NCBI RefSeq assembly: GCF_988242995.1
Contig: NZ_OZ547043.1
Direction: 5' to 3' (one strand)
Length of the DNA stretch: 64,000 nucleotides
Shown here: positions 1 through 64,000 of the stretch, one piece after another
Position numbering within the stretch: position 1 is the first letter of the stretch
How the letters are laid out: every line of letters begins with the position of its first letter
Notes under the pieces: model-generated
Database searches by the model: none
What the model was told of the DNA's origin: nothing
What the model saw: only the letters and a program-made list of their open reading frames with translations
Made by a program: the position numbers and the translations under genes

Positions 1-1023
<1,023 letters not shown>

Positions 1024-2106
1024 TCACTGCCCGCTTTCGAGTCGGGAAATTTGTCGCGCCAGCTGCATTAAAGAATCTGCCAACGCCTGGGGAGAAGCGG
1101 TTTGCGTATTGGGCGGAAGGGTGGTTTTTCTTTTCACCAGTGAGACGGGCAACAGCTGATTGCCCTTCACCGCCTGGCCTTGAGAGAGTTGCAACAAGCG
1201 GTCCACGCTGGTTTGCCCCAGCAGGCGAAAATCCTGTTTGATGGTGGTTAACGGCGGGATATAACACGAGCTGTCTTCGGTATCGTCGTATCCCACTACC
1301 GAGATATCCGCACCAACGCGCAGCCCGGACTCGGTAATGGCGCGCATTGCGCCCAGCGCCATCTGATCGTTGGCAACCAGCATCGCAGTGGGAACGATGC
1401 CCTCATTCAGCATTTGCATGGTTTGTTGAAAACCGGACATGGCACTCCAGTCGCCTTCCCGTTCCGCTATCGGCTGAATTTGATTGCGAGTGAGATATTT
1501 ATGCCAGCCCGCCAGGCGCAGACGTGCCGAGACAGAACTTAATGGACCTGCTAACAGCGCGATTTGCTGGTGACCCAATGCGACCAGATGCTCCACGCCC
1601 AGTCGCGTACCGTCTTCATGGGAGAAAATAATACTGTTGATGGGTGTCTGGTCAGAGACATCAAGAAATAACGCCGGAACATTAGCGCAGGCAGCTTCCA
1701 CAGCAATGGCATCCTGGTCATCCAGCGGATAGTTAATGATCAGCCCACTGACGCGTTGCGCGAGAAGATTGTGCACCGCCGCTTTACAGGCTTCGACGCC
1801 GCTTCGTTCTACCATCGACACCACCACGCTGGCACCCAGTTGATCGGCGCGAGATTTAATCGCCGCGACAATTTGCGACGGCGCGTGCAGGGCCAGACTG
1901 GAGGTGGCAACGCCAATCAGCAACGACTGTTTGCCCGCCAGTTGTTGTGCCACGCGGTTGGGAATGTAATTCAGCTCCGCCATCGCCGCTTCCACTTTTT
2001 CCCGCGTTTTCGCAGAAACGTGGCTGGCCTGGTTCACCACGCGGGAAACGGTCTGATAAGAGACACCGGCATACTCTGCGACATCGTATAGCGTTACTGG
2101 TTTCAC
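1024..2106 (-). CDS. lacI: lactose operon repressor LacI
   Basis: ORF 1024..2115; native GTG start at 2104-2106 gives VKPVTLYDVAEYAGVSYQTVSRVVN... (HTH) and 360 aa; track start is an in-frame upstream extension. Confidence 0.95.
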   Translation of the reverse strand: MKPVTLYDVAEYAGVSYQTVSRVVNQASHVSAKTREKVEAAMAELNYIPNRVAQQLAGKQSLLIGVATSSLALHAPSQIVAAIKSRADQLGASVVVSMVERSGVEACKAAVHNLLAQRVSGLIINYPLDDQDAIAVEAACANVPALFLDVSDQTPINSIIFSHEDGTRLGVEHLVALGHQQIALLAGPLSSVSARLRLAGWHKYLTRNQIQPIAEREGDWSAMSGFQQTMQMLNEGIVPTAMLVANDQMALGAMRAITESGLRVGADISVVGYDDTEDSSCYIPPLTTIKQDFRLLGQTSVDRLLQLSQGQAVKGNQLLPVSLVKRKTTLPPNTQTASPQALADSLMQLARQISRLESGQ

Positions 2107-2182
2107 ATTCACCACCCTGAATTGACTTTCTTCCGGGCGCTATCATGCCATACCACGAAAGGTTTTGCGCCATTCGATGGTG

Positions 2183-3016
2183 TCAACGTAAATGCACGCC
2201 GCTTCGCCGTCCGGCCACCAGAATAGCCTGCGATTCAACCCCTTCTTCGATCTGTTTTGCCACCCGTTGCAGCGCCGGAAGATGCTTTTCCGCTGCCTGT
2301 TCAATGGTCATTGCGCTCGCCATATACACCAGATTCAGACAGCCAATCACCCGTTGTTCACTGCGCAGCGGTACGGCAATGGAGGCGATCTTTTCTTCTT
2401 GATCCCAGCCGCGGTAGTTCTGTCCGTACCCCTCTTTGCGCGCCCGCGCCAGAATGGCTTCCAGTTTTAACGGTTCCCGTGCCAGTTGATAGTCATCACC
2501 GGGACGGGTGGCTAACATTTCGATTAATTCCTTGCGTTCTTGTTCCGGGCAAAAGGCCAGCCAGGTCAGGCCCGAGGCGGTTTTCAGGAGCGGTAAACGT
2601 CGCCCGACCATTGCCCGGTGAAAGGATAAGCGGCTGAAACGGTGAGTGGTTTCGCGTACCACCATTGCATCAACATCCAGCGTGGACACATCTGTCGGCC
2701 ATACCACTTCGCGCAACAGATCGCCCAGCAGTGGGGCCGCCAGTGCAGAAATCCACTGTTCGTCACGAAATCCTTCGCTTAATTGCCGCACTTTGATGGT
2801 CAGACGAAAACTGTCATCGGAGGGACTACGCCGGACATATCCCTCTTCCTGCAGCGTCTCCAGCAGTCGCCGCACAGTGGTGCGATGCAGGCCGCTGAGT
2901 TCCGCCAGCAGCCCGACGCTGGCACCGCCGTCAAGTTTATTTAACATATTTAATAACATTAGACCGCGGGTTAAGCCGCGTACGGTTTTGTATTCCGTCT
3001 GCTCATTGTTTTGCAT
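2183..3016 (-). CDS. mhpR: IclR-family transcriptional activator MhpR
   Basis: ORF 2183..3130; internal ATG at 3016 gives MQNNEQTEYKTVRGLTRGL..., 277 aa, divergent from mhpA. Confidence 0.88.
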   Translation of the reverse strand: MQNNEQTEYKTVRGLTRGLMLLNMLNKLDGGASVGLLAELSGLHRTTVRRLLETLQEEGYVRRSPSDDSFRLTIKVRQLSEGFRDEQWISALAAPLLGDLLREVVWPTDVSTLDVDAMVVRETTHRFSRLSFHRAMVGRRLPLLKTASGLTWLAFCPEQERKELIEMLATRPGDDYQLAREPLKLEAILARARKEGYGQNYRGWDQEEKIASIAVPLRSEQRVIGCLNLVYMASAMTIEQAAEKHLPALQRVAKQIEEGVESQAILVAGRRSGVHLR

Positions 3017-3206
3017 ATTAATTGACATTTCTATAGTTAAAACAACGTTGTGCACCTGGTGCACATTCGGGCATGTTTTGATTGTAGCCGAAAACACCCT
3101 TCCTATACTGAGCGCACAATAAAAAATCATTTACATGTTTTTAACAAAATAAGTTGCGCTGTACTGTGCGCGCAACGGCATTTTGTCCGAGTCGTGAGGT
3201 ACTGAA

Positions 3207-4871
3207 ATGGCAATACAACACCCTGACATCCAGCCTGCTGTTAACCATAGCGTTCAGGTGGCGATCGCTGGTGCCGGTCCGGTCGGGCTGATGATGGCGA
3301 ACTATCTCGGCCAGATGGGCATTGACGTGCTGGTGGTGGAGAAACTCGATAAGTTGATCGACTACCCGCGTGCGATTGGTATTGATGACGAGGCGCTGCG
3401 CACCATGCAGTCGGTTGGCCTGGTCGATAATGTTCTGCCGCACACTACGCCGTGGCACGCGATGCGTTTTCTCACCCCAAAAGGTCGCTGTTTTGCTGAT
3501 ATTCAGCCAATGACCGATGAATTTGGCTGGCCGCGCCGTAACGCCTTTATTCAGCCGCAGGTCGATGCGGTGATGCTGGAAGGATTGTCGCGTTTTCCGA
3601 ATGTGCGCTGCTTGTTTTCCCGCGAGCTGGAGGCCTTCAGCCAGCAAGATGACGAAGTGACCGTGCACCTGAAAACGGCAGAAGGGCAGCGGGAAACGGT
3701 CAAAGCCCAGTGGCTGGTGGCCTGTGATGGTGGGGCAAGTTTTGTCCGTCGCACTCTGAATGTGCCGTTTGAAGGTAAAACTGCGCCAAATCAGTGGATT
3801 GTGGTAGATATCGCCAACGATCCGTTAAGTACGCCGCATATCTATTTGTGTTGTGATCCGGTGCGCCCGTATGTTTCTGCCGCGCTGCCTCATGCGGTAC
3901 GTCGCTTTGAATTTATGGTGATGCCGGGAGAAACCGAAGAACAGCTGCGTGAGCCGCAAAATATGCGCAAGCTGTTAAGCAAAGTGCTGCCTAATCCGGA
4001 CAATGTTGAATTGATTCGCCAGCGTGTCTACACCCATAACGCGCGACTGGCGCAACGTTTCCGTATTGATCGCGTACTGCTGGCGGGCGATGCCGCGCAC
4101 ATCATGCCGGTATGGCAGGGGCAGGGCTATAACAGTGGCATGCGCGACGCCTTTAACCTTGCCTGGAAACTGGCGTTGGTTATCCAGGGGAAAGCCCGTG
4201 ATGCGCTACTCGATACCTATCAACAAGAACGTCGCGATCACGCCAAAGCGATGATTGACCTGTCCGTGACGGCGGGCAACGTGCTGGCTCCGCCGAAACG
4301 CTGGCAGGGTACGTTACGTGACGGCGTTTCCTGGCTGTTGAATTATCTGCCGCCAGTAAAACGCTACTTCCTCGAAATGCGCTTCAAGCCGATGCCGCAA
4401 TATTACGGCGGTGCGCTGGTGCGTGAGGGCGAAGCGAAGCACTCTCCGGTCGGCAAGATGTTTATTCAGCCGAAAGTCACGCTGGAAAACGGCGACGTGA
4501 CGCTGCTCGATAACGCGATCGGCGCGAACTTCGCGGTAATTGGCTGGGGATGCAATCCACTGTGGGGGATGAGCGACGAGCAAATCCAGCAGTGGCGCGC
4601 GTTGGGCACACGCTTCATTCAGGTGGTGCCGGAAGTGCAAATTCATACCGCACAGGATAACCACGACGGCGTACTACGCGTGGGCGATACGCAAGGTTGC
4701 CTGCGTAGCTGGTTCGCGCAACACAATGCTTCGCTGGTGGTGATGCGCCCGGATCGCTTTGTTGCCGCCACCGCCATTCCGCAAACCCTGGGCAAGACCC
4801 TGAATAAACTGGCGTCGGTGATGACGCTGATCCGCCCTGATGCCGACGTTTCTGTCGAAAAGGTAGCCTGA
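3207..4871 (+). CDS. mhpA: 3-(3-hydroxyphenyl)propionate hydroxylase (FAD monooxygenase)
   Basis: 554-aa ORF with N-terminal GxGxxG FAD fold ([18 protein letters not shown]); first gene of mhp operon. Confidence 0.93.
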
Positions 4872-4872
4872 T

Positions 4873-5817
4873 ATGCACGCTTATCTTCACTGTCTTTCCC
4901 ACTCGCCGCTGGTGGGGTATGTCGACCCGGCACAAGAGGTACTCGATGAGGTCAATGGCGTGATTGCCAGCGCCCGCGAGCGTATTGCGGCTTTCTCCCC
5001 TGAACTGGTGGTGCTGTTTGCGCCAGATCATTACAACGGCTTTTTCTATGACGTGATGCCACCGTTCTGTTTAGGCGTTGGAGCGACGGCAATTGGTGAT
5101 TTCGGCAGTGCGGCAGGTGAGCTGCCCGTGCCTGTGGAGCTGGCGGAGGCCTGTGCGCATGCCGTCATGAAGAGCGGAATCGATCTTGCCGTTTCTTACT
5201 GTATGCAGGTGGACCACGGGTTCGCCCAGCCGCTGGAGTTCCTGCTCGGCGGGCTGGATAAGGTGCCAGTACTGCCGGTGTTCATCAACGGTGTCGCCAC
5301 GCCGCTGCCCGGTTTCCAGCGTACCCGCATGTTGGGGGAAGCCATTGGACGTTTCACCAGCACTCTCAATAAACGCGTGCTGTTCCTTGGGTCCGGTGGG
5401 CTTTCCCATCAGCCGCCGGTGCCAGAACTGGCGAAAGCCGATGCCCATATGCGCGACCGTCTATTGGGGAGCGGGAAAGATTTACCCGCCAGTGAGCGCG
5501 AATTACGTCAGCAACGGGTGATTAGCGCCGCTGAGAAGTTTGTTGAGGATCAGAGAACGCTGCATCCGCTCAACCCGATTTGGGATAACCAGTTCATGAC
5601 TTTGCTGGAGCAGGGACGCATACAGGAACTGGATGCCGTCAGTAACGAAGAGCTTTCCGCCATTGCCGGAAAGTCGACACATGAAATCAAAACCTGGGTC
5701 GCCGCTTTTGCCGCTATTTCTGCGTTTGGCAACTGGCGTAGCGAAGGGCGTTATTACCGACCAATCCCGGAGTGGATTGCCGGATTTGGCTCGTTAAGCG
5801 CCAGAACAGAGAACTGA
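4873..5817 (+). CDS. mhpB: 3-carboxyethylcatechol 2,3-dioxygenase (extradiol)
   Basis: 314-aa ORF starting 2 nt after mhpA stop; recognised MhpB sequence. Confidence 0.93.
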
Positions 5818-5834
5818 ATATGCAGGAGAAGATG

Positions 5835-6701
5835 ATGAGTTATCAGCCACAAACCGAAGCCGCCACCAGCCGTTTTCTGAATGTAGAAGAAGCGGGTAAA
5901 ACGCTGCGCATCCATTTTAATGACTGCGGACAAGGCGACGAAACTGTTGTCCTGCTGCATGGTTCCGGCCCGGGTGCTACTGGCTGGGCGAACTTCAGCC
6001 GCAATATCGATCCGCTGGTAGAGGCGGGCTATCGGGTGATCCTGCTGGATTGCCCGGGTTGGGGTAAGAGCGATTCGATCGTTAATAGTGGTTCGCGATC
6101 GGATCTTAATGCGCGAATCCTGAAAAGCGTGGTGGATCAACTGGATATCGCCAAAATCCACCTGCTGGGCAACTCGATGGGCGGCCACAGTTCTGTGGCG
6201 TTCACTCTTAACTGGCCGGAGCGCGTCGGCAAACTGGTGCTGATGGGCGGCGGTACGGGCGGCATGAGTTTGTTTACGCCGATGCCAACCGAAGGTATTA
6301 AGCGACTGAATCAGCTTTATCGTCAGCCGACTATCGAAAACCTGAAGCTGATGATGGATATCTTCGTTTTTGATACCAGCGATTTGACCGACGCCCTGTT
6401 TGAAGCGCGCCTGAATAATATGCTGTCGCGCCGCGTTCACCTGGAAAACTTCGTTAAGAGCCTGGAAGCCAATCCGAAACAGTTCCCGGATTTTGGCCCA
6501 CGTCTGGCGGAAATCAAAGCGCAAACCCTGATTGTCTGGGGGCGCAACGACCGCTTTGTGCCGATGGATGCGGGTCTGCGTCTGCTGTCCGGCATTGCCG
6601 GTTCTGAACTGCATATCTTCCGCGACTGTGGTCACTGGGCGCAGTGGGAACATGCCGACGCTTTCAATCAACTGGTGCTGAATTTCCTCGCACGCCCTTA
6701 A
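5835..6701 (+). CDS. mhpC: 2-hydroxy-6-ketonona-2,4-dienedioate hydrolase (alpha/beta hydrolase)
   Basis: ORF 5772..6701; ATG at 5835 ([14 protein letters not shown]...) preceded by aggag RBS; GNSMGG nucleophile motif; 288 aa. Confidence 0.88.
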
Positions 6702-8463
<1,762 letters not shown>

Positions 8464-8467
<4 letters not shown>

Positions 8468-9477
8468 ACGATAAAAAACTTTATATCTCGGACGTCACGT
8501 TGCGTGATGGTATGCACGCCATTCGTCATCAGTATTCATTGGAAAACGTTCGCCAGGTTGCCAAAGCACTGGACGATGCCCGCGTGGATTCGATTGAAGT
8601 GGCCCACGGCGACGGTTTGCAAGGTTCCAGCTTTAACTATGGTTTCGGCGCACATAGCGACCTTGAATGGATTGAAGCGGCGGCGGATGTGGTGAAGCAC
8701 GCCAAAATCGCGACGTTGTTGCTGCCTGGAATCGGCACTATTCACGATCTGAAAAATGCCTGGCAGGCTGGCGCGCGGGTGGTTCGTGTGGCAACGCACT
8801 GTACCGAAGCTGATGTTTCCGCCCAGCATATTCAGTATGCCCGCGAGCTCGGAATGGACACCGTTGGTTTTCTGATGATGAGCCATATGACCACGCCGGA
8901 GAATCTCGCAAAGCAGGCAAAGCTGATGGAAGGCTACGGTGCGACCTGTATTTATGTGGTGGATTCTGGCGGTGCGATGAACATGAGCGATATCCGTGAC
9001 CGTTTCCGCGCCCTGAAAGCAGTGCTGAAACCAGAAACGCAAACCGGCATGCACGCTCACCATAACCTGAGTCTTGGCGTGGCGAACTCTATCGCGGCGG
9101 TGGAAGAGGGCTGCGACCGAATCGACGCCAGCCTCGCGGGAATGGGCGCGGGCGCAGGTAACGCGCCGCTGGAAGTTTTTATTGCCGCCGCGGATAAACT
9201 GGGTTGGCAGCATGGGACCGATCTCTATGCGTTAATGGATGCCGCTGACGACCTGGTGCGTCCGTTGCAGGATCGACCGGTACGAGTCGATCGCGAAACG
9301 TTGGCGCTGGGATACGCTGGTGTTTACTCCAGCTTCCTGCGTCACTGTGAAACGGCGGCGGCGCGTTATGGCTTAAGCGCGGTGGATATTCTCGTTGAGC
9401 TGGGCAAACGCCGGATGGTTGGCGGCCAGGAGGATATGATCGTCGACGTGGCGCTGGATCTGCGCAACAACAAATAA
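8464..9477 (+). CDS. mhpE: 4-hydroxy-2-oxovalerate aldolase
   Basis: 337-aa ORF, recognised MhpE. Confidence 0.93.
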
Positions 9478-9524
9478 TGATGACTGCCGAGAACGTGCAT
9501 TTTGTATGCCCATCCCAGCACGAC

Positions 9525-9560
9525 TGCCGGATGCGGCGTAAACGCCTTGTTCGGCCTACA
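9525..9560. repeat. REP (repetitive extragenic palindromic) element, enclosed by 8-bp inverted repeat tgactgcc (9481-9488) / ggcagtca (9576-9583)
   Basis: tgccggatgcggcgtaaacgccttgttcggcctaca; same family (opposite orientation) as the REP flanking the IS at 12847..12905. Confidence 0.75.
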
Positions 9561-9656
9561 TTTTCTTCGCCCGTAGGCAGTCATTAAATGGTTCTGATTA
9601 CGCGGCTGGCAATGTATCAGCCGCGATTCACCTGCACTCGCAACGAGGTTCATCTT

Positions 9657-10868
9657 ATGTCGGCTCGTATCCCTTCATCATCTTCATCCCGCCTGATGCT
9701 GACCATCGGGCTTTGTTTTTTGGTCGCTCTGATGGAAGGACTGGATCTTCAGGCGGCTGGCATTGCGGCGGGTGGCATCGCCCAGGCTTTCGCACTCGAT
9801 AAAATGCAAATGGGCTGGATATTCAGCGCCGGAATACTCGGTTTGCTACCCGGCGCGCTGGTTGGCGGAATGCTGGCGGACCGTTATGGTCGTAAGCGTA
9901 TTTTAATTAGCTCAGTTGCGCTGTTTGGTTTGTTCTCACTGGCAACGGCGATTGCCTGGGATTTCCCCTCACTGGTCTTTGCGCGGCTGATGACCGGTGT
10001 CGGGCTGGGGGCGGCGTTGCCGAATCTTATCGCCCTGACGTCTGAAGCCGCGGGTCCACGTTTTCGTGGGACGGCAGTGAGCCTGATGTATTGCGGTGTT
10101 CCTATTGGCGCGGCGCTGGCGGCGACACTGGGTTTCGCGGGGGCAAACTTAGCATGGCAAACGGTGTTTTGGGTCGGTGGTGTGGTGCCGTTGATTCTGG
10201 TGCCGCTATTAATGCGCTGGCTGCCGGAGTCGGCGGTATTCGCTGGCGAAAAACAGGCCGCGCCTCCACTGCGTGCGTTATTTGCGCCAGAAACGGCAAC
10301 CGCGACGCTGCTGCTGTGGTTGTGTTATTTCTTCACTCTGCTGGTGGTCTACATGTTGATCAACTGGCTGCCGCTGCTTTTGGTGGAGCAAGGATTCCAG
10401 CCATCGCAGGCGGCAGGGGTGATGTTTGCACTGCAAATGGGGGCGGCAAGCGGGACGTTAATGTTGGGCGCATTGATGGATAAGCTGCGTCCAGTAACCA
10501 TGTCGCTACTGATTTATAGCGGCATGTTAGCTTCGCTGCTGGCGCTGGGAACAGTGTCGTCATTTAACGGTATGCTGCTGGCGGGATTCGTCGCGGGGTT
10601 GTTTGCGACAGGTGGGCAAAGCGTTTTGTATGCCCTGGCACCGTTGTTTTACAGTTCGCAGATCCGCGCAACAGGTGTGGGAACAGCCGTGGCGGTAGGG
10701 CGTCTGGGGGCTATGAGCGGTCCGTTACTGGCCGGGAAAATGCTGGCATTAGGTACTGGTACAGTTGGCGTAATGGCCGCTTCTGCGCCGGGTATTCTTG
10801 TTGCGGGGTTGGCGGTGTTTATTTTGATGAGCCGGAGATCACGAATACAGCCGTGCGCCGATGCCTGA
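9657..10868 (+). CDS. mhpT: 3-hydroxyphenylpropionate MFS transporter
   Basis: ORF 9588..10868; ATG at 9657 gives MSARIPSSSSSRLMLTIGLCF..., 403 aa, multi-TM. Confidence 0.88.
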   Translation: MSARIPSSSSSRLMLTIGLCFLVALMEGLDLQAAGIAAGGIAQAFALDKMQMGWIFSAGILGLLPGALVGGMLADRYGRKRILISSVALFGLFSLATAIAWDFPSLVFARLMTGVGLGAALPNLIALTSEAAGPRFRGTAVSLMYCGVPIGAALAATLGFAGANLAWQTVFWVGGVVPLILVPLLMRWLPESAVFAGEKQAAPPLRALFAPETATATLLLWLCYFFTLLVVYMLINWLPLLLVEQGFQPSQAAGVMFALQMGAASGTLMLGALMDKLRPVTMSLLIYSGMLASLLALGTVSSFNGMLLAGFVAGLFATGGQSVLYALAPLFYSSQIRATGVGTAVAVGRLGAMSGPLLAGKMLALGTGTVGVMAASAPGILVAGLAVFILMSRRSRIQPCADA

Positions 10869-10969
10869 CGCGCCTTATTAAGTAGGGGCGAAAGGGACTT
10901 GCCCCCAATACACCTACGGCGTTTACAGGTATACTCGCTAAAAATTATTCAGCGGGTTTGGAAACAAAG

Positions 10970-11509
10970 ATGGCAAAACTTACCTTACAAGAGCAGTTGC
11001 TCAAAGCAGGATTAGTCACCAGCAAAAAAGCGGCGAAGGTGGAGAGAACGGCGAAAAAATCGCGCGTTCAGGCGCGTGAAGCTCGGGCGGCGGTAGAAGA
11101 AAATAAAAAGGCACAGCTTGAACGTGATAAACAGCTTAGCGAGCAGCAAAAACAAGCGGCGTTGGCGAAAGAATATAAAGCTCAGGTGAAGCAGCTTATC
11201 GAAATGAACCGAATCACCATTGCCAATGGCGATATTGGTTTTAACTTCACTGACGGTAATCTGATTAAGAAAATCTTTGTCGATAAGCTCACGCAAGCGC
11301 AGTTGATTAATGGTCGTCTGGCGATTGCCCGCTTGTTGCTCGATAACAATAGCGAAGGTGAATACGCCATTATTCCCGCCAGCGTTGCCGATAAAATTGC
11401 TCAGCGTGATGCCAGCAGTATTGTGTTGCACAGCGCGCTCAGTGCCGAAGAGCAGGATGAAGACGATCCGTATGCCGACTTCAAAGTGCCTGATGATTTG
11501 ATGTGGTAA
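10970..11509 (+). CDS. yaiL: DUF2058 family protein YaiL
   Basis: ORF track start 10958 is TTG; ATG at 10970 gives MAKLTLQEQLLKAGLVTSKK..., 179 aa. Confidence 0.85.
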   Translation: MAKLTLQEQLLKAGLVTSKKAAKVERTAKKSRVQAREARAAVEENKKAQLERDKQLSEQQKQAALAKEYKAQVKQLIEMNRITIANGDIGFNFTDGNLIKKIFVDKLTQAQLINGRLAIARLLLDNNSEGEYAIIPASVADKIAQRDASSIVLHSALSAEEQDEDDPYADFKVPDDLMW

Positions 11510-11524
11510 ACATAGATAAGTCGT

Positions 11525-12740
<1,216 letters not shown>

Positions 12741-12810
12741 AAATCGCGGAAGGGATGAAACAACAGCGCCTGACGGCGCTGTGTCTGGCATGCCTGCAAT
12801 CCGGGAGACT

Positions 12811-12905
<95 letters not shown>

Positions 12906-12912
12906 ACTATTA

Positions 12913-13746
12913 TTAACGCATATTCAGTTTATTGGCGTGGTAGGCAATATGCTCGCCAATAAAACTGGAGACAAAATAATAGCTGTGATCATAACCCTCG
13001 TGATAACGGATTAACGTTTTGATATTCATCTCCTGGCAGATCTTTTCAAGATTTGGAGTCCGCAGCTGTTCTGCGTAAAAATCATCACTCAACCCCTGAT
13101 CAACCATTATTTCCGCAATGCGTTGACCTTGTGAAATAAGACTCACCGGATCGTAATCCAACCAGGCTTCTTTATTTTCACCAAGATATGCGGTAAAGGC
13201 TTGCTGTCCCCACGGTACTTGCGATGGGGAGACAATGGGCGAAAACGCCGAGACGCTGACATATTCATCTGGATTACGTAACGCCAGCACCAGTGCGCCC
13301 AGCCCGCCCATAGAATGACCTGAGATAGACTTTCTGGCCGTTGCCGGAAAATGTTGCATCACTAAATCCGGCAGTTCGTTGCGGATATAGTCATACATTT
13401 TGTAATGTTCATTCCACGGCGCTTGCGTTGCGTTCAGGTAAAACCCGGCACCTTGCCCGAGATCGTAACGGTCGGCATCTGCGACATGACTGCCTCGCGG
13501 ACTGGTGTCTGGCGCAACAACAATAATGTTGTGCTCCGCCGCGTAACGTTGCATCCCTGATTTAGTAATGAAATTCTGCTCGTTGCAGGTCAGGCCCGAA
13601 AGCCAGTACAACACCGGCAATTTTTCACTTGCGGCTTTTGGTGGGAGATAGACGCCGACATTCATTTCACATTTCAGTGATTGGGAATAATGCCGATACA
13701 CATTTTGCCAGCCGCCAAAGCTGGCATGTTTTTCAATGAGTTCCAT
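12913..13746 (-). CDS. frmB: S-formylglutathione hydrolase
   Basis: 277-aa ORF MELIEKHASFGGWQNVYRHYS..., GHSMGG serine hydrolase motif. Confidence 0.93.
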   Translation of the reverse strand: MELIEKHASFGGWQNVYRHYSQSLKCEMNVGVYLPPKAASEKLPVLYWLSGLTCNEQNFITKSGMQRYAAEHNIIVVAPDTSPRGSHVADADRYDLGQGAGFYLNATQAPWNEHYKMYDYIRNELPDLVMQHFPATARKSISGHSMGGLGALVLALRNPDEYVSVSAFSPIVSPSQVPWGQQAFTAYLGENKEAWLDYDPVSLISQGQRIAEIMVDQGLSDDFYAEQLRTPNLEKICQEMNIKTLIRYHEGYDHSYYFVSSFIGEHIAYHANKLNMR

Positions 13747-13839
13747 CAGTCATTATCTCACGGTTAATCCCCCGGACGGCTGCCCGGGGAGAGTATTAAG
13801 AACCCCGCCTGAACTGGACGGGGTAAAACCTGCGGGAAA

Positions 13840-14979
<1,140 letters not shown>

Positions 14980-14983
14980 TCAG

Positions 14984-15259
14984 CTATTTAAGATAGGCAC
15001 GAACCAGTTCAATAGTGTCGTCAACGGATTGGCTGACTTCGCGGCTGTAGCAGTCATTTCGGTCAAACGTTTCCCGGATATGGCTTTCAAGCACTTCTGC
15101 CATCAGCCCGTTAGCCGCGCCCCGAACGGCAGCGATCTGTTGGAGTATGGCACGGCATTCGGCATCACCCTCCAGCGACCGTTCCAGAGCATCAATCTGC
15201 CCCCGAATACGACGAACTCGAGTAAGGACCTTTTTCTTCTCTTCCGGAGTACTGGGCAT
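14984..15259 (-). CDS. frmR: formaldehyde-responsive repressor FrmR (CsoR/RcnR family)
   Basis: ORF 14984..15280; ATG at 15259 gives [30 protein letters not shown]..., 91 aa. Confidence 0.9.
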
Positions 15260-15284
15260 TTCGCACCTCATCATCTGCACGCAA

Positions 15285-15335
15285 TATACTATAGGGGGGT
15301 ATGCTATATGTCAATGCATACCCCCCTATAGTATA
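15285..15335. promoter_or_regulatory. frmRAB operator/promoter inverted repeat with G6/C6 tracts
   Basis: tatactataggggggtatgc - tatatgtcaat - gcatacccccctatagtata, a near-perfect 20-bp dyad just upstream of the frmR start. Confidence 0.7.
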
Positions 15336-15443
15336 TAACACTGGAGAATAAAATTTATCCGGTGAATGTAGTCGGATAACAAAAAGTAAAGAGGGGCCTA
15401 ATCGACAGGGAAGGCCGCCCCGGATAGCGGGCGGCAGAAGCAA

Positions 15444-16217
15444 TCAGAATTTCCAGGTCAGATGGGCTGCAAATTGCAGACCGTTATAATCATCAGTTGG
15501 GGTGTCGTACCACACTTTACCTGCCGTCAGCCCGAGATTAAGTTGCTCAGTCAGCGGTTGAATACGTTGCAAACTGACGCTCTTCATGCTGCCGTAGCGT
15601 GTTTCTGGCGTCCAGTCATAGGTGTAAGCGCCTGTTCCGCGGCTTAGCCATAGTTGCGTATAACCAGTGCCGCGCGGGTCATTCAGACGCACGGAAATCA
15701 TATTGCTGTAACTACCACCTGCATCGCTGGAGTCATAATGGGTATAGCGGTAGCTGGAGATCACCGGGCCAGTATAGAGTGATACGCCGCCTTGCCAGGC
15801 ATCGACTTCGACATCATCGTAATATTTCGTGTAGCGATAACCGGTCGTGAAAAGCGTTTTTGGCAACAGTGCCAGGTTAATATCCTGACGAAAATCCTGG
15901 CGGGCAAAGACCGGCGTATTATCCGCAAAGGCAATACCCGTTCGGGTTGTCAGCCAGTTATTCCATTTATACCAGACCGCACCCTGACCGCGAGTGGCAT
16001 TGAAATGTTCAGTTTCATAATCACGACGCCCCTGGGAAAGATTAAAAAGCAGCGTTGCGTTTTCAACTTTCGCCACCAGTTCAGCATACGCTAAATTACG
16101 GTTGCCATGATCGCCAGAATAATCGGTAAAATCGTAGCCCGCGGTAATGGAAGTTAACCCGGCATAAGCGGGCAATGCGCTAAAAATTGCTGCCGCTAAT
16201 AACGTCCGTTTTATCAT
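15444..16217 (-). CDS. yaiO: outer-membrane beta-barrel protein YaiO
   Basis: 257-aa ORF with signal peptide MIKRTLLAAAIFSALPAYA and C-terminal ...HLTWKF. Confidence 0.88.
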   Translation of the reverse strand: MIKRTLLAAAIFSALPAYAGLTSITAGYDFTDYSGDHGNRNLAYAELVAKVENATLLFNLSQGRRDYETEHFNATRGQGAVWYKWNNWLTTRTGIAFADNTPVFARQDFRQDINLALLPKTLFTTGYRYTKYYDDVEVDAWQGGVSLYTGPVISSYRYTHYDSSDAGGSYSNMISVRLNDPRGTGYTQLWLSRGTGAYTYDWTPETRYGSMKSVSLQRIQPLTEQLNLGLTAGKVWYDTPTDDYNGLQFAAHLTWKF

Positions 16218-16218
16218 T

Positions 16219-16929
16219 TTAATCTCCTGTACGGATAAGTTCTTGTCGGAGTGAATAAGTTCCGGTAGGTAAATTACGTTCTACAATCACGCGCGGGCCA
16301 AGTTGCGTGTTCGGGGAAATAATTCGCCCAGGCAAAATAATAACTTGTACGCCAAGGCGTGAACGCTGCCCGATATAACAACCTAATTTATCGCATTCGG
16401 TAGCGATAATTCCCTCTGGAGTTCGAACAGACACGGGCTGTTGATCCAGACGATGATTACTGGTACGTACTTGTGCGCCCAAATATGCCTGGTTTGCAAC
16501 TACCGAGTCGGCGATAAAGCATTGCGGACCAATCGTTGCTTCCGCTTCAATAACCGCATTTTTAATTTCGGTGGCAAAACCAATTTTTACGCCATTGCTG
16601 ATTATTGTGCCAGGACGAATAAACGCATAATTACCTATCAGGCAGTTTGCGCCAATCACTACCGGACCCTGAATAACGGCACCGTGACAAATACGGGTAT
16701 TCGCGCCGATAACAACTTCACCTGCAGTTTCATCAATAATTACCTGGTCTGCAATCTGAATATTTTTCTCTTTAACATTAAGCTTCAGAAAGTTTTTCAG
16801 TTCCTGTGACAGAAGGTTGGGAATAAGCGGTTGACGCTTCCACCAGTGCGGAATAGCGGGTGGGTTTGTCGCGCTGAGGTTCGCGTCCAGTAAAAAAGGC
16901 AATAAGTCCATAAATAATCCAGATGGCAT
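16219..16929 (-). CDS. yaiX: hexapeptide-repeat (left-handed beta-helix) acyl/acetyltransferase YaiX, intact; start uncertain
   Basis: 236-aa ORF rich in [LIV]-G-x-x-x-x hexapeptide repeats (VIGANTRI, VIGANCLIGNYAFI); first 152 nt overlap the yaiP 3' end, no internal Met, so true start is unresolved. Confidence 0.7.
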   Translation of the reverse strand: MPSGLFMDLLPFLLDANLSATNPPAIPHWWKRQPLIPNLLSQELKNFLKLNVKEKNIQIADQVIIDETAGEVVIGANTRICHGAVIQGPVVIGANCLIGNYAFIRPGTIISNGVKIGFATEIKNAVIEAEATIGPQCFIADSVVANQAYLGAQVRTSNHRLDQQPVSVRTPEGIIATECDKLGCYIGQRSRLGVQVIILPGRIISPNTQLGPRVIVERNLPTGTYSLRQELIRTGD

Positions 16930-17974
16930 AAGCTAATAATACATACACAACGGAAAGCGGCGCTAAAGGCACCAACAACCAGCAACGATGAAACCAGGCG
17001 CTAAAAGCACCAATAACACAAACTACGCCGACCCAGATAAGCGGAAACATTGCCAACACCACACCATGCGGCCCGGTGGTGATGAATTCATTAAACCAGG
17101 TAGTGAGATAAATCCCAACGCCATAAAGCACAACCAACAGCATAGGAAATATACTGAAGATACCGAAGCGGCTAAATAAAAGCCTTTTATGCAGGCGCAT
17201 ACAGACCGCGTAGCCCACAATCCAACGCCGCCAGCGACGCCATTCCTCACGCGGGCTGTTGCATTCCTGTGGGTATACGATGCAGCGATTCGCCTGCCGA
17301 ATACGATAGCCGTTTGCCACCAATGTCCAGGTGAGATCAAGGTCTTCGACTTTAGTACGATCAGAGAAACCGAACTTACGCAATACATCAGTACGGAACA
17401 TCCCGCAGGCACCGCTGATAATAAACGGTGCGCCGCCCAGGAGCTGCTGTAGCGTGCGCTTCATAACAATCATCGGCAACTTTACGGTCGCGCGGATGTG
17501 CGGTAACAGACCCGCGCCTTTCAACGCAGTAGAGGGAATGCCGCCTACGGCATCAGCACCGCGCTCTATTTCTGCAAGCATATAGCCCATTCCGTCTTGA
17601 TCGGGCGGAACATAGGTGTCGGCATCACTTAAAAAAACCTGGTCGCAGGTGGCGTAATTGAGGCCATTCATCAGCGCACCACCTTTACCGGTATTTTTTT
17701 GCGTGACGGCAACAAAGCGGTCGCCCCATTTGCGTTTGACTTCCGCCATGACCGCTTCGGTATTGTCCGTGGAGCCGTCGTTTACGCAAATTACCCGGCA
17801 AAAATAAGGATTACGCAGCAGATTATCCAGTGACTGTGCCAGACACGGGCCTTCGTTATAAGCAGGTATAATGGCGTCAATACAGCCTTTCTTTTGACTG
17901 GGTTTACGTTTTAGCGTACTTAAAAACCATAGCAACATTGCTATGGACATACAGATAAATATCCAGGTTTTCAT
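16778..17974 (-). CDS. yaiP: family-2 glycosyltransferase, membrane-associated
   Basis: 398-aa ORF; N-terminal TM, GT-A fold with DGSTD and SDADT (DxD-like) motifs, C-terminal TM helices. Confidence 0.88.
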   Translation of the reverse strand: MKTWIFICMSIAMLLWFLSTLKRKPSQKKGCIDAIIPAYNEGPCLAQSLDNLLRNPYFCRVICVNDGSTDNTEAVMAEVKRKWGDRFVAVTQKNTGKGGALMNGLNYATCDQVFLSDADTYVPPDQDGMGYMLAEIERGADAVGGIPSTALKGAGLLPHIRATVKLPMIVMKRTLQQLLGGAPFIISGACGMFRTDVLRKFGFSDRTKVEDLDLTWTLVANGYRIRQANRCIVYPQECNSPREEWRRWRRWIVGYAVCMRLHKRLLFSRFGIFSIFPMLLVVLYGVGIYLTTWFNEFITTGPHGVVLAMFPLIWVGVVCVIGAFSAWFHRCWLLVPLAPLSVVYVLLAYAIWIIYGLIAFFTGREPQRDKPTRYSALVEASTAYSQPSVTGTEKLSEA

Positions 17975-17983
17975 GCAATTTGC

Positions 17984-18655
17984 TCAAAGAATCATTTTAT
18001 GAATTACAAAGCCTTCACCCAGATCGCTATTGACCTGTTGCCCGCGAAATTGTGCAACTGCACGCAGGCGATCATGACGCATATAATCGCGTCGTTCCTG
18101 GCTTTTATGTTTTTTTAATGCAGCAAGTTTGACTGTGAAATATTCTTCTTTAACGGATTCAAAAACCTGAGGCATAAATGAAAGCCAGGTGCTTGGGGTT
18201 TCGTAGCCGAGAATTTGTGGAATAGTTCGGCAGGCAACCATTGAAGCTTGATAAACAGCAAGATGATCCTGATGGCGGTCGGCATCATGCATGGTATATA
18301 CCCGCATGATTTCAACATCAGAAGGAATTTGATTTTTAATGATGTCTTCCAGGGCGGAAATCATATCATTGAGCTGCAAATGCGCGCGGGTGTCAGCAAA
18401 ATTAAGATGAATAGTTTGGTGGCACCCTAATATCTTTAGGGCGTTGCGCGATTCTTCATGGCGATCGATTATTCCATCTGTGCCAGAGTTGCCGGTAGTC
18501 ATCACCACGGCTGCGATATAAATTCCTTTTTGCGCAAGACGAGCAAGCGACGCGCCACAGCCCAATTCTATATCATCAGGATGTGCGCCAATAGCAAGGA
18601 TACCCTTTCTTTTATTTGCCGAAGAAAGGATGGCTGAATCTAAAACCTTATCCAC
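17984..18655 (-). CDS. yaiS: LmbE/PIG-L family deacetylase
   Basis: 223-aa ORF with N-terminal AHPDDIELG motif typical of LmbE-like N-deacetylases; recorded K-12 length may be shorter. Confidence 0.8.
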   Translation of the reverse strand: MDKVLDSAILSSANKRKGILAIGAHPDDIELGCGASLARLAQKGIYIAAVVMTTGNSGTDGIIDRHEESRNALKILGCHQTIHLNFADTRAHLQLNDMISALEDIIKNQIPSDVEIMRVYTMHDADRHQDHLAVYQASMVACRTIPQILGYETPSTWLSFMPQVFESVKEEYFTVKLAALKKHKSQERRDYMRHDRLRAVAQFRGQQVNSDLGEGFVIHKMIL

Positions 18656-19263
18656 TTAATGACACTCCATTTTATTTATTATACTACAAGCACAACGATG
18701 CCCGCAGAGACGTAATCTCTGGCACAGACAGATGCTAATTTTTAAGTGTTAAAAATTACTGATAGCTGAAAAATAAGGGGCTTTCAGGTACGGGGATACG
18801 GCTGCGTAATCTTTTATGTAGTTCATATGTTAAGTGTTTGTGTGTTTGGTTTGTATAGTTATTTTGTTTTATATATTGTATTTAGATGTGATTTAGTTTG
18901 TCAATTAATTACATATTAAAAATATGTTCTAGGCACAAATATGGATTATATACATTATGTGAATGTATTATGTGGTTGATTGAGAATGATACAGTTATAT
19001 ATGCAATGTGAATATAATGATTTCATTATATGTATTGCTGTTAATAAAATAAAAGACATTATGTTCTGCTTGTTTATGCATTAATAAAAATGAAGTGCAG
19101 TAACTTACTGAATTGTCAGAGTGGGTGTAATTGCATATTTAATCTTTCCTTTGCCGCTTTTTTGCTAAGAATAAAATCATCTGTGCGATAACGACTAATT
19201 CTTTTAATGAATGTTTTTATTCCTGAATACTGCTCCTATAACAAGACAGGGGAGCAGACAATC

Positions 19264-20226
19264 ATGGCAATTTCATCGCGTAACACACTTCTTGCCGCAC
19301 TGGCATTCATCGCTTTTCAGGCACAGGCGGTGAACGTCACCGTGGCCTATCAAACCTCCGCTGAACCGGCGAAAGTGGCTCAGGCTGATAACACCTTTGC
19401 TAAAGAGAGCGGGGCGACGGTGGACTGGCGTAAGTTTGACAGCGGAGCCAGCATCGTGCGGGCGCTGGCTTCAGGCGATGTCCAAATCGGTAACCTCGGT
19501 TCCAGCCCATTAGCGGTGGCAGCCAGCCAACAGGTGCCGATTGAAGTCTTCTTACTGGCGTCAAAACTGGGTAACTCCGAAGCGCTGGTGGTAAAGAAAA
19601 CTATCAGCAAACCGGAAGATCTCATTGGCAAACGCATCGCCGTACCGTTTATCTCCACCACCCACTACAGCCTGCTGGCGGCGCTGAAACACTGGGGTAT
19701 AAAACCCGGACAAGTGGAGATAGTGAACCTGCAGCCACCCGCGATTATCGCCGCATGGCAACGGGGAGACATTGATGGTGCTTATGTCTGGGCACCGGCG
19801 GTTAACGCCCTGGAAAAAGACGGCAAGGTGCTGACCGATTCTGAACAGGTCGGGCAGTGGGGCGCGCCGACGCTGGATGTCTGGGTAGTGCGCAAAGATT
19901 TTGCCGAGAAACATCCTGAGGTCGTGAAAGCGTTCGCTAAAAGCGCCATCGATGCTCAGCAACCGTACATTGCTAACCCAGACGCGTGGCTGAAACAGCC
20001 TGAAAACATCAGCAAACTGGCGCGGTTAAGCGGCGTGCCTGAAGGTGACGTTCCGGGGCTGGTGAAGGGGAATACCTATCTGACGCCGCAGCAGCAAACG
20101 GCAGAACTGACCGGATCGGTGAACAAAGCGATCATCGACACCGCGCAGTTTTTGAAAGAGCAGGGCAAAGTCCCGGCTGTAGCGAACGATTACAGCCAGT
20201 ACGTGACCTCGCGCTTCGTGCAATAA
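19264..20226 (+). CDS. tauA: taurine ABC transporter periplasmic binding protein
   Basis: ORF 19207..20226; ATG at 19264 gives MAISSRNTLLAALAFIAFQAQA (signal peptide), 320 aa. Confidence 0.9.
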   Translation: MAISSRNTLLAALAFIAFQAQAVNVTVAYQTSAEPAKVAQADNTFAKESGATVDWRKFDSGASIVRALASGDVQIGNLGSSPLAVAASQQVPIEVFLLASKLGNSEALVVKKTISKPEDLIGKRIAVPFISTTHYSLLAALKHWGIKPGQVEIVNLQPPAIIAAWQRGDIDGAYVWAPAVNALEKDGKVLTDSEQVGQWGAPTLDVWVVRKDFAEKHPEVVKAFAKSAIDAQQPYIANPDAWLKQPENISKLARLSGVPEGDVPGLVKGNTYLTPQQQTAELTGSVNKAIIDTAQFLKEQGKVPAVANDYSQYVTSRFVQ

Positions 20227-20238
20227 AAGGAGGCGCAG

Positions 20239-21006
20239 ATGCTGCAAATCTCTCATCTTTACGCCGATTATGGCGGCAAACCGGCGTTGGAAGATATCAA
20301 CCTGACGCTGGAAAGCGGCGAGCTTCTGGTGGTTCTGGGACCGTCTGGCTGCGGCAAAACCACCTTGCTGAATCTGATTGCCGGTTTTGTGCCTTATCAG
20401 CATGGCAGCATTCAACTGGCGGGTAAGTGCATTGAGGGACCGGGCGCAGAGCGGGGCGTGGTTTTTCAGAATGAAGGGCTGTTGCCGTGGCGTAATGTGG
20501 TAGACAACGTGGCGTTCGGCCTGCAACTGGCAGGTGTAGAGAAAGTACAGCGCCTGGAAATCGCGCACCAGATGCTGAAAAAAGTGGGGCTGGAAGGCGC
20601 AGAAAAACGCTATATCTGGCAGCTTTCCGGCGGTCAACGTCAGCGGGTAGGGATTGCCCGCGCGCTGGCGGCGAATCCCCAGCTGTTATTACTCGACGAA
20701 CCGTTTGGCGCGCTGGACGCCTTCACCCGCGATCAGATGCAAACTCTACTGCTGAAACTCTGGCAGGAGACGGGCAAGCAGGTGCTGTTGATTACCCACG
20801 ATATAGAAGAAGCGGTGTTTATGGCGACTGAACTGGTTCTGCTTTCACCCGGCCCTGGCCGCGTGCTGGAGCGGCTGCCGCTCAACTTTGCTCGCCGCTT
20901 TGTTGCGGGAGAGTCGAGCCGCAGCATCAAGTCCGATCCACAATTCATCGCTATGCGCGAATATGTTTTAAGCCGCGTATTTGAGCAACGGGAGGCGTTC
21001 TCATGA
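20239..21006 (+). CDS. tauB: taurine ABC transporter ATP-binding protein
   Basis: 255-aa ORF with Walker [13 protein letters not shown] signature LSGGQRQR, Walker B LLLLDE. Confidence 0.94.
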
Positions 21007-21830
21007 GTGTGCTCATTAATGAAAAACTGCATTCGCATCGGCTGAAATGGCGCTGGCCGCTCTCGCGTCAGGTGACCTTAAGCATTGGCACGTTAGCGAT
21101 TTTACTCACTGTATGGTGGGCAGTGGCGGCGCTGCACCTGATTAGCCCGCTGTTTTTGCCGCCACCGCAACAGGTACTGGCAAAACTGCTCACCATTGCC
21201 GGGCCGCAGGGATTTATGGACGCCACCCTGTGGCAGCATCTTGCAGCCAGCCTGACGCGCATTGTGCTGGCGCTACTTGCGGCGGTGTTGATCGGCATTC
21301 CGGTCGGGATCGCCATGGGACTAAGCCCGACGGTGCGCGGCATTCTGGATCCGGTAATCGAGCTTTATCGTCCGGTGCCGCCGCTGGCGTATTTGCCGCT
21401 GATGGTGATCTGGTTTGGTATTGGTGAAACCTCGAAGATCTTACTGATCTATTTAGCGATTTTTGCACCGGTGGCGATGTCGGCGCTGGCGGGGGTGAAA
21501 AGCGCGCAGCAGGTTCGCATTCGTGCCGCCCAGTCGCTGGGTGCCAGTCGTGCGCAGGTGCTGTGGTTTGTCATTTTGCCCGGCGCGCTGCCGGAAATCC
21601 TCACCGGATTACGCATTGGTCTGGGTGTGGGCTGGTCTACGCTGGTAGCGGCGGAGCTGATTGCCGCGACGCGCGGTTTAGGATTTATGGTTCAGTCAGC
21701 GGGTGAATTTCTCGCGACTGACGTGGTGCTGGCGGGGATCGCGGTGATTGCGATTATCGCTTTTCTTTTAGAACTGGGTTTGCGCGCGTTACAGCGCCGC
21801 CTGACGCCCTGGCATGGAGAAGTACAATGA
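21003..21830 (+). CDS. tauC: taurine ABC transporter permease
   Basis: 275-aa multi-TM ORF overlapping tauB stop and tauD start (ATGA coupling). Confidence 0.93.
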
Positions 21831-22678
21831 GTGAACGTCTGAGCATTACCCCGCTGGGGCCGTATATTGGCGCACAAATTTCGGGTGCCGACCTGACGCG
21901 CCCGTTAAGCGATAATCAGTTTGAACAGCTTTACCATGCGGTGCTGCGCCATCAGGTGGTGTTTCTGCGCGATCAAGCTATTACGCCGCAGCAGCAACGC
22001 GCGCTGGCCCAGCGTTTTGGCGAACTGCATATTCACCCTGTTTACCCTCATGCCGAAGGGGTTGACGAGATCATCGTGCTGGATACTCATAACGATAATC
22101 CGCCGGATAACGACAACTGGCATACCGATGTGACATTTATTGAAACGCCACCCGCAGGGGCGATTCTGGCGGCAAAAGAGTTACCCTCGACCGGCGGCGA
22201 TACGCTCTGGAGCAGCGGTATTGCGGCCTATGAGGCGCTCTCTGTTCCCTTCCGCCAACTGCTGAGCGGGCTGCGTGCGGAGCATGATTTCCGTAAATCG
22301 TTCCCGGAATACAAATACCGCAAAACCGAGGAGGAGCATCAACGCTGGCGCGAGGCGGTCGCGAAAAACCCGCCGTTGCTACATCCGGTGGTGCGAACGC
22401 ATCCGGTGAGCGGTAAACAGGCGCTGTTTGTGAATGAAGGCTTTACTACGCGAATTGTTGATGTCAGCGAGAAAGAGAGCGAAGCCTTGTTAAGTTTTTT
22501 GTTTGCCCATATCACCAAACCGGAGTTTCAGGTGCGCTGGCGCTGGCAACCGAATGATATTGCGATTTGGGATAATCGCGTGACTCAGCACTATGCCAAT
22601 GCGGATTACCTGCCACAGCGGCGGATTATGCATCGGGCGACGATCCTTGGGGATAAACCGTTTTATCGGGCGGGGTAA
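21827..22678 (+). CDS. tauD: taurine dioxygenase (Fe(II)/2-oxoglutarate dependent)
   Basis: 283-aa [30 protein letters not shown]...; HTD iron-binding motif. Confidence 0.94.
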
Positions 22679-22685
22679 GGGGGAA

Positions 22686-22709
22686 ATGCCGGGTTGGATA
22701 ACCCGGCAT
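22686..22709. terminator. bidirectional hairpin between convergent tauD and hemB
   Basis: atgccgggtt-ggat-aacccggcat, perfect 10-bp stem with 4-nt loop. Confidence 0.6.
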
Positions 22710-22717
22710 AATGAACA

Positions 22718-23692
22718 TTAACGCAGAATCTTCTTCTCAGCCAAATCCAGTGCAAAGTAGCTGAAAATCAGATCCGCACCCGCACGCTTAATCGAACCTA
22801 AGCTTTCGAGCACGACTTTCTCTTCATCTATAGCACCCGCCAGCGCGGCGAACTTAATCATCGCGTACTCACCGCTCACCTGATACGCGCCAATCGGCAA
22901 TTCAGTACGTTCACGCAGCTCACGCACGATGTCGAGGTACGCTCCAGCAGGTTTAACCATCAGGCAGTCTGCGCCCTGGGCTTCATCCAGCAGTGACTCA
23001 CGAATCGCCTCACGACGGTTCATTGGGTTCATCTGATAGCTTTTGCGGTCGCCTTTTAATGCGCTGCCGGCAGCTTCACGGAACGGGCCATAAAAGGAGG
23101 AGGCGAACTTGGTCGAATACGACATAATCGCCGTGTCTTTAAAGCCCGCAGCGTCCAGCGCCTGGCGAATTGCCTGTACCTGGCCGTCCATCGCGGCGGA
23201 AGGGGCGATGAAGTCTGCACCTGCAGCAGCTGCAACCACGGCTTGCTTGCCTAAATTTTCCAGAGTCGCGTCGTTGTCGACGCCATGCTCGCACAGCACA
23301 CCGCAGTGACCGTGAGAAGTGTATTCACAGAAACAAGTGTCTGACATGACGATCATTTCTGGCACAGTCTGCTTGCAGATGCGCGACATACGCGCCACCA
23401 GTCCATCTTCCCGCCAGGCGTCGCTGCCGGTTTCATCGGTATGGTGAGAGATGCCGAAAGTCATCACGGAACGAATACCGGCGTTGGCGATGCGTTCAAT
23501 TTCGCGTGCCAGATGTTTCTCTGGAATGCGCATCACGCCTGGCATGGCTTCAACGGCTTTGTAGTCGTCAATTTCTTCTTCAACAAAGATCGGCAACACC
23601 AGGTCGTTAAGGCTAAGTGTTGTCTCTTCAAACATAGCGCGCAGCGCAGGAGATTTGCGCAGGCGACGAGGGCGTTGGATTAAGTCTGTCAT
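22718..23692 (-). CDS. hemB: porphobilinogen synthase (delta-aminolevulinic acid dehydratase)
   Basis: ORF 22718..23725; ATG at 23692 gives [21 protein letters not shown]..., 324 aa. Confidence 0.93.
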
Positions 23693-24215
23693 GGTCTGCC
23701 TGATGTTTGTGGAATCGAGGGGCATAGTATACCTGAAGCAGGGTAGGGATGTTTTACGAAAGTTGTCGCGATGTTGACAAGAAGAGAATGGAAGAGAGGC
23801 CAGGACATCTTTGTAATAGAAATAGCAATAATTTCATATTCACTGAAAATATTTTTAATCTTTATTTATAGTTATTGGTTATTATTTTTTGGAGTTTGGT
23901 TGCGCTGCTACAAATTGAATAATTAAAACTTTGTTGTATATTCATAGGATATTTATCTGGTTTGTGTTTGTGATATTTATGATGCATATGTTTCAAAAAT
24001 AACATTATCTGCAACATATTGAAATATGGTGTTTTTATCAATTCGATGCGTGTTTTTCTCCATAAATTACATATGTCCACATTCGGACTTAGGGGAAAGA
24101 ATAATTGAACCATTCCTCTATAACGCCGCATAATCGTCAACGCGAAACATAATATGTTTTCTATGCATTGATAATTGATGGATCAACTTATTACGTCCCT
24201 GAGGAGGGATGACAA

Positions 24216-27176
<2,961 letters not shown>

Positions 27177-27190
27177 TGAAGAAATAGGTT

Positions 27191-27873
<683 letters not shown>

Positions 27874-29031
27874 TCAGGACGCGGGGATGACCAACGGTTT
27901 ATTCCCGCTCAGTTCGGTCACCAGGTCATTGATGCCATCGCTCATATTTTTAAAGCGCGTCAATGGCGAACGAGTGACCACCACAAATGCGCCAATGTTC
28001 TTCTGCGGGATCATCGCCATATAGGTAATGAAACCGCCACCACCACCTGTCTTCTGAATAATCCCTGGACGACCCTCTTTCGGGGCCATATATACCCAGC
28101 CTAAACCAAGCGCATCCGCTTTGCCGGGGACATCCATGCCAATCACTTTTGTAAACTGCGCTCGCTGATAAATCAACGTCTGCATGCGATCAGCCTGGTT
28201 ACTGCGCTGATAAAAATCAGATGACAAATACTGCTGCATCCAGCGCATCATATCGCCAGGCGTGGAATAGACGCCGCCGCTGCCAATTGCCGCCAGCGTG
28301 TTATTGCATGGACTGGCACCGCGCTCTGCAACCATTAAACGGCGGCACTGGTCCGGCGAGGGGGTGTAGGTGGTGTCTTTCATCCCCAATGGACGGGTAA
28401 TCTGCTCTTCAAACAACTGGGTATAAGGCTTGCCGGACGCATTCGCCAGTGCATCTGCCAGCAGATCGAATGCGAGGTTGGAGTACGCGGCCTGGCTGCC
28501 CGGCGCGGCTTTTAGTTTGGCAGTGGAAAGGTATTTCCAGCGTTGCTCGCGCGTTGGCCAGACAAATACCGGACGATGTGCCGCGCCACCGGGCTGTTCA
28601 CGGGGCAGGGCGCTGGTATGGGTTGCCAGATTCACCAGCGTAATGGGCGTCCCATTGTAGGTTGGCACGCGTGCGCCTGGCGGAGCATATTTACTTAGCG
28701 GATCGTTTAACTTCACGGTCCCCTGGTCGAGCAATTTCACCAGCATCTCACTGGTCATTAGCTTGGTGAGGGAAGCAATACGTATGACCGAATCCAGCTG
28801 CGGGCGAACGTTATTACCAGGTCGCGTTTCGCCATAACTGCGAAAGACGCGCTGGTTACCGTCGATAACAACCAGCGCCATCCCCGTGGCACCGCTGCCG
28901 TAAAAAATATGATCGGCATAACGATCGACAATATCAGAGGCGAACTCCGGTTCAGTGATCGGCTGCGCCGCATGGACGGAGGTCAATGACGCCGCACACA
29001 GCACGGCAGAAAAAAGCAGACTACGTTTCAA
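27874..29031 (-). CDS. ampH: penicillin-binding protein AmpH (class C beta-lactamase-like)
   Basis: 385-aa ORF with signal peptide and SLTK (SxxK) active-site motif. Confidence 0.93.
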   Translation of the reverse strand: MKRSLLFSAVLCAASLTSVHAAQPITEPEFASDIVDRYADHIFYGSGATGMALVVIDGNQRVFRSYGETRPGNNVRPQLDSVIRIASLTKLMTSEMLVKLLDQGTVKLNDPLSKYAPPGARVPTYNGTPITLVNLATHTSALPREQPGGAAHRPVFVWPTREQRWKYLSTAKLKAAPGSQAAYSNLAFDLLADALANASGKPYTQLFEEQITRPLGMKDTTYTPSPDQCRRLMVAERGASPCNNTLAAIGSGGVYSTPGDMMRWMQQYLSSDFYQRSNQADRMQTLIYQRAQFTKVIGMDVPGKADALGLGWVYMAPKEGRPGIIQKTGGGGGFITYMAMIPQKNIGAFVVVTRSPLTRFKNMSDGINDLVTELSGNKPLVIPAS

Positions 29032-29382
29032 CGGTGGTGTCCATAGATTGAATGAAGGTAACTGAGCGTATTTATACTACTCATTGATGGATTGCAAAGG
29101 GCGAATTAGTGCAATAATAGTGTTAAAAACGTAACGGCGCGTAAACACGATCTTTTTCCTGCTCACTAATGCCTGCATTTGTGATCCTGCGCGTGTTAAT
29201 CCGCTTATGTAAACAATCTTTGGTTTGTGAAATCCGTCGAAACAATTCTTATGGTCAGGCTGGCGAACTAAGCGCCTTGCTATGGGTCACAATGGGCGGT
29301 TTCATTTGGCTGACTCTTTGTAGCGGTCATGCGGTTAATACACAGCAGTTGTTAAAACGATAAGAAGTTAGCAGGAGTGCAT

Positions 29383-30603
29383 ATGTTTAAGTCTTTTTTC
29401 CCAAAGCCGGGAACGTTTTTTCTCTCGGCCTTTGTTTGGGCATTGATTGCCGTTATCTTCTGGCAAGCAGGTGGGGGTGACTGGGTGGCGCGTATCACCG
29501 GAGCTTCCGGGCAGATCCCGATTAGCGCCGCGCGTTTCTGGTCGTTGGATTTTCTGATTTTTTACGCTTACTACATTGTTTGTGTAGGACTTTTTGCATT
29601 GTTCTGGTTTATCTACAGCCCGCATCGTTGGCAATACTGGTCAATACTCGGTACTGCACTGATCATCTTCGTCACCTGGTTTTTGGTGGAAGTCGGGGTC
29701 GCCGTCAACGCCTGGTATGCGCCGTTCTATGATCTGATTCAAACTGCGCTAAGTTCGCCGCATAAAGTCACCATCGAACAATTTTACCGCGAAGTGGGCG
29801 TCTTTCTGGGGATTGCGCTGATCGCGGTGGTGATCAGTGTGCTGAACAACTTCTTTGTCAGTCACTACGTGTTCCGCTGGCGTACAGCGATGAACGAATA
29901 TTACATGGCGAACTGGCAACAACTTCGTCATATCGAAGGTGCCGCCCAGCGTGTGCAGGAAGACACCATGCGTTTTGCTTCAACGCTGGAGAATATGGGC
30001 GTCAGTTTTATCAACGCCATCATGACGTTGATCGCCTTCCTGCCGGTGCTGGTCACGCTCTCCGCGCATGTGCCGGAGCTGCCGATTGTCGGGCACATTC
30101 CGTATGGTCTGGTGATTGCCGCTATCGTCTGGTCGCTGATGGGGACCGGATTACTGGCAGTGGTAGGGATCAAACTGCCGGGGCTGGAGTTTAAAAACCA
30201 GCGTGTAGAGGCTGCCTACCGTAAAGAGCTGGTTTATGGTGAAGACGATGCCACGCGCGCGACGCCGCCTACGGTACGCGAGCTGTTTAGCGCCGTACGG
30301 AAAAACTATTTCCGCCTCTATTTTCACTATATGTATTTCAACATCGCCCGCATTCTCTATTTGCAGGTCGATAACGTTTTCGGTTTGTTCTTGCTGTTTC
30401 CGTCAATTGTTGCCGGTACGATTACGCTCGGCCTGATGACGCAGATTACCAACGTTTTTGGTCAGGTTCGCGGAGCTTTCCAGTACCTGATTAACTCATG
30501 GACCACACTGGTTGAGTTGATGTCTATCTACAAACGTCTGCGCAGCTTTGAACATGAACTGGATGGTGACAAAATTCAGGAAGTAACCCATACCTTGAGC
30601 TAA
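29383..30603 (+). CDS. sbmA: peptide antibiotic/microcin transporter SbmA
   Basis: ORF 29377..30603; ATG at 29383 ([21 protein letters not shown]...) with aggag RBS, 406 aa, multi-TM. Confidence 0.92.
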
Positions 30604-30615
30604 AAAGGAGAAGTA

Positions 30616-31710
30616 ATGTCGCGCGTCAATCATCTATCTTCGCTGTCATTGTTGGCGGTTCTGGTTTTAGCGGGGTGTAGTAGTCAGGCTCCGCAACCGT
30701 TGAAAAAGGGCGAAAAAGCGATAGATGTGGCGAGCGTCGTGCGGCAGAAGATGCCTGCGAGCGTGAAAGACCGCGATGCCTGGGCGAAAGATCTCGCCAC
30801 CACGTTTGAAAGTCAAGGGCTGGCACCGACGCTGGAAAACGTCTGCTCGGTGCTGGCGGTGGCGCAGCAGGAGTCAAATTATCAGGCAGATCCAGCTGTT
30901 CCGAGCTTAAGCAAGATCGCCTGGCAAGAGATTGACCGTCGTGCTGAACGGATGCACATTCCTGCTTTTCTGGTGCATACCGCGCTAAAAATCAAATCGC
31001 CAAACGGCAAAAGCTATAGCGAACGGTTAGATTCGGTGCGTACAGAAAAGCAATTGAGCGCGATTTTTGACGATCTGATCAGCATGGTGCCAATGGGGCA
31101 GACGTTGTTTGGTTCGCTTAATCCGGTGCGCACCGGTGGGCCGATGCAGGTCAGCATTGCCTTTGCCGAACAGCATACCAAAGGGTATCCGTGGAAAATG
31201 GACGGTACAGTCCGTCAGGAAGTCTTCAGTCGTCGCGGCGGGTTGTGGTTTGGTACTTACCATTTACTGAATTATCCCGCCAGCTATAGTGCGCCGATAT
31301 ACCGTTTTGCTGATTTTAACGCTGGCTGGTACGCCAGCCGTAATGCCGCGTTTCAGAACGCGGTCAGTAAGGCCAGCGGCGTGAAGCTGGCACTGGACGG
31401 TGATTTAATTCGTTACGACAGTAAAGAGCCCGGGAAAACCGAACTGGCAACGCGCAAACTGGCGGGAAAACTGGGGATGAGTGACAGTGAAATTCGCCGC
31501 CAGTTAGAGAAAGGGGACGGCTTCTCTTTTGAGGAGACGGCGCTGTACAAGAAAGTTTATCAACTTGCCGAAGCGAAAACGGGTAAATCACTACCCCGCG
31601 AAATGTTGCCTGGCATTCAACTGGAAAGCCCGAAAATCACCCGCAACCTGACTACGGCCTGGTTTGCGAAGCGCGTAGACGAACGGCGGGCGCGTTGTAT
31701 GAAACAGTGA
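30616..31710 (+). CDS. yaiW: lipoprotein YaiW (DUF1615)
   Basis: 364-aa ORF with lipoprotein signal ...LAGCSSQ. Confidence 0.88.
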   Translation: MSRVNHLSSLSLLAVLVLAGCSSQAPQPLKKGEKAIDVASVVRQKMPASVKDRDAWAKDLATTFESQGLAPTLENVCSVLAVAQQESNYQADPAVPSLSKIAWQEIDRRAERMHIPAFLVHTALKIKSPNGKSYSERLDSVRTEKQLSAIFDDLISMVPMGQTLFGSLNPVRTGGPMQVSIAFAEQHTKGYPWKMDGTVRQEVFSRRGGLWFGTYHLLNYPASYSAPIYRFADFNAGWYASRNAAFQNAVSKASGVKLALDGDLIRYDSKEPGKTELATRKLAGKLGMSDSEIRRQLEKGDGFSFEETALYKKVYQLAEAKTGKSLPREMLPGIQLESPKITRNLTTAWFAKRVDERRARCMKQ

Positions 31711-31767
31711 TCAAACAGGAATGTCATGCCAGATAAAGCGTTTTAGGTCCTATCTGGCAAGTAAATC

Positions 31768-32076
31768 TTACTGGCGGCGATGTCGCCAGTGCAGCCATAG
31801 CGCCACTACTGCAAAAATGAGGCAGCCAACTAAAAACGGGATCAGCCCGAAAATGGTGCCGACACCTAAACCAATTTCCACCCGTGGGCGACCTGTTTCC
31901 TGGACCTGCATTAAACGCTCATAGACGCCGGGCGCATGCACTAGCAGGTTCAGCAATTGCGCCCCAGCCCAAAAGCAAAACAGCACAAACAACGCATAGG
32001 CAATATTGCCAGGCGTTGAAGAGGCATTGCGATATTTTCCGCTAAACAGCGATTTTGACAGGGTGAAATCAGCCAT
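31768..32076 (-). CDS. yaiY: inner-membrane protein YaiY (DUF2755)
   Basis: 102-aa hydrophobic ORF, convergent with yaiW. Confidence 0.82.
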
Positions 32077-32335
32077 AAAAACCTCCGGAAGTCATCTGCT
32101 TCTCTTCTGGTGTGATACCAGCGGCTTATGGCAAGTCTGACAGGTCATTAAGATTGTCAATATCAGAATCATGGTAAATTGATGTTGGGAATATTCCCGA
32201 AGCGTGAATCTTCGTCGTAAGTCACAAAATGACAACCTTAAGTTAAATTTATTAACAATTACGGAAATGTTGTCTACGCCACAGACGGATGTTGCAGAAT
32301 ATGCAAGGATGTTGTTTTTCGTTAACGGAGCTGCC

Positions 32336-32548
32336 ATGAACTTGCCTGTAAAAATCCGCCGTGACTGGCACTACTATGCGTTCGCCATTGGCCTTATATT
32401 CATTCTTAATGGCGTGGTGGGTTTGCTGGGATTTGAAGCAAAAGGTTGGCAGACCTATGCCGTCGGTCTGGTGACGTGGGTGATTAGTTTCTGGCTGGCG
32501 GGGCTGATTATTCGTCGTCGCGATGAAGAAACTGAAAACGCCCAATAA
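32336..32548 (+). CDS. yaiZ: small membrane protein YaiZ (DUF2754)
   Basis: ORF 32204..32548; internal ATG at 32336 gives MNLPVKIRRDWHYYAFAIGLIF..., 70 aa. Confidence 0.75.
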   Translation: MNLPVKIRRDWHYYAFAIGLIFILNGVVGLLGFEAKGWQTYAVGLVTWVISFWLAGLIIRRRDEETENAQ

Positions 32549-32574
32549 GAATATTATCGGGCGTTTGAATATTA

Positions 32575-33669
32575 CTACATTGTGGTTTTCAATGCGTTAT
32601 CCGCAGCGTGACGCTCCAGCGCCAGCTCAATCAAACGGGTGATCAGGTCGGTGTAACCCAGACCGCTGGCTTGCCACAGCTTCGGATACATACTGATGTT
32701 GGTGAAGCCAGGCAGTGTGTTGATCTCGTTGATCACCACTTCGTTCTCTGGGGTTAAAAACACGTCTACACGCGCCATGCCTGCGCATCCCAACGTTTGA
32801 TAGGCCTGAACGGCAATCGCCCGGATCTTATCGTTGATTTCTGGCGCAATGGCTGCCGGAACAACCACTTTCGCGCCATCTTCGTCAATGTACTTGGTGT
32901 CGTAGGCATAGAAATCGCTGGTGAGTACGATCTCGCCACAGGTGCTGGCTTGCGGATTGTCGTTGCCCAGAACTGCGCATTCGATCTCACGACCTTTGAT
33001 CCCTTGCTCAACGATCACTTTATGGTCGAACTCGAACGCCAGATCGACGGCAATTGCGTACTGTTCTTCACTGGTTACTTTGCTGACACCAACAGAAGAG
33101 CCCTGATTAGCCGGTTTTACAAACAGCGGTAACCCCAGTTTAGACTCCACTTCGGCAAAACTGATGTTGTGACGATTAGCGCGCGTCAGGGTAATAAATG
33201 GCGCAATGTTCAGCCCGGCATCGCGCAGCAGACGTTTGGTGACATCTTTATCCATACAGGCCGCTGAAGCCAGAACATCAGAACCTACAAACGGTAAATT
33301 GGCGACCCGCAGCATTCCCTGCAAGGAACCATCTTCGCCCAGCGTACCGTGGACAATCGGGAAAATGACATCCACCGTCGGCAACGGCTGACCGTTTTGC
33401 GCGTCGATAAGCTGATGTTCATGTTTACCAGGCACCTGCGCAAGGCTGGTCGCCGAAGGGCGCAACGCAATATGGGCAGGATCGTCTGCATTTAGCAGAT
33501 AATTGCTGGCATCGCTGACGTGCCATTGCCCTTGTTTATCAATGCCCAGCAGCACAACGTCGAAGCGACTTTTATCAATGGCATCGACAATGTTTTTTGC
33601 CGATTGCAGAGACACTTCATGTTCCGCTGATTTACCACCAAAAACGATTCCTACCCGCAGTTTTTCCAT
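32575..33669 (-). CDS. ddlA: D-alanine--D-alanine ligase A
   Basis: 364-aa [24 protein letters not shown]..., ATP-grasp. Confidence 0.94.
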
Positions 33670-34131
33670 CTTAAAAACCTATCCCGTCTAACACAAAGTG
33701 CATACATTACCACGACAAAACGGGGGATTCGCGGCCTTCTGACAGAATGTTGCAATCTTCTGCTGACAAAGCGTGCAACGTACTGGTGAAGAAAGTGCGT
33801 TATCTCAATGATGTGCGCAAGATCACAAAAATGATGAACGGGAAGCTAATTTATTCCTGGCTTGTATGGCCATGCAGTGAGTTTTTTTCTCTTAATTATA
33901 AGTTAACGAAGAAAATATATTTCATAACTTTTATTTATAATAAAGGTTGATAATTAAAAGCCTATATTTTGTGTGGGTAATTATTAAAATAAGAGAAACG
34001 TTTCGCTGGTAATCAAACAAAAAATATTTGCGCAAAGTATTTCCTTTGTCATAAAAATAATACTTCCAGACACTATGAAGTTGTGAAACATAATGTTAAC
34101 TTCTCCATACTTTGGATAAGGAAATACAGAC

Positions 34132-34392
34132 ATGAAAAATCTCATTGCTGAGTTGTTATTTAAGCTTGCCCAAAAAGAAGAAGAGTCGAAAGAACTGTGC
34201 GCGCAGGTAGAAGCTTTGGAGATTATCGTCACTGCAATGCTTCGCAATATGGCGCAAAATGACCAACAAAGGTTGATTGATCAGGTAGAGGGGGCGCTGT
34301 ACGAGGTAAAGCCCGATGCCAGCATTCCTGACGACGATACGGAGCTGCTGCGCAATTATGTAAAGAAGTTATTGAAGCATCCTCGTCAGTAA
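34132..34392 (+). CDS. iraP: anti-adaptor protein IraP (RpoS stabiliser)
   Basis: 86-aa [25 protein letters not shown]... Confidence 0.9.
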
Positions 34393-34412
34393 AAAGTTAA
34401 TCTTTTCAACAG

Positions 34413-34430
34413 CTGTCATAAAGCTGTCAC
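34413..34430 (+). promoter_or_regulatory. Pho box (PhoB binding site) of phoA promoter
   Basis: ctgtcataaagctgtcac, two 7-bp direct repeats CTGTCA(T/C) spaced 11 bp, ~60 nt upstream of the phoA GTG. Confidence 0.85.
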
Positions 34431-34492
34431 GGCCCAGACTTATAGTCGCTTTGTTTTTATTTTTTAATGTATTTGTACATGGAGAAAATAAA

Positions 34493-35908
34493 GTGAAACA
34501 AAGCACTATTGCACTGGCACTCTTACCGTTACTGTTTACCCCTGTGACAAAAGCCCGGACACCAGAAATGCCTGTTCTGGAAAACCGGGCTGCTCAGGGA
34601 GATATTACTGCACCCGGCGGTGCTCGCCGCTTAACGGGTGATCAGACCGCCGCTCTGCGTGATTCTCTTAGCGATAAACCTGCCAAAAATATTATTTTGT
34701 TGATTGGCGATGGGATGGGGGACTCGGAAATTACTGCTGCACGCAATTATGCCGAAGGTGCGGGCGGCTTTTTTAAAGGTATCGATGCATTACCGCTTAC
34801 CGGGCAATACACTCACTATGCGCTGAATAAAAAAACCGGCAAACCGGACTACGTCACCGACTCGGCTGCATCAGCAACCGCTTGGTCAACTGGTGTCAAA
34901 ACCTATAACGGCGCGCTGGGCGTCGATATTCACGAAAAAGATCACCCAACGATTCTGGAAATGGCAAAAGCCGCAGGTCTGGCGACCGGTAACGTTTCTA
35001 CCGCAGAGTTGCAGGATGCTACGCCCGCTGCGCTGGTGTCGCATGTGACCTCGCGCAAATGCTACGGTCCGAGCGTGACCAGTGAAAAATGTACGGGTAA
35101 CACGCTAGAAAAAGGCGGGAAAGGATCGATTACCGAACAGCTGCTTAACGCTCGTGCCGATGTTACGCTTGGCGGCGGCGCAAAAACCTTTGCTGAAACG
35201 GCAACCGCCGGTGAATGGCAGGGAAAAACGCTGCGTGAACAGGCACAGGCGCGTGGTTATCAGTTGGTGAGTGATGCTGCCTCGCTAAATGCGGTGACGG
35301 AAGCGAACCAGCAAAAACCCCTGCTAGGACTGTTTGCTGACGGCAATATGCCAGTGCGCTGGCTAGGACCGAAAGCAACGTACCACGGCAATATCGACAA
35401 GCCCGCAGTTACCTGTACGCCTAATCCGCAACGTAATGACAGCGTACCGACCCTGGCGCAGATGACCGACAAAGCCATTGAATTGTTGAGTAAAAATGAG
35501 AAAGGCTTTTTCCTGCAAGTTGAAGGTGCATCAATCGATAAACAGGATCACGCTGCGAATCCTTGTGGGCAAATTGGCGAGACGGTCGATCTCGACGAAG
35601 CCGTACAACGGGCGTTGGAATTCGCTAAAAAGGATGGCAACACGCTGGTCATAGTCACCGCTGATCACGCCCACGCCAGCCAGATTGTCGCGCCGGACAC
35701 CAAAGCGCCGGGCCTCACCCAGGCGCTAAATACAAAAGATGGCGCAGTGATGGTGATGAGTTACGGGAACTCCGAAGAGGATTCACAAGAACATACCGGC
35801 AGTCAGTTGCGTATTGCAGCGTATGGCCCACATGCTGCCAATGTCGTTGGACTGACCGACCAGACCGATCTCTTCTACACCATGAAAGCCGCTCTGGGGC
35901 TGAAATAA
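34493..35908 (+). CDS. phoA: alkaline phosphatase
   Basis: ORF 34451..35908; GTG at 34493 after ggagaaaataaa gives [21 protein letters not shown] signal peptide, 471 aa; active-site DSAASATAW. Confidence 0.93.
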
Positions 35909-36026
35909 AACCGCGCCCGGCGGTGAATTTTCGCTGTCGGGTGGTTTTTTTGCTGTTAGCAACCAGACTTAATGGCAGATCACGGGCGCACACGCTCATG
36001 GTTAAAACATGAAGAGGGATGGTGCT

Positions 36027-36347
36027 ATGAAAATAACATTACTGGTTACCTTGCTTTTCGGTCTGGTTTTTTTAACCACCGTCGGCGCTGCCGAGAGAAC
36101 CTTAACCCCGCAACAACAGCGTATGACCTCCTGTAATCAGCAGGCGACGGCGCATGCGTTGAAAGGGGATGCTCGTAAGACCTACATGAGTGATTGCCTG
36201 AAGAACAGCAAGTCTGCGCCTGGTGAAAAAAGTTTGACGCCACAGCAGCAAAAGATGCGCGAATGTAATAATCAAGCAACGCAACAATCTCTGAAAGGTG
36301 ATGATCGTAATAAGTTTATGAGCGCCTGCCTCAAGAAAGCCGCCTGA
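36027..36347 (+). CDS. psiF: phosphate-starvation-inducible protein PsiF
   Basis: ORF 36009..36347; ATG at 36027 gives MKITLLVTLLFGLVFLTTVGAA; two tandem ~40-aa repeats. Confidence 0.88.
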   Translation: MKITLLVTLLFGLVFLTTVGAAERTLTPQQQRMTSCNQQATAHALKGDARKTYMSDCLKNSKSAPGEKSLTPQQQKMRECNNQATQQSLKGDDRNKFMSACLKKAA

Positions 36348-36448
36348 TACCTGATAGTGCTAACGGGTGAGCTACGAAAATGGCTCACCCGAAATTTCAT
36401 ACTTCTGCCTTTAGCCCCGTCTCTATAATTTGGGAAAATTGTTTCTGA

Positions 36449-37564
36449 ATGTTCCCAAAAATAATGAATGATGAAAATTTTTTCAAAAAAGCGGCGGCGC
36501 ATGGGGAGGAACCTCCTTTAACTCCTCAAAACGAACATCAGCGATCCGGGCTGCGCTTCGCCCGTCGCGTCAGACTACCCCGCGCGGTTGGCCTGGCTGG
36601 CATGTTCTTACCGATTGCTTCAACGCTGGTTTCGCACCCGCCGCCGGGCTGGTGGTGGCTGGTGTTGGTTGGCTGGGCGTTCGTCTGGCCGCATTTAGCC
36701 TGGCAGATAGCGAGCAGGGCCGTCGATCCGCTTAGCCGGGAAATTTACAACTTAAAAACCGATGCAGTATTAGCGGGAATGTGGGTAGGCGTAATGGGCG
36801 TAAACGTGCTGCCTTCCACCGCGATGTTGATGATTATGTGTCTGAATTTGATGGGGGCAGGCGGCCCCCGTCTGTTTGTCGCGGGTCTGGTGTTGATGGT
36901 GGTTTCCTGCCTTGTCACCCTCGAACTGACGGGCATCACCGTGTCGTTCAATAGTGCGCCGCTGGAATGGTGGCTCTCCCTTCCCATTATCGTCATTTAT
37001 CCTCTGCTGTTTGGCTGGGTCAGCTACCAGACGGCGACTAAACTGGCGGAACATAAACGCAGGTTGCAGGTCATGAGTACCCGCGACGGTATGACGGGCG
37101 TGTATAACCGACGTCATTGGGAAACTATGTTACGCAATGAATTTGATAACTGTCGGCGGCATAACCGCGATGCGACATTACTGATTATCGATATCGACCA
37201 TTTCAAGAGCATCAACGATACCTGGGGCCATGATGTGGGCGATGAAGCGATTGTGGCGCTTACCCGACAGTTACAAATAACCCTGCGCGGTAGCGATGTG
37301 ATTGGTCGGTTTGGCGGCGATGAGTTTGCGGTAATCATGTCCGGTACGCCAGCTGAGAGCGCCATTACCGCCATGTTACGGGTGCATGAAGGGCTAAATA
37401 CATTACGTCTGCCGAATACGCCACAGGTAACTTTACGGATTAGTGTGGGGGTTGCGCCGCTGAACCCACAAATGAGTCACTATCGTGAGTGGTTGAAATC
37501 GGCAGATTTGGCGCTTTACAAAGCAAAGAAAGCCGGACGTAACCGCACCGAAGTGGCGGCCTGA
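36449..37564 (+). CDS. dgcC: diguanylate cyclase (GGDEF), membrane MASE2 domain
   Basis: 371-aa ORF; N-terminal TM region then GGDEF domain with RFGGDEF motif (also known as adrA/yaiC). Confidence 0.93.
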   Translation: MFPKIMNDENFFKKAAAHGEEPPLTPQNEHQRSGLRFARRVRLPRAVGLAGMFLPIASTLVSHPPPGWWWLVLVGWAFVWPHLAWQIASRAVDPLSREIYNLKTDAVLAGMWVGVMGVNVLPSTAMLMIMCLNLMGAGGPRLFVAGLVLMVVSCLVTLELTGITVSFNSAPLEWWLSLPIIVIYPLLFGWVSYQTATKLAEHKRRLQVMSTRDGMTGVYNRRHWETMLRNEFDNCRRHNRDATLLIIDIDHFKSINDTWGHDVGDEAIVALTRQLQITLRGSDVIGRFGGDEFAVIMSGTPAESAITAMLRVHEGLNTLRLPNTPQVTLRISVGVAPLNPQMSHYREWLKSADLALYKAKKAGRNRTEVAA

Positions 37565-37580
37565 CGTCCGGCAAAAGTCA

Positions 37581-38390
37581 TCAGGATTTACTGAGTTTTT
37601 CTGATTTTTCCATACACTTCGTCATCGCTTCGATCACTGCGGCACGGAAGCCTTTCTCTTCCAGTACGCGTACCGCCTCAATGGTGGTGCCTCCCGGTGA
37701 GCAGACCATATCTTTCAGTGCCCCCGGATGTTCTCCCGTTTCCAGCACCATTTTTGCGGAACCCATTACCGCCTGAGCGGCAAATTTATACGCCTGGGCG
37801 CGTGGCATCCCGCCCAGCACGGCAGCGTCGGCCATCGCTTCGATAAACATAAAGACGTAGGCTGGCGAAGAACCGCTCACACCGACCACCGGGTGGATCA
37901 TCGGCTCGGCAATTACTTCCGCTTCGCCAAAGCAGCGGAAAATATTCAGCACATCAGCGGTATCTTCTGGGGTTACCAGCGCGTTTGGCGTTACGGAGGT
38001 CATCCCGGCATTAACCAGTGCGGGAGTGTTCGGCATGGCGCGGATAATTTTCCGGTCATGGCCCAGTGCACGGGCAAGCTGGTCGAGCGTGACACCTGCT
38101 GCAATAGAAACGACCAGAGAGTCTTTATTCAGGCTGGAGGTGATTTCGCTAAGCACTTTAATCATGATGCCTGGTTTAACGGCGGCAAAAATGATGTCGG
38201 CGATTTGCGCCACTTCTTGCGCCGATTCTGCGGCGTTGATGCCGAACTGGTCATGCAGGGCGGCGACTTTATCCGGGGAGGGGGTATATACCCAGATTTG
38301 CCCTGGAAGCACCTGACCGCTGGCAATCAGACCGCCGAGAATGGCTTTTCCCATATTGCCGCAGCCAATAAAACCGATTTTCTTTTCCAT
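37581..38390 (-). CDS. proC: pyrroline-5-carboxylate reductase
   Basis: ORF 37581..38498; ATG at 38390 gives [21 protein letters not shown]..., 269 aa. Confidence 0.93.
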
Positions 38391-38509
38391 TGCCTCACTC
38401 CTGCCGTGAAATTCATTGTTTTGATAATCGCTGGCAGAAGCATAAACAGAACTATGCCGGAAGGCAAAAGCGCGACACAATAGAGGATTACCCAACAAAG
38501 GATGACTTT

Positions 38510-38968
38510 ATGACAATTTGGGTGGATGCCGACGCGTGTCCCAATGTAATTAAAGAGATTTTGTATCGCGCGGCGGAACGTATGCAGATGCCGCTGGTAC
38601 TGGTAGCAAACCAGAGTTTACGCGTGCCGCCATCGCGATTTATTCGTACGCTGCGCGTCGCGGCAGGTTTCGACGTTGCCGATAACGAAATTGTCCGGCA
38701 GTGTGAAGCGGGCGATTTGGTGATCACCGCAGATATTCCTTTGGCTGCTGAAGCCATCGAGAAAGGCGCGGCGGCGCTTAATCCACGCGGCGAACGTTAC
38801 ACGCCAGCGACCATTCGTGAGCGCCTGACGATGCGCGATTTTATGGATACCTTACGCGCCAGTGGGATCCAGACCGGTGGACCAGATAGCCTTTCACAAC
38901 GTGACCGCCAGACCTTTGCCGCGGAGCTGGAGAAGTGGTGGCTGGAAGTGCAACGTAGTCGTGGCTAA
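38510..38968 (+). CDS. yaiI: UPF0178 protein YaiI
   Basis: ORF 38390..38968; ATG at 38510 gives [24 protein letters not shown]..., 152 aa. Confidence 0.85.
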
Positions 38969-38969
38969 A

Positions 38970-39081
38970 TGTAATTTATTATTTACACTTCATTCTTGAA
39001 TATTTATTGGTATAGTAAGGGGTGTATTGAGATTTTCACTTTAAGTGGAATTTTTTCTTTACAATCGAAATTGTACTAGTT
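38970..39081 (+). promoter_or_regulatory. aroL regulatory region: TyrR boxes (38970..38987, 39046..39063) and TrpR-operator-like gtactagtt (39073..39081)
   Basis: tgtaatttattatttaca and tggaattttttctttaca fit TGTAAA-N6-TTTACA; gtactagtt resembles a trp operator half-site. Confidence 0.7.
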
Positions 39082-39150
39082 TGATGGTATGATCGCTATT
39101 CTCATGATATCGGCTTTCGCCGCATTGCGACCTATTGGGGAAAACCCACG

Positions 39151-39675
39151 ATGACACAACCTCTTTTTCTGATCGGGCCTCGGGGCTGTGGTAAAACAAC
39201 GGTCGGAATGGCCCTTGCCGATTCGCTTAACCGTCGGTTTGTCGATACCGACCAGTGGTTGCAATCACAGCTCAATATGACGGTCGCGGAGATCGTCGAA
39301 AGGGAAGAGTGGGCGGGATTCCGCGCCAGAGAAACGGCGGCGCTGGAAGCGGTAACTGCGCCATCCACCGTTATCGCTACAGGCGGCGGCATTATTCTGA
39401 CGGAATTTAATCGTCACTTCATGCAAAATAACGGGATCGTGGTTTATTTGTGTGCGCCAGTATCAGTCCTGGTTAACCGACTGCAAGCTGCACCGGAAGA
39501 AGATTTACGGCCAACCTTAACGGGAAAACCGCTGAGCGAAGAAGTTCAGGAAGTGCTGGAAGAACGCGATGCGCTATATCGCGAAGTTGCGCATATTATC
39601 ATCGACGCAACAAACGAACCCAGCCAGGTGATTTCTGAAATTCGCAGTGCCCTGGCACAGACGATCAATTGTTGA
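39151..39675 (+). CDS. aroL: shikimate kinase II
   Basis: 174-aa ORF with Walker [10 protein letters not shown]. Confidence 0.94.
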
Positions 39676-39715
39676 TTTTCGAGCGCCTATACTTAACGTT
39701 CATCCCGTGAAATAA

Positions 39716-39916
<201 letters not shown>

Positions 39917-40173
39917 CCGCATCAGACTGCTCGGAAGGGATTCTGAGTGCCACCACAAGGGATCTGCGTCACATTTTTCACAATTCATGTTTTTCAAATA
40001 ATTAGAATATTAAACAATAACAATCCATTACTGGAATCATTTGGAATCTTTACATTATGCCGTGCAGGTCTGCTGCTACGCTTTTTGTCATTTGTAGCAC
40101 AGGTAAGTGTCAGCAGTGGTGCTTAGCGCTTGCCCGGTAATTAACGACGAAATAAAAGTAAGGTGGAAGAACA

Positions 40174-40851
40174 ATGAGTGCGTCGTTGGCGATCCTGACC
40201 ATCGGCATTGTACCTATGCAGGAAGTTTTGCCGCTCCTGACAGAATACATTGACGAAGATAATATTTCCCATCATAGCCTGCTGGGGAAGTTAAGTCGTG
40301 AAGAAGTGATGGCGGAGTACGCGCCAGAAGCAGGCGAAGACACCATTCTCACATTATTAAATGACAACCAGCTGGCCCATGTTTCGCGTCGTAAAGTGGA
40401 ACGAGACCTGCAAGGTGTGGTTGAAGTGCTCGATAATCAGGGTTACGACGTCATTATATTAATGAGTACAGCAAACATTAGTAGTATGACCGCGCGTAAT
40501 ACGATCTTTCTTGAGCCGTCGCGGATATTGCCACCGCTGGTTTCCTCTATTGTTGAAGATCATCAGGTGGGGGTTATCGTTCCGGTTGAGGAGATGCTGC
40601 CCGTTCAGACGCAAAAATGGCAAATTTTGCAGAAATCGCCAGTATTTTCATTGGGTAACCCCATTCATGATTCGGAACAAAAAATCATTGATGCCGGGAA
40701 AGAATTACTGGCAAAAGGGGCTGATGTCATCATGCTGGATTGTTTAGGATTTCACCAACGTCATCGCGATTTACTGCAAAAACAGCTCGATGTTCCTGTC
40801 TTGCTCTCTAACGTATTGATTGCACGGCTGGCTGCGGAATTACTGGTGTAA
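40174..40851 (+). CDS. aroM: AroM family protein
   Basis: 225-aa [24 protein letters not shown]... Confidence 0.9.
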
Positions 40852-40922
40852 TTTTGCGTGACAGCCAGCGCCTCTGGCCCCTATAGTGAAGTAGATGTTC
40901 AACTACCAGACAGGGCTAGTTT

Positions 40923-41207
40923 ATGCTTCAAAGTAATGAGTACTTTTCAGGCAAAGTGAAATCGATCGGCTTTTCCAGCAGCAGCACTGGTCGCGCCAGC
41001 GTGGGTGTTATGGTTGAAGGTGAATACACCTTCAGCACCGCTGAGCCTGAAGAGATGACGGTAATCAGTGGTGCGCTGAATGTGTTACTGCCTGACGCGA
41101 CCGACTGGCAAGTGTATGAAGCCGGTTCGGTGTTTAATGTTCCCGGTCACAGCGAGTTTCATCTGCAAGTTGCCGAACCCACCTCTTATCTGTGCCGCTA
41201 TCTGTAA
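40923..41207 (+). CDS. ppnP: pyrimidine/purine nucleoside phosphorylase PpnP (cupin)
   Basis: 94-aa [33 protein letters not shown]... Confidence 0.9.
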
Positions 41208-41339
41208 TTCCTCGCCTTCCCCTTGAACGGGAGGGCATTTTTCTGAAATGTCCTCTCTTTAACCCATAATAATATTTCCTTTGCTGGGATTTTTTCGATT
41301 TCCGATATATTCATAATTCATCAAGGTTGATATAAATAT

Positions 41340-41694
41340 CAGCGAAGATCTCCAGATATTGTTGCGGAACTGGTTACGATAAAAGATAAATCAGATGATG
41401 AATGGTGGCGTGCTTTGCTGCAAAGTCGCAATGATCATTTGCGCCAAACGGCATTGCGCAACGCACATACCCCGGCGTCGTTGTTAACGGCATTGACTGA
41501 GCCTCAGGATCGGCGTTGGTTATTAATAATCCACAGTTGGCTGCCGATGTGAAAACGATGTGGTTAAAAGAGGAGCCATCATTACTTTTATTTGTCGATC
41601 AACCCGCTCTTTCGCTGTTACGTGATTTAGTGAAAACCGGGGCAACGCGGAAAATTCGCAGTGAAGCGCGTCACCGGCTTGAGGAAAAACAATG
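41340..41694 (+). pseudogene. frameshifted gene remnant (ykiA-like region)
   Basis: Two adjacent coding-like frames with no credible start: ...DEWWRALLQSRNDHLRQTALRNAHTPASLLTALTEPQDRRWLLIIHSWLPM* then ...KTMWLKEEPSLLLFVDQPALSLLRDLVKTGATRKIRSEARHRLEEKQ*. Confidence 0.4.
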
Positions 41695-41852
41695 ACACAA
41701 CGCCCATGGAGCAAGTTACAGCGTAAAACGCATAATATTGCTGCGCTAAAAATTATTGCCCGCCGTAGCGAATAATTATATGCCTGGTGTGGCTTCGTAC
41801 GCCGGATAAGACGCGGCAGGCGTCGCATCCGGCATTAAAGGTAAATCAGCAA

Positions 41853-42764
41853 TTAACGTTGTGCTTCGCCACCTAATCCTTCAATCAGGTTTTGAATTAA
41901 CGCTGCCAGTTCACCAGTCATCAGGATGAAATCGGCATCAAAACGCTGGGCGAAATCTTCACGGTCGATATCTTCGTTTTGATCGCGCAGCTCGTCGCAG
42001 AACTTCAGACGCTTGAGCGAACCATCGTCGCACATCACAAACTGAATGCGCTGCTGCCAGTCGAGCGCCAGTTTAGTCACCACTTTTCCGGCTTCGATGT
42101 GATTGGTGATCTCTTCGCTGGTCAGATCTTGTTTCTTCGCGCGGATCACTCCACCATCTTCCAGCAGCGATTTCAGCTCGGCTTCATCAAGCAGCTGGAA
42201 GCCCTGTGCCGCGCTGCCGGAGCGAACCCATTCGGTCAGCGTCAGTTCAATCGGGTTTTCCATGCTCAATGGTACAACCGGTAACGACCCCAGGCTTTTA
42301 CGCAGCAGTGCCAGCGTATCTTCCGCTTTTTTGGCACTGGCGCAGTCCACCATAATCAAACCGTTAACCGTGTCGATCCACATCATTGTCTGGCTAAAAC
42401 GGCTGAAAGCACGTGGCAGCAGAGAGTGCAGCACTTCGTCTTTCAGCGAATCTTTTTCGGTTTTCTTCAGCTTACGCGCCTGTTCCGCTTCCAGTTTGGC
42501 GATTTTCGCTTCCAGCGCCTGTTTAATCACCGGGGACGGGAGGATTTTTTCTTCTTTGCGCGCACAGATAACAATTTGACCATTGGCAACGTGCGTTAAC
42601 GCATCGCTGTGCGATCCCATCGGAGGTACCCAGCCCATCTTCGCCATGTCCTGGCTGCCGCATGGGGTAAATGCCATCGAGGCTAGCTGTTTTTCCATCT
42701 CTTCTGCACGCAGCGAAATCTCGCGGCTAAGACGGTAAACCATTAAATTTTTGAACCACAGCAT
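41853..42764 (-). CDS. rdgC: recombination-associated protein RdgC
   Basis: ORF 41853..42836; ATG at 42764 gives [27 protein letters not shown]..., 303 aa. Confidence 0.92.
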
Positions 42765-42888
42765 GATAATTTCCACGGCCTTGTCGTTAAATTTAGCGGG
42801 CATGATAACGAATTGTCGGCGGCCTTGCATTGCCAATCCGGTTGTCCGTCTCTACGCTATTGATATTGAAAAAAATAAGGAGAGTACC

Positions 42889-43797
42889 GTGCGTATAGGT
42901 ATCGATTTAGGCGGCACCAAAACTGAAGTGATTGCACTGGGCGATGCAGGGGAGCAGTTGTACCGCCATCGTCTGCCCACGCCGCGTGATGATTACCGCC
43001 AGACCATTGAAACGATCGCCACGCTGGTTGATATGGCGGAGCAGGCGACAGGGCAGCGCGGAACAGTGGGGATGGGCATTCCTGGCTCAATTTCGCCTTA
43101 CACCGGTGTGGTGAAGAATGCCAATTCAACCTGGCTCAACGGTCAGCCATTCGATAAAGACTTAAGCGCGAGGTTGCAGCGGGAAGTGCGGCTGGCAAAT
43201 GACGCCAACTGTCTGGCGGTTTCAGAAGCAGTAGATGGCGCGGCAGCGGGAGCGCAGACGGTATTTGCCGTGATTATCGGCACGGGATGCGGCGCGGGCG
43301 TGGCATTCAATGGGCGGGCGCATATCGGCGGCAATGGCACGGCAGGTGAGTGGGGACACAATCCGCTACCGTGGATGGACGAAGACGAACTGCGTTATCG
43401 CGAGGAAGTCCCTTGTTATTGCGGTAAACAAGGTTGTATTGAAACCTTTATTTCGGGCACGGGATTCGCTACGGATTATCGTCGTTTGAGCGGACATGCG
43501 CTGAAAGGCAGTGAAATTATCCGCCTGGTTGAAGAAAGCGATCCGGTAGCGGAACTGGCATTGCGTCGCTACGAGCTGCGGCTGGCAAAATCGCTGGCAC
43601 ATGTCGTGAATATTCTCGATCCGGATGTGATTGTCCTGGGGGGCGGGATGAGCAATGTAGACCTTTTATATCAAACGGTTCCGCAGTTGATTAAACAATT
43701 TGTCTTCGGCGGCGAATGTGAAACGCCGGTGCGTAAGGCGAAGCACGGTGATTCCAGCGGCGTACGCGGCGCTGCGTGGTTATGGCCACAAGAGTAA
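42889..43797 (+). CDS. mak: fructokinase/manno(fructo)kinase Mak (ROK family)
   Basis: ORF 42751..43797; GTG at 42889 after aaggagag RBS gives [14 protein letters not shown]..., 302 aa; ROK Cys motif CYCGKQGC. Confidence 0.9.
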
Positions 43798-43822
43798 AAA
43801 ACGTAGGCAATTGGTGCATCAT

Positions 43823-43912
43823 GCCTGATGCGACGCTTGCCGCGTCTTATCAGGCCTGCAAAATGTGCCAGAACCGCGTAGGGCGGATAAGGCGTTCACG
43901 CCGCATCCGGCA
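43823..43912. repeat. pair of REP elements in the mak-araJ intergenic region
   Basis: gcctgatgcgacgcttgccgcgtcttatcaggcctgc and gtagggcggataaggcgttcacgccgcatccggca; includes atcaggcctgc at 43849..43859. Confidence 0.75.
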
Positions 43913-43939
43913 ATAAGCAACGTGCTCCGTGACTGCAAT

Positions 43940-45124
43940 CTACCCCACTGGTTTCGCCAGCACCGGACTATCCGCCGCTTGCTGGCGCTTATAGCGACCA
44001 TACAGCAGCAACGACGACATCGCAGCAAACGAAAGCAGGGCGGCAGGTAGCGCCACGTAATTATATGCCAGCCCCAGCGTCAGCATCATACCACCGCAAT
44101 ATGCGCCGACGGCGCTACCGAGGTTAAACGCTATTTGCCCACCTGCGGCACCTAATAACTCTCCGCCTTTGGCATTTTGCAGTAACAATATTTGCAGTGG
44201 TGCTGAAAGGGCAAATAATCCCGCGCAACAAATAAATGCAAAAATAAGCGACGTTGTTTTCATGCCGCCGAAGAAAAAGAGCATCAGCAGTGCCAGCACA
44301 ATAATAAAGTCAGTTACTGCCGCAATGCGCAGTGGTGAATAACGTCCTGAAATCCGGCCACTTAGCACATTCCCCAGCACCATCCCTAGCCCAACTAACA
44401 TCATAATAAAAGTCATCGCCGTTTCCGAAAAACCGGAAATAAACATCATGTATGGCTTTACGTAGCTGAACCAGGCAAATACACCTGCGTTGCCAAACAT
44501 GGTGGCGGCGAAAATTAACCACGGGGCCGGGCTGCGCAAAAAGTGAAATTGTTCGCGTAGCTTCCCTTTCGCCTCGTCGCGAATATCCGGCACCCAAAAA
44601 TAGACCGATGCCATCACCGCAATATTAAAAACAGCGATCAATAAAAAGGTGTAACGCCAGCTAAATTCCTGACTTAAATACGTTCCCAGCGGAATGCCCA
44701 GCAAATTGGCGACTGTCATCCCGGAAACCATCCCCGCCACGGCGGCGGTGACTTTGCCGGGTTTGATAATTTTTGATAACACGATCGCGCCGACGCCAAA
44801 AAATGCGCCATGCGGAAAGCCGGAAACCAGCCGACTAATGGCGAGCATCAGGTAAGACGAAGAGAGCGTGAACATGGCGTTGCCAATGACGCACAACGCC
44901 ACCAGAAACAACAAGATATGTTTGAGCGAGTAGCGACTGGAAAAGAGGGCGATGATTGGCGCACCGACCACCACCCCCAGCGCATAATACGAGATCATAT
45001 GCCCGGCAGCAGGAATCGAAATTCCTACGTTATGCGCCAGCTCCGTGAGCACGCCCATAATGCCAAATTCGGCCATCCCCAAACCAAACGTGCCCAGAGC
45101 CAAAGATAAAATGACTTTTTTCAT
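43940..45124 (-). CDS. araJ: MFS transporter AraJ
   Basis: ORF 43940..45208; ATG at 45124 gives MKKVILSLALGTFGLGMAEF..., 394 aa, 12 TM. Confidence 0.9.
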   Translation of the reverse strand: MKKVILSLALGTFGLGMAEFGIMGVLTELAHNVGISIPAAGHMISYYALGVVVGAPIIALFSSRYSLKHILLFLVALCVIGNAMFTLSSSYLMLAISRLVSGFPHGAFFGVGAIVLSKIIKPGKVTAAVAGMVSGMTVANLLGIPLGTYLSQEFSWRYTFLLIAVFNIAVMASVYFWVPDIRDEAKGKLREQFHFLRSPAPWLIFAATMFGNAGVFAWFSYVKPYMMFISGFSETAMTFIMMLVGLGMVLGNVLSGRISGRYSPLRIAAVTDFIIVLALLMLFFFGGMKTTSLIFAFICCAGLFALSAPLQILLLQNAKGGELLGAAGGQIAFNLGSAVGAYCGGMMLTLGLAYNYVALPAALLSFAAMSSLLLYGRYKRQQAADSPVLAKPVG

Positions 45125-45249
45125 ACCACCATCACAACCACCAGAACGGCTACCAATCACCGTAGCCAATAAAGTGATAGCTTGCAGGATAACGACCAGC
45201 AAGGCCAAGAGATAATTCGCCCCTCTGTATTCATTATCCTGCTGAATAG

Positions 45250-48200
45250 TTATTTCACTGCAAACGTACTTTCCAGTTTGCTGTAGCCCAGGCCGTTGAT
45301 CTTTTTCACTTTGATCTGCACCGGAATACGCTCTTTCATCGCTTCTACGTGGCTAATCACACCAATGGTTTTGCCACTGGCGTTCAGGGCATCCAGCGCA
45401 TCAAGGGCGGTATCCAGCGTTTCGCTATCCAGCGTGCCAAAACCTTCATCAAGAAACAGCGAGTCAATACGCGTTTTATGGCTGACCAGATCTGAAAGCG
45501 CCAGTGCCAGCGCCAGACTGACGAGGAAACTCTCGCCACCGGAAAGGGTACGGGTATCGCGTACCGCATCTGCCTGCCAGGTATCAACAACCTCGACTTC
45601 CAGCGCCTCGCTGGCTTTGCGCTGTAACAGATAGCGCCCGTGCAGCCGGGTAAGTTGCTGATTAGCGAGATGGACTAAATTATCCAGCGTCAGTCCTTGG
45701 GCAAACTTGCGGAATTTATCGCCCTCTTTGGAACCTATTAGCGAATTCAGATATCCCCAGTCCTCAACCTGCTGCGTCATTTGAGCAATTTGCTGCATTA
45801 AGGTTTGTTGTTGCTGACGGTTGTCTGCATCCTGCTTCAGCTGCTGGCGAATTTCCCCCTGGCGAGTGGTGTTTTCACGCAACTTTTGCTGAGTTTGCGC
45901 TAACGCTTGCTGAATCTGTTCCACCGTCACCGTGAGATCCAGCCCGCCAGGTCGGTGTTGCTGATGCTGTGCCAGCGTTTCAGCTGTCTGAATGACCAAC
46001 ACTTGCGCCTGACGACGCTGGTTTTCCAGATTCTGTTTCAGCTGTTCCAGCTGCGTTAGCGTCTGCTCATCCATTAACGCCGCAAGAAATGCCTGCTGAT
46101 CGTCAAAAATGCTGTCCTGTAGCGCGGTGTCAAACTGCGCCTGGGCTTTTTGCAGACTTTGCGCCGCCAGAACGTCCTGTTGCTGTAACGTCTGCTGCTG
46201 GCTGTGTAATGCGAGACATTGTTCATGAACCTGCCGCCAGTTTTCCAGCACCACAGTTTCTTCGCTGTGCGGGAGTTCATCACTTTGCGGCAACGTTTCC
46301 AGAATCGGCGTCAGTTGCTGAATACGGTTTTGCAGCGCGGTTAATTCGTTCTGGCGATGCTGCCAGCTCTGCGCTTCTTGCTGACGCGTCGCCAACCAGC
46401 TCTCTTCTTCATCTTCCTGTGGCAATGTCAGTGCATAACCCGCCAATGCCGTTAAGAGCTGCTGCTGGCGTTGTTCAATTTGCTGTTGATACTGGATAAT
46501 TTGCTGATTATGCGCGGCAATCTGCCCTTGTAATTCATGCCGTTGGCTGAGTAACCGCAGCTGGCGTTCGTGCTCATCTTGTGCATCCAGCCACGGTTGA
46601 ATATCGTCCTGTGGCTGCAAGGTGATATTGAGGCTGGCCGTGACGGCTTGCCATTGTTGAGTAAGTGCTTGCTCATCTTGTCGGAGGCTTTGCGCTTCGT
46701 TTTCATCGCGCTGAAGCTGCTTCGTTAATGCATCCAGTTGCCCACGTAGCGCCGCACCTTCTTCGCCGAGCTTTTTCACTTCTTTTTCCAGCGTTAATAG
46801 CCGGGCCTGATTAACGCCCGGTTCCAGCGCCTGATACGCCTCGACCGTCGGGTGGCTGGTGGAACCACAAAGTGGACAAGGCTGACCCGCCTGTAACTGC
46901 GCGCGCTGGGCTTCCAGCGTTTTGATGCGCGCTTCCTGCTCGCAAATGGTTTTGACATCGGCAAGTTGTTGCGTTTTTTCTTTATAACGCTGACGCATTT
47001 CGTTAAGTGCGGCGTTACGTTGCGTCTGTTCTTGCGTGATATTCTGGATAGCGACCTGTAATTGCGCCAGACGTTTTTGTTGGGGGACAATCTGCCCATG
47101 CAGCGCGACCAGGCGCTGTCGCAGTGGGCGTTGCTCAGCATGTTGCGCCAGGGCGCTAGCAACTTCATCGGCGGTTAACGTCAACGTGATCGCCGCAAGC
47201 GCATTAAGTTTTTGCTCTGCATGGGTTAACTGTTGCTGCCATTGCCGCAGATGTTCGCGATCGCTGGTTTGTTGGGAGAACTGCGCACGCCAACCCGCCA
47301 GTTCGTTGTTCCACTGACGGAAGCGGTCGTGTTCCTGTAGCCAGGCATTCAGGCTTTGTTGCTGCTGCTGTAATTCTGCTGACTGCTTCGCCGCGTGGTG
47401 GCGAATGCTCGCGCGAAGCGCCATTGTGCTCTGTAAGCGAGTATTTACTTCTTCAATCTGCTGGCGAGTATGCGCCAGCGCCGCGCTGTGTTCTGCGATG
47501 CGTTCCCAGTGCGGACGAAGATTTCGTGCCGGTTGTGCCAGACTGAGCGCCGCCAGTTGAGGTTGCGCTTTTTCTTCTACGGCTAACGCCTGTTGCAAGG
47601 CCTGTTGACGGCGGCTGGCTTCTTGCTGCAATTCGTCCAGACGCGTTAACCAGTTTAGTGATTGTTGTTCTTGCTGCTGCGCGGTAAGTAACTGTTTTTC
47701 TTCGTCAGTAAGTACCTGCAAACTCGTTGTCAGCGATTGCACTTGTTCTGGCGTGAGCAACGCGACGCCGCTGGCCTGCGCTTGCAGCTTCTCCAGCTCT
47801 GTGCGGGCTGATTTGTGCTGCTCAAAAACCATCGCCGAGATTTGCCCGTAGATTTCAGTGCCAGTTAACTCCTCGAGCAATTCCGCGCGTTCTTTGGGTT
47901 TGGCATTCAGGAAGGCAGCAAATTGCCCCTGCGAAAGCAGCATCGAACGGGTGAAGCGCCCGTAATCCAGTCCGGTTAACGTCGCCGTCAGTTCCAGCTT
48001 ATCTTTCACTTTGTCGGCGAGAATTTTGCCGTCGGCGCAGCGCGCCAGCTCTACGCGTGGCACCTGCAAATTACCGTCGGGCTGGTTACGCGCCCGATTC
48101 TGGCTCCAGAACGCGCGATACGCTTCACCTTTCACTTCAAACTCCACCTCCGCCAGACATTCGGCGGTATCGCGGGTCATGAGATCATTTTGCGATTGTG

Positions 48201-48393
48201 AAACGTTAGAAAGGCGCGGAGTTTCGTGATACAGCGCCAGACAAATGGCGTCCAGCAGGGTGGTTTTCCCCGCACCGGTTGGGCCGGTAATGGCAAACAG
48301 CCCGTTGCTGGCGAACGGCTCGCGGGTGAAATCAATCTTCCATTCGCCTTTTAATGAGTTCAGGTTTTTCAGGCGCAGGCTGAGAATTTTCAT
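45250..48393 (-). CDS. sbcC: SbcC exonuclease subunit (SMC-like ATPase, Rad50 homologue)
   Basis: 1047-aa ORF; N-terminal Walker [10 protein letters not shown], long Q/L-rich coiled coils with CPLCGS zinc hook, C-terminal LSGGE signature. Confidence 0.94.
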
Positions 48394-49592
48394 GCTTCGT
48401 GTTCTCCTGCGAGGGTATGCAATGTCGTGGCGAAAAGATGCTGCAGACGTTGCTGCTGCGATTCATCCAGTTCTTCCAGTGCCAGACGGCGATTGAACAC
48501 CTCTTCGACGCTGAGTTCGCTGAGGGTTTCACGCTGTTGGCTGGCTAACACTCGCTCGCGCTGTTCACGACTCCGGCGTACCAGCAATACTTCGACAGGT
48601 AATGATTCGGTTAATGCCTGGATTTTGCGCTGAATATCATGCAGATACTCATCAGTAGTGATTTCGATATCCAGCCAGACAGGTGGCTCCTGTGATACAT
48701 CGCGCCACTGTTCCAGCTGTTCGGTAATCGACGCCAGATCGCCTTTCAGCACCGCCATGGGTTGCGTTACCGGTACGTTCAGGTTTTCCACGCTCTCTAA
48801 TTTGCCGTTTGAAAATGTCACCAGATGGACATATTTACTCTTACCGCATTCATCAAAACTCAGTGGAATGGGGGAGCCGCAATAGCGAACATGTTCCATG
48901 CCGCCAATAATCTGCGCGCGGTGAATATGCCCGAGCGCGATGTAGTCGGCTGGCGGAAAGTTTTGTGCCGGAAACGCGTCCAGCGTGCCAATATAGATGT
49001 CACGCACGGCATCACTTTTACTGGCACCCACGGTCGTTAAATGTCCCGTGGCGATGATGGGCAGAGGCTGATCGCCGCGCAGTTTGCAGGCATCGGCATA
49101 ATGTTGTTGATAATAATCAGTAATAGCCGCCAGCAAATGCTGCTGTTTTTCAATACCGTTAAGCCCCGCCTGGCTGGTAATAATGTCACGCGGACGTAAA
49201 AACGGAATAGGGCACAGCACTGCGCCTGGCGTCCCGTCGCGACGAGGCAAGATTTGCGGCGCATGTCCGGCGCTGGCGACCACGGTCGTATTGAGGAACG
49301 CCATGATATCGCGCGATTCATTCAGCGTGGCGACCGAGTCATGGTTTCCTGCCAGTACCACCAGATGACAGCCAGTTTGCTGTAAATTGACAACAAAACG
49401 GTTGTATAACGTGCGGGCGTAACTGGGCGGCGAGCCGGTATCGAAAACATCACCGGCAACAATAATCGCATCCACCTGATGGGTTTGTGCTGTCTCCAGC
49501 AGCCAGTCAAGAAAAGCCTGATGTTCAGCTTCGCGGCTTTTACTGTAGAAGTTCTGGCCGAGATGCCAGTCTGAGGTGTGAAGGATGCGCAT
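48390..49592 (-). CDS. sbcD: SbcD nuclease subunit (Mre11 homologue)
   Basis: ORF 48390..49634; ATG at 49592 gives [12 protein letters not shown]... (phosphoesterase motif), 400 aa; stop overlaps sbcC start. Confidence 0.93.
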
Positions 49593-49701
49593 AACGGTTC
49601 CCTGGCGAAAAAGCATGGGCGCGATTATACCCAAACAGATGTGCCATTTGCTTTTTTCTGCGCCACGGAAATCAATAACCTGAAGATATGTGCGACGAGC
49701 T

Positions 49702-49740
49702 TTTCATAAATCTGTCATAAATCTGACGCATAATGACGTC
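49702..49740 (+). promoter_or_regulatory. Pho boxes of the phoBR promoter
   Basis: tttcataaatctgtcataaatctgacgcataatgacgtc, repeated (C)TGTCATAAA units ~45 nt upstream of phoB ATG. Confidence 0.8.
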
Positions 49741-49781
49741 GCATTAATGATCGCAACCTATTTATTACAACAGGGCAAATC

Positions 49782-50471
49782 ATGGCGAGACGTATTCTGG
49801 TCGTAGAAGATGAAGCTCCAATTCGCGAAATGGTCTGCTTCGTGCTCGAACAAAATGGCTTTCAGCCGGTCGAAGCGGAAGATTATGACAGTGCTGTGAA
49901 TCAACTGAATGAACCCTGGCCGGATTTAATTCTCCTTGACTGGATGTTACCTGGCGGCTCCGGTATCCAGTTCATCAAACACCTCAAGCGCGAGTCGATG
50001 ACCCGGGATATTCCAGTGGTGATGTTGACCGCCAGAGGGGAAGAAGAAGATCGCGTGCGCGGCCTTGAAACCGGCGCGGATGACTATATCACCAAGCCGT
50101 TTTCGCCGAAGGAGCTGGTGGCGCGAATCAAAGCGGTAATGCGCCGTATTTCGCCAATGGCGGTGGAAGAGGTGATCGAGATGCAGGGGCTAAGCCTCGA
50201 CCCGACATCTCACCGGGTGATGGCGGGCGAAGAGCCACTGGAGATGGGGCCGACAGAATTTAAACTGCTGCACTTTTTTATGACGCATCCTGAGCGCGTG
50301 TACAGCCGCGAGCAGCTGTTAAACCACGTCTGGGGAACCAACGTGTATGTGGAAGACCGCACGGTCGATGTCCACATTCGTCGCCTGCGTAAAGCACTGG
50401 AGCCCGGCGGGCATGACCGCATGGTGCAGACCGTGCGCGGTACAGGATATCGTTTTTCAACCCGCTTTTAA
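49782..50471 (+). CDS. phoB: phosphate regulon response regulator PhoB
   Basis: 229-aa [21 protein letters not shown]... (receiver domain) with winged-helix C-terminus. Confidence 0.95.
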
Positions 50472-50528
50472 CGCCTTGCTCATCGGACGCAGAGCAGGGC
50501 TTATGATTTCTTAACTGGAGTATCTTAC

Positions 50529-51824
50529 GTGCTGGAACGGCTGTCGTGGAAAAGGCTGGTGCTGGAGCTGCTACTTTGCTGCCTCCCGGCTTTCATCCTG
50601 GGTGCATTTTTTGGTTACCTGCCCTGGTTTTTGCTGGCATCGGTAACGGGACTGCTTATCTGGCATTTCTGGAATTTGTTGCGCCTTTCATGGTGGCTGT
50701 GGGTGGATCGTAGTATGACCCCGCCACCGGGACGTGGTAGCTGGGAACCGCTGCTATACGGATTACACCAGATGCAGTTGCGAAATAAAAAACGCCGCCG
50801 CGAACTGGGCAATCTGATTAAACGCTTTCGTAGCGGCGCGGAGTCGCTGCCCGACGCGGTGGTGCTGACCACGGAAGAGGGCGGTATTTTCTGGTGCAAC
50901 GGTCTGGCGCAACAGATTCTTGGCTTGCGCTGGCCGGAAGATAACGGGCAGAACATCCTTAACTTGCTGCGTTACCCGGAGTTTACGCAATATCTGAAAA
51001 CGCGTGATTTTTCTCGCCCGCTTAATCTGGTGCTCAACACCGGGCGGCATCTGGAAATTCGCGTCATGCCTTATACCCACAAACAGTTGCTGATGGTGGC
51101 GCGTGATGTCACGCAAATGCATCAACTGGAAGGGGCGCGGCGCAACTTTTTCGCCAACGTAAGCCATGAGTTACGCACGCCATTGACCGTGTTACAGGGT
51201 TACCTGGAGATGATGGATGAGCAGCCGCTGGAAGGCGCGGTACGCGAAAAAGCGTTGCACACCATGCGCGAGCAGACCCAGCGGATGGAAGGGTTGGTGA
51301 AGCAGTTGCTGACACTGTCGAAAATAGAAGCCGCACCGACGCATTTGCTCAATGAAAAGGTTGATGTGCCAATGATGCTGCGCGTTGTTGAGCGCGAGGC
51401 TCAGACTCTGAGTCAGAAAAAACAGACATTTACCTTTGAGATAGATAACGGCCTCAAGGTGTCTGGCAACGAAGATCAGCTACGCAGTGCGATTTCGAAC
51501 CTGGTCTATAACGCCGTAAATCATACGCCGGAAGGCACGCATATCACCGTACGCTGGCAGCGAGTGCCGCACGGTGCCGAATTTAGCGTTGAAGATAACG
51601 GACCGGGCATTGCACCGGAGCATATTCCGCGCCTGACCGAGCGTTTTTATCGCGTTGATAAAGCGCGTTCCCGGCAAACCGGCGGTAGCGGATTAGGGTT
51701 AGCGATCGTGAAACATGCGGTGAATCATCACGAAAGTCGCCTGAATATTGAGAGTACAGTAGGAAAAGGAACACGTTTCAGTTTTGTTATCCCGGAACGT
51801 TTAATTGCCAAAAACAGCGATTAA
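50529..51824 (+). CDS. phoR: phosphate regulon sensor histidine kinase PhoR
   Basis: 431-aa ORF with GTG start; H-box [13 protein letters not shown] and G-box [10 protein letters not shown]. Confidence 0.94.
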
Positions 51825-51851
51825 TCCGCCTTTGTCATCTTTTATTGCCAT

Positions 51852-51879
51852 AAGCCAGCCGATGCTGGCTTATTTTCTT
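51852..51879 (+). terminator. rho-independent terminator after phoR
   Basis: aagccagc-cgat-gctggctt followed by attttcttt. Confidence 0.7.
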
Positions 51880-52230
51880 TGCAGTCAAAATACGGGTGTT
51901 AGATTTTACAACGGTTGGTGATTTTTTGTTCGCATGATTAGCCATGTCTTTTTCACGGAAATAGTGTTTTATACTGGTTGGTGATTTCTTATCGCTATAT
52001 ACCTCTGGTTTTTAGATCCCTTCTTGCTTTAAAACGTTATAAGCGTTTAAATTGCGCTTCAGGTGCTGTCATACTGACTGCATTCACGCGGTAAATCGAA
52101 AAACTATTCTTCGCCGCGCCTGGTTGGGAGTATTTCCCGCTAAAATTGTTTAAATATACCGCTGTATCATCCCCAGGGATTGGCACAAAAATTTAACGTT
52201 ACAACACCACATCCACAGGCAGTATGATTT

Positions 52231-53550
52231 ATGACCCATCAATTAAGATCGCGCGATATCATCGCTCTGGGCTTTATGACATTTGCGTTGTTCGTCGGCG
52301 CAGGTAACATTATTTTCCCTCCAATGGTCGGCTTACAGGCAGGCGAACACGTCTGGACTGCGGCATTCGGCTTCCTCATTACTGCCGTTGGCCTGCCGGT
52401 ATTAACGGTAGTGGCGCTGGCAAAAGTTGGCGGCGGTGTTGACAGCCTCAGCACGCCAATCGGTAAAGTCGCTGGCGTACTGCTGGCAACGGTGTGTTAC
52501 CTGGCGGTGGGGCCGCTTTTCGCTACGCCGCGTACAGCTACCGTTTCTTTTGAAGTGGGCATTGCGCCGCTGACGGGTGATTCCGCACTGCCGCTGTTTA
52601 TCTACAGCCTGGTTTATTTCGCTATCGTTATTCTGGTTTCGCTCTATCCGGGCAAACTGCTGGATACCGTGGGCAACTTCCTTGCGCCGCTGAAAATTAT
52701 CGCGCTGGTCATCCTGTCTGTTGCCGCGATTGTCTGGCCGGCGGGTTCTATCAGCACGGCGACTGAGGCTTATCAAAACGCTGCGTTTTCTAACGGCTTC
52801 GTTAACGGCTATCTGACCATGGATACGCTGGGCGCAATGGTGTTTGGTATCGTTATTGTTAACGCGGCGCGTTCTCGTGGCGTTACCGAAGCGCGTCTGC
52901 TGACCCGTTATACCGTCTGGGCTGGCCTGATGGCGGGTGTTGGTCTGACTCTGCTGTACCTGGCGCTGTTCCGTCTGGGTTCAGACAGCGCGTCGCTGGT
53001 CGATCAGTCTGCAAACGGCGCTGCTATTCTGCATGCTTACGTTCAGCATACCTTTGGCGGCGGCGGTAGCTTCCTGCTGGCGGCGTTAATCTTCATCGCC
53101 TGCCTGGTCACGGCGGTTGGCCTGACCTGTGCTTGTGCAGAATTCTTCGCCCAGTACGTACCGCTCTCTTATCGTACGCTGGTGTTTATCCTCGGCGGCT
53201 TCTCGATGGTGGTGTCTAACCTCGGCTTGAGTCAGCTGATTCAGATCTCTGTACCGGTGCTGACCGCCATTTATCCGCCGTGTATCGCACTGGTTGTATT
53301 AAGTTTTACACGCTCATGGTGGCATAATTCGTCCCGCGTGATTGCTCCGCCGATGTTTATCAGCCTGCTTTTTGGTATTCTCGACGGGATCAAAGCATCT
53401 GCATTCAGCGATATCTTACCGTCCTGGGCGCAGCGTTTACCGCTGGCTGAACAAGGTCTGGCGTGGTTAATGCCAACAGTGGTGATGGTGGTTCTGGCCA
53501 TTATCTGGGATCGCGCGGCAGGTCGTCAGGTGACCTCCAGCGCTCACTAA
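52231..53550 (+). CDS. brnQ: branched-chain amino acid transporter BrnQ (LIVCS family)
   Basis: 439-aa multi-[36 protein letters not shown]... Confidence 0.93.
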
Positions 53551-53571
53551 ATCACTGAACATTTGTTTTAA

Positions 53572-53602
53572 CCACGGGGCTGCGATGCCCCGTGGTTTTT
53601 TA
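53572..53602 (+). terminator. rho-independent terminator after brnQ
   Basis: ccacggggc-tgcgat-gccccgtgg followed by ttttttatt. Confidence 0.8.
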
Positions 53603-53625
53603 TTGTGTTGATGGGTTAGGAATTG

Positions 53626-54999
53626 ATGGAAAGTAAGAACAAGCTAAAGCGTGGGCTAAGTACCCGCCACATACGCTTTATGGCACTGGGTTCAGCAATT
53701 GGCACCGGGTTGTTTTACGGTTCGGCAGACGCCATCAAAATGGCCGGTCCGAGCGTGTTGTTGGCCTATATTATCGGTGGTGTCGCGGCGTATATCATTA
53801 TGCGCGCGCTGGGGGAAATGTCGGTACATAACCCGGCCGCCAGCTCTTTCTCGCGTTATGCGCAGGAAAACCTCGGCCCACTGGCTGGTTACATTACCGG
53901 CTGGACCTACTGCTTTGAAATCCTTATTGTCGCCATCGCCGATGTGACCGCTTTTGGTATCTATATGGGTGTCTGGTTCCCGACGGTGCCGCACTGGATT
54001 TGGGTACTGAGCGTGGTGCTGATCATTTGCGCCGTAAACCTGATGAGCGTGAAGGTATTCGGTGAGCTGGAGTTCTGGTTCTCGTTCTTTAAAGTCGCCA
54101 CCATCATCATCATGATTGTCGCCGGTTTCGGCATCATCATCTGGGGGATTGGCAACGGCGGGCAACCGACCGGTATTCATAACCTGTGGAGCAACGGCGG
54201 CTTCTTCAGTAACGGCTGGCTTGGTATGGTGATGTCGTTGCAAATGGTGATGTTTGCTTACGGTGGGATCGAAATTATCGGGATTACCGCCGGTGAAGCG
54301 AAAGATCCTGAGAAATCGATTCCGCGTGCGATTAACTCCGTGCCGATGCGTATTCTGGTGTTCTATGTTGGTACGCTGTTCGTCATTATGTCTATCTACC
54401 CGTGGAATCAGGTTGGCACTGCCGGTAGCCCGTTCGTACTGACGTTCCAGCATATGGGGATTACCTTTGCCGCCAGCATTCTTAACTTTGTTGTGCTGAC
54501 CGCTTCGCTGTCGGCAATTAACAGTGACGTATTTGGCGTAGGCCGTATGCTCCACGGTATGGCAGAGCAGGGCAGCGCGCCAAAAATTTTCAGCAAAACC
54601 TCGCGTCGTGGTATTCCGTGGGTCACGGTGCTGGTGATGACTACCGCGCTATTGTTTGCGGTATATCTGAACTACATCATGCCGGAAAACGTCTTCCTGG
54701 TGATCGCTTCGCTGGCGACCTTCGCCACGGTGTGGGTGTGGATTATGATCCTGCTGTCGCAAATCGCCTTCCGTCGCCGTTTACCGCCAGAAGAAGTTAA
54801 GGCGCTGAAATTTAAAGTACCGGGTGGGGTAGCAACCACCATCGGCGGTTTGATTTTCCTGCTCTTTATTATCGGGTTGATTGGTTATCACCCGGATACG
54901 CGTATCTCGCTGTATGTCGGTTTCGCGTGGATTGTTGTGCTGTTGATTGGCTGGATGTTTAAACGCCGCCACGATCGTCAGCTGGCTGAAAACCAGTAA
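53626..54999 (+). CDS. proY: proline-specific permease ProY (APC family)
   Basis: ORF 53623..54999 (TTG then ATG at 53626); [30 protein letters not shown]..., 457 aa. Confidence 0.92.
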
Positions 55000-55157
55000 T
55001 ACTTGCGTTCTGTAAGCCGGTTCAGGAGGAAATCCTGATCCGGCTATTCCGAAAGTTATCCGCCCCCGCCCTCCTCCCCCAAATATCCTTCAGATGATGA
55101 GTGATCCTGCATTAGGCTATGGCAAGGTGATCAGATTTTCATCACAGGGGAATTATG

Positions 55158-64000: not shown

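What the first reader, a model, noticed from the sequence alone, without database searches (positions are those of the whole stretch)
15285..15335. Near-perfect 20-bp dyad with G6/C6 tracts at the frmRAB promoter
tatactataggggggtatgc / gcatacccccctatagtata flank an 11-bp spacer just upstream of frmR. The homopolymeric G/C tracts inside each arm are unusual for E. coli operators and fit binding of a tetrameric CsoR/RcnR-family repressor (FrmR) across a long site.
Basis: partly seen in the sequence, partly recalled or inferred. Interest (0 to 1): 0.3.

Follow-up and report, generated by a model that had tools for sequence, protein, structure and literature searches.

The report
Known FrmR operator at frmRAB promoter
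The palindrome is real, but it is the already published pair of binding sites through which the formaldehyde-sensing repressor FrmR shuts off the E. coli formaldehyde-detoxification operon, so it is ordinary.

Summary
Window 15284-15304 and 15316-15336 are perfectly complementary 21-nt arms around an 11-nt spacer. This is the longest short-range inverted repeat in the 64 kb window and far beyond chance. It lies 25 nt upstream of the frmR start codon; frmRAB is on the minus strand.

It is the known FrmR operator of the E. coli frmRAB promoter. Denby et al. 2016 (PMC5146963) describe this "large inverted repeat centred at -29" as two tandem type I CsoR/RcnR-family sites, ATAC-N9-GTAT. Each arm is therefore a complete site, not half of one long site.

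The spacer carries a perfect -35 (TTGACA). The promoter-proximal site contains the -10. Bound FrmR would block RNA polymerase, and formaldehyde cross-linking of FrmR releases it.

I found an ATAC-N8-10-GTAT site upstream of 68 of 80 frmR homologues across Proteobacteria. Only 21 of them have two sites. The spacing between sites varies, and the G6/C6 homopolymers are specific to Escherichia.

Verdict: real, functional, already known, low interest.

The parts
15284..15336 (.). Whole dyad: perfect 21-nt arms (15284-15304 and 15316-15336), 11-nt spacer, centre at 15310
15318..15334 (-). Promoter-distal FrmR type I site. It reads ATAC-TATAGGGGG-GTAT on the frmR (minus) strand and ends 3 nt upstream of the -35.
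   Evidence: Pattern match. Site definition from Denby 2016. Conserved position in two-site promoters.
15286..15302 (-). Promoter-proximal FrmR type I site. It reads ATAC-CCCCCTATA-GTAT on the minus strand, fills the -35/-10 spacer, and its last 6 nt are the -10.
   Evidence: This is the site conserved upstream of 68 of 80 frmR homologues.
15309..15314 (-). -35 hexamer TTGACA, inside the dyad spacer
   Evidence: 10 of 12 match overall, 17-nt spacing. TTGAC is nearly invariant between the two sites in other genera.
15286..15291 (-). -10 hexamer TAGTAT. The alternative TATAGT at 15288-15293 would have only 15-nt spacing.
   Evidence: read directly from the sequence
15278..15282 (-). Predicted transcription start. 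With the dyad 'centred at -29' in Denby 2016, +1 falls near 15281. It was not mapped here.
   Evidence: Inferred
15266..15271 (-). Shine-Dalgarno GAGGTG for frmR
   Evidence: Sequence; conserved as GTGAGGT in the alignment
14984..15259 (-). frmR, 91 aa, with Pro2, Cys35 and His60 present
13840..14949 (-). frmA, S-(hydroxymethyl)glutathione dehydrogenase
   Evidence: TIGR02818, 743 bits
12913..13746 (-). frmB, S-formylglutathione hydrolase
   Evidence: TIGR02821, 399.5 bits

Best explanation
The dyad is the operator of the autoregulated frmRAB promoter. It is made of two complete type I CsoR/RcnR-family sites (ATAC-N9-GTAT, each a G/C-rich core flanked by a short AT-rich inverted repeat), placed head to head. 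Together they read as one 53-bp palindrome. The distal site (15318-15334) ends 3 nt upstream of the -35 TTGACA, which lies in the spacer. The proximal site (15286-15302) fills the -35/-10 spacer and includes the -10. Without formaldehyde, disc-shaped FrmR tetramers occupy both sites and exclude RNA polymerase. The most likely arrangement is one tetramer per site. Formaldehyde forms Pro2-Cys35 methylene bridges between subunits, which moves the basic DNA-contact patches apart. FrmR then dissociates, and frmR, frmA and frmB are transcribed until the formaldehyde is consumed. Shown here: the anatomy, the promoter overlap, and conservation of the site. Shown in the literature: FrmR binds Pfrm DNA, represses transcription in vitro, and is released by formaldehyde; transplanted sites confer FrmR control. 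Inferred: the exact stoichiometry and the steric-occlusion step on the E. coli promoter.
For: Anatomy. The only sigma-70-like promoter in 14900-15600 is on the frmR strand, with its -35 in the spacer and its -10 in the proximal arm. The repressor gene is the FrmR equivalog, matching the crystallised EcFrmR 5LBM over all 91 residues at E = 4e-55. [quoted passage not shown] It reports a Kd of about 220 nM on Pfrm against about 3600 nM on control DNA, dissociation by formaldehyde, and FrmR-dependent repression of in vitro transcription. Osman 2015/2016: Salmonella FrmR binds its C6 site as two tetramers, and mutating one flanking T/A repeat abolishes binding. PMC11127321: inserting ATACN9GTAT sites upstream of the -35 and into the spacer of the constitutive promoter J23100 made it repressible by FrmR and about 40-fold inducible. 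Conservation: 68 of 80 frmR homologues from Alpha-, Beta- and Gammaproteobacteria have an exact ATAC-N8-10-GTAT within 150 nt upstream, against 0.0096 expected from the rest of the same loci. 76 of the 80 have frmA downstream. In an 11-genus alignment the invariant columns are ATACT, GTAT, TT (TTGA at >=90%; C at >=70%), ATAC and AGTAT. Within E. coli, the common variants fall at 15303/15304, just outside the 17-mers. From my own memory, not retrievable here: Rohlhill et al. 2017 (sort-seq of Pfrm) reported two 19-bp repressor sites, one upstream of the -35 and one overlapping the -10.
Against: I found no nuclease or hydroxyl-radical footprint of E. coli FrmR on this DNA. Denby's binding assays used a whole promoter fragment, and the transcription start is predicted rather than mapped. 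Stoichiometry on the E. coli two-site operator has not been measured. Salmonella FrmR loads two tetramers on a single site, so four tetramers, or one bridging tetramer, are not excluded. PMC11127321 reports that a truncated PfrmR keeping both sites lost repression. That hints that upstream DNA also contributes, as in RcnR wrapping, or it may be a construct artefact.
Confidence: 0.93

Rival explanations
1. A single FrmR tetramer, or a higher oligomer, recognises the whole 53-bp palindrome as one long operator. It would use both faces of the tetramer disc to bridge the two arms. On this view the large-scale symmetry itself is functional.
For: Denby 2016 raises this because the centres are about 31 bp apart, against 19 bp for RcnR. 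The arms in this window are perfect over 21 nt, 2 nt beyond each 17-mer on both sides. 32 bp is close to three helical turns, so both sites face the same side.
Against: Many frmR promoters work with a single site (47 of the 68 with a site). Where two sites exist, the centre spacing is 32, 33, 34, 35, 39.5 or 23 bp. In Erwinia the two sites are direct rather than inverted repeats (15 of 17 identical in direct orientation against 10 of 17 inverted). In E. coli the extra inner 2 nt of the arm are the positions that vary between strains (GC, TC, GA). The -35 element must stay accessible in the spacer.
Confidence: 0.05
2. The palindrome acts as a nucleic-acid structure rather than, or in addition to, a protein site. 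It could be a cruciform in supercoiled DNA, or an RNA hairpin at the 3' end of read-through yaiO transcripts acting as a terminator or stabiliser.
For: The predicted hairpin is strong (-21.5 kcal/mol as DNA, z = -7) and has an AT-rich centre. yaiO ends 108 nt upstream on the same strand, and no canonical terminator was detected between them.
Against: There is no T/U run after the stem, so it is not an intrinsic terminator. No Rfam family reaches its gathering score; only sub-threshold miRNA-hairpin look-alikes appear. Conservation across genera follows the ATAC/GTAT/TTGAC letters and not stem pairing. The arms are not complementary in Erwinia or Deefgea. In strains where yaiO is replaced by fbpC or tauA the dyad is retained unchanged.
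Confidence: 0.02

Closest known systems
E. coli K-12 Pfrm operator as published (Denby et al. 2016 Sci Rep, Fig. 6a; Osman et al. 2016 JBC, Fig. 2D)
   Same: It is the same locus and the same element: two ATAC-N9-GTAT sites forming a large inverted repeat centred near -29 of the frmRAB promoter. The 17-mers and the spacer are identical to K-12.
   Different: This window's allele has G at 15303 where K-12 has T. The arms are therefore perfect over 21 nt instead of being interrupted at the second-innermost position. The window allele is the commoner one among complete E. coli genomes (3554 against 1033 records).
E. coli RcnR operator in the rcnR-rcnA intergenic region (TACT-G6-N-AGTA x2; Iwig & Chivers 2009, as cited in Denby 2016)
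   Same: Both are type I sites of the same repressor family: a G6 tract flanked by a TACT/AGTA-like inverted repeat, with two tandem sites in an autoregulated promoter. The FrmR consensus from 60 distinct promoters, ATACTCCCCTATAGTAT, contains TACT-N7-AGTA.
   Different: The core is different: ATAGGGG(G) in place of GGGGGGN. No match to the RcnR motif with up to 2 mismatches exists in the window. The centres are 32 bp apart rather than 19 bp. The effector is formaldehyde rather than Ni/Co.
Salmonella Typhimurium frmRA operator (Osman 2015/2016)
   Same: A C6 tract flanked by a T/A-rich inverted repeat in an frm promoter, bound by FrmR tetramers and released by formaldehyde. The flanking repeat is required for binding.
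   Different: It has a single site, which nevertheless binds two tetramers. The FrmR proteins are only 52% identical and the authors call the operator sequences 'distinct'.

Membership tests
Type I CsoR/RcnR-family (DUF156) operator site | A G/C tract of about 3-8 bp flanked by a short AT-rich inverted repeat | tested here: met
   ATAC-TATAGGGGG-GTAT and ATAC-CCCCCTATA-GTAT at 15286-15302 and 15318-15334. These are the only two ATAC-N9-GTAT matches in 64 kb (0.43 expected). The definition is quoted from Denby 2016.
Type I CsoR/RcnR-family (DUF156) operator site | Lies in, and overlaps the core elements of, the promoter of an operon that encodes the cognate family repressor | tested here: met
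   The -35 is in the spacer and the -10 is inside the proximal site. The downstream gene is the FrmR equivalog NF008464, matching PDB 5LBM over its full length (E = 4e-55).
Type I CsoR/RcnR-family (DUF156) operator site | The site is conserved upstream of orthologous regulator genes | tested here: met
   68 of 80 frmR loci have an exact ATAC-N8-10-GTAT within 150 nt upstream, against 0.0096 expected.
Type I CsoR/RcnR-family (DUF156) operator site | The repressor binds this DNA directly and specifically, and the effector releases it | not testable with these tools
   From the literature only. BLItz gives a Kd of about 220 nM on Pfrm against 3600 nM on control DNA, with formaldehyde-driven dissociation and repression of in vitro transcription (Denby 2016). 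Transplanted sites confer FrmR control (PMC11127321). No base-resolution footprint was found.
RcnR operator (TACT-G6-N-AGTA) | Match to the TACTGGGGGGNAGTA motif | tested here: not met
   There are no matches with up to 2 mismatches anywhere in the window. The architecture is the same but the core differs, so this is not an RcnR site.
Rho-independent terminator | A GC-rich hairpin followed directly by a T/U run | tested here: not met
   No terminator-like sites were found in 14900-15600 on either strand. The stem is followed by TGCGTGCAG.
Repetitive palindromic or mobile element (REP, MITE) | Multiple dispersed copies per genome | tested here: not met
   The median is one place per E. coli genome, and the element is unique in the window.
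Curated structured RNA (Rfam) | A match at or above a family's gathering score | tested here: not met
   No gathering-level hits were found in the whole window. Only sub-threshold plant and animal miRNA hairpin models matched (26.8 bits or less against cutoffs of 90-139).

The most novel reading that the evidence does not exclude
The perfect 21-nt symmetry and the expansion of the core to a clean G6/C6 are specific to Escherichia. They might not be incidental. They could mark a derived binding mode, such as one tetramer bridging both sites through its two faces, a four-tetramer sandwich, or A-form or cruciform-prone DNA. They could also make the operator tunable by homopolymer slippage, since G8 and C5 alleles are seen in individual assemblies. 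Either would give Escherichia a different repression set-point from genera with interrupted cores.
Probability: 0.07. Interest if true: 0.35.

Novelty: already known. Interest (0 to 1): 0.08.

Why it matters
For discovery purposes it matters little. The element, its repressor, the effector chemistry and the promoter's use as a formaldehyde biosensor are all published. This check adds three small points. The functional unit is the 17-bp ATAC-N9-GTAT site, not the 53-bp palindrome. That site accompanies frmR-frmA across Alpha-, Beta- and Gammaproteobacteria, mostly as a single copy between the -35 and the -10. The second, upstream copy is present in only 21 of the 80 loci sampled (mostly Enterobacterales, plus Aeromonas, Deefgea and Paraburkholderia). 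The stoichiometry and geometry of FrmR on the two-site E. coli operator are still unmeasured.

Tried and rejected
- **Terminator or RNA element:** the promoter/terminator scan found no terminator. Two Rfam scans found nothing at gathering score, and the only hits on the dyad were sub-threshold miRNA hairpin models.
- **Repeated or mobile palindrome:** rejected, because there is one copy per genome.
- **RcnR cross-site:** rejected, because the RcnR motif has no match with up to 2 mismatches.
- **Divergent promoter on the + strand:** none found. The spacer is not symmetric.
- **Sort-seq and biosensor papers:** I tried to read Rohlhill 2017 (DOI and PMC5569641), Woolston 2018 (PMC5699943) and Herring & Blattner 2004 (PMC522192). 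None is held. Five reviews or papers that cite them gave no base-level detail. The '19-bp sites' statement therefore rests on my memory only.
- **Experimentally mapped transcription start:** I looked for one and found only 'predicted' in Denby 2016.
- **G/C-tract length polymorphism as a common feature in E. coli:** among 11 sampled alleles only two had length changes (G8, C5) and one had a substituted distal core. I cannot tell these apart from assembly errors.

Full report
**1. Observation**

Window 15284-15304 (ATATACTATAGGGGGGTATGC) and 15316-15336 (GCATACCCCCCTATAGTATAT) are 100% complementary over 21 nt, around an 11-nt spacer. The symmetry centre is at 15310.

This is the longest perfect inverted repeat with a spacer of 20 nt or less in the 64 kb window. 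The runner-up has 13-nt arms at 27203-27232. Thirty first-order Markov simulations of the window gave a maximum arm of 12. As single-stranded DNA it folds at -21.5 kcal/mol, against -6.8 +/- 2.1 for dinucleotide shuffles (z = -7.05). It is not a chance feature.

**2. Context**

All the relevant genes are on the minus strand:

| Gene | Coordinates | Evidence |
|---|---|---|
| frmR | 14984-15259 | NCBIfam equivalog NF008464, 189 bits against a cutoff of 133; full-length match (E = 4e-55) to crystallised EcFrmR, PDB 5LBM |
| frmA | 13840-14949 | TIGR02818 |
| frmB | 12913-13746 | TIGR02821 |
| yaiO | 15444-16217 | upstream neighbour |

The region is the E. coli yaiO-frmR intergenic region. 5415 of 5426 complete E. 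coli genomes have it, and one strain (7/2) is 100% identical over 251 nt. The dyad ends 25 nt upstream of the frmR ATG.

**3. Anatomy**

The only sigma-70-like promoter found in 14900-15600 is on the frmR strand:
- The -35 is TTGACA at 15314..15309, inside the dyad's spacer.
- A 17-nt spacer follows.
- The -10 is TAGTAT at 15291..15286, inside the promoter-proximal arm.
- The overall match is 10 of 12.

Each arm contains one ATAC-N9-GTAT 17-mer, at 15286-15302 and 15318-15334. These are the only two matches to that pattern in the window, where 0.43 are expected by chance. Each 17-mer has its own internal short inverted repeat (ATAC/GTAT) around a G/C-rich core. The 53-bp palindrome is therefore two quasi-palindromic sites placed head to head. 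One sits just upstream of the -35. The other fills the -35/-10 spacer and includes the -10.

**4. What the literature already says**

- **Denby et al. [quoted passage not shown]' The paper compares these explicitly to the tandem TACTGGGGGGNAGTA sites of RcnR. It shows that EcFrmR binds Pfrm DNA (Kd about 220 nM, against about 3600 nM for control DNA). Formaldehyde dissociates the complex. FrmR represses frmRAB transcription in vitro, and formaldehyde relieves the repression. The structural basis is Pro2-Cys35 methylene bridges that move the basic patches apart.
- **Osman et al. 2016 (PMC5016687).** Fig. [quoted passage not shown] Mutating one flanking repeat of the Salmonella site abolishes binding.
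- **Osman et al. 2015 (PMC4528141).** Two tetramers bind per Salmonella probe.
- **A 2024 biosensor paper (PMC11127321).** The authors inserted 'the FrmR binding site (ATACN9GTAT)' upstream of the -35 and into the spacer of the constitutive promoter J23100. With FrmR overexpressed, they obtained complete repression and about 40-fold induction. This shows the 17-mers are sufficient.
- **From my own memory.** The sort-seq study of Pfrm (Rohlhill et al. 2017) reported two 19-bp repressor sites, one upstream of the -35 and one overlapping the -10. I could not retrieve that paper.

The finding is therefore already described at the level of sequence, protein, effector and mechanism.

**5. Evidence added here**

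*Across species.* I fetched 80 frmR homologue loci from species-representative genomes of Alpha-, Beta- and Gammaproteobacteria.
- 76 have a frmA homologue directly downstream on the same strand.
- 68 have an exact ATAC-N8-10-GTAT within 150 nt upstream of the start.
- The rest of the same loci give 0.0096 such sites per equivalent length.
- The consensus of 60 distinct proximal sites is ATACTCCCCTATAGTAT, often preceded directly by TTGAC. In Brucella/Ochrobactrum, for example, the promoter reads TTGACATACTCCCCCATAGTATATAG. There, a single site sits between the -35 and the -10.

*Two-site promoters.* Only 21 loci have two sites:

| Lineage | Centre-to-centre spacing (bp) |
|---|---|
| Escherichia, Deefgea | 32 |
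| Erwinia | 33 |
| Edwardsiella, Providencia, Serratia, Aeromonas, Morganella | 34 |
| Pantoea | 35 |
| Allele shared by Citrobacter, Klebsiella and Maribrevibacterium (distal site is N10) | 39.5 |
| Paraburkholderia | 23 |

In Erwinia the two sites are direct rather than inverted copies.

*Alignment.* In an 11-genus alignment the invariant or nearly invariant (>=90%) columns are ATACT, GTAT, TTGA, ATAC and ATAGTATAT. The core is G6 only in Escherichia. Elsewhere it reads GTGGAG, GTGTAG, GGGAGG, ATATAG and so on.

*Within E. coli.* The exact 53-mer is found in 3554 records, and the K-12 allele (15303 G>T) in 1033. In 11 sampled alleles the common differences lie at 15303 and 15304, which is outside the 17-mers. 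Rare alleles show G8, C5 or a substituted distal core.

*Reading.* Together these results say the 17-mer is the selected unit. The large-scale palindrome and the clean homopolymers are lineage-specific features rather than requirements.

**6. Mechanism**

Apo-FrmR tetramers occupy the two sites that bracket the -35 and cover the -10, and they exclude RNA polymerase. Formaldehyde cross-links Pro2 to Cys35 across subunits. Both residues are present in the window's FrmR. DNA affinity then collapses and frmRAB is transcribed. Because frmR is the first gene of the operon, the circuit is a negative autoregulatory loop.

- **Shown in the literature:** binding, release and in vitro repression.
- **Shown here:** overlap with the promoter elements, and conservation.
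- **Inferred:** steric occlusion as the repression step, and one tetramer per site.

I give this explanation a confidence of 0.93.

**7. Rivals**

- **One long site bridged by a single tetramer.** Single-site promoters, the variable spacing and the Erwinia direct-repeat arrangement all argue against it. I give it 0.05.
- **A structural DNA or RNA role.** There is no U-tract, no Rfam family, and conservation follows letters rather than pairing. The dyad is also retained where the upstream gene is replaced. I give it 0.02.

**8. Open points**

- No base-resolution footprint of EcFrmR was found, and no mapped transcription start.
- Stoichiometry on the two-site operator is unmeasured.
- One report says a truncated PfrmR that keeps both sites lost repression. 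This may point to a contribution from upstream DNA, as in RcnR wrapping, or to a construct effect.

**9. Verdict**

The novelty class is 'already known', and interest is low.

Noticed in passing
window 11568-12844 (transposase ORF 11760-12740, + strand): A 1277-bp segment between yaiL and frmB is absent from the otherwise near-identical strain 7/2. It encodes a 326-aa IS110-family 'RNA-guided transposase' (NF033542, 253 bits). The size and protein length match what I recall of IS621, the bridge-RNA recombinase element that targets REP sequences. A sub-threshold REP-like naRNA4 hit lies right beside it at 12867-12907.
   Followed up: partly
window ~15351-15443 (upstream of the dyad); loci L003, L004: Synteny breaks just upstream of the frm promoter. 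In some E. coli strains fbpC (FORC_044) or tauA (AVS0787) replaces yaiO as the neighbour. Sequence homology to the window ends at about 15351 or 15362, only 15-26 nt beyond the dyad. The promoter's upstream boundary therefore coincides with an indel or rearrangement junction.
   Followed up: partly
window ~15390-15405 versus K-12 (L001): In the yaiO-frmR intergenic region K-12 and strain 81EVA carry a G10 run (GGAAAGGGGGGGGGGC) where this window has GTAAAGAGGGGCC. This is a second homopolymer-length polymorphism about 60 nt upstream of the operator, next to the GC-rich hairpin after yaiO.
   Followed up: no
L002 (strain 81EVA), L003 (FORC_044), L092 (strain 06-00048): Rare operator alleles in complete E. 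coli assemblies: G8 instead of G6 in the proximal site, C5 instead of C6 in the distal site, and a distal core CCATACCCCTGTATAGTAT. I cannot tell real alleles from homopolymer assembly errors.
   Followed up: partly
L010, L013, L015 (Citrobacter freundii MAG, Klebsiella grimontii, Maribrevibacterium harenarium): Near-identical loci in unrelated genera encode a FrmR that is 91% identical to E. coli's, with a two-site promoter whose distal site is ATAC-N10-GTAT. The frmR gene is followed after a gap not by frmA but by an open reading frame (>=277 codons, running off the locus) that I take, from its sequence alone and without a family search, to be an iron-type (group III) alcohol dehydrogenase. 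This suggests a mobile FrmR-controlled cassette.
   Followed up: partly
L012 (Edwardsiella anguillarum plasmid 1), L014, L022: A frmR-frmA module (a frmA homologue lies directly downstream; frmB not checked) with a 17/17 perfectly inverted pair of sites (ATACTATAGTGGAGTAT / ATACTCCACTATAGTAT, 34 bp apart) is plasmid-borne in Edwardsiella. A near-identical promoter and frmA (94.6% to the window's FrmA) occur in an Enterobacter sp. and in Morganella psychrotolerans. This is consistent with horizontal spread of the module together with its operator.
   Followed up: no
window 27203-27232: This is the second-longest perfect short-range inverted repeat in the window: 13-nt arms (TAATGCCCGTCAA) with a 4-nt loop. 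It was not examined, and a terminator is the obvious guess.
   Followed up: no

What the first reader, a model, noticed from the sequence alone, without database searches (positions are those of the whole stretch)
15444..18655. Intact four-gene yaiS-yaiP-yaiX-yaiO module with an unusual 152-nt yaiP/yaiX overlap
On the minus strand an LmbE-like deacetylase, a GT2 glycosyltransferase, a hexapeptide-repeat acyltransferase and an outer-membrane beta-barrel lie head to tail with 1-10-nt gaps, suggesting one operon for modifying and exporting a glycoconjugate. yaiX is intact here but IS2-disrupted in K-12 as I remember it. The longest yaiX frame overlaps the yaiP 3' end by 152 nt out of frame and has no internal Met, so its true start (non-ATG or coupled) is unresolved.
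Basis: partly seen in the sequence, partly recalled or inferred. Interest (0 to 1): 0.4.

Follow-up and report, generated by a model that had tools for sequence, protein, structure and literature searches.

The report
yaiX start inside yaiP resolved
An intact four-gene E. coli operon for making a surface sugar polymer has one gene that starts 134 bases inside the previous gene; comparison with other bacteria shows that this overlap is real and conserved, and fixes a start codon that public annotations place in at least six different positions.

Summary
The window is E. coli. The yaiS, yaiP, yaiX and yaiO ORFs lie at the stated coordinates on the minus strand, with 9-nt and 1-nt gaps. yaiX is intact here and IS2-split in K-12.

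The 152-nt figure is correct for the longest ORF, but "no internal Met" is wrong: codon 7 is ATG (16911). That ATG is kept in all 15 enterobacterial-type loci examined.

From exactly that codon, nine yaiP codons show zero third-position variation. None of 345 control windows was that low. The six codons upstream vary normally. yaiX is therefore most likely 230 aa with a 134-nt overlap. PGAP's 193-aa CTG start would remove an N-terminal Trp-Trp motif conserved across the whole family.

Outside Enterobacteriaceae, yaiX starts at ATG/GTG-TGG-TGG, overlaps yaiP by 14 nt, and has an AGG codon acting as a Shine-Dalgarno sequence. Enterobacteria lost that start and SD, and most also lost the yaiP stop.

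The four-gene order holds in gamma- and alphaproteobacteria and on plasmids. The YaiP model resembles hyaluronan and cellulose synthases. The YaiO model is a 14-strand barrel like CymA and OmpG. YaiS and YaiX are cytoplasmic deacetylase and acyltransferase types.

The most likely product is a tailored hexosamine glycan that drives cell clumping. This is a modestly novel variant of a known kind.

The parts
18875..18904 (-). Sigma-70 promoter-like site TTGACA-18-TACAAT upstream of yaiS, in an AT-rich spacer (GC 0.30)
   Evidence: 11 of 12 matches; composition. PMC3946193 lists the same hexamers for yaiS and marks the spacer as H-NS bound.
17984..18655 (-). yaiS: PIG-L/LmbE-type zinc deacetylase, 223 aa, GTG start, no signal peptide. 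GGAG lies 9 nt upstream of the start.
   Evidence: The AHPDD and HQDH motifs are visible in the translation. Homologues align to residue 223.
16778..17974 (-). yaiP: membrane-embedded GT2 synthase, 398 aa
   Evidence: The AlphaFold model (pLDDT 83.5) best matches hyaluronan synthases (TMq 0.62-0.67) and BcsA (0.56).
16778..16852 (-). C-terminal tail of yaiP (codons 375-398 plus stop). It is specific to enterobacteria, poorly conserved and predicted disordered. It arose by loss of the ancestral TGA stop.
   Evidence: non-enterobacterial YaiP is 378-381 aa; pLDDT below 50 for residues 376-398.
16219..16911 (-). yaiX as re-delimited here: 230-aa left-handed beta-helix acyltransferase starting at the conserved ATG (codon 7 of the 236-aa ORF)
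16778..16911 (-). The yaiP/yaiX overlap: 134 nt, with yaiX in the +1 frame relative to yaiP
16885..16911 (-). Dual-constrained segment. It encodes yaiX codons 1-9 (MDLLPFLLD), and those 27 nt span yaiP codons 355-363 (YGLIAFFTG). It is nearly invariant in all three codon phases.
   Evidence: pi 0.04/0.00/0.14. (third-position pi 0.000, against a minimum of 0.271 in 345 control windows).
16840..16845 (-). The Trp-Trp codons of yaiX. The motif is conserved across the family and marks the ancestral N-terminus (M/V-W-W).
   Evidence: yaiP codons 377-378 have third-position pi of 0.
16224..16228 (-). AGGAG Shine-Dalgarno for yaiO, inside the last codons of yaiX. The yaiX stop (TAA) is 1 nt before the yaiO ATG.
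15444..16217 (-). yaiO: outer-membrane 14-strand beta-barrel with a signal peptide, 257 aa

Best explanation
yaiS-yaiP-yaiX-yaiO is one mobile operon, probably silenced by H-NS.

Gene structure (confidence about 0.8):
- yaiX starts at the ATG at window 16911 and encodes 230 aa. That ATG is formed by the last two bases of a conserved Tyr/His codon (NAT) and the first base of the following Gly codon of yaiP.
- The two genes therefore overlap by 134 nt, out of frame.
- In the ancestral arrangement, still found in Pseudomonas, Acinetobacter, Sphingomonas and others, yaiX began at (A/G)TG-TGG-TGG. It overlapped the yaiP stop by 14 nt. The AGG Arg codon of the yaiP '(T/E/K)RY' motif served as its Shine-Dalgarno sequence.
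- Enterobacterial lineages lost that start and SD, and recruited the ATG 21-23 codons upstream. Most later lost the yaiP TGA stop and gained a 19-24 residue disordered tail.
- The overlap is partitioned. The first 27 nt are constrained in both frames. The next 39 nt or so are governed by yaiP. The last 68 nt or so are governed by yaiX.

Function (inferred, confidence about 0.45):
- YaiP is a membrane-integrated processive GT2 synthase that makes a hexosamine (GlcNAc-type) glycan.
- YaiS (cytoplasmic de-N-acetylase) and YaiX (cytoplasmic acyltransferase) tailor the precursor or the cytoplasmic end of the chain. YaiX may be docked at the membrane or on the synthase by its N-terminal peptide and Trp-Trp motif.
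- YaiO is the outer-membrane conduit.
- The product promotes cell-cell clumping.
For: Start and overlap:
- An ATG is present at the equivalent position in all 15 enterobacterial-type loci. In four of them a stop in the yaiX frame lies one codon upstream.
- Third-position diversity of yaiP codons 355-363 is 0.000. No control 9-codon window out of 345 is as low (minimum 0.271, mean 0.50). Codons 349-354 vary normally.
- At yaiP codon 357 the YaiP residue varies (L/S/T/F/P/I) while the yaiX residues stay D/E-L.
- Diversity by codon phase switches from a yaiP-type to a yaiX-type pattern along the overlap.
- Trp-Trp is present in every homologue. That includes CPR loci where yaiX follows yaiS rather than yaiP, and distant homologues begin M/V-W-W.
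- In 7 of 7 distant loci the junction reads AGR-TAY-N4-RTG-TGG-TGG-N3-TGA. The same Arg codon is CGN in all 15 enterobacterial-type loci.
- Non-enterobacterial YaiP proteins are 378-381 aa. The tail of the YaiP model is disordered.

Operon:
- Conserved synteny.
- A single promoter.
- An SD for yaiO inside yaiX.

Function:
- Fold matches for YaiP and YaiO.
- Nearest NCBIfam families are PgaC_IcaA, BshB1 and archaeal GlmU.
- The C-terminal domain of ST0452 matches the YaiX family profile at E 1e-34.
- Catalytic motifs are invariant in YaiP.
- Repairing yaiX in K-12 gives clumping that depends on YaiP (PMC3531124).
- EAL or GGDEF-EAL genes and fimbrial operons are neighbours in several loci.
Against: - There is no direct protein or ribosome-profiling evidence for the N-terminus.
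- The SD before the 16911 ATG is weak (GGA, 6-nt spacer). PMC13058169 reports no SD for the 236-aa form.
- The 12-15 sequences compared represent only about 5-6 independent lineages.
- The invariance of the 27 nt could partly reflect an RNA-level constraint on initiation, rather than selection on the peptide.
- For function: no glycan has been characterised.
- There is no periplasmic TPR scaffold and no recognisable c-di-GMP receptor, unlike the Pga, Bcs, Alg and Pel systems.
- The His that aligns with ST0452 His308 is Gln in YaiX, so its chemistry is uncertain.
- Cytoplasmic tailoring of a polymer that is translocated as it is made is topologically awkward.
Confidence: 0.6

Rival explanations
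1. RefSeq/PGAP model: yaiX starts at window 16800 and encodes 193 aa, overlapping yaiP by only 23 nt.
For: PGAP annotates this start in most E. coli records. The codon is GTG in several Citrobacter-type and plasmid alleles. AGGA lies just upstream.
Against: - The codon is CTG in this window and in the E. coli records L001, L003 and L020.
- It is not a start codon in L007, L009, L024 or L025.
- The AGGA is only 1 nt from the codon.
- This start would remove the Trp-Trp motif that is conserved in every homologue and forms the N-terminus of distant ones.
- It does not explain the suppressed synonymous variation at yaiP codons 355-363 and 377-378.
- Annotated starts are inconsistent between records: 174, 183, 193, 199, 200 and 229 aa.
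Confidence: 0.07
2. Longest-ORF model: yaiX starts at the first ATG (16929) and encodes 236 aa, overlapping yaiP by 152 nt. This is the form used by KEGG and by PMC13058169.
For: It is an ATG and gives the longest ORF. The 236-aa clone was active in an overexpression assay.
Against: - This ATG exists only in the E. coli-type alleles examined (E. coli chromosomal, island and plasmid copies, and E. whittamii). Citrobacter-type alleles have no start codon there, and in four loci the yaiX frame is closed there.
- The six codons between the two ATGs show normal yaiP synonymous variation (pi3 0.41-0.77 at codons 349-351 and 353-354), so there is no sign of dual coding.
- No SD-like sequence precedes it.
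Confidence: 0.1
3. The module does not make a long exopolysaccharide. Instead it makes a short N-acylated hexosamine oligosaccharide or glycolipid. The logic would follow Nod factor synthesis: synthase, then terminal de-N-acetylation, then re-acylation. The product would be released through YaiO.
For: - All three enzymes are cytoplasmic or face the cytoplasm.
- The best solved relative of YaiS is diacetylchitobiose deacetylase. From memory, that enzyme acts on the non-reducing-end GlcNAc.
- The nearest relatives of YaiX N-acylate glucosamine amines: ST0452, GlmU and LpxD.
- NodC is among the YaiP family hits.
- There is no periplasmic scaffold gene.
- YaiO resembles the oligosaccharide channels CymA and OmpG more than PgaA or BcsC.
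- CPR bacteria keep yaiS and yaiX with a GT2 but have no yaiO.
Against: - The clumping phenotype is more typical of a polymeric adhesin.
- YaiP's best family match is PgaC/IcaA, and its best fold matches are polymer synthases.
- No chemistry is available to decide.
Confidence: 0.25
4. YaiX is made wholly or partly as a YaiP-YaiX fusion. Ribosomes would slip +1 in the T6 run (GCC TTT TTT ACT) just after the yaiX ATG, and the invariant 27 nt would be a frameshift signal.
For: - The T6 run lies in the invariant segment and would allow a +1 re-pairing of tRNA-Phe.
- Alleles encoding YaiP-YaiX fusions exist (P0150 with 15 members, P0092 with 6 members). Their fusion point is a different homopolymer near the yaiP stop.
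Against: - The T6 run is absent in L026 and L027, which keep the ATG.
- No stimulatory element or slow codon is evident, and there is no RNA structure (z = +0.65).
- The ATG itself is conserved, often immediately after a stop in the yaiX frame, which a frameshift mechanism would not require.
- The fusion alleles may be mutations or homopolymer sequencing errors.
Confidence: 0.03
5. The overlap is meaningless because yaiX is a decaying gene in E. coli.
For: - yaiX is IS2-disrupted in K-12, and other strains carry IS insertions in the cluster.
- O157:H7 lacks the cluster.
- The region is H-NS bound and little expressed.
Against: - 4909 of 5426 complete genomes carry yaiX. In 4464 of them at least 80% of the ORF lies in one uninterrupted place.
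- The yaiX-only part shows a typical purifying-selection pattern (pi 0.2/0.1-0.16/0.5 by codon position).
- The module is kept on conjugative plasmids and in distant phyla.
Confidence: 0.03

Closest known systems
PgaABCD / IcaADBC poly-beta-1,6-GlcNAc systems
   Same: The same four functional roles are present: a membrane GT2 synthase (PgaC_IcaA is YaiP's best NCBIfam hit), a de-N-acetylase, an acyl-modifying enzyme (IcaC in staphylococci, from memory) and an outer-membrane beta-barrel. The phenotype is aggregation or biofilm.
   Different: - YaiP scores 100.8 bits against a cut-off of 422.3, so it is not an orthologue.
- The deacetylase is a cytoplasmic LmbE/PIG-L enzyme, not a periplasmic CE4 enzyme.
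- The acyltransferase is a soluble left-handed beta-helix protein.
- YaiO is a 14-strand barrel without a TPR domain.
- There is no PgaD-like partner and no known c-di-GMP site.
Hyaluronan synthase / BcsA class of processive membrane GT2 synthases
   Same: These are the best fold matches (TMq 0.62-0.67 and 0.56). The DxD, ED and RxxRW-type motifs are invariant across 63 homologues.
   Different: Sequence identity is 12-18%. YaiP is smaller (398 aa) and has no PilZ domain. Its substrate and processivity are untested.
NodC-NodB-NodA/NodL (lipo-chitooligosaccharide synthesis)
   Same: Same order of chemistry: a GT2 oligo-GlcNAc synthase, a de-N-acetylase and an acyltransferase, all on the cytoplasmic side. 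NodL is also a hexapeptide-repeat enzyme (from memory).
   Different: YaiS has a different fold from NodB (LmbE versus CE4), and YaiX has a different fold from NodA. Export would be through an outer-membrane barrel rather than NodIJ. The NodC model scores only E 3e-7.
C-terminal acetyltransferase domain of ST0452 / GlmU (amino-sugar-1-phosphate N-acetyltransferases)
   Same: This is the best solved relative of YaiX (profile E 1e-34 over the whole beta-helix domain). The Asn of the 'SNHRLD' motif aligns with Asn331 of ST0452.
   Different: YaiX has no nucleotidyltransferase domain. The residue aligned with ST0452 His308 is Gln136. YaiX has its own invariant RTSNHRLD motif and an N-terminal Trp-Trp segment. 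It scores 127.6 bits against the 292.1 cut-off of TIGR03992.
Long same-strand out-of-frame gene overlaps in bacteria
   Same: Two intact ORFs share 134 nt in different frames, and synonymous change is suppressed in the upstream gene.
   Different: From general knowledge, most bacterial same-strand overlaps are 1 or 4 nt, and long ones are often mis-annotated starts. Here the long overlap has a traceable origin (start migration plus stop loss) and is partitioned into zones ruled by both frames, by yaiP and by yaiX.

Membership tests
Processive membrane GT2 synthases (HAS / BcsA / PgaC / NodC class) | GT-A domain with DxD, a catalytic ED/TED and a (Q/R)xxRW motif | tested here: met
   D117-A-D119, E210-D211 and R247-W248...R250-W251 are invariant in 63 homologues. 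Pfam PF00535, PF13641 and PF13632 match. The roles of the motifs are assigned from memory of the family.
Processive membrane GT2 synthases (HAS / BcsA / PgaC / NodC class) | C-terminal transmembrane helices packed on the GT domain to form a translocation channel | tested here: met
   The AlphaFold model (pLDDT 83.5, pTM 0.83) aligns over about 400 columns with hyaluronan synthases (TMq 0.62-0.67) and BcsA (0.56).
Processive membrane GT2 synthases (HAS / BcsA / PgaC / NodC class) | Processive polymerisation coupled to export | not testable with these tools
   Needs biochemistry.
PgaC/IcaA equivalog (TIGR03937) | Score at or above the curated cut-off of 422.3 bits | tested here: not met
   100.8 bits.
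PIG-L / LmbE zinc deacetylases | PF02585 above the gathering score, with the AHPDD and HxxH metal-binding motifs | tested here: met
   89.2 bits against 28.2. GAHPDD (residues 23-28) and HQDH (128-131) are visible in the translation.
Bacillithiol deacetylase BshB1 (TIGR04001) | Score at or above 182.5 bits | tested here: not met
   80.0 bits.
Hexapeptide-repeat (left-handed beta-helix) acyltransferases | PF00132 repeats above threshold | tested here: met
   64.3 bits against 27.
GlmU / ST0452-type amino-sugar-1-phosphate N-acetyltransferase | Family score cut-off, and the His aligned with ST0452 His308 (GlmU His363) | tested here: not met
   TIGR03992 scores 127.6 bits against 292.1. The aligned residue is Gln136, in the 'GPQCF' segment (P135, C137 and F138 invariant, Q136 in at least 90% of the 29 sequences aligned). 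The role of His308 is recalled from memory.
YaiO family outer-membrane beta-barrel | TIGR04390 / PF19413 above cut-off, a signal peptide and a closed beta-barrel | tested here: met
   184.8 bits against 32, and 91 bits against 23.9. The model has 14 strands at pLDDT 89.8. The N-terminal hydrophobic leader ends in AYA.
Synthase-dependent exopolysaccharide secretion systems (Pga, Bcs, Alg, Pel) | Inner-membrane synthase plus outer-membrane beta-barrel encoded together | tested here: met
Synthase-dependent exopolysaccharide secretion systems (Pga, Bcs, Alg, Pel) | Periplasmic TPR scaffold | tested here: not met
   YaiO is barrel only. No fifth gene is conserved next to the module in 11 loci.
Synthase-dependent exopolysaccharide secretion systems (Pga, Bcs, Alg, Pel) | c-di-GMP receptor controlling the synthase | tested here: inconclusive
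   No PilZ or similar domain was found in the four proteins. EAL or PAS-GGDEF-EAL genes lie next to the module in L011, L024 and L025.
Genuine dual-coding gene overlap | Both frames open and homologous across divergent taxa | tested here: met
   15 enterobacterial-type loci have overlaps of 83-149 nt. 7 distant loci have a 14-nt overlap.
Genuine dual-coding gene overlap | Synonymous variation in the upstream gene is suppressed where the downstream frame is constrained | tested here: met
   pi3 is 0.000 for yaiP codons 355-363, against at least 0.271 in 345 control windows.
Genuine dual-coding gene overlap | Protein-level evidence for the downstream N-terminus | not testable with these tools
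   No proteomic or ribosome-profiling data were available for a strain with intact yaiX.

The most novel reading that the evidence does not exclude
YaiS, YaiP and YaiX form a membrane-docked assembly line. YaiX would be tethered by its N-terminal peptide and Trp-Trp motif. The assembly would carry out Nod-factor-like chemistry using non-homologous enzymes. The non-reducing hexosamine of the YaiP product would be de-N-acetylated by the LmbE-type YaiS and re-acylated by YaiX with an acyl group other than acetyl. This would give enterobacteria, pseudomonads, sphingomonads and even CPR bacteria an undescribed class of N-acylated hexosamine oligo- or polysaccharide, released in diderms through the small CymA/OmpG-like barrel YaiO.
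Probability: 0.15. Interest if true: 0.7.

Novelty: new variant of a known kind. Interest (0 to 1): 0.4.

Why it matters
- Practical: yaiX is currently annotated with at least six different starts (174-236 aa), using CTG, GTG, TTG, ATT or ATG codons. The commonest RefSeq model removes a family-wide conserved N-terminal motif. Anyone cloning or deleting yaiX or yaiP needs the 230-aa frame, and needs to know that the last 134 nt of yaiP are also yaiX. A yaiP deletion or a 3' tag on yaiP will damage yaiX.
- Evolutionary: this is a clean, datable case of how a long out-of-frame overlap arises. A start codon and its SD were lost, an upstream ATG was captured inside a conserved codon pair, and a stop was then lost. 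It also shows how two frames divide the constraint between them.
- Biological: the operon is present in about 90% of complete E. coli genomes and on conjugative plasmids. It is linked to clumping, yet it is damaged twice in K-12, which helps explain why it has remained uncharacterised.

Tried and rejected
- Metagenome scan for the ancestral junction pattern AGRTAYNNNNRTGTGGTGGNNNTGA. None encodes any of the four proteins, so all were chance matches. The pattern was too degenerate and the scan was wasted.
- Literature searches on 'yaiP' and 'yaiO' alone were mostly noise: author names, strain names and PCR-marker papers. Three follow-ups gave nothing on function.
- RNA structure around the yaiX start: none (z = +0.65). 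This gives no support for a structured regulatory or frameshift element.
- The terminator-like hairpins inside yaiP are no more frequent than in shuffled sequence (3 against 4.3), so they were disregarded.
- YaiO has no sequence match in the PDB, so fold comparison was needed.
- I considered that the similarity of the yaiX N-terminal extension between distant taxa (tblastn alignments reaching residues 1-4) showed a conserved peptide. I rejected this. Between codons 10 and 22 the similarity is a by-product of the conserved yaiP motif TGREPxRDKPTRY read in the +1 frame.

Full report
**What is there**

The window is E. coli chromosome. The 4.2-kb query matches 5424 of 5426 complete genomes, and the neighbours are frmRAB and tauABCD.

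Four ORFs lie on the minus strand:
- yaiS, 17984-18655, 223 aa, GTG start
- yaiP, 16778-17974, 398 aa
- the longest yaiX ORF, 16219-16929, 236 aa
- yaiO, 15444-16217, 257 aa

The gaps are 9 nt (yaiS to yaiP) and 1 nt (yaiX to yaiO). The longest yaiX ORF overlaps yaiP by 152 nt in the +1 frame.

Pfam assigns PIG-L, Glycos_transf_2, Hexapep and YaiO, all above their gathering scores. In K-12, yaiX is split by IS2.

The ORF does have an internal Met: codon 7, ATG at 16911.

**Where yaiX starts**

Public annotation is inconsistent. The records I fetched use CTG, GTG, TTG, ATT or ATG starts, giving 174, 183, 193, 199, 200 or 229 aa. KEGG and a 2026 paper use 236 aa. The usual PGAP start corresponds to window 16800, which is CTG here.

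Homologues give a clearer picture.
- Enterobacterial YaiX proteins begin MDLLPFLLD, which corresponds to codon 7.
- Relatives at about 50% identity are about 206 aa long and begin M/V-W-W. This aligns with H28-W29-W30 of the window ORF.
- In seven non-enterobacterial genomes (Pseudomonas viridiflava, Acinetobacter, Sphingomonas and alphaproteobacterial MAGs), yaiP ends ...KP(T/E/K)RYxxVVx-TGA.
- In those genomes yaiX starts at (A/G)TG-TGG-TGG, 14 nt before the end of the yaiP stop codon.
- The yaiP Arg codon of '(T/E/K)RY' is AGG (AGA in one locus), which forms an SD 8-9 nt upstream of the start.
- In all 15 enterobacterial-type loci that Arg codon is CGN, and the codon before Trp-Trp is His, Pro, Arg or Ala.
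- All 15 have an ATG 21-23 codons upstream of Trp-Trp. In four of them it sits directly after a stop in the yaiX frame.
- The ATG at 16929 is found only in the E. coli-type alleles examined (E. coli chromosomal, island and plasmid copies, and E. whittamii).

**Selection test**

I used 12-13 divergent enterobacterial-type sequences. Their pairwise third-position difference elsewhere in yaiP is about 0.5.
- The nine yaiP codons 355-363 begin with the Tyr/His codon that supplies the 'AT' of the ATG. Their third-position diversity is 0.000.
- None of 345 control 9-codon windows is as low (minimum 0.271, mean 0.50, sd 0.073).
- Codons 349-351 and 353-354, which would be translated only from the 16929 ATG, vary normally (0.41-0.77).
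- At yaiP codon 357 the YaiP residue changes freely (L/S/T/F/P/I), while the yaiX reading stays Asp/Glu-Leu.

Diversity by yaiX codon position:

| yaiX codons | pos 1 | pos 2 | pos 3 | Interpretation |
|---|---|---|---|---|
| 1-9 | 0.04 | 0.00 | 0.14 | both frames constrained |
| 10-22 | 0.11 | 0.47 | 0.18 | yaiP rules; yaiX position 2 is yaiP position 3 |
| 23-45 | 0.25 | 0.26 | 0.44 | yaiX rules |
| yaiX-only region | about 0.2 | 0.10-0.16 | about 0.5 | ordinary purifying selection |

The yaiP tail created by loss of the ancestral stop is poorly conserved. It is also predicted to be disordered (pLDDT below 50 for residues 376-398). Non-enterobacterial YaiP proteins are 378-381 aa.

I conclude that yaiX is 16911-16219 (230 aa), with a genuine 134-nt overlap. 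My confidence is about 0.8. The SD is weak (GGA, 6-nt AU-rich spacer), and the region is unstructured. No direct protein evidence exists.

**How the overlap arose**

The loci suggest three stages.
1. Ancestral state: a 14-nt overlap with a canonical SD and start.
2. Loss of that start and capture of the upstream ATG. The Salmonella and Enterobacter plasmid alleles L026 and L027 represent this stage, with overlaps of 83 and 95 nt and a yaiP tail that is still short.
3. Loss of the yaiP TGA, which adds 19-24 codons. Overlaps are then 134-149 nt in the Escherichia, Citrobacter, Superficieibacter and IncF plasmid alleles.

**One operon?**

- All 13 proteobacterial loci from the genome scan carry the four genes in the same order.
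- Two CPR MAGs, which lack an outer membrane, have yaiS and yaiX followed by a different GT2, and no yaiO.
- The module also sits on conjugative IncF and IncI plasmids, and in a second chromosomal island in some E. coli strains.
- The only strong promoter-like site on the coding strand upstream of the cluster is TTGACA-18-TACAAT at 18904-18875. Genomic SELEX lists the same hexamers for yaiS and marks the spacer as H-NS bound (PMC3946193).
- The yaiO ATG is 1 nt after the yaiX stop, with AGGAG inside yaiX.
- Co-transcription is therefore well supported but has not been shown directly.

**What it probably does**

- YaiP. The model (pLDDT 83.5) best matches hyaluronan synthases and BcsA. Its best curated family is PgaC/IcaA, far below the cut-off. 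The DxD, ED and RxxRW motifs are invariant.
- YaiS. It has the AHPDD and HQDH metal-binding motifs. Its nearest solved relative is diacetylchitobiose deacetylase, and its best-scoring curated family is BshB1.
- YaiX. The family profile matches the acetyltransferase domain of ST0452 at E 1e-34. The position of ST0452 His308 is Gln, and YaiX has its own invariant RTSNHRLD motif.
- Phenotype. EcoGene 3.0 reports, from a meeting abstract, that repairing yaiX in K-12 causes vegetative clumping that requires YaiP.
- Neighbours. These include EAL or PAS-GGDEF-EAL genes and fimbrial operons in several loci.

The best-supported model is a synthase-dependent hexosamine glycan. It would be tailored on the cytoplasmic side by a deacetylase and an acyltransferase, and passed through YaiO, producing an aggregation factor. 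This is inference, at about 0.45 confidence.

A Nod-factor-like short N-acylated product is a serious rival (0.25). There is no periplasmic scaffold, and all the tailoring enzymes are cytoplasmic.

**Comparison with known systems, and novelty**

The genes are named and annotated, and the clumping phenotype and a yaiX overexpression phenotype are on record. The module itself is therefore not new.

What appears to be new:
- the resolved start;
- the demonstration that the long overlap is real and partitioned between the two frames;
- its evolutionary origin;
- the recognition that the module is a widespread, mobile variant of synthase-type glycan systems, with non-orthologous cytoplasmic tailoring enzymes and a small barrel.

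It fails the curated cut-offs for PgaC, BshB1 and GlmU, so it should not be filed as any of these. I rate it a new variant of a known kind, with interest 0.4.

**Limits**

- The comparison set has about 5-6 independent lineages.
- The diversity counts are descriptive, not a formal codon model.
- The metagenome scan failed.
- No expression, proteomic or chemical data exist for an intact operon.

Noticed in passing
window 18098-18100 (yaiS codon 186); L002: K-12 yaiS has CAG changed to TAG at codon 186, which truncates the 223-aa protein to 185 aa. The window has CAG. Homologues in all phyla align to residue 223. K-12 therefore carries two lesions in this operon: IS2 in yaiX and a nonsense codon in yaiS.
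   Followed up: yes
window 17999-18118 (+): The ORF for the small protein YkiC (39 aa, validated by tagging in K-12; PMC6001520) is intact here, with one residue different. It lies antisense to the 3' end of the full-length yaiS CDS. In K-12 that stretch is left untranslated by the yaiS nonsense codon.
   Followed up: partly
P0150 and P0092 (E. coli alleles); corresponds to window about 16785-16800: In these alleles a frameshift in the A-run just before the yaiP stop fuses full-length YaiP to YaiX from about residue 46 (15 and 6 member sequences). This is either a natural 'Rosetta stone' fusion, hinting that the two proteins act together, or a set of homopolymer sequencing errors.
   Followed up: partly
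L001, L003, L019-L027 (annotated records): RefSeq and GenBank annotate yaiX with CTG, GTG, TTG, ATT or ATG starts, giving 174-229 aa. In L003, PGAP marks an intact yaiS, identical to the window's, as a pseudogene and places a ykiC-like ORF there.
   Followed up: yes
L019 (E. coli FDAARGOS_1266); L020-L027 (plasmids): The module is mobile. There is a second copy, 91% identical, in a chromosomal island beside IS66 and ISL3 remnants and ibrB-like genes. There are also copies on IncF and IncI conjugative plasmids of E. coli, Salmonella and Enterobacter, often next to EAL-domain genes, fimbrial operons or AraC regulators.
   Followed up: partly
L014, L015 (Candidatus Kaiserbacteria and Paceibacterota MAGs): These CPR bacteria have adjacent yaiS and yaiX homologues (44-50% identity). 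They are followed by a different GT2 (25-28% identity to YaiP), and there is no yaiO. YaiX still starts M/V-W-W.
   Followed up: partly
P0242 (E. coli YaiO variant, 342 aa); window about 15190-15443: A YaiO variant with an 85-residue C-terminal read-through into the yaiO-frmR spacer occurs in 24 member sequences on 69 contigs. The read-through frame matches the 83-aa ORF listed at 15192-15443 in the window.
   Followed up: no
window 18656-18670 (-): A four-codon mini-ORF (ATG GAG TGT CAT TAA) ends immediately before the yaiS GTG start. Its GGAG doubles as the yaiS SD, 9 nt upstream of the start.
   Followed up: no
yaiO, window 15444-16217; L005, L006, L008, L026, L027: yaiO is widely used as an E. 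coli-specific PCR target (e.g. PMC4453288). YaiO homologues at 53-81% protein identity exist in Citrobacter and Superficieibacter, and on Salmonella and Enterobacter plasmids. About 10% of complete E. coli genomes lack yaiX, and O157:H7 records match only frmR.
   Followed up: no

Follow-up and report, generated by a model that had tools for sequence, protein, structure and literature searches.

The divergent genes yaiS and tauA are separated by an unusually long stretch of AT-rich DNA, and the question raised by this locus is which of the two neighbors that DNA serves. A first-pass annotation described it as an AT-rich regulatory island upstream of tauA, with many short repeated motifs and perhaps a hidden small RNA or short ORF. 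In the 64-kb stretch of DNA that was analyzed as a whole (the window), the intergenic region occupies 18656-19263, exactly as first drawn, and extends over 608 bp from the GTG start codon of yaiS on the minus strand (18655..18653) to the ATG of tauA at 19264. The spacer is an E. coli sequence, 99.9% identical to that of strain 2012C-4221, and K-12-type genomes match it with 88.5% identity over 721 bp. In the RefSeq annotation of these 99.9%- and 88.5%-identical genomes, the flanking genes are a PIG-L deacetylase gene (yaiS) and tauA. The GC content of the spacer is 30.2% versus 51.4% for the whole window, it drops to 23-25% between about 18800 and 19100, and no 609-bp stretch anywhere in the 64 kb has a lower value. 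Thus, the gap is as long and as AT-rich as had been noted, its flanking genes were correctly named, and it is indeed regulatory, with promoters for both genes.

As a control region for two divergent genes, the spacer is composed of three parts: a tauA promoter module, an AT-rich core, and a yaiS control region. It is a real and ordinary feature that has already been described, its K-12 counterpart having been listed among the H-NS-bound promoter islands and among the RNA polymerase SELEX sites (PMC3661553, PMC3946193). After the spacer, the lowest GC contents over 609 bp of the window are found at 57145-57753 (32% GC), 23813-24421 (34%), and 33883-34491 (35%). The second of these stretches precedes a large autotransporter ORF (24216-27164) whose O157:H7 counterpart is annotated as ehaB, and all three may be further H-NS-type regions.

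Promoters of yaiS and tauA

Conservation within the spacer was read against E. fergusonii, whose identity at third codon positions, only 54-58% in yaiS and tauA, makes it distant enough for footprinting. The greater part of the spacer shows 42-55% identity in this comparison. Two blocks stand out from it, 18837-18933 with the yaiS promoter (78-90%) and 19124-19263 with the tauA promoter (75-85%), and the same two are also the most conserved blocks among seven Escherichia alleles. The ~190 bp between them (18934-19123), which include a rightward promoter assigned by SELEX, drift at a neutral-like rate. Judged from these alignments, the spacer appears to be unconstrained outside the two promoters, with its composition but not its sequence maintained.

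The sole strongly conserved element within the core is a promoter directed at yaiS. This distal promoter (18875..18904, minus strand) has the -35 element TTGACA (18904..18899) and the -10 element TACAAT (18880..18875) at a spacing of 18 bp, and with 11 of 12 consensus matches it outranks every other sigma-70-like site of the spacer. The same two hexamers are present in E. coli, E. whittamii, and E. fergusonii. They are also those tabulated for K-12 by Shimada et al., whose genomic SELEX with RpoD holoenzyme placed a site with the 'HNS' flag in the yaiS/tauA spacer, with the hexamers TTGACA-18-TACAAT toward yaiS and TTGAGA-16-TACAAT toward tauA (PMC3946193). Minor sigma factors were the subject of a later SELEX study, which has a peak in the same spacer, too. 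If transcription starts at the distal promoter, yaiS would have a leader of ~210 nt (18656..18868, minus strand). This predicted leader contains a Shine-Dalgarno sequence GGAG (18668..18665) and a perfect TATAAT (18683..18678) without a -35 partner, and it is poorly conserved beyond its first ~45 nt.

Within the variable stretch of the presumed leader lies an inverted repeat, CAGAGA-N5-TCTCTG (18705..18721, minus strand), which is invariant among the E. coli and E. whittamii alleles. At the same position E. fergusonii has a 7-bp stem, TTGCAGA...TCTGCAA, with a different loop. The leader was also considered as a structured RNA, and this was rejected on a fold that is not unusual (z = -1.09). 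A perfect 10-bp palindrome, TAATTTTTAA-gtg-TTAAAAATTA, is found at 18736-18758; the closer E. coli alleles (GPEC1035, SSGNw1, and IHE3034) have it as well, the K-12-type and E. whittamii alleles do not, and it is probably incidental.

The yaiS ORF itself (17984-18655, minus strand) is intact and encodes a PIG-L deacetylase in 223 codons. RefSeq annotates yaiS as 185 aa in K-12-type genomes and as a partial pseudogene in several strains including 2012C-4221, in which yaiP is called frameshifted. Antisense to the 3′ part of yaiS, and outside the spacer, lies ykiC (17999-18118, plus strand), a validated gene for a 39-aa small protein (VanOrsdel et al., 2018, PMC6001520). The ykiC of the window differs from that of K-12 by one substitution, Ser15 to Pro.

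On the other side, tauA has its sulfate-starvation promoter, Cbl-activated and of the sigma-70 type, in the last ~125 bp in front of the gene. From a 15-species alignment and an 80-locus survey, the module (19137..19263, plus strand) was found to contain the following motifs in all genera: TTTGCCG (19150-19156), a T-run with CTAA (19158-19168), TAATTCTTTTA (19196-19206), AATACTG (19226-19232), the candidate -10 TATAAC (19237-19242), and the Shine-Dalgarno sequence GGGGAG (19249-19254). The skeleton made up of the T-run with CTAA, TAATTC(C/T)TTTA, AATACTG, (C/T)ATAAC, and the Shine-Dalgarno sequence is in register with the tauA ATG in nearly all 80 loci; that is, a conserved module stands at a fixed distance upstream of tauA across the Enterobacteriaceae sample. 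The assignment of individual motifs as the Cbl site, the -35, and the -10 is a putative one. The CysB/Cbl control of tauABCD under sulfate starvation in K-12, which the first-pass annotation had invoked, is well documented (RegulonDB as summarized in PMC3680503; PMC11495319).

Between -125 and -39 of tauA, this promoter exists in two forms. One form is linked to yaiS and is carried by the window, K-12, IHE3034, E. whittamii, and E. fergusonii; the other is carried by cassette-free E. coli, O157, E. albertii, Citrobacter, Klebsiella, and Enterobacter. Over this interval K-12 and the window are 98% identical and thus have the same yaiS-linked allele. The two forms are 48-52% identical to each other in ungapped and ~65% in gapped alignment, and the tauA coding sequence is 94-95% identical between the allele types within E. 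coli. Divergence of the form without yaiS parallels that of the tauA coding sequence (72-84% identity across genera vs. 81-85%). The switch between the forms falls at 19225|19226, 38 bp before the tauA ATG. This pattern suggests that when the cassette was acquired, the upstream half of this promoter, from about -125 to -39, was exchanged for an allele that keeps only the motif skeleton. Buttiauxella or Cedecea, hinted at by the ungapped comparison, was rejected as the donor of the yaiS-linked allele, which in gapped alignment has the same identity (~65%) to every type, and neither this comparison nor the 80-locus survey turned up a nearer donor type.

The yaiS-yaiP-yaiX-yaiO cassette and its AT-rich tract

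The genes yaiS-yaiP-yaiX-yaiO (15444-18655, minus strand, in the window) always occur as one four-gene unit, which is found in at least nine chromosomal contexts in Enterobacteriaceae with no adjacent mobility genes. They encode a PIG-L deacetylase, a GT2 glycosyltransferase, a hexapeptide acyltransferase, and the YaiO outer-membrane barrel, and the cassette looks like a cryptic surface-polysaccharide module to judge from these products. Its breakpoint was located by pairwise BLAST of the window against the loci of H105, O157, NCTC11023, K-12, and IHE3034. The cassette-linked segment (15363..19225) contains all four cassette genes and, except for the last 38 bp, the whole spacer with its AT-rich DNA and the upstream half of the tauA promoter. 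In cassette-free E. coli H105 the segment is replaced by 164 bp, and frmR abuts tauA. Among 5426 complete E. coli genomes, 4362 (~80%) have the yaiS-linked segment and 1027 (~19%) the ancestral one.

To survey other species, 80 species representatives were fetched through TauA, and E. fergusonii was fetched separately. E. whittamii is the only one of the 80 with the cassette and the AT-rich tract upstream of tauA; the E. coli representative is without them, and none of the 78 other species representatives has an AT-rich tract at this place. In representatives without the cassette, the GC content of the 600 bp upstream of tauA is 0.40-0.62, and in E. albertii and Escherichia sp. E1V33, frmA (with frmR) is directly beside tauA.

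The cassette adjoins tauA in E. coli, E. whittamii, and E. fergusonii. Further copies, located through YaiS homologues, lie at eight other sites or contigs, in Citrobacter, Salmonella, Superficieibacter, a contig labelled Yersinia enterocolitica (on which the upstream neighbor is not seen), and an [Enterobacter] lignolyticus-like contig. At all of the 10 cassette loci compared, which represent nine chromosomal settings, a gene-free spacer of 436-1329 bp is situated upstream of yaiS, and each of these spacers includes a tract of at least 200 bp with 17-27.5% GC within ~250-510 bp of the yaiS start. The cassettes at these loci have 36-50% GC and the flanks 41-56%. Neither blastn nor tblastx detected similarity among the upstream spacers of seven cassette lineages, except between E. 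coli and E. fergusonii. Because every copy of the cassette examined has its own AT-rich tract, the tract accompanies yaiS and not tauA as a compositional feature. From its distribution, the AT-rich tract is best assigned to the yaiS-yaiP-yaiX-yaiO cassette rather than to tauA. Thus, in the description of the spacer as a regulatory island of tauA, the regulatory nature stands and the proximal ~125 bp do serve tauA, but the AT-rich bulk follows the yaiS cassette and is absent from the 78 species representatives and from ~19% of E. coli.

Two other origins of the AT-rich DNA were considered and rejected. Descent from a decayed gene was dropped on the outcome of the blastn and tblastx searches just described, and membership of a mobile element on that of a plasmid search with the core, in which the matches were all mislabelled chromosomes.

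Several other arrangements are seen around the locus. In O157:H7, the place of the cassette upstream of tauA is taken by uhpC and by genes for a response regulator, a MASE1 histidine kinase, and an ABC transporter. The cassette of Citrobacter is placed between hemB and a regulator/kinase pair whose Pfam domain composition matches that of the O157:H7 pair. Since like regulator/kinase genes are found beside the cassette in one case and instead of it in the other, the tauA/cassette neighborhood is a recurrent swap site. An IS1-associated deletion has removed yaiX-yaiS in NCTC11023, with ~200 bp of the original spacer left upstream of tauA, and in strain NDM6 an IS1 is inserted within the spacer. 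A palindromic element of ~55 bp (15284-15336 in the window), with an inverted self-match of 91% in several strains, is situated between frmR and yaiO, close to the left end of the variable segment.

Composition, repeats, and reading frames of the spacer

The AT-rich core (18810..19109, 23.3% GC) corresponds to a promoter island of K-12 at 383994-384302 (U00096.2), the coordinates having been mapped through sequence alignment. This island, 383994_309, between yaiS (-) and tauA (+), is among 78 K-12 regions with extreme promoter-like density (Panyukov and Ozoline, PMC3661553, Table 1 and Table S1). It is bound by H-NS in every ChIP study compiled there and is associated with predicted foreign genes (PMC3661553). 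As a class, promoter islands bind RNA polymerase with little productive transcription, limited to short oligos, and almost no long RNAs (PMC3661553).

The sequence in the window agrees with this description in its composition. TANNNT occurs at 90/kb in the core vs. 20.6/kb in the window, and TpA makes up 14.7% vs. 4.5%, so that the core is an extended, TpA-rich tract far more AT-rich than its surroundings, as is typical of H-NS-type regions. The interval 18811-19110 contains 10 relaxed sigma-70-like sites, counted as a proxy for PlatProm, which is the maximum of any 300 bp in the 64 kb. An association with horizontally acquired genes, another mark of promoter islands, is seen in the presence or absence of yaiOXPS in Escherichia and in its eight other sites. 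However, promoter-like sites are no commoner in the spacer than in its dinucleotide shuffles, and in the absence of such an excess their density is a property of composition and not a sign of selection for promoters. The H-NS 10-mer TCGATAAATT, with two mismatches allowed, has a single match in the spacer (18901-18910); the high-affinity motif is not enriched there. A full-text literature search found nothing on derepression of yaiS or tauA in hns mutants.

The repeated motifs are explained in the same way. On the plus strand, tgtatt, atatgt, and ttgttt occur in 3, 3, and 2 copies, respectively, versus about one expected from 1000 dinucleotide-preserving shuffles (p = 0.05, 0.06, and 0.25 in the same order, uncorrected). 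Repetition of 6-mers is marginally raised, with 22 hexamers in at least three copies versus 14 +/- 3.7 in shuffles. No 8-mer reaches three copies in the spacer, Tandem Repeats Finder reported no tandem repeats in it, and its direct and inverted repeats are short, two-copy matches typical of AT-rich DNA. The length and composition of the spacer are therefore real, but the hexamer counts are not significant against shuffles, and the 'many short repeated motifs' are accounted for by AT-richness.

It was also suggested that the spacer may conceal an unannotated small RNA or small protein gene, and we regard this as very improbable. The spacer is long and gene-free, it holds several ORFs of 20-40 codons, and the validated small protein YkiC is encoded nearby, antisense to the 3′ end of yaiS. 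In general, AT-rich H-NS regions do start spurious transcripts, which lends the idea some further support. However, a search of the spacer against Rfam at a permissive E-value returned only a spurious lncRNA match (6.9 bits, E = 8.1), and no terminator-like hairpin was found on either strand of it; there is thus neither a known RNA family nor a conserved transcript bounded by a promoter and a terminator, and the sequence of the AT-rich core is not conserved. In at least one diverged allele (K-12, E. whittamii, or E. fergusonii), each ORF but two is interrupted or lacks its start codon. Both exceptions, which the E. coli and E. whittamii alleles have in common, sit inside the conserved yaiS-promoter block, and the larger of them (18827-18919) has no ribosome-binding site and is reduced to 10 codons in E. 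fergusonii; no ORF in the spacer combines a start, a ribosome-binding site, and a frame kept across the diverged alleles. RefSeq annotates no RNA or small protein gene in the spacer, including in K-12-type genomes, and a full-text literature search on yaiS, tauABCD with H-NS, and ykiC/ykiD/ykiE found none reported there. The near absence of long RNAs from promoter islands as a class (PMC3661553) also speaks against a hidden gene.

Readings of the spacer and related systems

The spacer is likely to combine the tauA promoter, of which one half has been replaced, with the H-NS-silenced head of the cassette, in which the yaiS promoter lies. The ~300-bp core (23% GC) and the ~210 bp beside yaiS would together be the upstream region of the horizontally acquired cassette, with a near-consensus, constrained yaiS promoter set within AT-rich sequence. 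On the model of the K-12 allele, H-NS would nucleate in the core and polymerize or spread over it, and it would occlude the yaiS promoter together with the many fortuitous promoter-like sites. The acquired cassette would thereby be kept largely silent, which is the state called xenogeneic silencing or, in K-12, a 'promoter island'. At the right edge, the tauA promoter would act through Cbl on sulfate starvation. The cassette does not seem to have been simply inserted upstream of tauA; it would have overwritten the tauA promoter from about -125 to -39 with a divergent allele. Binding of H-NS and RNA polymerase and the lack of productive transcription are measurements on K-12, whose allele is 88.5% identical, and it is by this likeness that yaiS may be considered silenced by H-NS in the present strain. 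Part of the AT-richness upstream of yaiS could stem from mutation and not from selection.

Two other readings of the AT-rich bulk have to be weighed against this one. In the first, the whole ~600 bp would be an extended, complex tauA promoter, with many CysB/Cbl and other sites across the AT tract that tune induction by sulfate starvation. Footprinting in K-12 by van der Ploeg and co-workers in 1997 reportedly placed several CysB sites well upstream of the Cbl site; if so, these sites could lie in the AT-rich core and would give it some role in tauA control. Such an arrangement would suit the activation of tauABCD by Cbl and its regulation by CysB in K-12 (PMC3680503; PMC11495319), and a rightward promoter-like site within the core (18980..19007, plus strand) corresponds to the one that SELEX gave to tauA in K-12 (TTGAGA-16-TACAAT; PMC3946193). 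However, the -10 of this site reads TGCAAT in the window, with the key A at position 2 lost, and the site is not conserved, its region being 42-45% identical to E. fergusonii within the unconstrained 18934-19123. In ~19% of E. coli and in the 78 other species representatives, nothing but the ~125-bp module is kept in front of tauA, and the AT tract goes with yaiS to sites without tauA. An extended tauA promoter is thus improbable.

In the second, the AT-rich bulk would be a functionless spacer, junction DNA left over from the replacement of gene clusters and AT-rich by mutational bias only. Most of the core and the leader do diverge at a neutral-like rate, the spacers upstream of different cassette lineages are without sequence similarity, and the promoter-like density is explained by composition. 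Drift alone, however, hardly accounts for 10 of 10 loci that keep a long spacer with a tract of 17-27.5% GC, far below both the cassette and the flanks, and H-NS and RNA polymerase are documented to bind the K-12 allele (PMC3661553, PMC3946193). We therefore consider functionless filler unlikely, and prefer the silenced head of an acquired cassette beside a tauA promoter.

A wider form of the preferred reading is offered more tentatively, as possible rather than probable. The cassette may carry a portable AT-rich 'silencer plus promoter' head wherever it has landed, and its arrival at tauA may have overwritten the promoter of that gene in its upstream half; E. coli would then be dimorphic (~80% vs. 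19% of complete genomes) for two tauA regulatory alleles that are ~50% identical, and the textbook Cbl/CysB arrangement of K-12, which adjoins H-NS-bound DNA, would be the derived one. If this is true, the two tauA alleles would differ in the regulation of taurine utilization.

The tauA promoter was dissected in the 1990s. What the present analysis allows is a correct split of the spacer into a part that serves tauA, a part that serves yaiS, and unconstrained AT-rich filler, and its additions, the dimorphism of the tauA promoter alleles and the cassette-borne AT tract, are modest. They carry a caution, in that the model K-12 tauA promoter would be a replaced allele and not the one common to most enterobacteria or to a fifth of E. 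coli. K-12 maps of this promoter, especially those of the far-upstream CysB sites, should be checked before transfer to O157:H7-type or ancestral-type strains.

Several known systems resemble the locus in part. The closest are the K-12 promoter islands of Shavkunov, Panyukov, and Ozoline (PMC3661553), one of which is the same locus, AT-rich, dense in promoter-like sites, and beside horizontally acquired genes. The allele of the window differs from it (88.5% identity over 721 bp), the class property reduces here to composition, and this island also holds one genuinely constrained promoter, that of yaiS. A second relative is the divergent csgDEFG/csgBAC region, an example of the long, AT-rich control regions of surface-structure operons to which nucleoid proteins bind; unlike it, yaiS has, to our knowledge, no known regulator sites. 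The yaiS/tauA spacer is likewise long and divergent, with the HNS flag in the SELEX table (PMC3946193), and it precedes what looks like a surface-polysaccharide operon. In the present case, a tract of 77% A+T, rich in TpA, heads an acquired low-GC cassette, and H-NS is found on the K-12 allele. These features recall the xenogeneic silencing of AT-rich horizontally acquired DNA by H-NS, which is well established from the work of Navarre, Lucchini, Grainger, and others; the difference is that the cargo here is a four-gene chromosomal cassette without mobility genes. Finally, tauABCD and ssuEADCB are the Cbl/CysB-dependent sulfate-starvation promoters described by van der Ploeg et al. in 1997 and 1999. 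The proximal ~125 bp of the spacer are the tauA promoter of this family, and K-12, in which it was characterized, shares the yaiS-linked allele with the window. That characterized allele, however, appears to be the derived one, whereas most Enterobacteriaceae and 19% of E. coli have a form that is only ~50% identical to it between -125 and -39.

Follow-up and report, generated by a model that had tools for sequence, protein, structure and literature searches.

An AT-rich divergent control region between hemB and the autotransporter gene ehaB of Escherichia coli, with a core that is probably silenced by H-NS

The 523-bp spacer between hemB and ehaB is the divergent control region common to these two genes in Escherichia coli. 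It occupies positions 23693–24215 of the 64,000-nucleotide stretch analysed here (contig NZ_OZ547043.1, RefSeq assembly GCF_988242995.1), which is referred to below as the window. The explanation that we favour, with a probability of roughly 0.7, is a region of three parts in which an AT-rich platform silenced by H-NS would lie between a block serving hemB and a block serving ehaB. The spacer and the upaC promoter of E. coli CFT073 are one and the same element, and the orthologue in Salmonella is the promoter of yaiU; in this respect its biology is already known. Because an H-NS-targeted region has been documented for the allelic upaC and the orthologous yaiU, the identification itself adds little. 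The comparison across genera described below also points to a conserved promoter, a palindrome and a leader hairpin on the ehaB side of the spacer.

Genomic context

The RefSeq annotations of K-12 and of a strain that is 99.8% identical place the coding sequence of hemB (porphobilinogen synthase) at 22718–23692 on the minus strand. Its start codon ends at 23692 and the ATG of ehaB is at 24216, leaving a spacer that is exactly intergenic. An alternative, longer hemB ORF extends to 23725, and this extension is not conserved in Citrobacter. On the plus strand, ehaB (the yaiT/upaC locus; 24216–27164) is intact and encodes an autotransporter adhesin of 982 amino acids. The product matches the Pfam Autotransporter beta-domain, and its match to the autochaperone domain is sub-threshold (21.6 bits against a cut-off of 27.1). 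The name ehaB is the one given by RefSeq in the 99.8%-identical strain. Immediately 3' of ehaB is iprA (yaiV; 27250–27873, plus strand), annotated as a winged-helix DNA-binding protein and matching Pfam HTH_46.

The gene order tauABCD, hemB, autotransporter, iprA, ampH and sbmA is that of the E. coli yaiT locus. In K-12 a spacer of identical length (523 bp) lies upstream of yaiT, which is split there by IS3, and in CFT073 a 995-aa autotransporter sits between hemB and iprA. EhaB and UpaC represent variants of a single gene ('EhaB, also called UpaC'; PMC8281228). A preliminary description, made from the letters of the DNA alone, had called the segment a leader upstream of yaiT. This is a misnomer: the spacer lies between divergent hemB and autotransporter ORFs and is therefore a control region, not simply a leader. 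It probably carries the hemB promoter as well, and the predicted ehaB leader is merely ~75 nt long.

Base composition

The spacer is 33.7% GC, against 51.4% for the whole window (standard deviation 5.4% for 523-bp windows), and is among about five low-GC spots within the 64 kb. The description of ~520 bp of strongly AT-rich DNA was thus correct as to AT-richness and coordinates and too generous as to extent. The 108 bp nearest hemB (23693–23800) are 48% GC, so the AT-rich part amounts to ~415 bp. Within it, positions 23801–24100 are 27% GC, and the minimum of 24.5% is reached at 23800–23999. The portion from 23801 to 24072 (~27% GC) is presumed, on the grounds of its composition and of published work on upaC and yaiU, to be the platform for H-NS nucleation and spreading. 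As in H-NS-silenced regions, the AT content is far above the genome average and the promoter is included in the AT-rich DNA. The 5' half of ehaB is itself 41–47% GC, which would allow H-NS to spread into the gene.

Conservation across genera

Relatives of the EhaB translocator domain are encoded at 73 loci, taken from one genome per species and including no Salmonella locus. It was possible to locate hemB together with the start of the autotransporter gene in 49 of these, from ~15 genera of Enterobacteriaceae that include Escherichia, Citrobacter, Enterobacter, Lelliottia, Kluyvera, Trabulsiella, Pseudocitrobacter, Leclercia, Superficieibacter, Raoultella and Yokenella. The spacer measures 371–617 bp and 31–44% GC in all 49 of these other species. 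When 53 spacers are aligned, both ends are conserved and the middle is unalignable between genera. The aligned 200-bp middle is nevertheless 20–28% GC in all 10 of the Escherichia and Citrobacter sequences that were measured.

The conserved block at the hemB end (23693–23768, minus strand) is found in the 49 species and contains the hemB ribosome-binding region. It includes a minus-strand −10-like element, TATACT (23726–23731), of which the T-A-n-A-n-T pattern is conserved. A second conserved minus-strand box, CAACTTTCGTAAAACA (~23750–23766), overlies the −35 position. From these elements we infer that the hemB promoter lies within the block.

The core of the spacer shows a different kind of conservation. 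The comparison suggests that selection keeps length and base composition, not sequence, in the ~270-bp core; this claim shares the probability given above to the explanation as a whole. Such selection would account for a core that is unalignable between genera and that falls into deep haplogroups within E. coli. Conserved length and composition with replaceable sequence are, in turn, what would be expected of DNA read by a protein that senses composition or shape. The spacer thus provides a clean natural example of length and composition conserved over ~15 genera where sequence is not, and this pattern is a prediction for a silencing platform read by DNA shape.

Variation within E. coli

Both flanks of the core are strongly conserved within the species. 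The hemB gene is present at ≥95% identity in 5423 of 5425 E. coli records (98–99% identical), and the 143 bp nearest ehaB are present at ≥95% in 5394 of 5411. Between them, positions 23873–24072 form a hypervariable zone. Identity to the window over this zone is bimodal in 5398 records: 2689 are at ≥90%, 480 at 80–90% and 2229 at 60–80%. An alignment of eight alleles resolves at least three haplogroups, represented by K-12 and the window, by CFT073 and by O157. The window/K-12 type is 67–69% identical to the CFT073 and O157 types, and the identity between those two is 77%. Another E. coli genome (L010), 67–69% identical to all three types in the alignment, may represent a fourth. All of the haplogroups are 24–28% GC and 200–202 bp long. 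Over the whole spacer the window is ~84% identical to CFT073, and 68% identical in the AT-rich core; this divergence was counted against the overall explanation.

The haplotype of the spacer is not linked to the passenger allele of the adhesin. K-12 and AMSCJX03 have identical spacers, and pairwise alignment gives ~53% nucleotide identity between their passengers. Conversely, the window and O157 both carry an EhaB-type passenger yet differ in the spacer core. The combination found in the window's spacer is rare, with 4 genomes at ≥99% over the full length.

These data bear on the possibility that the AT-rich DNA has no function, as neutral filler or a horizontally acquired remnant that arrived together with the autotransporter. 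In that case relaxed constraint, together with recombination driven by selection on the antigenically variable passenger domain, would account for its hypervariability. The unalignable middle agrees with this, as do the 67–81% identity between E. coli haplogroups, passenger alleles that are ~50% identical at the nucleotide level, and a spacer in which no motif, curvature or repeat reaches significance. However, filler under no selection ought to shrink or to drift toward genomic composition, and instead a length of 371–617 bp and a low GC content are kept in all 49 species beside flanking genes of >50% GC. The lack of linkage between spacer and passenger in K-12 and AMSCJX03 also argues against it, as does the binding of H-NS demonstrated at the orthologous promoter (PMC10657408). 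We consider a functionless spacer unlikely.

H-NS at the allelic and orthologous promoters

Our preferred reading, a platform silenced by H-NS, draws on published work at both the allele and the orthologue. In PMC5012682, which cites Allsopp 2012, UpaC is named among the H-NS-repressed autotransporters of uropathogenic E. coli. In Salmonella the positional orthologue is seaB (formerly yaiU), which lies beside hemB and upstream of iprA (PMC13248724). Salmonella yaiU is treated as a known H-NS-repressed gene, and H-NS binds its promoter in EMSA, in ITC (Kd 0.29–0.46 µM) and in ChIP-qPCR; this binding is blocked by c-di-GMP (PMC10657408). A genomic SELEX study in K-12 assigns H-NS to the yaiU–yaiV spacer, which lies downstream (PMC3946193). 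Our literature searches found no paper joining 'yaiT' with 'H-NS', and 'hemB' with 'H-NS' gave only irrelevant matches. The ExcludonFinder mention of this locus concerns yaiT–ytiB and not the hemB–ehaB spacer.

Taken by analogy with these promoters, H-NS probably silences the ehaB promoter, and its occupancy of the spacer in the window's strain may be inferred on the same grounds. The suggestion that the region is typical of H-NS-silenced surface-protein promoters is therefore supported by the composition conserved in 49 species, by the binding at yaiU and by the repression reported for upaC.

The favoured explanation can be set out along the spacer. The ~75 bp beside hemB would hold the hemB promoter and ribosome-binding region. 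The adjoining ~270 bp of 27%-GC DNA would be the platform on which H-NS, probably together with StpA, nucleates before spreading into the AT-rich 5' half of ehaB. Coverage by H-NS would silence both the promoter-like pair TTGAAC-18-CATAAT and spurious promoter-like sites elsewhere in the spacer. The ~140 bp beside ehaB would carry the real sigma-70 promoter and, at about −60, where activators or anti-silencers typically bind, a palindrome. A regulator bound to this palindrome, and possibly also to a box near +35, might counteract or reinforce silencing, and a leader hairpin that buries the Shine-Dalgarno sequence could act as a translational brake. Expression of ehaB would then need relief from H-NS, and by analogy with Salmonella a rise in c-di-GMP may provide it. 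Relief of silencing by c-di-GMP would fit a biofilm adhesin.

The phenotypes of SeaB and EhaB have been seen only on overexpression, and repressed expression in vitro has been suggested as one possible reason (PMC13248724). The EhaB, UpaC and SeaB adhesins are vaccine candidates, and their parent strains show no phenotype in vitro, possibly as a result of this repression (PMC13248724).

Short motifs, curvature and factor sites

The preliminary description had drawn attention to runs such as TTTTAATCTTTATTTATAG, to repeated TGTTTG and ATATTT motifs and to a curved appearance. The string TTTTAATCTTTATTTATAG is present at 23853, within an AT-rich sub-block (23806–23872) that is nearly invariant in the eight E. 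coli alleles and conserved within Escherichia only. TGTTTG occurs twice and ATATTT three times in the spacer. These counts are matched by 5% and 9% of dinucleotide-preserving shuffles, respectively, and are no more than the composition gives by chance. A/T tracts of at least four number 9, against a shuffle mean of 9.4.

Curvature was calculated with our own implementation of the Bolshoy wedge model. Mean predicted curvature of the region is at the 91.6th percentile of the window. The model places one sharp local bend at 24025–24065, with 20 degrees per turn, a maximum that is reached by 14% of shuffles of the region. The bend arises from two phased GTGTTTTT boxes 21 bp apart (24029–24042 and 24050–24063). 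The 10–11-bp periodicity of AA/TT is not significant (p = 0.17). Thus neither the bend nor the periodicity goes beyond what the composition provides, and the same holds for the curved appearance. Many species, though not all, have a predicted bend between about −170 and −200 relative to the ATG, and the curvature peak keeps its place only in part from one species to another.

Adjoining the predicted bend is TCCATAAATT (24059–24068), which is one mismatch from the high-affinity H-NS motif TCGATAAATT and occurs at a frequency expected by chance; with it, the bend region extends over 24025–24068. Nucleation motifs and intrinsic curvature are common among H-NS targets and are not obligatory. The lack of significance of the motif match and of the bend was counted against the overall explanation. 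Scans of the spacer for H-NS, IHF, Fis, CRP, Lrp, Fur and OxyR motifs gave nothing above shuffles except one-mismatch IHF-like sites (6 against 1.4 in mononucleotide shuffles). This excess is not relied on, because there is no exact match among the sites and the mononucleotide control is blind to dinucleotide bias.

The ehaB promoter, palindrome and leader

In the conserved block at the ehaB end (24074–24215), the promoter scan and the alignment both point to a core promoter on the plus strand at 24105–24134. It consists of a −35 element TTGAAC (24105–24110), an 18-nt spacer and a −10 element CATAAT (24129–24134), and so has the near-consensus hexamers and 16–18-nt separation of a sigma-70 promoter. 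All six bases of the −10 element are invariant in the 53 sequences. Four bases of the −35 element likewise never vary, and the remaining two are retained in 52 of the 53. On this conservation, the pair is probably the ehaB promoter. The position of the −10 element would place the transcription start at ~24141.

Upstream of the promoter is a palindrome of the form GTCYG-N4-CRGAC, here GTCCACATTCGGAC (24075–24088), the centre of which is at about −60 relative to the predicted start. Across the 53 sequences its arms change little or not at all, with G24075, T24076, C24084, A24087 and C24088 the same throughout, and the centre varies. A search of 625 kb of related loci for the strict pattern gave 35 occurrences, all of them 123–145 bp upstream of the autotransporter ATG. 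Elsewhere in the window there are 10 matches with at most one mismatch against 4.9 expected, and the only perfect one is within a coding ORF. Judged by its placement and its conserved arms, the palindrome has about an even chance of being a protein operator, for which a dimeric regulator would be the candidate.

That this regulator is IprA is doubtful at best. No second copy of the palindrome is found near iprA in any related locus, and there is therefore no hint of IprA autoregulation. The papers on CyuR and HusR that touch this locus concern yaiV only.

The predicted 5' leader of ehaB (24141–24215, ~75 nt) has conservation of 0.77–0.93 across genera. It contains a conserved box, TTGATGGATCAAC (24175–24187), and a hairpin, CGUCCCU-GAGG-AGGGAUG (24194–24211), that encloses the Shine-Dalgarno sequence GAGGAGGG. 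RNAalifold predicts this hairpin with 7 pairs at −10.2 kcal/mol. Its five core pairs hardly vary (a single break among 130 cells), and for this reason covariation neither supports nor contradicts the structure. Conservation of the UCCCU arm (24196–24200, opposite AGGGA at 24205–24209) suggests pairing, as no other obvious reason for it presents itself. The multiple regulatory inputs proposed for the region are plausible, since two conserved palindromic boxes flank the core promoter. Within the limited literature that was accessible, the palindrome and the leader hairpin possibly have not been described before.

A more far-reaching interpretation, which we hold tentatively and think less likely than not to be right in full, is that, in addition to general silencing by H-NS, these elements form a dedicated module of the ehaB/seaB family in at least 15 genera. 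The module would comprise the −60 operator palindrome and the hairpin that sequesters the Shine-Dalgarno sequence. If so, the adhesin would be made only when relief of silencing, activation and translational unmasking coincide. Separately, selection on the 200-bp core would maintain its composition and length and permit, or even favour, wholesale replacement of its sequence within the species. One candidate for the regulator under this interpretation is IprA, whose gene directly follows ehaB in every genome. In any case the comparative footprint supplies precise targets for mutagenesis (the promoter, the candidate operator and the hairpin at the ribosome-binding site) through which the expression of EhaB, UpaC and SeaB can be addressed.

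Phase variation

Many E. coli adhesins are phase-variable, and the preliminary description allowed for phase-variation elements in this region. A device switching ehaB ON and OFF could be a fimS-like invertible promoter, a methylation switch of the Dam/OxyR or Dam/Lrp kind such as those of agn43 and pap, or a slipped-strand repeat. Among the features that might favour one are short inverted repeats and the location of the sole GATC (24181) within the conserved leader box, and UpaE offers an example of a phase-variable E. coli adhesin (PMC6083910). However, none of these repeats is long or perfect: there are 14-nt arms at 79% and 10-nt arms at 90%, and one of the pairs has an arm inside hemB. 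No pair brackets the conserved ehaB promoter, which lies outside all of them. No recombinase gene is present among the neighbours tauABCD, hemB, ehaB, iprA and ampH. The spacer is matched as one colinear place in 5380 of 5422 E. coli records, and no inverted orientation is seen among these 5380 matches. One record sampled from the remaining 42 has an IS1 insertion with a deletion.

The other two types of switch fare no better. The single GATC compares with a shuffle mean of 2.0, whereas a Dam-type switch has at least two inside OxyR or Lrp operators, and OxyR-like and Lrp-like matches in the spacer are at chance level only. Tandem Repeats Finder (minimum score 30) returned no tandem repeats in the spacer, and the longest homopolymer is T6, leaving no substrate of the kind used in slipped-strand variation. 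A phase-variation device is thus largely refuted by the lack of repeats, of a GATC cluster and of a recombinase and by the colinearity of the population. The chance that one operates here is very slight, and the idea can be dropped for the hemB–ehaB locus.

Small genes, RNAs and a long leader

It might also be supposed that transcription runs through most of the spacer, yielding an extended 5' leader of ehaB or else a small RNA or small protein missing from the annotation, and that control is mainly post-transcriptional. Transcription would then begin at an upstream promoter-like site such as CTGAAA-18-TATAGT (23843–23872, plus strand). The spacer contains 5 promoter-like sites against 3.0 expected, the sub-block that includes this one (23806–23872) is conserved within Escherichia, and several small ORFs are present. 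However, the upstream sites are not conserved beyond Escherichia, while TTGAAC-18-CATAAT is found in all 53 sequences. None of the small ORFs survives in all the E. coli alleles, each being interrupted or without its start codon in one or more of the others. Rfam 15 covariance models gave no match at E ≤ 1 on either strand of 23300–24700, no terminator-like site occurs inside the spacer, and the K-12 record has no annotated feature between hemB and yaiT. A largely transcribed spacer is accordingly quite improbable, if somewhat less so than a phase switch.

The search for small ORFs and for the inverted repeats of an invertible element that had been proposed as a check therefore yielded no conserved ORF and only the imperfect repeats of 10–14 nt. 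With tandem repeats, a nearby recombinase, ORFs intact in every allele, Rfam matches and terminators all lacking, phase variation, a small protein and a small RNA are each unsupported.

Relation to known control regions

The closest counterpart is the upaC region of CFT073 (Allsopp et al. 2012, Infect Immun 80:321). It occupies the same hemB–iprA locus with an allelic gene, and its 525-bp AT-rich spacer has an identical core promoter, palindrome position and leader. The H-NS repression of UpaC noted above belongs to this region. It differs from the window in belonging to another haplogroup (68% identity over 23873–24072) and in a passenger that is ~50% identical. The yaiU (seaB) region of Salmonella Typhimurium is similar in its position beside hemB and upstream of iprA, in serving an autotransporter with adhesin and biofilm roles, and as an H-NS target relieved by c-di-GMP (PMC10657408; PMC13248724). 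It is from another genus, where the palindrome, promoter and hairpin are expected by extrapolation from Citrobacter and ~14 other genera.

The agn43 (flu) gene is subject to Dam/OxyR phase variation, with three GATC sites inside the OxyR operator. Its control region resembles the ehaB spacer in serving a self-associating or biofilm autotransporter of E. coli, but the ehaB spacer has one GATC and chance-level OxyR-like matches. Switches of the fimS type, as at UpaE (PMC6083910), share AT-rich, promoter-bearing DNA, ~300 bp long, upstream of an adhesin gene and the involvement of H-NS, IHF and Lrp. The ehaB spacer differs from these in that it lacks perfect inverted repeats at its flanks and a tyrosine recombinase beside it, and in that none of the 5380 colinear E. 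coli records shows it inverted. The spacer is thus not a switch of the fimS, agn43 or simple-repeat kind, because the defining features of each were tested for and are not present.

Intergenic regions of E. coli have reportedly been 'switched', or replaced horizontally, in studies by Oren et al. (2014, PNAS) and by Thorpe et al. (2018, 'Piggy'). The ehaB spacer resembles such regions in presenting highly divergent alternative sequences between conserved genes within one species. It differs in that replacement is confined to the central 200 bp, with both promoter-proximal blocks at ≥95% identity, and in that the composition is the same in every haplogroup.

Mosaic structure of the autotransporter locus

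The ehaB/yaiT/upaC locus, whose names all refer to one E. coli autotransporter gene, is a recombination mosaic. The passenger domains (window 24216-27164; comparison loci L002, L003 and L004-L008) fall into very divergent allele families that share only ~50% nucleotide identity beyond the first 150 nt. K-12 and AMSCJX03 have identical hemB–ehaB spacers but different passengers, and passenger allele and spacer haplotype are therefore not linked. The spacer itself contains a 200-bp AT-rich stretch (window 23873-24072) with deep haplogroups inside E. coli, where identity is ≥90% in 2689 records and 60–80% in 2229. The flanks on both sides of this stretch are ≥95% identical in >99% of genomes. Both a GC content of 24–28% and a length of ~200 bp are kept in every haplogroup.

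Insertion sequences repeatedly inactivate the autotransporter gene, as in three of the compared loci (L002 5710-6967; L006 2375-3523; L009 3105-3963). IS3 interrupts the gene in two strains, K-12 and 08_3449. In strain 4848, IS1 lies ~53 bp into the hemB–ehaB spacer, and the remaining spacer is deleted together with nearly the whole gene. The window copy is intact.

A 444-bp low-coverage contig labelled Xanthobacter autotrophicus (L082, NZ_JAIVFN010000423.1) is 100% identical to a fragment of E. coli ehaB, and is probably contamination. Citrobacter youngae carries a second, paralogous translocator elsewhere in its genome, which is 72% identical (Citrobacter loci L068/L071).

Neighbouring spacers and other low-GC regions

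On the 3' side of the autotransporter gene, the yaiU>yaiV spacer of K-12 carries an RpoD promoter (TTCACT-18-TTTAAT) and also an H-NS mark in a genomic-SELEX study (PMC3946193). This mark suggests that H-NS may make contact on this flank too. The corresponding ehaB-iprA spacer in the window (27165-27249) has a GC content of ~38–41%. To the left of hemB, the tauD-hemB spacer is 39 bp long in both the window (22679-22717) and CFT073, compared with 106 bp in K-12, which therefore has an extra element of ~67 bp that could be a REP-type repeat.

Low-GC regions, defined as 523-bp windows with GC <38%, are also found at ~18431-19430, upstream of tauA (minimum 28.5% GC), at ~33521-34500 (minimum 33.8%) and at ~56871-58500 (minimum 32.1%). 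These could represent further H-NS-type regions.

The palindrome pattern conserved upstream of the ehaB promoter (GTCYG-N4-CRGAC) has another perfect match, GTCTGGGTTCAGAC, at window 52973-52986, within a 439-aa ORF (52231-53550). Since there are 10 matches with at most one mismatch in the window, versus 4.9 expected, this occurrence is probably due to chance.

What the first reader, a model, noticed from the sequence alone, without database searches (positions are those of the whole stretch)
36027..36347. PsiF consists of two tandem ~40-residue repeats
After the signal peptide the protein reads ERTLTPQQQRMTSCNQQATAHALKGDARKTYMSDCLKNSK followed by EKSLTPQQQKMRECNNQATQQSLKGDDRNKFMSACLKKAA. The two Cys-containing modules are clearly related, indicating an internal duplication of a small periplasmic domain.
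Basis: seen in the sequence. Interest (0 to 1): 0.15.

Follow-up and report, generated by a model that had tools for sequence, protein, structure and literature searches.

The report
PsiF: two disulfide-stapled helical hairpin repeats
The small E. coli periplasmic protein PsiF really is built from two copies of one ~40-residue module, but this is an ordinary feature already catalogued as the Pfam "PsiF repeat"; only the protein's function remains unknown.

Summary
Window 36027-36347 (+) is E. coli psiF (106 aa), lying between phoA and adrA. Residues 23-62 and 67-106 are 23/40 identical (BLASTP E=3e-17; z=22 against composition-preserving shuffles; profile-profile probability 99.9%).

It is not new. 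Pfam PF07769 "PsiF_repeat" matches twice, and NCBIfam NF008560 (PsiF equivalog) matches over the full length.

What the module is:
- AlphaFold2 predicts a helix-turn-helix hairpin for each repeat, joined by a low-confidence linker (pTM 0.37). This looks like beads on a string, not a packed two-fold symmetric domain.
- 332 of 334 units from diverse homologues keep both cysteines, mostly as C-x20-C.
- Recalculating published top-down mass spectrometry of E. coli K-12 PsiF fits an 85-aa mature form (A22-A106) with two intra-repeat disulfides (-8.9 ppm).

The family is large (about 2,100 clusters at 50% identity) and carries 1 to 5 repeats per protein. Its units are strongly cationic (median +3). 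It was seen in Proteobacteria, Nitrospirota and Myxococcota.

phoA linkage was found only in Enterobacteriaceae. Pho-box-like sites are not enriched upstream of homologues elsewhere, so the name "phosphate starvation-inducible" probably describes enteric operon context and not the family.

Function is unknown. The best guess is a multivalent binder of anionic envelope or periplasmic ligands. Interest is low.

The parts
36027..36347 (+). psiF coding sequence (106 codons plus TGA stop)
   Evidence: ORF list and translation. NCBIfam NF008560 PsiF equivalog, 233 bits against a cut-off of 165, positions 1-106/106. Megablast finds the locus in 5425 of 5426 complete E. coli genomes, annotated psiF.
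36014..36019 (+). Shine-Dalgarno-like GAGGGA, 7 nt before the ATG at 36027
   Evidence: Read directly from the sequence. It supports the 106-aa start over the in-frame ATG at 36009. CpxQ sRNA is reported to pair near the psiF SD (bioRxiv 10.1101/2025.09.11.675593); that pairing was not tested here.
36027..36089 (+). Sec-type signal peptide, residues 1-21 (MKITLLVTLLFGLVFLTTVGA), with cleavage between A21 and A22
   Evidence: The sequence shows a K2 n-region, a hydrophobic core and V-G-A before the cut, with no lipobox Cys. The published intact mass of K-12 PsiF fits a mature form starting at A22.
36093..36212 (+). PsiF repeat 1, residues 23-62 (predicted helices 28-42 and 47-60; Cys36 codon 36132-36134, Cys57 codon 36195-36197)
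   Evidence: Pfam PF07769 stretch 27-59. AF2 secondary structure. Cysteine conservation.
36213..36224 (+). Linker SAPG, residues 63-66
   Evidence: pLDDT is below 50 at residues 64-66 or 64-68 in both AF2 models. Homologous linkers are 0-35 residues long and rich in A/K/G/P.
36225..36344 (+). PsiF repeat 2, residues 67-106 (predicted helices 72-86 and 91-104; Cys80 codon 36264-36266, Cys101 codon 36327-36329)
   Evidence: Second PF07769 stretch. AF2. BLASTP against repeat 1, E=3e-17.
36364..36391 (+). Stem-loop just after the psiF stop codon, the probable operon terminator
   Evidence: RNA fold of -20.1 kcal/mol, z=-5.1 against shuffles. The T-run after it is weak, so terminator function is inferred.
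35914..35953 (+). Strong hairpin plus T-run in the phoA-psiF intergenic region
   Evidence: Terminator-like hit with a 13-pair stem followed by GTTTTTTTGC. Fold energy -25.1 kcal/mol, z=-4.1. It would attenuate read-through from phoA into psiF; this is inferred.
34493..35908 (+). phoA (alkaline phosphatase), the upstream gene of the phoA-psiF operon
   Evidence: Pfam Alk_phosphatase, 3.4e-135. GTG start read from the sequence. RefSeq annotation under the match.
34413..34430 (+). Pho box CTGTCATAAAGCTGTCAC upstream of phoA
   Evidence: Read from the sequence. It matches 13 of 14 positions of the CTGTCAT-N4-CTGTCAT consensus. PhoB ChIP-seq binding and PhoB-dependent expression of phoA-psiF are reported in PMC10294691.

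Best explanation
psiF encodes a Sec-exported periplasmic protein whose mature form has 85 residues and is strongly basic (pI about 9.7). It consists of two copies of the known PsiF repeat (Pfam PF07769).

Each copy is an autonomous helix-turn-helix hairpin. One intra-repeat disulfide (Cys36-Cys57 and Cys80-Cys101) staples the two helices together. A short flexible linker joins the copies like beads on a string.

The repeat arose by internal duplication of a module that occurs in 1 to 5 copies in homologues from other bacteria.

In E. coli and other Enterobacteriaceae the gene is expressed by read-through from the PhoB-activated phoA promoter, across an intergenic hairpin.

The function below is inferred, not shown. 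The cationic hairpins probably act as a multivalent binder of an anionic ligand in the periplasm or envelope, such as phosphate-bearing polyanions or lipid and LPS head groups. Repeat number would tune avidity.

Confidence in the anatomy is high. Confidence in the function is only about 0.2-0.25.
For: Repeat and family:
- Pfam PF07769 matches twice (1.9e-33), and the NCBIfam PsiF equivalog matches.

Hairpin fold:
- Two AF2 runs give helices 28-42/47-60 and 72-86/91-104 with a low-confidence linker and pTM 0.36-0.37.

Disulfides:
- 332/334 units keep both Cys. Spacing is C-x20-C in 293 units and x18 in 35.
- The published observed mass of 9443.4898 Da (PMC9196203 ESI) equals A22-A106 with two disulfides (9443.5741 Da, -8.9 ppm).
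- The four published fragments fit b50 and y35, a complementary pair at the T|P bond that opens repeat 2, and b83. Each half carries -2 Da, so the disulfides are intra-repeat.

Modularity:
- Among the best 150 representatives, copy number is 2 (119), 3 (29), 4 (1) and 5 (1).
- Single-repeat genes occur in genomes.
- Linkers are 0-35 aa.

Cationic character:
- Median net charge is +3 per unit, and 98% of units are positive.

Regulation:
- A Pho box lies upstream of phoA.
- phoA-psiF is PhoB-dependent (PMC10294691).
- CpxQ represses PsiF protein levels (bioRxiv 10.1101/2025.09.11.675593).
Against: - No ligand, partner or phenotype was tested here, and none was found in the literature searches.
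- No gene neighbour is conserved across major taxa, so context gives no functional hint.
- The conserved face of each helix carries hydrophobic residues (M11, F31, M32, L36 of the unit). These could mediate self-association or inter-repeat packing that a monomer AF2 run would not show confidently.
- I could not inspect model coordinates or PAE.
- The mass-spectrometry reading is my reinterpretation of numbers that the authors assigned differently (86 aa, with an unexplained -75 Da). It rests on one intact mass and four fragments.
Confidence: 0.8

Rival explanations
1. The two repeats pack against each other into a single pseudo-two-fold-symmetric four-helix bundle, so the functional unit is the pair and not the single hairpin.
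For: Each hairpin has a conserved, partly hydrophobic face wider than two helices need (helical-wheel reading of the conservation table). Two copies is the commonest architecture, 119 of the best 150 representatives.
Against: AF2 pTM is 0.36-0.37 and the linker has pLDDT below 50, with and without an alignment. Linker length ranges from 0 to 35 residues. Proteins with 1, 3 and 5 repeats exist. Published b50/y35 fragments separate the halves cleanly, so there is no inter-repeat disulfide.
Confidence: 0.15
2. The conserved Met-x-x-Cys pairs are a redox-active or metal-binding site with reduced thiols, for example a periplasmic Cu/Zn or oxidant scavenger, and not structural disulfides.
For: M11/C14 and M32/C35 are 93-100% conserved. 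psiF and phoA appear in the hit list of an ASKA overexpression screen for H2O2 resistance (PMC8228696).
Against: The intact mass and fragments fit -4 Da in total and -2 Da per half, meaning oxidised cysteines in cells on agar. Met and Cys lie on the helix-helix interface face of each helix by helical periodicity. There is no conserved His or acidic cluster. The screen is a list entry only.
Confidence: 0.05
3. PsiF is a dedicated helper of alkaline phosphatase or of phosphate scavenging, such as a PhoA folding or retention factor or an organophosphate or polyphosphate capture protein. On this view the family as a whole belongs to the Pho response.
For: psiF lies in the operon with phoA under a Pho box in this window. 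PhoB-dependent expression is published (PMC10294691). The cationic surface suits phosphate-bearing ligands.
Against: phoA is adjacent in only 8 of 120 loci, all Enterobacteriaceae. No neighbour is shared across taxa. Pho-box-like sites occur upstream of 1.9% of homologues against 1.4% of control windows. A Herbaspirillum psiF homologue was reported as higher in high phosphate (PMC8222739).
Confidence: 0.15
4. The similarity between the two halves is a by-product of biased composition (Q/K/T-rich, helical) and not true duplication.
For: The protein is Q- and K-rich.
Against: Shuffles that keep composition never approach the observed score (z=22, 0 of 20,000). BLASTP with compositional adjustment gives E=3e-17. 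The same motif with fixed Cys spacing recurs in about 2,100 protein clusters.
Confidence: 0

Closest known systems
Pfam PF07769 PsiF_repeat / NCBIfam NF008560 phosphate starvation-inducible protein PsiF (E. coli P0AFM4)
   Same: It is this family. Both repeats match the Pfam model, and the whole protein matches the PsiF equivalog end to end. The same locus is annotated psiF in 5425 of 5426 complete E. coli genomes.
   Different: Nothing material. This window has His43 where K-12 has Gln43 (against the sequence in PMC9196203).
Disulfide-stapled helical hairpins: CHCH domains (twin CX9C; Cox17, Mia40 substrates) and plant alpha-hairpinins (CX3C...CX3C)
   Same: They share the general design of a short helix-turn-helix held together by disulfide bonding between the two helices, in an oxidising compartment. 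This resemblance is from my own knowledge plus the AF2 topology.
CpxP/Spy/ZraP periplasmic LTXXQ-motif helical proteins
   Same: Each PsiF repeat opens with L-T-P-Q-Q, which fits LTXXQ. The protein is small, helical and periplasmic, and its translation is repressed by CpxQ, the sRNA derived from the cpxP 3'UTR.
   Different: No LTXXQ-family hit appeared among the 25 most frequent families when 95 family members were scanned against Pfam at E<=5, and none for PsiF itself at E<=0.01. CpxP and Spy lack the paired cysteines. The motif is most simply a helix N-cap. Rejected as a relative.

Membership tests
Pfam PF07769 PsiF_repeat | Score above the gathering threshold, with the repeat present in tandem | tested here: met
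   114.4 bits against a cut-off of 21, E=1.9e-33, two matched stretches. The best stretch covers residues 27-59 and model positions 2-34 of 34.
Pfam PF07769 PsiF_repeat | Conserved unit signature QQ-x-[KR]-M-x-x-C-N-x-x-A ... L-x-G-[DE]-x-R-K-x-F-M-x-x-C-L, with two Cys 20 residues apart | tested here: met
   Both window repeats carry it. The column frequencies come from 334 units of diverse homologues.
NCBIfam NF008560 PsiF (equivalog) | Full-length match above the curated cut-off | tested here: met
   233 bits against a cut-off of 165, positions 1-106 of 106.
E. coli Pho regulon (phoA-psiF operon) | Pho box at the operon promoter and co-orientation with phoA | tested here: met
   CTGTCATAAAGCTGTCAC at 34413-34430 matches 13 of 14 positions. 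phoA ends 118 nt upstream of psiF on the same strand.
E. coli Pho regulon (phoA-psiF operon) | PhoB-dependent transcription of psiF under phosphate limitation | not testable with these tools
   Taken from the literature only: ChIP-seq plus RNA-seq in PMC10294691. A strong hairpin with a T-run lies between phoA and psiF, so read-through efficiency is unknown.
Exported periplasmic protein (Sec/SPase I substrate) | N-terminal signal peptide with an A-x-A-type site, no lipobox, and a mature N-terminus observed | tested here: met
   Sequence features. The published intact mass fits a mature form starting at A22. No dedicated signal-peptide predictor was available.
CpxP/Spy LTXXQ family (PF07813) | Detectable profile similarity to the LTXXQ family model | tested here: not met
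   No hit for PsiF at E<=0.01. The family is not among the 25 most frequent Pfam hits for 95 members at E<=5.
CHCH / alpha-hairpinin disulfide hairpins | Two disulfides per hairpin from paired CX9C or CX3C motifs | tested here: not met
   One Cys per helix with C-x20-C spacing. No structural match in the PDB searches.

The most novel reading that the evidence does not exclude
The PsiF repeat could be an uncharacterised class of periplasmic, polycationic, single-disulfide helical-hairpin module that binds phosphate-bearing polyanions (polyphosphate, nucleic-acid fragments, or LPS and phospholipid head groups). Avidity would be set by copy number (1-5). Enterobacteria would have recruited it into the phoA operon to hold substrates near alkaline phosphatase. 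A secondary novelty is that the family-wide annotation 'phosphate starvation-inducible' may be wrong outside Enterobacteriaceae.
Probability: 0.15. Interest if true: 0.4.

Novelty: already known. Interest (0 to 1): 0.1.

Why it matters
As an observation it matters little. The internal repeat of PsiF has been a curated Pfam family for years, and the gene is in essentially every E. coli genome.

The residual value lies in three points.

1. PsiF is a universally conserved Pho-regulon protein of E. coli that still has no function and no solved structure.
2. The module anatomy assembled here gives a concrete starting point for biochemistry: an autonomous cationic hairpin with one disulfide, present in 1 to 5 copies.
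3. The name 'phosphate starvation-inducible' is being propagated to homologues in Pseudomonas, Burkholderiales, Nitrospirota and other groups. In those genomes neither phoA linkage nor Pho-box-like sites are seen.

Tried and rejected
1. PDB relatives by sequence. phmmer with PsiF and hmmsearch with the repeat profile found nothing below E=0.4.
3. A CpxP/Spy LTXXQ relationship, a lead from memory, got no Pfam support.
4. Rfam scan of 34000-38000 gave no RNA family at E<=1.
5. Context from representative proteins. The three look-ups landed on metagenomic contigs of 1-2 kb and were uninformative.
6. The search for related loci with the 95-sequence alignment failed because no stretch of 7-10 columns was conserved enough. 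I replaced it with a hand-built degenerate DNA pattern over one repeat, which returned 120 loci.
7. Conserved neighbours. Clustering ORFs within 4 kb found no family shared across major taxa. The largest cluster was ORFs overlapping psiF itself.
8. Pho-box scan upstream of homologues showed no enrichment.
9. Dating the duplication from repeat-1 versus repeat-2 orthology failed. Same-position identity between taxa barely exceeds different-position identity (differences of 0.04 or less). Within-protein identity (0.58-0.73) is as high or higher. The result is inconclusive between recurrent duplication, homogenisation and saturation.
10. One literature hit with 40 occurrences of 'psiF' (PMC12239559) was a false positive for 'PsifA', the sifA promoter.

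Full report
**Locus.** The window region 34.1-38.5 kb reads iraP-like ORF, phoA, psiF, adrA (MASE2+GGDEF), then proC on the minus strand. A 1-kb query centred on the finding matches 5425 of 5426 complete E. coli genomes. The features under the match are annotated phoA, psiF and adrA. The ORF at 36027-36347 (+) encodes 106 residues and matches the NCBIfam PsiF equivalog NF008560 end to end (233 bits, cut-off 165). A GAGGGA Shine-Dalgarno sequence lies 7 nt before the ATG at 36027. This favours the 106-aa form over the in-frame ATG at 36009, which some database records use (112-aa and 124-aa entries).

**Checking the observation.** The two quoted 40-residue segments are present exactly, at residues 23-62 and 67-106.
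- They share 23/40 identities.
- The local BLOSUM62 score is 126, against 22.7 +/- 4.7 in 20,000 shuffles that keep composition (z=22, none reached it).
- BLASTP with compositional adjustment gives E=3e-17.
- Profiles of repeat 1 and repeat 2 from 119 diverse two-repeat homologues align with 99.9% probability.

Biased composition therefore does not explain the similarity. At the DNA level the repeats are 74/120 identical, with only 15/40 third positions matching. There has been no recent duplication or gene conversion in this lineage.

**It is already known.** Pfam-A contains PF07769 'PsiF_repeat', a 34-position model. It matches PsiF in two stretches with E=1.9e-33.

**Anatomy of the module.** I built a profile of 48 enterobacterial repeat units (A1) and searched 1.84 billion representative proteins with it.
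- It found 2,102 clusters at E<=1e-3 and 852 at E<=1e-10.
- Among the best 150, 119 have two repeats, 29 have three, one has four and one has five.
- Single-repeat genes also exist in genomes. One example is a 61-aa protein made of a signal peptide plus one unit (L024). Another locus, L063, has a one-repeat and a two-repeat paralogue side by side.

Across 334 units the near-invariant positions are Q7, Q8, [KR]10, M11, C14, N15, A18, L23, G25, D26, R28, K29, F31, M32, S33, C35 and L36. Both cysteines are present in 332 of 334 units. The spacing is C-x20-C in 293 units and x18 in 35. By helical periodicity the conserved residues fall on one face of each predicted helix, as expected for a helix-helix interface (my reading). 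Units are strongly basic, with median net charge +3 and 98% positive. Mature PsiF has pI 9.7. Linkers between units run from 0 to 35 residues and are rich in Ala, Lys, Gly and Pro.

**Structure prediction.** AF2 was run without an alignment (mean pLDDT 73.5, pTM 0.36) and with a 95-sequence alignment (75.6, 0.37). Both give the same picture:
- helices 28-42 and 47-60 in repeat 1;
- helices 72-86 and 91-104 in repeat 2;
- block pLDDT of 84-94 inside the hairpins;
- pLDDT below 50 in the linker.

**Disulfides: experimental support recovered from the literature.** A native top-down MS study of E. coli K-12 colonies lists PsiF with an observed monoisotopic mass of 9443.4898 Da (PMC9196203). The authors' theoretical mass is 9518.64 Da, which leaves 75.15 Da unexplained.
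- My calculation shows 9518.64 Da is the reduced 86-residue form starting at A21.
- The 85-residue form starting at A22 with two disulfides is 9443.5741 Da, which is -8.9 ppm from the observed value.
- Without any ad hoc mass shift, the four listed fragments fit b50 (-3.3 ppm), y35 (-6.8 and -15.8 ppm) and b83 (-7.4 ppm) of that form.
- b50 and y35 are complementary products of cleavage at the Thr-Pro bond that opens repeat 2. Each carries -2 Da.

So each half holds its own disulfide and the halves are not cross-linked. This is my reinterpretation of published numbers, not the authors' statement. It agrees with the conservation pattern and with the predicted topology, which places one Cys in each helix of a hairpin.

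**Regulation and context.** A Pho box (CTGTCATAAAGCTGTCAC, 34413-34430) precedes phoA. PhoB binding and PhoB-dependent expression of phoA-psiF are published (PMC10294691). Between phoA and psiF lies a strong hairpin followed by a T-run (35914-35953; -25.1 kcal/mol, z=-4.1). This should attenuate read-through. A second hairpin follows the psiF stop codon (36364-36391). A 2025 preprint reports that the Cpx-dependent sRNA CpxQ pairs near the psiF Shine-Dalgarno sequence and lowers PsiF-3xFLAG levels.

To see whether the Pho link is general, I scanned one genome per species with a degenerate DNA pattern for one repeat and obtained 120 loci. They came from Pseudomonas, Enterobacterales, Xanthomonadales, many Betaproteobacteria, a few Alphaproteobacteria, Nitrospirota and one Myxococcales genome.
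- phoA is adjacent in only eight loci, all Enterobacteriaceae.
- No neighbour family is shared across major groups. Lineage-specific neighbours are unrelated housekeeping or regulatory genes: ArgRS, an aminotransferase, LysR, ABC and MFS proteins.
- Pho-box-like sites (at least 11 of 14 positions) occur upstream of 1.9% of homologues, against 1.4% of control windows.
- A Herbaspirillum study reports its psiF as higher in high phosphate (PMC8222739).

The label 'phosphate starvation-inducible' therefore most likely reflects the enterobacterial operon arrangement and not a property of the family.

**Evolution of the repeat.** Within-protein repeat-1 to repeat-2 identity (0.58-0.73 by taxon) equals or exceeds identity between proteins. 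Same-position identity between taxa barely exceeds different-position identity, by 0.04 or less. With about 17 of 33 core positions nearly fixed, the data cannot separate one ancient duplication with saturation from recurrent duplication and loss or from homogenisation. The variable copy number shows that units have been gained or lost repeatedly.

**Mechanism.**
- Shown or well supported: export and cleavage at A21|A22; two autonomous helical hairpins; one intra-repeat disulfide each; a polycationic surface; enterobacterial co-expression with phoA.
- Inferred: the hairpins bind an anionic ligand multivalently. I rate this at about 0.2-0.25.
- Rivals: inter-repeat packing into a four-helix bundle (0.15), a dedicated PhoA or phosphate-scavenging helper role (0.15, overlapping with the main guess), and a redox or metal site (0.05).
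- Rejected: a CpxP/Spy-type LTXXQ relationship, suggested by the LTPQQ start of each unit, found no profile support.

**Verdict.** Interest is low. The only open question is the function of a conserved protein of unknown role.

Noticed in passing
window 35914-35953 (+): A strong terminator-like hairpin (13-pair stem, -25.1 kcal/mol, then GTTTTTTTGC) sits inside the phoA-psiF operon, between the phoA stop codon and the psiF start. It implies that psiF is transcribed at a fraction of the phoA level, by read-through.
   Followed up: partly
window 36009 vs 36027 (+): An in-frame ATG 18 nt upstream gives a 112-aa ORF. Database records carry 106-, 112- and 124-aa versions of the same protein. The SD position and the NCBIfam model support the 106-aa form.
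   Followed up: partly
PMC9196203 supplementary file 1 (E. coli K-12 PsiF, UniProt P0AFM4): The published top-down MS assignment of PsiF carries an unexplained -75.15 Da. It is resolved exactly by signal-peptide cleavage one residue later (A21|A22) plus two disulfides (-8.9 ppm). The listed fragments then fit b50, y35 and b83 without any mass shift.
   Followed up: yes
L063:3283-3525 and L063:3630-4028 (+), betaproteobacterial MAG: Two PsiF-repeat genes lie side by side, one with a single repeat (80 aa) and one with two repeats (132 aa). Both have similar signal peptides, which suggests a local gene duplication with a different copy number in each paralogue.
   Followed up: no
L069:6372-6671 (-), Candidatus Pantoea persica: This psiF homologue keeps repeat 1 but its second repeat is replaced by unrelated sequence (…CLKREQNGQHDAAAGKNETLQ). 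This looks like decay or truncation in a symbiont genome.
   Followed up: no
L006-L125 (120 loci): Homologues annotated 'phosphate starvation-inducible protein PsiF' in Pseudomonas, Stenotrophomonas, Burkholderiales, Nitrospirota and other groups have neither phoA nearby nor Pho-box-like sites upstream. The name appears to have been propagated by homology alone.
   Followed up: yes
window 35700-36700: This stretch is at least 99% identical to only 261 of 5427 matching E. coli records, and 99.9% identical to one dog isolate. The other 5166 records are 95-99% identical. The window therefore comes from a less common allele or lineage at this locus. PsiF has His43 where K-12 has Gln43.
   Followed up: no
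window 34132-34392 (+): The 86-aa ORF just upstream of phoA ([30 protein letters not shown]…) looks like iraP (yaiB), the phosphate-starvation anti-adaptor for RssB. This identification is from memory only and was not tested with a family search.
   Followed up: no

Follow-up and report, generated by a model that had tools for sequence, protein, structure and literature searches.

The ppnP–rdgC spacer of an Escherichia chromosome segment as the probable debris of a two-gene insert: the ykiA pseudogene and the deletion relic ykiD

The spacer between ppnP and rdgC at positions 41208-41852 (645 bp, all of it under study) of the window (the whole 64,000-nucleotide stretch analyzed here, from contig NZ_OZ547043.1 of RefSeq assembly GCF_988242995.1) very probably consists of non-functional debris from an insert of two genes that formerly occupied the ppnP–rdgC gap and decayed stepwise. 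The proposed ancestor would have had the organization ppnP terminator–promoter–759-codon exported-protein gene–ATGA-coupled 151-codon SF0329 gene–REP–rdgC, and the insert would have been lower in G+C than its surroundings (42-45% in both ancestral genes versus 51% in the window). Three steps would lead from it to the present spacer: (i) deletion 1 between imperfect 10-bp repeats, which would have taken away the large gene's start codon and its codons 1-646 while promoter and leader stayed; (ii) deletion 2 (372 bp, in frame) between AGTTAC(A/G)GCG repeats, which would have collapsed the SF0329 gene to the 27-codon ykiD; and (iii) the loss of 1 bp in a G run in the window lineage, which would have broken the ykiA remnant into two frames. 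Slipped-strand or illegitimate recombination at short repeats may have produced both deletions, as suggested by the junction sequences. The ykiA pseudogene and ykiD are already known, and both are annotated in RefSeq; the locus illustrates, in textbook fashion, how genes at a variable site of the E. coli chromosome are lost step by step at short repeats, but it carries little biological weight and would not surprise specialists. Added here were the anatomy of the two repeat-linked deletions, a living intermediate, a private frameshift, the origin of YkiD from SF0329, and a structural sketch of the lost protein.

The window was a segment of an Escherichia chromosome containing aroL, yaiA, aroM, ppnP, rdgC, mak, and araJ. 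Against a collection of 5,426 complete E. coli genomes, to which all genome counts refer unless otherwise stated, its region 36000-47000 reached at best 98.6% identity over 11 kb, and the lineage of the window appeared to be poorly represented there; it may be a Shigella or an unusual phylogroup. The same region had many extra match places per genome, which were probably due to REP-type repeats. The features recognized in and around the spacer were collected in Table 1; the sequence of the terminator-like hairpin was kept in K-12-like and O157 loci in the alignment.

Table 1. Features of the ppnP–rdgC spacer and its borders (positions in the window)
Feature	Position	Strand	Remarks
ppnP	40923-41207	+	Upstream neighbor of the spacer
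Terminator-like hairpin and T run	41214-41236	+	8-pair stem with 6 G-C pairs, tail ATTTTTCTGA; directly 3' of the ppnP stop codon
Retained 5' regulatory/leader DNA of the lost DUF2773 gene ("ykiA promoter region")	41237-41349	+	Collinear with O157 to the base before the ATG
Sigma-70-like promoter site	41243-41270	+	CTGAAA-16-CATAAT, consensus match
Deletion-1 junction	41340-41354	+	Imperfect 10-bp direct repeat, one copy (CAGCGAAGAT, 41340-41349), then CTCCA (41350-41354)
Old Shine-Dalgarno-like GAAGA	41344-41348	+	Start codon of the large gene gone
ykiA pseudogene	41355-41695	+	Tail of the 759-codon DUF2773 gene (last 113 codons), 94.6% identical to O157 codons 647-759
Frameshift site	41512-41514	+	1-bp deletion, GGG/GGT to GG (alignment gap); first frame then runs to TGA 41550-41552
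Shine-Dalgarno GAGG	41681-41684	+	Located within the ykiA remnant (3' end), 7 nt before the ATG shared by ykiD and SF0329; same in intact loci
ykiD	41692-41775	+	Intact 27-codon ORF MTQRPWSKLQRKTHNIAALKIIARRSE; ATG overlaps the ykiA stop (ATGA)
Deletion-2 junction	41714-41723	+	10-bp direct repeat AGTTAC(A/G)GCG, one copy left
REP-type palindrome GCCGGATAAGACGCGGCAGGCGTCGCATCCGGC	~41801-41835		Between convergent ykiD and rdgC
rdgC	Stop at 41853	-	Downstream neighbor, convergent with ykiD

Two adjacent coding-like frames had been proposed for the spacer before any database search, and both peptides were present as quoted: peptide 1 (...DEWWRALLQSRNDHLRQTALRNAHTPASLLTALTEPQDRRWLLIIHSWLPM*) was in the frame of 41208 and ended at the TGA at 41550-41552, and peptide 2 (...KTMWLKEEPSLLLFVDQPALSLLRDLVKTGATRKIRSEARHRLEEKQ*) was in the frame of 41210 and ended at TGA 41693-41695. 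Peptide 1 matched positions 1-22 of the Pfam model DUF2773 (PF10971; E=2.3e-6, 28.1 bits), and peptide 2 matched positions 23-81 of it (E=2.6e-29, 101.6 bits), so that both exceeded the gathering score of 25 bits with the match split over two frames; because the two peptides covered consecutive parts of one model, they would derive from one coding sequence split by a frameshift and not from chance. The reading frame of the ykiA remnant was composed of 41355-41513 in one frame and 41514-41695 in the next (stop TGA 41693-41695), and restoration of the frame gave a 113-aa translation. The lack of a credible start, also proposed earlier, was borne out: the open frame of peptide 1 started after TGA 41328-41330, no ATG or GTG was found in the frame of 41208 between that TGA and peptide 1, and the earliest listed start was the TTG at 41415. 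At 41343-41345, K-12-like strains had TGA (within CAGTGAAGAT) and the window had CGA, and the open frame of the window consequently reached up to TGA 41328-41330, still startless.

The features of a pseudogene were found together at this locus, namely a homologous intact gene at the same place in relatives, the loss of the ATG and codons 1-646, and a frameshift with a premature stop. The signal peptide, beta-helix, and long alpha-solenoid of a full-length DUF2773-family gene were not encoded in one frame here, the 113 codons left being a fragment of a member. The presence of K-12 ykiA at this place, named in the original prediction, agreed with the RefSeq annotation of K-12-like relatives, in which the stretch had the same junction and the same 113 codons and was labeled [quoted passage not shown]. 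The window and K-12 ykiA (b0392) shared the position between ppnP and rdgC, the deletion junction, and the 113 residual codons (DNA identity 96.5% over 751 bp), but the window differed in its added 1-bp deletion at 41512-41514 and a few private substitutions, one of them the TGA to CGA change at 41343-41345. Compared to the O157:H7 DUF2773 protein (WP_120795310.1, 759 aa; homologues ~750-800 aa), the window encoded the final 113 residues but had none of the predicted signal peptide or predicted beta-helix domain (~67-176) and was without most of the predicted LRV/HEAT solenoid. With no start codon and a frameshift, the ykiA remnant would yield no protein of consequence. The appropriate annotation of the window would be an intact ykiD next to a ykiA pseudogene with a frameshift; two novel ORFs should not be called here.

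The ppnP–rdgC spacer of O157:H7 was 2,953 bp in length and contained two intact genes: one for a 759-aa DUF2773 protein (at 2863-5142 of the O157:H7 locus sequence L005) and one for a 149-aa SF0329-family protein, WP_001303823.1, that overlapped the stop of the former by ATGA. The intact 759-codon gene was located between ppnP and rdgC in O157:H7, EC42405, wlxctx60, and Escherichia sp. E4930. The synteny comparison thus placed an intact ancestor at the same locus, and the earlier view of the spacer as the 3' part of a larger gene that had survived a deletion was upheld by BLASTN against the O157 locus, which gave three alignment blocks with two deletions between them: (i) window 40901-41349, covering ppnP and the spacer to the base before the large-gene ATG; (ii) window 41355-41723, covering large-gene codons 647-759 and the first 11 SF0329 codons; and (iii) window 41714-41984, covering the final 16 SF0329 codons, the REP, and the end of rdgC. 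Compared to the 2953 bp of O157:H7, the 645-bp spacer of the window was 2,308 bp shorter, and this was fully accounted for as 1934 + 372 + 1 + 1, the last two terms being 1-bp differences. That prediction had assumed the remnant of one gene, and its DUF2773 part was right, but the spacer held a second relic (SF0329 to ykiD) that had been missed.

In deletion 1, 1,939 bp were replaced by 5 nt (net ~1.93 kb); the large gene lost its start codon and codons 1-646, while the regulatory DNA upstream was kept. Intact alleles contained the imperfect repeat CAGTGA(A/G)GAT twice, as CAGTGAAGAT followed by TATG at the start codon and as CAGTGAGGAT followed by AGCGATATT at codons ~644-646, and one copy of it was left at the junction. 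The adjoining CTCCA matched neither flank, and the sampled intact alleles predicted AGC in its place; the deletion-1 event would therefore have been more complex, or the parental allele was unsampled. The junction string GAAGATCTCCAG was common to K-12-type, deletion-1-only, and form-C loci (see below). Deletion 2 removed 372 bp (124 codons; SF0329 codons 12-135) in frame between the two copies of a 10-bp repeat, present in intact alleles as AGTTACAGCG near the 5' end and AGTTACGGCG near the 3' end of SF0329, and alignment blocks 2 and 3 overlapped by the 10 bp of this repeat. Short direct repeats at both end-points with one copy kept, as in a microhomology deletion, were found for deletions 1 and 2, with 5 unexplained nucleotides at deletion 1.

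The allele forms of the spacer were surveyed in the genome collection, in which megablast of 41150-41900 gave a match in 5,424 of the 5,426 genomes. The 5' segment removed by deletion 1 was present in 447/5,426 genomes (405 of them at >=99% identity to the O157 allele), the large gene being intact in ~8% of complete E. coli genomes, and the SF0329 interior was present in 921/5,426. A synthetic query for the deletion-1-only intermediate (remnant ykiA plus full SF0329) was matched end to end in one piece in 54/5,426 genomes. By subtraction, ~4,490/5,426 genomes would carry the K-12/window form with both deletions, and ~420/5,426 would carry form C; the latter (e.g., strain 503025, L004 660-1360) had the deletion-1 junction and a full-length but frameshifted SF0329, with the remaining ykiA codons lost (GCGGAACTG joined to ATGACAC). 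Since the predicted intermediate existed in 54 genomes, the decay would have been stepwise; judged from these alleles, deletion 1 came first, and deletion 2 and the form-C deletion would be alternative later steps. The reverse order, with the intact form derived by insertion into an ancestor resembling the remnant, is implausible, since the remnant ran collinear with the 3' ends of both genes.

Independent lesions beyond the two deletions were the window frameshift, a nonsense codon in MRY15-117, a 3-bp deletion along with W-to-C changes in the remnants at the more divergent loci L019 and L020, and IS1/IS3 insertions elsewhere; in MRY15-117, an intermediate, SF0329 was intact at 151 aa while the ykiA remnant had its own internal stop. 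Such independent extra lesions in the remnants fit neutral decay. Over the 113 codons, the restored window remnant had 11 non-synonymous and 7 synonymous nucleotide differences from the O157 allele, and pN/pS was 0.3-1.1 among remnants and 0.25-0.43 among intact alleles, counts too small to prove relaxed selection. The K-12-like remnant differed from the intact wlxctx60 allele at 2/342 nt, and a single old deletion would thus need later recombination to account for the allele diversity. In strain E400634 (L007), both genes were full length and both were frameshifted. The O157:H7 SF0329 gene (L005 2417-2866) had an extra A in an A run near its 3' end and ended in ...ALKNYCPP (149 aa), compared to ...ALKIIARRSE (151 aa) in other intact alleles; even this "intact" copy thus appeared slightly damaged.

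The frame break had been placed near 41550 in the original prediction, and this position had to be corrected: the lesion was at 41512-41514, ~37 bp upstream, and 41550 was merely where the first frame met a stop. In alignment with its closest relative 18KM2445 (98.9% identical) and a K-12-like strain, the window lacked one base in GGATCGG[G/T]CGTTGG. The frameshifted version was found in 0/5,426 complete E. coli genomes with two short queries (every 28-mer spanning the site), while the same query with the G restored, as a positive control, matched 330 genomes; the first 41-nt frameshift query was possibly weakened by low-complexity masking of TTATTAATAAT, and the redesigned query was the one checked by this control. 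The frameshift would accordingly be a private change of the window sequence, not a part of the common ykiA remnant. Programmed frameshifting was rejected as its explanation: no slippery heptamer was found at 41512-41514, relatives kept one continuous frame, and a start codon was missing anyway. It is unlikely that the frame break was a sequencing or assembly error and that the true DNA has the uninterrupted 113-codon remnant of K-12; a single-base lesion in a homopolymer (GGG to GG), seen in 0/5,426 complete genomes against 330 with GGG, would look like such an error, but runs of only 3 bases are short for homopolymer errors, lineage-private changes are to be expected in a window that is <=98.6% identical over 11 kb to any genome of the collection, the window remnant had other private substitutions (A-to-V, D-to-E, and D-to-A among them, compared to the nearest allele), and other remnants had disabling lesions of their own. 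The locus stays a pseudogene whether the frame break is real or an error.

The DNA upstream of deletion 1 still harbored the promoter and leader of the lost gene (Table 1). According to PMC3950696, the K-12 ykiA promoter was active and was activated by BglJ-RcsB, as determined by lacZ fusions, 5'-RACE start mapping, and binding-site mutagenesis, and "ykiA, unknown function, 113 aa" was listed there for K-12. Transcription of the spacer from this surviving BglJ-RcsB-responsive promoter may still be possible. That ykiA is a real small gene, the remnant being translated into a ~113-aa protein as assumed in older K-12 annotation, is nevertheless extremely improbable: K-12-type remnants kept an open 113-codon frame, the promoter was active and regulated according to PMC3950696, and an in-frame ATT (41358-41360) lay 9 nt after GAAGA, but the 5' end offered no ATG, GTG, or TTG, the window was frameshifted and MRY15-117 had an internal stop, ~420 genomes (form C) had lost the remnant entirely, the sequence was the tail of a 759-aa solenoid with 3-4 helical repeats out of context, and RefSeq labels ykiA a pseudogene.

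The second relic, ykiD, was composed of SF0329 residues 1-11 plus the final 16 residues of the 151-aa form (non-O157 strains), and YkiD would thus be an in-frame internal-deletion relic of the SF0329 gene, as read from the aligned DNA; a statement of this derivation was not found in the literature searched. Its 27-aa product matched none of the Pfam/NCBIfam models, those of SF0329 (PF25753 / NF049912) included, and its descent was visible only in the DNA and in the 11+16 terminal residues. Compared to the SF0329 family, ykiD shared the first 11 and last 16 codons, the ribosome-binding site, and the position, but it was without 124/151 codons and had no HMM match left. The product was identical to YkiD in Table 1 of PMC6001520 and at the RefSeq WP_120795376.1 loci, and RefSeq calls the ORF "protein YkiD" in K-12-like strains. 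YkiD of MG1655 was detected by chromosomal SPA tagging plus immunoblot (PMC6001520). An intact small ORF with expression evidence, which the original prediction had named as counting against a decayed remnant, was therefore present in the spacer as ykiD, detected by SPA tag in K-12, but it was located downstream of both peptides and was itself a deletion relic.

The window and K-12 shared the amino-acid sequence of YkiD, the ATGA overlap with the ykiA stop, and the flanks, with 2 synonymous and 0 non-synonymous changes between the two ykiD alleles; the difference was that the upstream frame in the window ended 140 nt earlier, expression being known in MG1655 only. With this earlier end, any translational coupling of ykiA and ykiD would be lost: a ribosome reading the ykiA remnant would terminate 140 nt upstream, and ykiD of the window would rely on its own Shine-Dalgarno sequence. 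Translation from this sequence and the ATG, as in K-12, may still be possible. It would most likely be a harmless by-product and not a selected function, an absence of function that we infer for a protein that is made in K-12. As a deletion relic, YkiD is a caution that translated does not imply functional.

Co-option of the relic was also weighed. It is quite unlikely that promoter and leader were kept because they drive a functional 27-aa YkiD salvaged from both SF0329 ends, and the specific proposal that the N- and C-terminal parts of an immunity-type SF0329 protein were salvaged as a micro-protein, ykiD, and kept under the BglJ-RcsB-responsive promoter is very unlikely. Such a salvage would be consistent with several observations: the native Shine-Dalgarno sequence and ATG of YkiD and its detectable production in K-12, the exactly in-frame deletion 2, the 2 synonymous and 0 non-synonymous changes between window and K-12, and Escherichia sp. 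E4930, in which SF0329 was independently shortened to a 21-codon ORF that kept the same 16-18 residues at its C-terminus. These were outweighed by the following: (i) conservation of ykiD was not strong, as the allele of the ST131 (phylogroup B2) locus L018 and of the more divergent L019 and L020 differed from the K-12 allele at 3/27 residues and ended at 26 aa, one shorter; (ii) ~870 genomes had no ykiD and kept SF0329 or form C; (iii) an in-frame outcome has a 1-in-3 chance; (iv) the SF0329 3' end was perhaps retained only because it abuts the REP and rdgC; (v) no Pfam/NCBIfam model matched YkiD; and (vi) detection of small ORFs was uncorrelated with conservation in VanOrsdel et al. 2018 (PMC6001520). 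Decay without a selected product was the preferred reading of ykiD. If the salvage were true, the 21-codon ORF of E4930 would be a parallel case, and the locus would exemplify small-protein birth from gene wreckage. In the cryptic-clade strain E4930 (L012 6276-6341), the independent SF0329 deletion left ATGAGGTTACGGCGTAAAACA..., encoding MRLRRKTHNIAALKIIIRRSE, and the large gene was intact there (73% identity).

The lost large protein had very few close relatives, which were Escherichia plus one homologue at 49% identity in another locus. An exhaustive HMMER scan gave 169 cluster representatives, of which ~40 spanned the full length (735-819 aa) and were 18-35% identical. Homologues of the large protein matched LRV_2, LRV, and HEAT repeats, and 28/43 aligned homologues began with a signal-peptide-like hydrophobic segment ending in AxA, followed by a conserved (E/D)W motif. 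A single-sequence AlphaFold model of the 759-aa ancestor was unusable (pLDDT 42.7), and the model based on the 43-sequence alignment (pLDDT 91.5, pTM 0.80) was used instead; it displayed an N-terminal helix, a beta-rich domain (~67-176), and an alpha-solenoid (186-759), within which the ykiA remnant made up 3-4 helical repeats. The large protein is thereby predicted to be exported and to consist of a beta-helix and then a leucine-rich-repeat-variant (LRV)/HEAT solenoid, and an exported binding or scaffold protein would be the best reading of it. No conserved gene neighborhood of its homologues was found in the neighborhoods examined. The Pfam DUF2773 model (81 positions) covered only the extreme C-terminus of this ~750-800-aa family, the part that survives in K-12, and the definition of this "domain" appears to rest on the K-12 pseudogene fragment; the real family would be the ~750-800-aa beta-helix plus LRV/HEAT protein, predicted to be exported.

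The SF0329 family (Pfam PF25753, NCBIfam NF049912; example WP_061092858.1, 151 aa) was broader, counting at least 540 homologues that were 55-66% identical across distant phyla, and its conservation across such distances was unusually strong. Its homologues in Leminorella (L010), Paenibacillus (L013), and a metagenome contig (L015) belonged to arrays of small genes on the same strand, together with Imm10, SUKH-3, DUF2314, and WGR-DUF4240, adjoined once by an integrase. Because these arrays had the typical look of immunity genes, SF0329 looks like an immunity-type gene from an array resembling those of polymorphic-toxin immunity genes. A PDB sequence search for a solved structure of SF0329 gave nothing significant, PADLOC and PHROGs models gave no match for either ancestral protein, and a literature search on SF0329 (PF25753), DUF2773 (PF10971), and the O157 locus tags gave nothing relevant.

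The remaining candidates in the spacer were set aside. A structured-RNA explanation was rejected, since Rfam gave only a sub-threshold REP-related match and noise. An antisense ORF of 101 codons (41523-41828, - strand) covered ykiD and the tail of ykiA; it began inside the REP palindrome, was unannotated in every relative examined, and was rejected as a gene and treated as spurious. The REP-type hairpin had a minimum free energy of -30.9 kcal/mol (z = -2.9) on folding, and its match to Rfam naRNA4, a REP-derived family, was partial (27.8 bits versus a gathering score of 59.5). The palindrome appeared to resemble the REP consensus, a G+C-rich imperfect palindrome GCCGGATAAG...CATCCGGC, and it was found in intact and deleted loci alike.

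What the first reader, a model, noticed from the sequence alone, without database searches (positions are those of the whole stretch)
43823..43912. Additional REP copies in the window are near-matches to the IS insertion site
The mak-araJ REP pair contains atcaggcctgc (43849..43859) with CT at the same relative position as the occupied site, and the mhpE-mhpT REP (9525..9560) is the same family in opposite orientation. Both are unoccupied, so actual site choice may depend on specific positions read by the guide loop (atcgggcctta), which matches neither site perfectly. The mhpE-mhpT REP is also bracketed by an 8-bp inverted repeat (tgactgcc/ggcagtca), suggesting a larger hairpin.
Basis: partly seen in the sequence, partly recalled or inferred. 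Interest (0 to 1): 0.35.

Follow-up and report, generated by a model that had tools for sequence, protein, structure and literature searches.

The report
REP pair, a known IS621 target
This is an ordinary pair of E. coli REP repeats between mak and araJ; other strains carry IS621 at exactly this spot, but this strain's copy has a one-base change where the element's guide RNA must pair, and all of it follows rules already published.

Summary
Window 43823..43912 is a normal BIME: a Y-type REP (43823..43859, +) and a Z-type REP (43878..43911, -), tail to tail, between the convergent genes mak and araJ.

It is the only unoccupied site in the window within one mismatch of the IS621 target ATC[A/G]GGCCTAC. 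The difference is G instead of A at position 10.

In 5,426 complete E. coli genomes, 11 carry IS621 at exactly this REP, and all 11 have the AC allele. The G allele, found in 2,367 genomes, is never occupied. None of 11,832 IS621 right junctions is followed by G.

The window's own occupied site, ATCATGCCTAC, already had its position-5 mismatch before insertion.

The mhpE-mhpT REP (GTTCGGCCTAC, three left-guide mismatches) is never used. Its flanking inverted repeat is real (9 bp) but looks like part of a copy-number-variable BIME.

Both sites, and the rules, are already in Durrant et al. 2024. The finding is largely correct, but ordinary and already known.

The parts
43823..43859 (+). Y-type REP downstream of mak; carries the IS621-target-like tail
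   Evidence: Head GCCTGATGCGACG and tail CTTATCAGGCCTGC. Its hairpin aligns to the REP hairpin of Rfam naRNA4 (41.3 bits, below the gathering score). Matches the occupied Y REP at 31 of 37 positions.
43849..43859 (+). 11-mer ATCAGGCCTGC: left target 43849..43855, CT core 43856..43857, right target GC 43858..43859
   Evidence: It is the only unoccupied site in the window within one mismatch of ATC[A/G]GGCCTAC.
43858..43858 (+). Polymorphic base at target position 10: G here, A in the canonical target
   Evidence: The 31-mer with G is in 2,367 genomes and the 31-mer with A in 1,824. All 11 IS621-occupied copies of this REP have A.
43860..43877 (.). 18-nt linker between the two REP tails
   Evidence: Read directly from the sequence.
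43878..43911 (-). Z-type REP; its tail ATCCGCCCTAC has two mismatches to the guide
9526..9559 (+). Single Z-type REP between mhpE and mhpT; tail GTTCGGCCTAC (9549..9559) mismatches the left guide at positions 1, 3 and 4
   Evidence: No IS621 junction with GTTCGGCCT exists in 5,426 genomes. The same region holds 3 REPs in strain 042 and at least 6 in K-12.
9480..9488 (+). Left arm of the 9-bp inverted repeat (ATGACTGCC)
   Evidence: GACTGCC also precedes every Z REP copy in K-12 and 042.
9576..9584 (+). Right arm of the inverted repeat (GGCAGTCAT); it abuts a GTAGGC REP-tail fragment (9573..9578)
11533..11567 (+). Left part of the occupied Y-type REP; left target plus core ATCATGCCT at 11559..11567
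   Evidence: The empty allele with the same sequence exists in other genomes.
11568..12846 (+). IS621 copy of a diverged sublineage, 1,279 bp; recombinase ORF 11760..12740
   Evidence: 98.7% best identity to annotated IS621. 25 substitutions and 2 indels versus the canonical copy. 3 amino-acid differences, with the catalytic residues kept. Removing it restores a 200-bp site that is 100% identical to four genomes.
11631..11639 (+). Left target guide of the bridge RNA (AUCGGGCCU)
   Evidence: Defined in PMC11208158 as A50-U58.
11659..11662 (+). Right target guide (GUAG), which reads CTAC of the target; an optional UGC extension lies at 11656..11658
12847..12848 (+). Right target AC of the occupied site
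12865..12897 (-). Z-type REP, partner of the occupied Y REP
41797..41833 (-).

Best explanation
Window 43823..43912 is an ordinary bacterial interspersed mosaic element (BIME): a Y-type REP and an inverted Z-type REP between the convergent genes mak and araJ.

Its Y REP carries the sequence that IS621 uses as its natural landing site. IS621 chooses sites with its bridge RNA. [quoted passage not shown] The mak-araJ REP is a real IS621 target locus in the species. In this window, however, it carries G instead of A at position 10. That breaks the short right-guide duplex, so this allele is predicted to be a very poor target.

The mhpE-mhpT REP is a Z-type REP with three left-guide mismatches, and it is not a target.

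Shown here: the REP anatomy, the allele frequencies and the occupancy pattern. Taken from published work: the pairing scheme. Inferred: that G10 is the reason this copy is refractory.
For: REP and BIME anatomy.

IS621 boundaries: removing 11568..12846 gives a 200-bp site 100% identical to four E. coli genomes.

Guide positions: with the definitions in PMC11208160 and PMC11208158.

Occupancy of the mak-araJ REP:
- A chimeric left-junction query found 11 genomes with IS621 at this REP.
- All 11 read ATCAGGCCT|IS|AC, on two flank haplotypes.
- The G allele is in 2,367 genomes and the A allele in 1,824.
- Naive Fisher P = 1e-4.
- Several G-allele genomes carry 9-11 IS621 copies, for example 120899 and 504838.

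Species-wide pattern:
- 0 of 11,832 right junctions have G after the core.
- Left junctions: ATCAGGCCT 9,650, ATCGGGCCT 416, ATCCGGCCT 92, ATCATGCCT in 7 genomes, GTTCGGCCT 0.

Published data:
- 129 of 173 experimental sites are ATCAGGCCTAC, and mismatch tolerance is low.
- In the natural-target list, ATCAGGCCTA occurs 610 times and ATCAGGCCTG twice.
Against: - Emptiness alone says little: the perfect AC allele is occupied in only 11 of 1,835 genomes.
- The 11 occupied genomes are not independent events. Only two flank haplotypes are seen, so the Fisher P value overstates the evidence.
- Allele, phylogroup and IS621 presence were not cross-tabulated.
- The junction counts are places, many inherited from one insertion event.
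- The base rate of ...CCTGC versus ...CCTAC REPs per genome was not measured.
- The window's own insertion sits in a site with a position-5 mismatch, so single mismatches are not absolutely excluded.
- No biochemical test of the G10 allele was done or found. Supplementary Table 3 of PMC11208160 is truncated in the library.
Confidence: 0.85

Rival explanations
1. The window's mak-araJ allele is a fully competent IS621 target, and it is empty only because transposition is rare and perfect sites far outnumber IS copies.
For: - Only 11 of 1,835 AC-allele genomes are occupied at this locus.
- IS621-bearing genomes have a median of 5 matching places, while BL21 offers at least 129 ATCAGGCCTAC sites.
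- One natural ATCAGGCCTGC entry in the published list looks genuine (seq315).
Against: - 0 of 11,832 right junctions are followed by G.
- 0 of 2,367 G-allele genomes are occupied at this locus, against 11 with the A allele.
- The right guide is only 4 nt, so one mismatch leaves two contiguous pairs.
- Published screens show low tolerance for single mismatches.
Confidence: 0.1
2. No new insertions occur in this genome because its IS621 copy, a diverged sublineage, is inactive. Target sequence would then be irrelevant here.
For: - The copy differs from canonical IS621 by 25 substitutions and 2 indels.
- Only one copy is present in the 64-kb window.
- Related variant copies in other genomes are each unique and mutually diverged, and one is frameshifted.
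Against: - The ORF is intact, with only 3 amino-acid changes, and D11, E60, D102, D105 and S241 are kept. About 20 substitutions fall in the ORF and most are silent, which suggests purifying selection.
- Both guides are unchanged.
- The RNA folds into the expected three-module shape.
- The rest of the genome was not available to count copies.
Confidence: 0.15
3. IS621 recognises the REP hairpin as a structure, so any REP of the family is a potential site and the 11-mer details are secondary.
For: Nearly all natural sites lie in REPs.
Against: - Reprogrammed bridge RNAs recombine non-REP targets T1-T7 and single-copy genomic sites.
- Z-type REPs are also hairpins, yet ATCCGGCCT accounts for about 1% of junctions.
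- GTTCGGCCT accounts for none.
Confidence: 0.02
4. The 9-bp inverted repeat around the mhpE-mhpT REP forms a functional larger hairpin in the mhp transcript, for example as a stabiliser or processing site.
For: - The repeat is 9 bp perfect, extended to 11 pairs in the RNA fold (z = -3.85).
- Both arms are conserved in 55989, 042 and K-12.
- Only 3-5% of comparable stretches have such a repeat.
Against: - The distance between the arms varies greatly with the number of REPs: 1, 3 or at least 6.
- GACTGCC precedes every Z REP copy, so the left arm belongs to the repeat unit.
- The right arm abuts a GTAGGC REP-tail fragment and looks like a REP remnant.
- The low fold energy is expected from the REP palindrome itself.
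- There are no compensatory changes to test.
Confidence: 0.1

Closest known systems
REP / BIME elements of E. coli (Y-type and Z-type palindromic units)
   Same: - Consensus head and tail.
- Imperfect palindrome of about 35 nt.
- Extragenic position between convergent genes.
- Alternating orientation within a pair.
- Many copies: 6 in this window.
- Copy-number variation between strains.
   Different: Nothing material. The Z copy at 43878..43911 and the one at 12865..12897 have small tail changes (CCGCCCTAC and CCGCCTAC). The BIME subtype (BIME-1 versus BIME-2, linker motif) was not assigned.
IS621 natural target site specified by the bridge RNA (Choi et al. 2003; Durrant et al. 2024, PMC11208160; Hiraizumi et al. 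2024, PMC11208158)
   Same: - The mak-araJ REP is in the published natural-target list with the AC allele, as seq95 and seq96.
- I found it occupied in 11 genomes.
- The CT core and left target ATCAGGC match the guide, with the known rG:dT pair at position 4.
   Different: This window's allele has G at position 10, which mismatches the right guide. No IS621 junction with that base was found.
IS1397 / ISKpn1 (IS3-family elements that insert into REPs)
   Same: They also use REPs and BIMEs as specific landing sites.
   Different: They belong to a different family and target by protein, and they are absent here. The element in this window is an IS110-family bridge recombinase.
naRNA4 / REP325 (Rfam RF02564)
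   Same: The Y REP hairpin aligns almost perfectly to the second hairpin of the model.
   Different: The score of 41.3 is below the gathering score of 59.5. Only the REP hairpin matches, so this is shared REP ancestry and not a naRNA4 gene.

Membership tests
REP / BIME | Imperfect palindrome of about 35-40 nt with head GCC(G/T)GATGCG(G/A)CG and tail CTTATC(C/A)GGCCTAC | tested here: met
   43823..43859, 43878..43911 and 9526..9559 match with 0-2 mismatches per half. The hairpin appears in the centroid fold. Rfam naRNA4 aligns to the hairpin.
REP / BIME | Extragenic location | tested here: met
   The mak stop is at 43797 and the araJ stop at 43940. mhpE ends at 9477 and mhpT follows.
REP / BIME | Many dispersed copies in the genome | tested here: met
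   Six REPs at four loci in the 64-kb window. A 200-bp query containing two REPs hits a median of 32 places per E. coli genome.
REP / BIME | Pairs or arrays in alternating orientation, with array size varying between strains | tested here: met
   Y(+)/Z(-) at the mak-araJ and yaiL-frmB loci. The mhpE-mhpT array has 1, 3 or at least 6 units in different strains.
IS621 target site (competent) | CT core at positions 8-9 | tested here: met
   43856..43857 and 9556..9557. Not met by the REP at 41797..41833, which has GT.
IS621 target site (competent) | Positions 1-7 pair with the left guide AUCGGGC (rG:dT allowed at position 4) | tested here: met
   This status is for the mak-araJ site, where ATCAGGC meets the feature. 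The mhpE-mhpT site (GTTCGGC) does not: it has three mismatches.
IS621 target site (competent) | Positions 10-11 (AC) pair with the right guide GUAG | tested here: not met
   This status is for the mak-araJ site, which reads GC in the window. No right junction in 11,832 places is followed by G. The mhpE-mhpT site does read AC and meets the feature.
IS621 target site (competent) | Observed occupancy of the same sequence in natural genomes | tested here: not met
   The locus is occupied in 11 genomes, all with the AC allele and none with the window's allele. GTTCGGCCT is never occupied.
IS621 target site (competent) | Recombination with the wild-type bridge RNA in an assay | not testable with these tools
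   This needs a plasmid or genome insertion assay. The published single-mismatch table is truncated in the library.
IS621 (IS110-family bridge recombinase element), for the copy at 11568..12846 | 1,279-bp element with a 326-aa recombinase carrying DEDD and S241, a bridge RNA in the left end, and CT at both junctions | tested here: met

The most novel reading that the evidence does not exclude
REP alleles such as the G at position 10 of the mak-araJ REP might be host variants kept at high frequency because they make individual REPs refractory to IS621. This one is in about 56% of the genomes typed. That would amount to site-by-site escape from a guide-RNA-directed element, rather than neutral REP polymorphism.
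Probability: 0.04. Interest if true: 0.35.

Novelty: already known. Interest (0 to 1): 0.12.

Why it matters
It matters little beyond confirmation. REPs as IS621 landing sites have been known since 2003. The guide-RNA rule that explains which REP copies qualify was published in 2024, and both loci discussed here are in that paper's natural-target list.

What this check adds is a population-scale natural control at a single locus. The same REP exists as AC and GC alleles in thousands of genomes, and only AC copies are ever occupied. No IS621 junction in 5,426 genomes has G at position 10, whereas left-guide mismatches at positions 4 and 5 do occur. This agrees with the short 4-nt right guide being the least forgiving part of target recognition. 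It may be useful when predicting which REPs in a strain can receive IS621 or wild-type bridge-recombinase cargo.

Tried and rejected
1. The T at position 5 of the occupied site as decay after insertion. I raised this after seeing canonical ATCAGGCCT flanks in strain 55989. It is rejected: the reconstructed empty site, with ATCATGCCTAC, is 100% identical over 200 bp to four genomes and 99.5% to many others. The mismatch therefore predates insertion, and the window's insertion is independent of the 55989/HS one.

2. A left-guide mismatch compensated by extended right-guide pairing (ACG/ACGCA after the core). Three cases suggested it. The published list does not support it: 3 of 7 ATCATGCCTAC sites are followed by G, against 294 of 596 ATCAGGCCTAC sites.

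3. Rfam has no bridge-RNA family. There are no hits at gathering thresholds, and only sub-threshold naRNA4 hits on the REPs.

4. No terminator-like or promoter-like sites were found at 43600..44100.

5. The BL21 insertion-site table (Supplementary Table 3 of PMC11208160) is cut in the stored copy. Choi et al. 2003 (PMC166490) is not held.

6. Eleven of the 18 records hit by the ATCATGCCT+LE query are not position-5 sites. They are a 47-bp tandem duplication of the IS621 left end.

7. One script output was useless because I compared sequences without aligning them. It was redone with MAFFT.

Full report
**What is at the coordinates.** Window 43823..43912 lies between the stop of mak (43797) and the stop of araJ (43940), two convergent genes. 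It holds two REPs joined tail to tail.
- A Y-type REP at 43823..43859 (+): GCCTGATGCGACGCTTGCCGCGTCTTATCAGGCCTGC.
- An 18-nt linker.
- A Z-type REP at 43878..43911 (-).

The Y hairpin aligns almost perfectly to the REP hairpin of Rfam naRNA4, at 41.3 bits. That is below the gathering score, so it shows shared REP ancestry and not that gene. The 11-mer ATCAGGCCTGC is at 43849..43859 exactly as reported.

The window holds six REPs at four loci:
- 9526..9559 (+, Z-type)
- 11533..11567 (+, Y-type, interrupted by the IS)
- 12865..12897 (-, Z-type)
- 43823..43859 (+, Y-type)
- 43878..43911 (-, Z-type)

**The IS used as reference.** An IS621 copy occupies 11568..12846: 1,279 bp, with a 326-aa recombinase ORF at 11760..12740. 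Joining its flanks with a single CT gives a 200-bp sequence that is 100% identical to four E. coli genomes (SCU-102, 19KM1776, AST215, 7CC) and 99.5% identical to many others, including 042.

This fixes the boundaries. It also shows that the target read ATCATGCCTAC before insertion. I had first suspected post-insertion decay, because strain 55989 carries IS621 at the same intergenic REP with canonical ATCAGGCCT|AC flanks. rejects that idea.

The window's copy belongs to a diverged sublineage.
- It has 25 substitutions and 2 indels relative to the canonical element, which is identical in C5, ECOR29 and 55989.
- The protein differs at only 3 residues, and the catalytic residues are kept.
- Both guide segments are unchanged.

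**How the guide reads a site.** This follows PMC11208160 and PMC11208158. [quoted passage not shown] G53 forms a non-canonical rG:dT pair with the natural A at position 4.

In the window these segments are 11631..11639 and 11659..11662, with the optional UGC extension at 11656..11658. The encoded target is therefore ATCGGGCCTAC.

**How the window's REPs score against that target.** Only one unoccupied site in the window lies within one mismatch of ATC[A/G]GGCCTAC with a CT core. It is the mak-araJ site, which has G for A at position 10.

| REP | 11-mer | Mismatches |
|---|---|---|
| mak-araJ Y REP (+) | ATCAGGCCTGC | position 10 |
| Partner Z REP (-) | ATCCGCCCTAC | two |
| REP at 41797..41833 (-) | ATCCGGCGTAC | no CT core |
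| mhpE-mhpT REP (+) | GTTCGGCCTAC | positions 1, 3 and 4 of the left target |

The mhpE-mhpT REP is in the + orientation, the same as the target-bearing Y REPs. It is opposite only to the Z REPs.

**Natural test at the mak-araJ locus.** I built a chimeric query from the mak-araJ left flank joined to the IS621 left end. It found 11 of 5,426 complete E. coli genomes with IS621 inserted exactly there. I fetched all 11.
- Each reads ATCAGGCCT | IS621 | AC AAAATGTGCC...
- They fall on two flank haplotypes.
- The IS copies are identical to the canonical element or differ by one base.

Exact-word searches with 31-mers show the window's G allele in 2,367 genomes and the A allele in 1,824 unoccupied genomes. 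Occupancy is therefore 11 of 1,835 for A and 0 of 2,367 for G. The naive Fisher P is 1e-4, but the 11 genomes are not independent events.

Several G-allele genomes carry 9-11 IS621 copies, so the G class is not simply free of IS621.

**Species-wide junction survey.** I used 31-32-nt queries in which only an exact 28-mer can seed a match. The left-junction counts are for the canonical left end (LE).

| Junction tested | Places | Genomes |
|---|---|---|
| ATCAGGCCT + LE | 9,650 | 1,192 |
| ATCGGGCCT + LE | 416 | 368 |
| ATCCGGCCT + LE | 92 | 83 |
| ATCATGCCT + LE | not counted | 7 |
| GTTCGGCCT + LE | 0 | 0 |

For the right end, the last 29 nt of the IS occur at 11,832 places in 1,316 genomes. 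No alignment extends into a following G.

These are places, not independent events, and I did not measure the genomic base rate of each REP variant. The pattern still matches the published one.
- In PMC11208160, 129 of 173 experimental sites were ATCAGGCCTAC, and single mismatches were poorly tolerated.
- In its natural-target list, ATCAGGCCTA occurs 610 times and ATCAGGCCTG twice. One of those two is followed by IS621-internal sequence.
- The list already contains the mak-araJ site (seq95, seq96), the 55989-type yaiL-frmB site (seq49) and the window's own occupied site (seq751).

**Interpretation.** The mak-araJ BIME is a genuine IS621 target locus. This window's allele mismatches the 4-nt right guide at position 10 and is very probably refractory.

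That is an inference from distribution data and published mismatch screens, not a direct test. Emptiness alone carries little weight, because even the perfect allele is occupied in only about 0.6% of genomes. The window's own insertion shows that a left-guide mismatch at position 5 can be tolerated. I tested whether extended right-guide pairing compensates for such mismatches and found no support.

**The mhpE-mhpT inverted repeat.** It is real and is 9 bp: ATGACTGCC at 9480..9488 and GGCAGTCAT at 9576..9584. The RNA fold extends it to 11 pairs. About 3-5% of comparable stretches have such a repeat.

Comparison with 55989, 042 and K-12 shows that the region is a BIME with 1, 3 or at least 6 REPs.
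- Both arms stay at the outer edges whatever the size of the array.
- GACTGCC precedes every Z REP copy.
- The right arm abuts a GTAGGC tail fragment.

I read the arms as parts or remnants of the repeat unit (inference) rather than a dedicated larger hairpin.

In K-12 and 042 this BIME also contains inverted Y REPs carrying canonical ATCAGGCCTAC on the minus strand. The window's contracted version lacks them.

**Verdict.** The biology is ordinary and already published.

Noticed in passing
Its tail has GT where the IS621 core CT would be.
   Followed up: partly
window 11568..12846; L016, L017, L018: The window's IS621 belongs to a diverged sublineage marked by the target-binding-loop hairpin TTAGGTTTTCAACC. 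Single, mutually diverged copies occur at hisIE-wzzB (AST215 and N96; target ATCGGGCCTAC, a perfect guide match) and at fre-fadA (MFDS1022581, frameshifted). The canonical IS621 copies are identical across loci and strains, which suggests an old, mostly static lineage beside a recently active one.
   Followed up: partly
L019 1459..1552 (E. coli RM11911, yghU-hybG): This IS621 copy has a 47-bp tandem duplication of its left end (TGTATTATCCC...TTTTCTCTGCCT, twice). The repeat junction falls after TTTTCTCTGCCT, a CT-containing sequence inside the element. The same junction 28-mer occurs at 7 places in that genome and in 10 other genomes.
   Followed up: partly
NZ_CP025842.1 (strain 720632) 1887680..1887814: This genome has both the A-allele and the G-allele 31-mers of the mak-araJ REP, 104 bp apart. 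The mak-araJ BIME is apparently expanded there to two Y REPs with different position-10 bases.
   Followed up: no
window 9478..9656; L013, L014, L015: The mhpE-mhpT intergenic BIME varies from 1 REP (window, 55989) to 3 (042) to at least 6 (K-12 MG1655). In the window's remaining copy the loop and tail are altered (TAAA loop, CTTGTTCGG) in the same way as the last unit of the 042 array.
   Followed up: partly
NZ_CP026085.1 ('DH5alpha', 4.83 Mb): A record labelled DH5alpha carries IS621 at an ATCCGGCCT site, at a position like those in the E. coli W-lineage records (W, LY180, KO11FL). K-12 strains are not expected to carry IS621, so the label may be wrong.
   Followed up: no
window as a whole: No genome in the 5,426-genome collection carries the window's exact IS621 copy or junction. 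The best matches are 98.7% for the element and 97.5% for the junction. The flanks match phylogroup-D-like strains (042, PCN033, AST215), so the source strain is not in that collection.
   Followed up: partly
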